Positions 1-10,477 of a stretch of DNA of 10,477 nt are shown here, piece by piece. The translations under genes and the position numbers were made by a program. This DNA is from Promethearchaeia archaeon (GTDB lineage Archaea > Asgardarchaeota > Lokiarchaeia > Sigyniarchaeales > SOKP01). Location: contig JAHQWJ010000013.1 of NCBI GenBank assembly GCA_029856125.1, positions 1-10,477 of the forward strand, read 5' to 3'. Within the stretch, counting starts at the first letter, position 1, and each line of letters starts with the position of its first letter. The notes below the pieces were generated by a model. The model was not told where the DNA came from, searched no databases, and saw nothing but the letters and a program-made list of their open reading frames with translations.

Positions 1-2
1 TT

Positions 3-1700
3 ATTAAAGCAAAAGAAAAGGGCATAAAAGTTATTGTAATTGATCCTAGATATACAGATACCGCCTTAACAGTAGCAGATCAATGGATTCCAATAATTCC
101 TGGAACAGATGTTGCGATGATGGCTGCTATGGCTTATGTAATGATAAAAGAAAATCTTCATGATCAAGAATTTCTTGATAAATATACTCATGGCTTTGAC
201 AAGTATAAAGCTTATGTAATGGGTGATGAAGATGGTATACCAAAAACCCCAGAATGGGCTGAAAAGATTTGTGGTGTAAAAGCTTCCACTATTTTAGCAT
301 TGACCAGAGAATATGCTACCACAAAACCTGCTGCTTTAGAAGACGCTCAAGGTCCAGCAAGATCCTATATGGGTGGACAATATAACCGCGCAGCTATTAC
401 TTTATCTGCGATGACAGGAAACATAGGAAAATCTGGAGGAAGCGCTTGTGGGGGTCTTCATGGAATCCCATATGGACATATGTTCAGAACGATTGCAATT
501 CCTCCTGGTGTTAATAAAGCCTACCCCAAAGGTCCTTCTTTAAGGGGTAATATTAATCCAAGAGATCGTCTAGGCACAAGAGTGCACGTTAATAAAGTAT
601 TTGATGCAATTCTCAAAGGAAAGGCTGGTGGTTATCCTTTTGACGCTAAGTTTGCTATGTTTTTTCAATGTGATTTTGTAAACCAGATAGGAAACGCAAA
701 CCTTTCAAGGAAAGCCATGCAAAGAGAGGATTTGTTTACCGTAGTTCCTGAACTTTGGTTAACGCCTACTGCCCAATATGCTGATATAGTTCTTCCAGTC
801 GCGAGTTTTGCAGCTAGAAGTGATCTCACTAGACCGTGGCCTTCAGGGCCATATTTTGGTCATATGAATAAAGCAATTGAGCCAATTGGAGAATGTAAAG
901 ACGATATAAGGATTGCTGAGGAACTGGCAAAACGGTTAGGTATCGAAAACTTCGAACTAGAAACTGTTTTTAACGAATTTTTAAAAGCGACACGTAAGAG
1001 TGCAAAAGAAGAGATTGATGGATATGACACAATTGAAGAAAAAATGTTACGTGTGTTTACATTAGTCGCTCCCGATTTAAAAGAACACATAAAAGACTAT
1101 AAGAAGTATAAAGCAGAGGGTATATATAGAATTGATACCAAAGAGCCCTATATCGCATTTAAAAAGAATATCGAGGATTTTGAGAATAATCCTTTTCCAA
1201 CACCATCAGGAAAGATCGAAATTTTCTCAGATCAAATTGCTAGTTGGAATAACCCAATGTGTCCCGCTATTCCAAAATATGTTCCTACTTGGGAAAATCG
1301 TGATGATCCTCTAGCAGAGAAATATCCTCTTCAATTTCTAAGTTTTCATCCTCGACATGCAGTTCACTCAGAATTACAAAAAGTTGAATGGTTAAAAGAA
1401 ATTGGATTACATAGGATCTGGATAAACCCTGTTGATGCTGAGGAAAGAAAAATCCGAGATGGAGATATAGTGTTAGTCTTTAATGAACGTGGAACAATTT
1501 CGATTAATGCATGGGTGACAAAAAGAATTATTCCTGGTGTAGTCGCAATGCCAGAAGGGGCGTGGTATGATCCTGATGAAGAAGGGATTGATAGAGGTGG
1601 GTGTGCAAATACTTTGACTAAGGACGCTATGAGCGAGGGGGGTGCTGCGGCATTAAAGACGTGTTTAGTTCAAGTTAAATTAGAGAAGGAGGGTGCCTAA
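3..1700 (+). CDS. dmsA: DMSO reductase family molybdopterin (bis-MGD) oxidoreductase catalytic subunit, DmsA/YnfE-like; 5' part lies outside the window
   Basis: The frame of ORF 117..1700 is open back to position 3 (IKAKEKGIKVIVIDPRYTDTALTVADQWIPIIPGTDVAMM), so ATG117 is internal. Family motifs: IDPRYTDTA, WIPIIPGTD, PKTPEWAEKICGV, MTGNIGKSGG, TPTAQYADIVLP, FPTPSGKIEIFS, KYPLQ..HPRHAVHS, WINPVDAEERKI, GAWY...DRGGCANTLT. Collinear with the paralog at 6606..8918. The substrate cannot be determined from sequence. Confidence 0.9.
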   Translation: MKAKEKGIKVIVIDPRYTDTALTVADQWIPIIPGTDVAMMAAMAYVMIKENLHDQEFLDKYTHGFDKYKAYVMGDEDGIPKTPEWAEKICGVKASTILALTREYATTKPAALEDAQGPARSYMGGQYNRAAITLSAMTGNIGKSGGSACGGLHGIPYGHMFRTIAIPPGVNKAYPKGPSLRGNINPRDRLGTRVHVNKVFDAILKGKAGGYPFDAKFAMFFQCDFVNQIGNANLSRKAMQREDLFTVVPELWLTPTAQYADIVLPVASFAARSDLTRPWPSGPYFGHMNKAIEPIGECKDDIRIAEELAKRLGIENFELETVFNEFLKATRKSAKEEIDGYDTIEEKMLRVFTLVAPDLKEHIKDYKKYKAEGIYRIDTKEPYIAFKKNIEDFENNPFPTPSGKIEIFSDQIASWNNPMCPAIPKYVPTWENRDDPLAEKYPLQFLSFHPRHAVHSELQKVEWLKEIGLHRIWINPVDAEERKIRDGDIVLVFNERGTISINAWVTKRIIPGVVAMPEGAWYDPDEEGIDRGGCANTLTKDAMSEGGAAALKTCLVQVKLEKEGA

Positions 1701-3702
1701 ATTGCAAGTTGGATTCTACTTTGATCAATCACGATGTGCTGGATGTCATGCATGTAGAATAGCATGTAAAGATTGGCACGATGTACCAGCGGGTCCCGCT
1801 TCATGGATGAGGATCAATTATCATGAGGAAGGTCCTTTCCCAGACATCTTTTGTAGCTATTTGATTTCACCTTGCTATCATTGCGAAGAACCCGTATGTT
1901 CTTTTGTTTGCCCTAATGAGGCCATAACTAAACGAGAAAACGATGGGATCGTAGTAATTGATCAAGATAAATGTCGTGAGGAACACCATTGCGGTATTAT
2001 TTCAAAAGAAAAAATGGGCCCAAATTTCCTATATGGGGAAACACAAGCACCTTGTCAAATTGCATGTCCCGTTCATCTTCATATACCAGCGTATACGACT
2101 CTGATCGCTAATGGTAAGTTTAAGGAATCGTTAGATTTAATCAGGCAAAGAATGCCGTTACCATCGGTTTGTGGTCGAGTGTGTCTTCACCCTTGTGAAG
2201 ATGTATGTAAACGACAAGAAGTAGATCAAGCGATCGCAATCGAATCGCTCAAGGGGTTCGTAGCCGATCATGTTCCTTTAGAAACTCCAAATAAAATTAA
2301 ACAAACTCAATCGGCTAAAGTAGCGATAATAGGCTCTGGACCCGCTGGTCTTTCTGCCGCGTACGATCTAATTAGGTTAGGTTATGAAGTAACTATCTTT
2401 GAGTCTCTACCTTTAGCTGGGGGGATGCTAACCGTTGGAATACCAAACCATCGCCTTCCAAGAGAAATTCTAAAAAAGGATATTGATTACATAAAAGCAT
2501 TGGGAGTAGAAATTAAAATTAATACGCCAATTGATTTGGAAAATGGTATTAATGACCTTTTCAAGCAGGATTATGGCGCAGTTTTAATAGCAATCGGCAA
2601 TCACAGAGGAACCAAACTTAAAATCCCTGGCGTTGAGTTAGATGGCGCTCTAGTTGGGACTTCCTTTATGCGGGATGTTAACCTCGGTAAAGACGTGAAG
2701 ATAGGCAGTAAAGTTATAGTAATCGGGGGCGGAAATGTTGCCATGGATTGTGCTCGTACTGCTCGACGATTAGGTGCTGCAGAAGTAGCGGTCTCCTGTC
2801 TTGAATGTTGTGATGACATGCCTGCAACAGATTCCGAAGTTGAACACGCTCGAGAAGAAGGAATTCAAATTCACGATTCTCATACTTTTACTCGCATTGA
2901 AGGTTATAATGGAAAAGTATCTGGAGTAGGATGCTTAGACATCACCGCATGTACTTTTGACGAAGACGGTCAACCTCAATTTAATATTGTAAACGACGAA
3001 GAACACATTTTAGAAGCTGATACCGTAATATTTGCGATTGGTCAAACTCCAGATTTTTCGAATTCGGGTAAAATTAAAGTAAGCTCTACCGGTACTATCG
3101 AAGCTGATCCCGAAACTCAGTTAATCAACAAAGAGGGTGTATTTGTTGCTGGGGATTGTTTTAGTGGAGTCGCAAGCATCATTGACGCTATAGCCAGTGG
3201 GCAGAATGCAGCTTCGCACATACATCGATTTTTGCAAGGGGATGTGCTTAGAAAAAGACCATCTCCCATGAGTAAAGCAACTGAAGTAGAAGTTGATATC
3301 CCATCAGATATAGTGAAAGCAAATCGCCAACCTATGCCAAATTTACCCCCAACAGAAAGGGTATCTAACTTTAAAGAAGTTGCAATGGGATACAGCCAAG
3401 AAGCTGCGATAGCTGAAGCCAAAAGATGCCTGAATTGTGCGGGACATTTATGTAAGGATGTTTGTCCGTATTCAGCTCCTCAATTTGGTGCCGAAGAAAA
3501 AGCTAAAATGCAAAAATGCAATTTCTGTATTGATAGACATGAAGAAGGAAAACAACCCGTATGCGTCGAATCTTGTTATGCTCGTGCCCTTGATTCAGGA
3601 ACGCTAGAAGAATTAAAAGCTAAGTATGGAGAAATTCAAGAGACTTCAGGATTTGTTTACTCTAAAAAGCTTAAACCAGCTGTAATTTTTAAACCTAAAT
3701 AA
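1693..3702 (+). CDS. Fusion protein: DmsB-like 4x[4Fe-4S] subunit with an internal GltD/NfnB/DsrL-type FAD-dependent NAD(P)H oxidoreductase module
   Basis: GTG start overlaps the dmsA stop by 8 nt and follows GAAGGAG. Residues 1-101 are DmsB-like (GFYFDQSRCAGCHACRIACKDWH; CYHCEEPVCSFVCP; KCREEHHCG). Residues ~118-583 are GltD-like (APCQIACP, CGRVCLHPCEDVCKR, VAIIGSGPAG, GGMLTVGIP..RLP, VIGGGNVAMDCAR, VFVAGD, EAKRCLNC). Residues 587-669 are the DmsB C-terminal half (CKDVCPYSAPQF, KCNFC, PVCVESC, KPAVIFKP). Confidence 0.9.
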   Translation: MPKLQVGFYFDQSRCAGCHACRIACKDWHDVPAGPASWMRINYHEEGPFPDIFCSYLISPCYHCEEPVCSFVCPNEAITKRENDGIVVIDQDKCREEHHCGIISKEKMGPNFLYGETQAPCQIACPVHLHIPAYTTLIANGKFKESLDLIRQRMPLPSVCGRVCLHPCEDVCKRQEVDQAIAIESLKGFVADHVPLETPNKIKQTQSAKVAIIGSGPAGLSAAYDLIRLGYEVTIFESLPLAGGMLTVGIPNHRLPREILKKDIDYIKALGVEIKINTPIDLENGINDLFKQDYGAVLIAIGNHRGTKLKIPGVELDGALVGTSFMRDVNLGKDVKIGSKVIVIGGGNVAMDCARTARRLGAAEVAVSCLECCDDMPATDSEVEHAREEGIQIHDSHTFTRIEGYNGKVSGVGCLDITACTFDEDGQPQFNIVNDEEHILEADTVIFAIGQTPDFSNSGKIKVSSTGTIEADPETQLINKEGVFVAGDCFSGVASIIDAIASGQNAASHIHRFLQGDVLRKRPSPMSKATEVEVDIPSDIVKANRQPMPNLPPTERVSNFKEVAMGYSQEAAIAEAKRCLNCAGHLCKDVCPYSAPQFGAEEKAKMQKCNFCIDRHEEGKQPVCVESCYARALDSGTLEELKAKYGEIQETSGFVYSKKLKPAVIFKPK

Positions 3703-3716
3703 TTATTTTTTCTTTC
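3703..3716 (+). terminator. Putative archaeal-type U-rich terminator after the left operon
   Basis: T-rich tract TTATTTTTTCTTTC immediately after the TAA at 3700-3702; no GC hairpin. Weak evidence in an AT-rich background. Confidence 0.35.
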
Positions 3717-3830
3717 ATTATATTGATAGAATATTTTTTAAAATGGAAAAAAATAGAAAGAAAGCTAAATAAATTAAAAATAATTCAAGAAAACAAATTG
3801 AAATAATTTATAATATTTGGAAGAAAAAAA

Positions 3831-4979
3831 ATGACAGAAACAATAGATCAAGAAACATATAAGAAATATAAAAAAGCAGCTCAGATAATTAATGGAGCAG
3901 GTGGTACGCCTTTAGCCATCGGTGACACTCTTATTAAAATTTTAAGACACATTTTACCTGATGAAGAGGCTCTCAGTTATATAAAATACTTTAAGTCTAA
4001 GACATCCCAAACCATGGTACAATTAAAAGAAACTAGTAGCCAAACTGAAGAGGAAATTCTACCTAACCTTATTAAGTTGGCAAAAGTAGGATTAATTTTT
4101 AACCAACCTAATAGACACGGTGTTGTCGTATACCGGTTAATGCCTTTCATTGATGTTGGTGTCTTTGAATACACATTTATGGGAGTGTTAGAAGATAATG
4201 AAGCAAACAGGGAATTAGCACGATTATATCACGAATTAACGGGAGGACTTAAGGACATATTAAAAAATAATTACGATGCTGTGAAAGCCTTCGTGCAAAA
4301 AAGGGCTCCAGTTGATAGAACTATACCGTACACAATTAATAAAGCTACTGGAAACGAAATCGAAATCGTAATAGACAAAATTCTAGATGTTCCTGAAGAG
4401 AAGATTTTACCAGTTCAAAAAGTAGAAGAACTTGTTGAAAAATTTGATGATATCGCGGTTGGTCATTGCTTTTGTCGCCACCAACAAGATTTATTAGATA
4501 ATCCCTGCAAACAGACGGATATTAGAGAAAATTGCTTTACTTTTGGAAAATCTGCACGCTATACTTCAGAACAGGGATTTACTAGATTAATCTCCAAAGA
4601 GGAAGCTTTAGATATAATAATGAAATCAGATGAGGATGGATTAGTTCATAAAGCTTATCATCCCCATTTTGACACAGCTAGGGATGAAACTAGCTTATGT
4701 ATTTGCTGTAATTGTTGTTGTGGCCAAGCTGGACATGATTCTGTTAATGTCAATGTAACTAAGTATCTTGCTCAAGTTAACCAAGAATCCTGTACTGGGT
4801 GTGGGATATGCGTTGAAAATTGTCATACATTTGCGATGAAACTGAATGAGGATAATGTGGCCGAAGTAGGAGAAAGATGCATTGGTTGCGGCGTTTGTGC
4901 ATATGTGTGTCCAGAACAAGCAATTTCTCTAAAAGAGAACGAAAGAATTGTTAGGTTAATACCTCCTCGACCCGAATAA
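3831..4979 (+). CDS. Cys-rich 4Fe-4S binding protein with a C-terminal 2x[4Fe-4S] ferredoxin domain; function unknown
   Basis: C-terminal CTGCGICVENC and CIGCGVCAYVCP motifs. Central Cys motifs HCFCRH...NPC...ENCFTFG, GLVH and CICCNCCC resemble an uncharacterised Fe-S protein family of anaerobes. The N-terminal region is helical and possibly wHTH-like. Confidence 0.85.
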   Translation: MTETIDQETYKKYKKAAQIINGAGGTPLAIGDTLIKILRHILPDEEALSYIKYFKSKTSQTMVQLKETSSQTEEEILPNLIKLAKVGLIFNQPNRHGVVVYRLMPFIDVGVFEYTFMGVLEDNEANRELARLYHELTGGLKDILKNNYDAVKAFVQKRAPVDRTIPYTINKATGNEIEIVIDKILDVPEEKILPVQKVEELVEKFDDIAVGHCFCRHQQDLLDNPCKQTDIRENCFTFGKSARYTSEQGFTRLISKEEALDIIMKSDEDGLVHKAYHPHFDTARDETSLCICCNCCCGQAGHDSVNVNVTKYLAQVNQESCTGCGICVENCHTFAMKLNEDNVAEVGERCIGCGVCAYVCPEQAISLKENERIVRLIPPRPE

Positions 4980-5059
4980 ATATATTAAAAATAAAACTTG
5001 TTTAATTTTAAATAAAAAGAAGCATCAATTTATTCTTTTTTTTAATTTTTTTAGCTCGA
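4980..5059. terminator. Convergent intergenic region with U-tracts on both strands (likely bidirectional termination)
   Basis: Lies between two convergent stops. Plus strand has TTCTTTTTTTTAATTTTTTT (~5033-5052); AAAAATAAAA (4987-4996) gives a U-tract on the minus strand. Confidence 0.4.
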
Positions 5060-5902
5060 TTAATCAACAATCGCATAAGCGTTTCCGAGTACTACCGGTC
5101 CACGATCTGTTCGCATTTGAATTATGTAGCGTCCGTTATTCTTCCAACCTTCTGTTGTTAGGGTTTCTCCTGGGTACACTTCACTCGTAAACCTTGCTTT
5201 GAATTCTTTGAACCGAGTAACATCTCCATTGCAAAGACCATAAACTATTGCTCGCGTGGCATAACCATAGGTACAGAGCCCGTGAAGAATTGGCTTAGTA
5301 AATTTTCCACTTCCCTTAGCAAATTCAGGGTCAATATGTAACGGGTTTAAATCTTGGTTTAATCTATATATGGCAGCTTGATTTTCGTTAGTTTTATAAG
5401 ATATACTAAAATCAGGTTTAACCCCTTCGGGAGGATTTAGCGGTTCTGCTTTCGGTCCACTTTCTCCTCCAAAACCCCCTTCACCAATATAGAAATGAAC
5501 GTATTTAGCATCAAACACATTAGTACCATCAGCAGTTTTACCTGTCATTTTCGTATGAACAACTGCTGCTTTTCCTTTATCAAAGATATTTTCAACTACT
5601 CCTACTACTTTTATTTCGCCCGCTTTAGGGAAAGGTTGATAAAGTTTAATCATTTGTTCTCCATGAATAAACCGAGACCCATCAATTCCCTTCTTACTTA
5701 ATCTTGGGAACCCAAATCCCCCAACAATGCAAGCGTAACTAGGGAAAACTTTTAAACCCCCTTTAGCTCCTTCATAAACAAATGCTAACTCGTCAGGTTG
5801 AGCCCCAATCCCTAAATTATAAAGTACTACGTCTTTCCAAGTATATGTAAAAGTCCTCTCATCAGTTTCTTTTCCAATAATCTCTAAATCCAAACTAGTC
5901 AT
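5060..5902 (-). CDS. MaoC-family double hot-dog (R)-specific enoyl-CoA hydratase (MFE-2 hydratase-2-like)
   Basis: YTWKDVVLYNLGIGA, FVYE...VFPSY, IHGEQ, DKGK and GEGGFGG segments; hydratase-2 motif YRLNQDLNPLHIDPEFA with the catalytic Asp/His; PILHGLCTYG. ATG at 5902 is preferred; the ORF track starts at an in-frame GTG at 5911. Confidence 0.88.
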   Translation of the reverse strand: MTSLDLEIIGKETDERTFTYTWKDVVLYNLGIGAQPDELAFVYEGAKGGLKVFPSYACIVGGFGFPRLSKKGIDGSRFIHGEQMIKLYQPFPKAGEIKVVGVVENIFDKGKAAVVHTKMTGKTADGTNVFDAKYVHFYIGEGGFGGESGPKAEPLNPPEGVKPDFSISYKTNENQAAIYRLNQDLNPLHIDPEFAKGSGKFTKPILHGLCTYGYATRAIVYGLCNGDVTRFKEFKARFTSEVYPGETLTTEGWKNNGRYIIQMRTDRGPVVLGNAYAIVD

Positions 5903-5930
5903 TTTTACCACATGTTAAATTTACATATTA

Positions 5931-5950
5931 CATTTAAATAATTTTTTTTA
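5931..5950 (-). promoter_or_regulatory. Putative archaeal BRE/TATA promoter of the hydratase gene
   Basis: The minus strand reads AAAAAAAAT-TATTTAAATG, a purine-rich run followed by a TTTAAA box about 30 bp upstream of ATG5902. Confidence 0.4.
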
Positions 5951-5997
5951 ATTAATTTATATTTCTAATAGTTTATTAATTATTTCAATTCTATATT

Positions 5998-6016
5998 AAA
6001 AATAAGAAATTTCTTA
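5998..6016 (-). terminator. Putative terminator of the right dmsAB operon
   Basis: Perfect 14-bp palindrome TAAGAAATTTCTTA (6003-6016) followed on the minus strand by TTTTT, about 30 nt after the dmsB stop. Could instead be an operator for the hydratase gene. Confidence 0.35.
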
Positions 6017-6045
6017 CATCTCAGGGTTAATTAGGATAAAACAAG

Positions 6046-6609
6046 TTATTTAGTTCTTCTTGGTTTAAAAATGATAGAAGGTTTTATTTTATCATTATTA
6101 AGAAATCCTTCAGCTTCAACAATGCCCCCATATTTTTCTTGTAATTGTTCCATTGTCCCAACATCAAGAGCGTACATAGGACACGCTTCTACACATATTG
6201 TTTGTTGACCTTTCTCCAACCGTTCAAGACAAAGATCACATTTTTCCATTTTAGAATTTATTTCGTTGCTGAACTGTGGGGAATTCCAAGGGCAAACTTT
6301 TAAGCATTTAAACCCACATTCGTCCTTTCCAATACATTTTTCGCTGTCGACCACCACTATTCCATCTTTTTCCCTTTTTATTATAGCGCTTGTAGGACAC
6401 GCCTTCACACACGGGGGATCAGCACAGTGGTTGCACGCAATAGTTAAGTACGTTAGGAATAACTTAGGAAACTCTCCTTTTTCAATTGAATTAACTCTTA
6501 TCCAATTTATTGGTCCAGCAGGTATATCGTGCCAATCTTTGCAGGCTACCGCACAGGTAAAACAACCAGTGCACCGTGTTTGATCAAAATAAAATCCAAT
6601 TTGAGTCAT
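6046..6609 (-). CDS. dmsB: DMSO reductase family iron-sulfur subunit, DmsB-like (4x[4Fe-4S])
   Basis: Four Cys groups: CTGCFTCAVAC, CNHCADPPCVKACP, CIGKDECGFKCLKVCP, CDLC...CVEACP. N-terminus QIGFYFDQTRC and C-terminus KPSIIFKP are typical of DmsB. ATGA overlap with the dmsA stop (6606-6609) implies translational coupling. Confidence 0.92.
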   Translation of the reverse strand: MTQIGFYFDQTRCTGCFTCAVACKDWHDIPAGPINWIRVNSIEKGEFPKLFLTYLTIACNHCADPPCVKACPTSAIIKREKDGIVVVDSEKCIGKDECGFKCLKVCPWNSPQFSNEINSKMEKCDLCLERLEKGQQTICVEACPMYALDVGTMEQLQEKYGGIVEAEGFLNNDKIKPSIIFKPRRTK

Positions 6610-8918
6610 AAGTTCCCCTCTAATTGTTCTTTTTGATATAATTCTACCTCTACCAATGAGCTATTTAAAGGAAAGGCTCCTCCTGGTGAGTAACTATCCT
6701 TCGTTAAAACATTAGCACAGCCTCCAAGATCAACGGAGTCTTTATTCGGTTTGTACCACGCTCCTTGATAAACACATACTACTCCTGGACTAATCCTTTC
6801 TGTGACTTTCGCAGGAATTCTTAATCTACCTCGATCGTTATAAACGTCTACTAAATCTCTATTTTTTATTTTACGGATGGAGGCATCAGTTGGATTAATC
6901 CAAGCCGAATGTGGCTCTATTTCTTCCAACCACGGAATATTATGGAGGGATGAGTGAGTGCGCCTTTTATTATGAGGTGTGATTAATTGTAATGGGTACT
7001 TTTCTGCTAAAGGAGAATCGTAATGCTCGCTATGACTAAAATATTTAGGAATAGCTGGCATAAGTGGATCGTTCTTCTCTGCTATGTGTTCACAATAGAT
7101 TTCAATTTTTCCCGATAAAGTTGGAAAAGGAGTATTTTCTGGATCGTCAATATGTTTTTTAAAAGCAACAAAGGGCTCTTCCACTTTAACCTTACAATAC
7201 CCTTCCTTTTTCATTTTATTGTAGTTTTTTATATCTTTTCGAGGAGATGCAAATATTCGTAAAATCTGGTCTTCAGGTAAGTAAAGAAGGCTCGTTTTGA
7301 TTCCAAGCTTCTTAGAGAGCTCCCGACATATTTCTAAATCAGATTTAGTTTCGTAAAGTGAATCGATCGCTTTGTTCAGGTAAATATAATACGGTGATCC
7401 AAGCCAAGGAACTGCAATATCATCTCTTTCCATAAATGTGTTAGCTGGTAAGATAATATCTGCAAATTTAGCAGTTGGATTCATAAATTGCTCGTGAGTA
7501 ACTATAAATTCTAGCGATTTTAAAGCTTTTACTCCTTTATTTACGTTACCGTATTGATTAAGGCGATTTGTACCACATATATAAGCCATTTTTATATCTG
7601 CAGGATAACCTCCTTTAGTCCCTTGTAAAATTAAATTGTAATAATCGTTAAAATGTACTCGTGTACTTGCTGGATTTGTTCCACCTCGAAGTTTAAATAG
7701 CGCATCTTTACGAGGTGGAGCGTTAAAGTCAACAAGATTATCTTGAGGTCTAGGCTTTTTGGGTTTTAAAGTTTCGTCGGTTTGTTTAATAGGGCCTTCT
7801 TTCTTTTTACCTGTTGAACTTACGCTCTCTCGGCTAGAATATGCCCTCATAAAACCAGAAGCATAACCTCCATTAATTCCAATGTTACCGGTAATTGCAC
7901 ATAAAACGTTAGCCGCCCTCGAATATTGCTCGCCAAATGCTGCTCTCGCAGGTCCCCAACCCGCGATAAGGGCTGCTGGTTTACTAGTAGCATATTCACG
8001 CGCTAGGTCTATGATTGTTTTTTCTGGCACAGTAGTAATCTCTTCTGCCCATCGAGGTGTTTTTGGTTGCCCGTCTTCGCGACCAAGCACATAATCTTTG
8101 TAAGCGTCATATCCTACAGTATATTTGTCGATAAATAGTTGGTTTTGGAGATTTTCAGTTATTATTACATTAGCCATTGCTATCAACATCGCAGTATCAG
8201 TACCCGGGCGGATGGGTATCCAATCATCTGCTAATACAGCTGCTGAATCCGTAAAAATGGGGTCAACAGCTATTATTTTAATTCCTTTTTCTCGAGCTTT
8301 AGCCAGCCATAAACTTGTTCCAGGATCCCACACTGTATTGGCAGGATTCCATCCCCACATAATTATTAAATTAGAATTAAGTAAATCGTCACGAGCGTTT
8401 CCCGTCATCATAGTCCCATATGTTGCCATCGAGGCAAAAAGAGCTCCTTCATACGAAGGTATCCCCCAATGGCGAGTATAACCCCCAATTTGGTTTAACA
8501 TCAAACCAACGGGTGTAACACCATGGAGCATCCCTTGATTTCCACCCCCAGGGACGAATAATATTGCGGAATTACCATACTTCTCTTTTATATCTAAAAT
8601 TTTTGAAGCTACATGGTTTAAAGCTTCTTCCCACGAAATTCTTTCGAATTTACCTTCACCACGTTCTCCAACGCGTCGCAGAGGATATTTTAGCCTTTCT
8701 TCAGAATATACGCGTTGTCTATACGCTCTCCCTCGTGAACACGCCCTTAACTGTGGTTCTTTTTCATTATCTGTTTCGATTCGCGTAATCTTTCCATTTT
8801 TTACATGAACTTTAAGGACACATCTTCCTCCACAATCATGACAACATCCCGTATTTATAATTTTTTCAGAATCCTCATCCATATCTGCTTTATCATTTAT
8901 CACTTTAGTTACCAGCAA
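6606..8918 (-). CDS. dmsA: DMSO reductase family molybdopterin oxidoreductase catalytic subunit, DmsA/YnfE-like, no Tat signal
   Basis: N-terminal FS0 motif CCHDCGGRC...LRACSRG; RLKYPLRRVGERGEGKFERISWEEA; GGYTRHWGIPSYEG (Ser codon at 8454-8456, equivalent to the Mo-ligand segment of E. coli DmsA as I recall it); WGWNP; GWGPAR; TAKFADIILP; SGKIEIY; RTHS; GAWY. The start is uncertain: TTG 8918, GTG 8903 or ATG 8882. Confidence 0.92.
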   Translation of the reverse strand: MLVTKVINDKADMDEDSEKIINTGCCHDCGGRCVLKVHVKNGKITRIETDNEKEPQLRACSRGRAYRQRVYSEERLKYPLRRVGERGEGKFERISWEEALNHVASKILDIKEKYGNSAILFVPGGGNQGMLHGVTPVGLMLNQIGGYTRHWGIPSYEGALFASMATYGTMMTGNARDDLLNSNLIIMWGWNPANTVWDPGTSLWLAKAREKGIKIIAVDPIFTDSAAVLADDWIPIRPGTDTAMLIAMANVIITENLQNQLFIDKYTVGYDAYKDYVLGREDGQPKTPRWAEEITTVPEKTIIDLAREYATSKPAALIAGWGPARAAFGEQYSRAANVLCAITGNIGINGGYASGFMRAYSSRESVSSTGKKKEGPIKQTDETLKPKKPRPQDNLVDFNAPPRKDALFKLRGGTNPASTRVHFNDYYNLILQGTKGGYPADIKMAYICGTNRLNQYGNVNKGVKALKSLEFIVTHEQFMNPTAKFADIILPANTFMERDDIAVPWLGSPYYIYLNKAIDSLYETKSDLEICRELSKKLGIKTSLLYLPEDQILRIFASPRKDIKNYNKMKKEGYCKVKVEEPFVAFKKHIDDPENTPFPTLSGKIEIYCEHIAEKNDPLMPAIPKYFSHSEHYDSPLAEKYPLQLITPHNKRRTHSSLHNIPWLEEIEPHSAWINPTDASIRKIKNRDLVDVYNDRGRLRIPAKVTERISPGVVCVYQGAWYKPNKDSVDLGGCANVLTKDSYSPGGAFPLNSSLVEVELYQKEQLEGNL

Positions 8919-8962
8919 ATTTGTTTTAATTCTAATTATGAAAAATTTATTCTATTCAGATA

Positions 8963-10267
8963 TTATTGAAATCCGATTAGATATATTAACCCCTCAGGAA
9001 GGTAGGTCTGCCAAGCAATGTATTCGTGCCCTCCAGGGTATTCCTTATAAAAATGGGTATATCCTTTTTTTTGAAGCATTTTATGAAAATTTCGAATAGG
9101 CTTGATTGCTCTTGTTTCGAGATTACCTACGTTCAAATAAAATTTCAAATTTAATCTTTCATTTTGTAAATATTGTTTTGTAAGCCACTCTTCTTCTTTT
9201 TCTTCTTCTTTACTCCACCAACGTACAAAGTCATCTCCAAAAAACTTTTGACTATACTGAAACCAGTTAATACCGGGATACCACTCGTAATAACCCGATT
9301 GTGAAAGAATATTCGTGAACATTTCGGGGTGTTTGAATCCAATAAAAGAAGCTGCTAAACCTCCAGAACTACTACCAACTAATACTGAGTGTGCGGGGTT
9401 AGAGCTAATATTATAATTCTCATGAGCCCACGGTACTAACTCTTTAGCAATGAAATCTGCAAATTGTGGATAACAAAGTAAATCTTTTCCTCTACTATAC
9501 CCACTGTAATTATGAATAAATATAGCAATACATGGCGGAATTTTATTTTCAGCTTGTAAATTATCCAAAATTTGTGGTGCTTTGGTAAAATCAATAAATG
9601 CCTTTCCATCAAAAACAATTAGTAAATGCATTGGCTTATCATTTGAATCAAAATTATTTGGAGTATATATCCACACTTTTCTCTTTGAATTTAGAATATT
9701 ACTATGGAAATCCATAGCATTCAAATTACCAGGGATTATGTTCTTTTTTTGTTCTACCCATTCGACAGATTTCACACCTGTAGTTTCAAGCACAGAGTAT
9801 TCAACAACAAATTTCTGCCCCTCTCTCCTATATCTCTGCGTAAATCTTTTTGGATTATGTGGATCAGGTGCTAAAGTATCCCAATTGTCCATTAAATTGT
9901 CATAAAACCTGTGAAATTTAAGTGAGTTGTTTTTGCTAATTGTATAGATTGTTCGTGTTCCATTCAGAACTACAAAACTCTTATAAAAAACATCTGTATC
10001 TTCAATTCGCTCACAAATATTATTCGATACCATATCATCTTGATCGGCAAGCGAACAAATTATAATCGCATTTTTAGTCTCTTTATCAGCTTGAATAATA
10101 AAAGTTACAAGTTTATGGTTTTTATCCTCGCCTACTGGTTCAATTAAGGGAGTACCGATTCTTTTTATTTTAATCCAGAAATTCTTAAGCGCTGAATTTT
10201 GTCCATTTGCTAATTCTTTTTTAAGCTCTAAAATTGTAGGACTTGTTAAATTCTTCATTTTTTCCAT
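8963..10267 (-). CDS. Enterochelin esterase (Fes)-like alpha/beta hydrolase with N-terminal DUF3327-like domain
   Basis: N-terminal FW...GTPLIE...VTF and DPHNP segments; SNILNSKRKVWIYTP; LLIVFDG; ILDNL...KIPP; FIAKELVPW; nucleophile elbow GSSSGG (9359-9376); SQSG; VGNLE; EYPGGHEY (catalytic His). A siderophore substrate is not established. Confidence 0.85.
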   Translation of the reverse strand: MEKMKNLTSPTILELKKELANGQNSALKNFWIKIKRIGTPLIEPVGEDKNHKLVTFIIQADKETKNAIIICSLADQDDMVSNNICERIEDTDVFYKSFVVLNGTRTIYTISKNNSLKFHRFYDNLMDNWDTLAPDPHNPKRFTQRYRREGQKFVVEYSVLETTGVKSVEWVEQKKNIIPGNLNAMDFHSNILNSKRKVWIYTPNNFDSNDKPMHLLIVFDGKAFIDFTKAPQILDNLQAENKIPPCIAIFIHNYSGYSRGKDLLCYPQFADFIAKELVPWAHENYNISSNPAHSVLVGSSSGGLAASFIGFKHPEMFTNILSQSGYYEWYPGINWFQYSQKFFGDDFVRWWSKEEEKEEEWLTKQYLQNERLNLKFYLNVGNLETRAIKPIRNFHKMLQKKGYTHFYKEYPGGHEYIAWQTYLPEGLIYLIGFQ

Positions 10268-10290
10268 TGTTTAAATTTAATTGTGAATTT

Positions 10291-10300
10291 CATATAAAAC
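10291..10300 (-). promoter_or_regulatory. Putative TATA box of the esterase gene (leaderless or short-leader transcript)
   Basis: Minus strand GTTTTATATG ending ~25 bp upstream of ATG10267; no Shine-Dalgarno sequence before the start. Confidence 0.4.
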
Positions 10301-10376
10301 CTTAGTAAAGTCTTAAAACGATTTGTTTATAATGGAATTAGTCATTTGATAGTGAAAATTTTATAAATACTTCATG

Positions 10377-10440
10377 ATATGATCAATGATCACATTTAAA
10401 TAGGGTAGTTGATATATGATCATATGATCAATAATCATAT
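10377..10440 (+). promoter_or_regulatory. Promoter with a TATA box (TTTAAATA, 10395-10402) flanked by two 19-bp palindromic operator-like sites
   Basis: ATATGATCAATGATCACAT (10377-10395) and ATATGATCAATAATCATAT (10422-10440) are 17/19 identical. Each is one mismatch from the perfect 9-1-9 palindrome ATATGATCA-N-TGATCATAT. A perfect 14-mer palindrome TGATCATATGATCA (10417-10430) overlaps the second site. Confidence 0.65.
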
Positions 10441-10451
10441 GGAGAAAAATT

Positions 10452-10477
10452 ATGGAAGAATTTAGAGATAAAGATCC
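10452..10477 (+). CDS. 5' end of a gene running off the window (MEEFRDKD...), product unknown
   Basis: ATG at 10452 preceded by GGAG (10441-10444) and an upstream TATA box; the frame is open to the window end. Only 8 full codons are visible. Confidence 0.5.

Follow-up and report, generated by a model that had tools for sequence, protein, structure and literature searches.

The window, a 10,477-nt contig of a Promethearchaeia archaeon (JAHQWJ010000013.1), encodes a DmsB-type electron-transfer subunit that is interrupted by a flavoprotein cassette. Alignments and cysteine patterns support the claim of an earlier sequence-only reading that a domain has been inserted into the third Cys group of DmsB, as opposed to an end-to-end fusion. 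Together with the DmsA-like gene that precedes it, the fused gene probably specifies a two-subunit, soluble cytoplasmic Mo (or W) bis-MGD reductase of the DmsA/YnfE type, fed by NAD(P)H (probably NADH). The nested flavoprotein most likely makes a soluble NADH-fed enzyme instead of a membrane-anchored one. The coordinates of the features are given in Table 1.

Table 1. Features of the window (res, residues of the fused protein)
Feature	Position	Strand	Evidence
DmsA-like Mo/W bis-MGD catalytic subunit, C-terminal 565 aa	3..1700	+	Pfam Molybdopterin and Molydop_binding; TIGR02166 dmsA_ynfE, E 9e-133
Fused beta subunit: DmsB N-half, permuted GltD cassette, DmsB C-half	1693..3702	+	BLASTP, Pfam, homologs, AF2 model
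DmsB N-half (res 5-101)	1705..1995	+	56% identity to plain DmsB 3-100; TIGR02951, res 5-100
Flavoprotein cassette insert (res 102-583)	1996..3441	+	phmmer to StnC/NfnA chains; VIA structure comparison
GltD-type Fe-S domain Fer4_20 (res 118-194; C121, C125, C160, C164, C168, C172)	2044..2274	+	Pfam PF14691, E 1.5e-25
Rossmann domains for FAD and NAD(P) (res 209-503)	2317..3201	+	Pfam Pyr_redox_2 over the whole profile, E 3e-35
C369-L370-E371, where NfnB, StnC and NfnA have the NADPH 2'-phosphate motif Y-R-R	2797..2805	+	HMMER alignments
Permuted leader helix and RC579xxC582 (res 542-582), equivalent of the NfnB/GltD N-terminus	3316..3438	+	HMMER alignment to 4ylf_B
DmsB C-half (res 584-669)	3442..3699	+	50% identity to plain DmsB 99-184; Fer4_11, res 575-636
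382-aa protein with C-terminal 2x[4Fe-4S] ferredoxin domain	3831..4979	+	Pfam Fer4 at 316-371 only
Plain, uninterrupted DmsB paralog, 187 aa, comparator; third Cys group C-x5-C-x3-C-x3-CP	6046..6609	-	BLASTP, Pfam, NCBIfam
Plain DmsA paralog, 770 aa, Tat-less, canonical C-x3-C-x3-C FS0 motif	6606..8918	-	Pfam, NCBIfam

Anatomy and predicted fold of the split DmsB

Read from GTG 1693, the fused frame encodes 669 aa. TTG 1702 (666 aa), with a GGAGG 9 nt before it, is the more probable start. BLASTP against the plain DmsB paralog of the window gave two blocks, one joining fused residues 5-102 to plain residues 3-100 (E 8e-41) and the other joining fused 584-669 to plain 99-184 (E 6e-29). The blocks were collinear and the plain protein was matched along its whole length, with approximately 483 residues intervening in the fused protein (about 485 in the earlier count). 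This insert sits between the second and third Cys of the third group, with C94 (nt 1972-1974) and C100 (nt 1990-1992) on one side and C587 (nt 3451-3453) and C591 (nt 3463-3465), the last two of the group, on the other. Groups I (C15, 18, 21, 25) and II (C61, 64, 69, 73) lie in the N-half and group IV (C609, 612, 624, 628) in the C-half, and all 16 DmsB cysteines are retained. Domain mapping agreed with this layout, placing Fer4_20, Pyr_redox_2 and Fer4_11 in that order and TIGR02951 on the DmsB part.

The fused protein was modelled by AlphaFold2 with a pLDDT of 90.9 and a pTM of 0.91, and in the model the two DmsB halves are predicted to reassemble into an intact four-cluster fold. In VIA comparisons, DmsB-type chains aligned with 172-178 residues spread over model residues 3..669, including PsrB (Z 20.6, rmsd 2.2 Å), ArrB (Z 19.9, rmsd 1.8 Å), PcrB, FdnH and the transhydroxylase beta subunit. 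StnC aligned with 469 residues over model 114..591 (Z 47.4, rmsd 2.3 Å). The predicted beta fold and all 16 cysteines match those of DmsABC/YnfEFGH, PsrABC, NarGHI, FdnGHI and ArrAB, whereas the interruption by 483 residues is not found in anchored enzymes of the DmsABC type.

The inserted cassette is permuted as in StnC

Fer4_20, FAD and NAD(P) domains make the insert a module of the GltD/NfnB type. The insert had been described as a whole NAD(P)H:flavin oxidoreductase module; the GltD/NfnB-type domains are present, but their order is permuted in the manner of StnC and is not the canonical one. By phmmer, query residues 115-589 matched StnC (8oh5_C) residues 98-569 with an E of 1e-90, and 9bov_A was matched with an E of 3e-101. 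In the alignment to NfnB (4ylf_B), query 542-592 corresponded to residues 2-52 and query 120-517 to residues 46-462. From these alignments the cassette is circularly permuted as in StnC/NfnA, with the leader and RCxxC at the C-terminal end of the insert. E575, R578, C579 and C582 were invariant among the homologs.

StnC/NfnA of the Stn and NfnABC transhydrogenases (PDB 8OH5, 9BOV and 9N5U, solved in 2023-2025) contain the same permuted cassette in the same order, namely a PCxxxCP Fe-S domain, FAD/NAD(P) domains, and leader helix with RCxxC, at 31-38% identity to the fused protein. In StnC, the GltD domain (aa 102-565) is likewise nested, within a NuoG-like domain, and passes electrons from FAD over two [4Fe-4S] clusters into the host cluster chain (FAD->C7->C6 and onwards) without bifurcation (PMC10482914). 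The host of StnC/NfnA is NuoG-like, with a [2Fe-2S] cluster and an inactive FdhF-like domain, and its partners are the HydBC-like StnAB, whereas the cassette here interrupts a Cys motif of a DmsB four-cluster ferredoxin, whose partner is a DmsA-type catalytic subunit.

The Rossmann motifs GSGPAG (214-219) and GGGNVA (345-350) were recognized, and their G214, G216, G345 and G347 were invariant among the homologs. The 2'-phosphate motif was located by HMMER alignments to 9bov, 8oh5, 9n5u and 4ylf. YRR is replaced by CLE, of which L370 and E371 are kept in 113 of the 115 family members, indicating NADH rather than NADPH as the probable nucleotide of the fused subunit. In StnC, on the other hand, the motif is YRR (NADPH) and the proximal cluster is ligated by Lys/Cys, where the fused protein has a four-Cys second motif.

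Assignment of cysteines to clusters

All 24 Fe-S cysteines (16 of DmsB and eight of GltD type) were invariant across 108 full-length homologs with identities of 60% or more, and the total was kept in distant members at 37-57% identity. These are enough for six [4Fe-4S] clusters, and together with the FAD and pyridine-nucleotide domains they fit the earlier suggestion that a single polypeptide would hold about six clusters and FAD. In the distant variant P0133, the Cys pair before the insert is absent and RCxxC precedes a complete CxxCxxCxxxCP, the total still being 24. This pattern would assign RCxxC to a GltD cluster and the C94/C100 pair to a DmsB cluster, and such patterns, together with the BLASTP split, point to insertion between the second and third Cys.

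A ligand swap at the junction would leave the enzyme the same and have its two adjacent clusters ligated by contiguous hybrid motifs, C94/C100 joining C121 in the GltD-side cluster and C579/C582 joining C587 in the DmsB-side cluster. A chimeric motif would then replace the DmsB motif, with no reassembly across the insert. We regard this as the less likely assignment, though one of some weight. Both junction motifs are canonical contiguous C-x2-C-x2-C-x3-CP in the distant members P0124 and P0132, the spacing C579-x2-C582-x4-C587-x3-C591-P is that of a single GltD-type motif, and in VIA alignments of NfnB/GltD chains the CxxC region of these chains faces model residue 100, where the alignments start. 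However, RCxxC next to a complete group III motif in P0133 forces RCxxC onto the GltD cluster, and the unusual C-x5-C-G is common to the plain paralog, which must use it for its own cluster. Moreover, the leader with RCxxC aligns with the NfnB N-terminus, within the GltD domain as delimited for StnC.

The catalytic partner and genome context

The DmsA-like gene ends with TAA at 1698-1700. Its N-terminal 245 aa were found on another contig (C35) of the same assembly, the end of which overlaps the start of the window exactly over 127 bp, giving approximately 768 aa in total. No twin-arginine (Tat) leader was found in this subunit, including the part on C35. Its best relatives are TorA/DorA/DmsA-YnfE, and within GNISS at the Ser-ligand region a Ser aligned to the Mo-ligand Ser. 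Unlike in DmsABC/YnfEFGH-type enzymes, Ser takes the place of Cys/His as the first FS0 ligand, and this may make the final transfer along the wire atypical. The TIGR02166 and TIGR02951 scores were below the curated cut-offs, and the substrate is therefore not transferable from DmsABC.

A Tat-less DmsA-like gene, overlapping or abutting, was directly upstream of the fused gene in all archaeal and bacterial loci examined (Dehalococcoidales CP070842.1, Promethearchaeota, a Lokiarchaeota MAG, a JGI contig and the distant P0124 contig). DmsC (PF04976) and NrfD (PF03916) were not detected in the 99%-complete genome, while positive controls were. The lack of a Tat signal and of these anchors sets the enzyme apart from anchored DmsABC-type enzymes and supports the proposal that the membrane anchor is replaced.

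The downstream 382-aa protein is in the same position in the Lokiarchaeota MAG locus (L012) but is not conserved in L009, L010 or L013; its Atlas neighbours are unnamed Fer4 proteins. It is possibly an accessory protein conserved only among close relatives. The neighbourhood also holds beta-oxidation-like genes and an esterase, with no pointer to S- or N-oxides.

Proposed electron path and its direction

The electron-transfer subunit would be a DmsB four-cluster ferredoxin with a nested StnC-type cassette carrying FAD, a pyridine-nucleotide site and two [4Fe-4S] clusters. The Cys group that the cassette interrupts would belong to the DmsB cluster most distant from the catalytic subunit; in DmsABC and NarGHI, this cluster faces the quinol-oxidising anchor. 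Electrons of NAD(P)H, probably NADH, would pass over FAD and the GltD proximal cluster to the GltD distal cluster (putative ligands C579, C582, C121 and one of C160-C172), from there to DmsB FS4 (C94, C100, C587, C73), and through FS3, FS2, FS1 and FS0 of DmsA to Mo, where the enzyme would reduce an oxo-transfer substrate, an S- or N-oxide being the most likely one. The flavoprotein would take the place of DmsC and the quinone pool, and we propose that the enzyme thereby serves as a non-respiratory electron sink for a fermentative anaerobe.

Coupling of a soluble Mo/W bis-MGD enzyme to pyridine nucleotide by a GltD-like Fe-S flavoprotein, as proposed here, has counterparts in the NADPH-dependent formate dehydrogenase (FDH) of Moorella thermoacetica, with its GltD-like beta subunit SfrB2 (PMC13040438), and in Geobacter SfrAB. 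In these, unlike in the fused protein, the flavoprotein is a separate subunit with terminal Fe-S domains, the catalytic subunit is a formate dehydrogenase and there is no DmsB fold. The NCBIfam models PRK12814 and PRK12771 for flavoproteins of this kind matched residues 113-610 with scores far below the cut-offs. E. coli AegA/YgfT (and YgfK) combine a HydN/DmsB-like multi-cluster ferredoxin and a GltD-like domain in one polypeptide (PMC8097209). In AegA the two domains follow one another end to end, ferredoxin first, whereas in the fused protein the cassette is nested in the ferredoxin; AegA/YgfT-type NCBIfam models scored 242 and 193 bits, with cut-offs of 1003 and 1154. The sequence-only reading had known of no characterised enzyme with this architecture. 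Our literature search found no study of this nested DmsB-flavoprotein family, but its elements are already known: nesting of the same cassette in an Fe-S protein from StnC/NfnA (PMC10482914), and GltD-like subunits on Mo/W enzymes from Moorella FDH (PMC13040438).

The enzyme could also run in the oxidative direction, as a soluble dehydrogenase: a low-potential substrate would be oxidised or hydroxylated by DmsA, and electrons would travel along the wire to FAD and reduce NAD(P)+. GltD/NfnB modules are reversible, and the Moorella NADPH-FDH, functionally the closest Mo/W enzyme with a GltD-like beta subunit, works near equilibrium (PMC13040438). The nearby genes do not indicate S-oxide metabolism. 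We nevertheless consider this direction unlikely, as the catalytic subunit is closest to the Ser-ligated TorA/DorA/DmsA-YnfE and not to the Cys/Sec formate dehydrogenases. The known substrates of the TorA/DorA/DmsA-YnfE clade have potentials far above that of NAD+/NADH, so that NAD+-coupled oxidation would be endergonic.

Even less probable is bifurcation at an NfnB-type FAD, where the exergonic reduction of the Mo-site substrate, fed by the DmsB wire, would power the reduction of ferredoxin by NADH, for example by way of the 382-aa neighbour. The FAD of NfnB, a homolog of the module, does bifurcate, and a Fer4 protein is encoded downstream in close relatives. Electron transfer from NADH to an S-oxide also frees much energy, which a soluble enzyme would otherwise waste. 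However, a single Fe-S path leads out of FAD, Pfam revealed no NfnA-like or second-exit domain, StnC, the closest structural relative, has lost bifurcation, and the Fer4 neighbour is not conserved in three loci. NAD(P)H-driven reduction at the Mo site remains the preferred reading.

Family distribution and soundness of the assembly

The same architecture and length were found in more than 100 proteins (NCBI, JGI, ENA and Logan assemblies), and conservation of the family extends to both archaea and bacteria of sediments. Although the window is a short contig (10.5 kb) broken inside the upstream gene and is a compositional outlier in its bin (GC 36.7% vs 32.7%, tetranucleotide distance rank 105/109), an assembly chimera or mis-called gene can be dismissed for practical purposes, because these independent assemblies agree, one of them a closed 2.3-Mb Dehalococcoidales chromosome, 15 more genomes of the same family have 670-693-aa frames across the N-terminal junction, all 24 cysteines are conserved and the fold is predicted with high confidence. 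An unfused counterpart was present in a deltaproteobacterial locus, in which adjacent genes encode DmsA, a plain DmsB and, on its own, a GltD-cassette protein of 719 aa.

Insertion of a flavoprotein within the third cysteine group of DmsB

The fused gene was translated as an open frame without stops, coding for an N-terminal DmsB half, an inserted GltD cassette and a C-terminal DmsB half. BLASTP against the plain DmsB, an uninterrupted paralog on the opposite strand, gave two collinear blocks. Residues 5-102 aligned with plain DmsB 3-100 (56% identity, E 8e-41) and residues 584-669 with 99-184 (50% identity, E 6e-29), so that the plain DmsB was jointly spanned end to end. Because the two blocks flank the insert, they bear out the sequence-only reading of a nested insertion rather than an end-to-end fusion, with the break between the second and third cysteines (C100 and C587) of DmsB cysteine group III. 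The nucleotide positions which that reading gave for the junction cysteines were correct on translation, as was its count of 16 retained DmsB cysteines. Groups I, II and IV were intact, group III was divided into C94, C100 and C587, C591, and all 16 were invariant in 108 homologs. In total the fused protein has 24 Fe-S cysteines, each of them invariant among the 108 homologs. This number is sufficient for six [4Fe-4S] clusters and fits the earlier prediction of about six.

The best NCBIfam matches of the fused protein were GltD-like models, and TIGR02951 (DmsB) matched in two stretches with 144.9 bits, below the equivalog cut-off of 214.1 bits. The plain DmsB was also under this cut-off (176.5 bits). 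The fused protein is a DmsB by fold and cysteine pattern, though under equivalog cut-offs. The called start, GTG 1693, falls within the ribosome-binding site. The true start is probably TTG 1702, which lies 9 nt past GGAGG (1688-1692) and 1 nt past the DmsA stop TAA (1698-1700) and yields the consensus N-terminus of the homologs, MQxGFYFDQ; residue numbering was kept from 1693 despite this.

Coordinates of the genes and loci discussed in the text
Feature	Sequence	Position	Strand	Remark
DmsA-like catalytic subunit (alpha), C-terminal part	window	3-1700		565 aa
Alpha, N-terminal part	contig C35 (L011)	3-737	-	first 245 aa
Fused DmsB-GltD gene	window	1693-3702	+	669 aa
Fer4 protein	window	3831-4979	+	382 aa
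MaoC dehydratase	window	5060-5911	-	flanks plain DmsAB
Second DmsAB pair	window	6046-8918	-	plain, Tat-less, anchor-less
Plain DmsB	window	6046-6609	-	
Plain DmsA	window	6606-8918	-	
Enterochelin/feruloyl-esterase-like gene	window	8963-10267	-	flanks plain DmsAB
Unfused DmsA-DmsB-GltD locus (L038)	CAWJQV010000013.1	1-3235		deltaproteobacterial MAG
Plain DmsB frames of L038	CAWJQV010000013.1	548-937, 679-1050		apparently frameshifted in assembly
Other cassette-bearing site	C112	10618-12054		
Other cassette-bearing site	C9	58436-59896		
Other cassette-bearing site	C112	14182-15438		
Other cassette-bearing site	C98	150-707		

The insert is a permuted GltD cassette

Pfam domain mapping placed Fer4_20 (PF14691, E 1.5e-25) at residues 118-194 and Pyr_redox_2 (PF07992, E 3e-35 over the full profile) at residues 209-503, in agreement with the GltD-type module recognised earlier. 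The glycine motifs GSGPAG (FAD) and GGGNVA (NAD(P)) were invariant in homologs. Nearest to the insert were the GltD domain of StnC (8OH5) and the large subunits of NfnABC (9BOV, 9N5U), with E values from 1e-90 to 3e-101; StnC and NfnA are the large subunits of the Stn and NfnABC transhydrogenases. Residues 115-589 aligned with 98-569 of the StnC-type chain. Canonical NfnB (4YLF_B), on the other hand, aligned in two swapped pieces (residues 120-517 with NfnB 46-462, and residues 542-592 with NfnB 2-52). The leader helix and RCxxC, which form the start of GltD/NfnB, therefore stand at the end of the insert, four residues before C587. Thus, of the whole GltD/NfnB module claimed from the sequence, the Fer4_20, FAD and NAD(P) domains are present, while the canonical order is not, the leader and CxxC not being N-terminal. 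In StnC the GltD domain comprises residues 102-565 and is nested in a NuoG-like domain, according to the authors of the structure (PMC10482914). Since the permuted order also occurs in StnC, the inserted unit is a recurrent permuted cassette and not a canonical whole GltD. Its occurrence in two unrelated Fe-S hosts, the NuoG-like StnC and DmsB, makes it useful for studying redox-module recombination.

After the second Rossmann beta2 strand, C369-L370-E371 replaces the NADPH 2′-phosphate motif Y-R-R of NfnB, StnC and NfnA, and by the general Rossmann rule NADH is the predicted nucleotide. The L and E of this motif were found in 113 of 115 family members, the exceptions being the distant fused protein P0128 (YRR) and P0123 (FRK). 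With its CLE and YRR variants, the family provides a natural experiment on nucleotide specificity.

The GltD cassette is reused across many hosts in this lineage. Several more proteins with the cassette were present in the genome of the window, in open frames of 497-930 aa, and relatives in the family had cassette-containing frames of about 845, 925 and 1650 aa.

Predicted fold and cluster ligation at the junction

The fused protein alone was modelled with AlphaFold2 from a 115-sequence alignment (pLDDT 90.9, pTM 0.91). Foldseek against the PDB matched the flavoprotein (GltD) part alone, and the DmsB match emerged only with VIA, an exhaustive search tolerant of non-sequential alignment. By VIA, DmsB-type subunits superposed over the model range 3..669, with 172-178 of about 186 DmsB residues, Z 17.4-20.6 and rmsd 1.8-2.6 Å. 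These were PsrB (2vpw_B, Z 20.6, rmsd 2.2 Å), ArrB (6cz7_B, Z 19.9, rmsd 1.8 Å), transhydroxylase beta (Z 17.9), PcrB (Z 17.7), W-FDH beta (Z 17.7) and FdnH (Z 17.4). StnC superposed on the model over 469 residues with Z 47.4 and rmsd 2.3 Å, NfnB with Z 38.1 and GltD with Z 33.1. From the VIA superpositions, the halves are predicted to come together as a single domain of four clusters, from which the cassette loops out. Of the AlphaFold checks proposed with the sequence-only reading, the one on reassembly of the DmsB halves came out in its favour, a single four-cluster fold being formed in the model, a result that leans on homology.

Around the junction, C94/C100 precede the insert, C121/C125 and C160/164/168/172 lie within it, C579/C582 stand at its end, and C587/C591 follow. 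The DmsB cluster is probably rebuilt across the insert by C94, C100 and C587 together with C73, and the distal cluster of GltD would take C579, C582 and C121. This arrangement is favoured by the plain DmsB, where the same unusual C-x5-C-G can only serve that protein's own cluster, and by the RCxxC and leader, which belong to the GltD fold in NfnB and StnC. It is also favoured by P0133, a distant fused protein that has no cysteine pair before the insert but reaches 24 cysteines all the same, with an entire CxxCxxCxxxCP placed after RCxxC. A possible alternative is that contiguous hybrid motifs at the junction each ligate one cluster, which would agree with the canonical contiguous motifs on both sides of the insert in P0124 and P0132, two other distant fused proteins, and with the GltD/NfnB structural alignments, which begin at model residue 100. 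Whether the cluster is rebuilt across the insert or formed by contiguous motifs, a linker of 2-5 residues would tie both junction clusters, which argues for close spacing. The junction varies naturally among the distant fused proteins P0133, P0124 and P0132.

The catalytic partner and the lack of a membrane anchor

The ORF preceding the fused gene is the C-terminal part of a DmsA/YnfE-like subunit, here called alpha (TIGR02166 E 9e-133 on the partial alpha, under cut-off). The remainder was found on contig C35 of the same genome, which has an exact overlap of 127 bp with the window start. The alpha gene was split by an assembly break, the overlap being k-mer-sized, and the joined DmsA has about 768 aa. 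Upstream of alpha, C35 carries enoyl-CoA hydratases, a 3-hydroxyacyl-CoA dehydrogenase, an SDR, a TetR and an NMO-family gene. A DmsA-like gene was adjacent to or overlapping the fused gene in all loci examined (Dehalococcoidales, Promethearchaeota, a Lokiarchaeota MAG, a JGI contig and the P0124 contig).

The motif of FS0, the Fe-S cluster of alpha, was S-x3-C-x3-C...C (TSAFDCGGRC, residues about 17-27 of the C35 part), and the DmsA proteins of two other loci with the fused gene (L009 and L010) had the same. The first position is thus Ser in alpha, as against Cys in DmsA and His in NarG/PcrA, and the plain DmsA retains C-x3-C-x3-C. Judged from this motif, FS0 may be Ser-ligated or a [3Fe-4S] cluster.

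The twin-arginine (RR) motif was absent from the alpha N-terminus. DmsC (PF04976) and NrfD (PF03916) had no match in the 99.1%-complete genome, in which controls matched, and no membrane anchor adjoined the fused gene in five loci. Among the features of respiratory DmsABC, the DmsA/YnfE-type neighbour was present. Membership in DmsABC was rejected because the anchor and Tat export of alpha are lacking and the DmsB score is under its cut-off. In NarGHI and DmsABC, group III holds the cluster that is most remote from the catalytic subunit, beside the anchor, so the cassette is placed where electrons normally enter. Nesting of an NAD(P)H flavoprotein exactly at the usual docking place of the membrane anchor remodels the input end of the predicted electron wire.

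Proposed electron transfer and relation to known enzymes

As a rule, enzymes of the DMSO reductase family that contain DmsB are regarded as quinol-linked respiratory complexes. For the fused enzyme, we propose that electrons would pass from NAD(P)H to FAD, then through the two GltD clusters and the four DmsB clusters to FS0 and Mo/W-bisMGD, where an oxo-transfer substrate would be reduced in the cytoplasm. The direction of reduction and the substrate class are predicted from the nearest relatives of alpha, which are Ser-ligated S-/N-oxide reductases; the Ser that ligates Mo in TorA was matched by a Ser of alpha in the alignment. No pointer to the substrate came from the neighbouring genes (beta-oxidation-like genes, esterase, MaoC, TetR). 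At a deltaproteobacterial locus (L038), three genes stand side by side: a DmsA-like gene, one for a plain DmsB and one for a separate GltD-cassette protein of 719 aa. The last of these proteins carries YRR and, C-terminally, ferredoxin motifs of its own. This unfused arrangement supports a functional link of the cassette to DmsAB.

If this function is correct, annotation as "DMSO reductase" and "FAD-dependent oxidoreductase" gives a wrong picture of physiology in lineages abundant in sediments (Asgard archaea, Dehalococcoidia), and the genes mark a soluble NADH-reoxidising sink, not anaerobic respiration. It is very improbable that electrons are bifurcated or confurcated at the nested flavoprotein, since the FAD has a single Fe-S exit in the domain map and StnC is non-bifurcating (PMC10482914). 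Such a site would couple reduction of a high-potential S-/N-oxide via the DmsB wire to NADH-driven ferredoxin reduction and, if real, mean soluble, membrane-free energy conservation from organosulfur or amine-oxide reduction in Asgard archaea and Dehalococcoidia. In a weaker version of this improbable reading, the fused family would be a widespread electron sink of fermentation, so far overlooked, that acts on a new substrate.

A GltD-like subunit also supplies electrons to the Mo/W enzyme in Moorella NADPH-FDH and SfrAB (PMC13040438). The fused enzyme resembles these systems in the feeding of a Mo/W enzyme and StnC in the nested cassette. In StnC/NfnA, too, the permuted GltD cassette sits inside an Fe-S protein, but this host is NuoG-like (a [2Fe-2S] N-domain and an FdhF-like C-domain) with HydBC-like partners, whereas the fused protein has no 2Fe-2S or molybdopterin domain and its gene neighbours (DmsA, Fer4 protein, MaoC) are not StnAB-like. 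Membership in the StnC family was rejected on host domain and partners. In AegA/YgfT, an N-terminal ferredoxin domain is followed by GltD end to end. Such a fusion was rejected because of the nested alignment and of scores under the cut-offs of the AegA/YgfT models (242 bits vs 1003 and 193 bits vs 1154). A non-exhaustive literature search turned up no description of a DmsB with a GltD module in its interior, and databases name the family "FAD-dependent oxidoreductase" or "glutamate synthase beta-like". The fused protein is a real, conserved and uncharacterised variation on a known design principle, and on its cysteine count it would be a compact, single-polypeptide, six-cluster flavo-ferredoxin.

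Distribution and origin

A search for homologs with the same split returned more than 100 proteins of 661-682 aa and 60-91% identity from NCBI, JGI, ENA and Logan assemblies, with a closed 2.3-Mb Dehalococcoidales chromosome among the carriers. Misassembly of the ORF was rejected because the same architecture and length recur across these independent assemblies. More members with the fused architecture were found at 37-57% identity (50%-identity clusters). With a junction query (residues 1-135), frames of 670-693 aa were detected in 16 of 134 genomes from the family to which the window belongs, its own genome counted, and in none of 266 genomes from other families in the phylum sample, indicating a patchy distribution. 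A full-length query at E<=1e-150 had given none among 200 phylum genomes and only cassette paralogs among 60 family genomes. These blanks reflect sampling, because the junction query on 400 genomes gave 15 further carriers. By tblastn, no nested DmsB was among the 80 matches listed from GTDB genomes with generic GltD peptide patterns. Coverages of "8-582" in GTDB loci were rejected as nested DmsB, being due to other N-terminal ferredoxin domains.

The window contig was atypical in its bin, with a GC content of 36.7% where the bin average is 32.7% (sd 1.4) and a tetranucleotide distance rank of 105 of 109. Atypical composition and occurrence in 16 of 134 genomes fit a transferred island or a mis-binned contig; however, another genome of the genus carries a syntenic copy of 90% identity, which the plain DmsB follows at a distance of about 4 kb, as it does in the window. 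Identity between the Asgard and Chloroflexota copies is 60-65%, a level that suggests transfer between domains. The DmsB parts were also placed in a quick ML tree, in which one clade (96) united the close fused family, itself with SH-aLRT 99, and a plain, anchor-less DmsB family. The distant fused forms fell outside that clade on long branches. Two histories would fit: repeated insertion of the cassette at one and the same motif, or origin of the plain form by loss.

In the Fer4 protein directly downstream of the fused gene, only the C-terminal 2x[4Fe-4S] domain was recognisable, no family being assigned to the N-terminal approximately 300 aa. It was present at the same place in the Lokiarchaeota MAG locus (L012) and not in more distant loci. 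The eight-gene order around the plain DmsAB pair was kept whole in L012.
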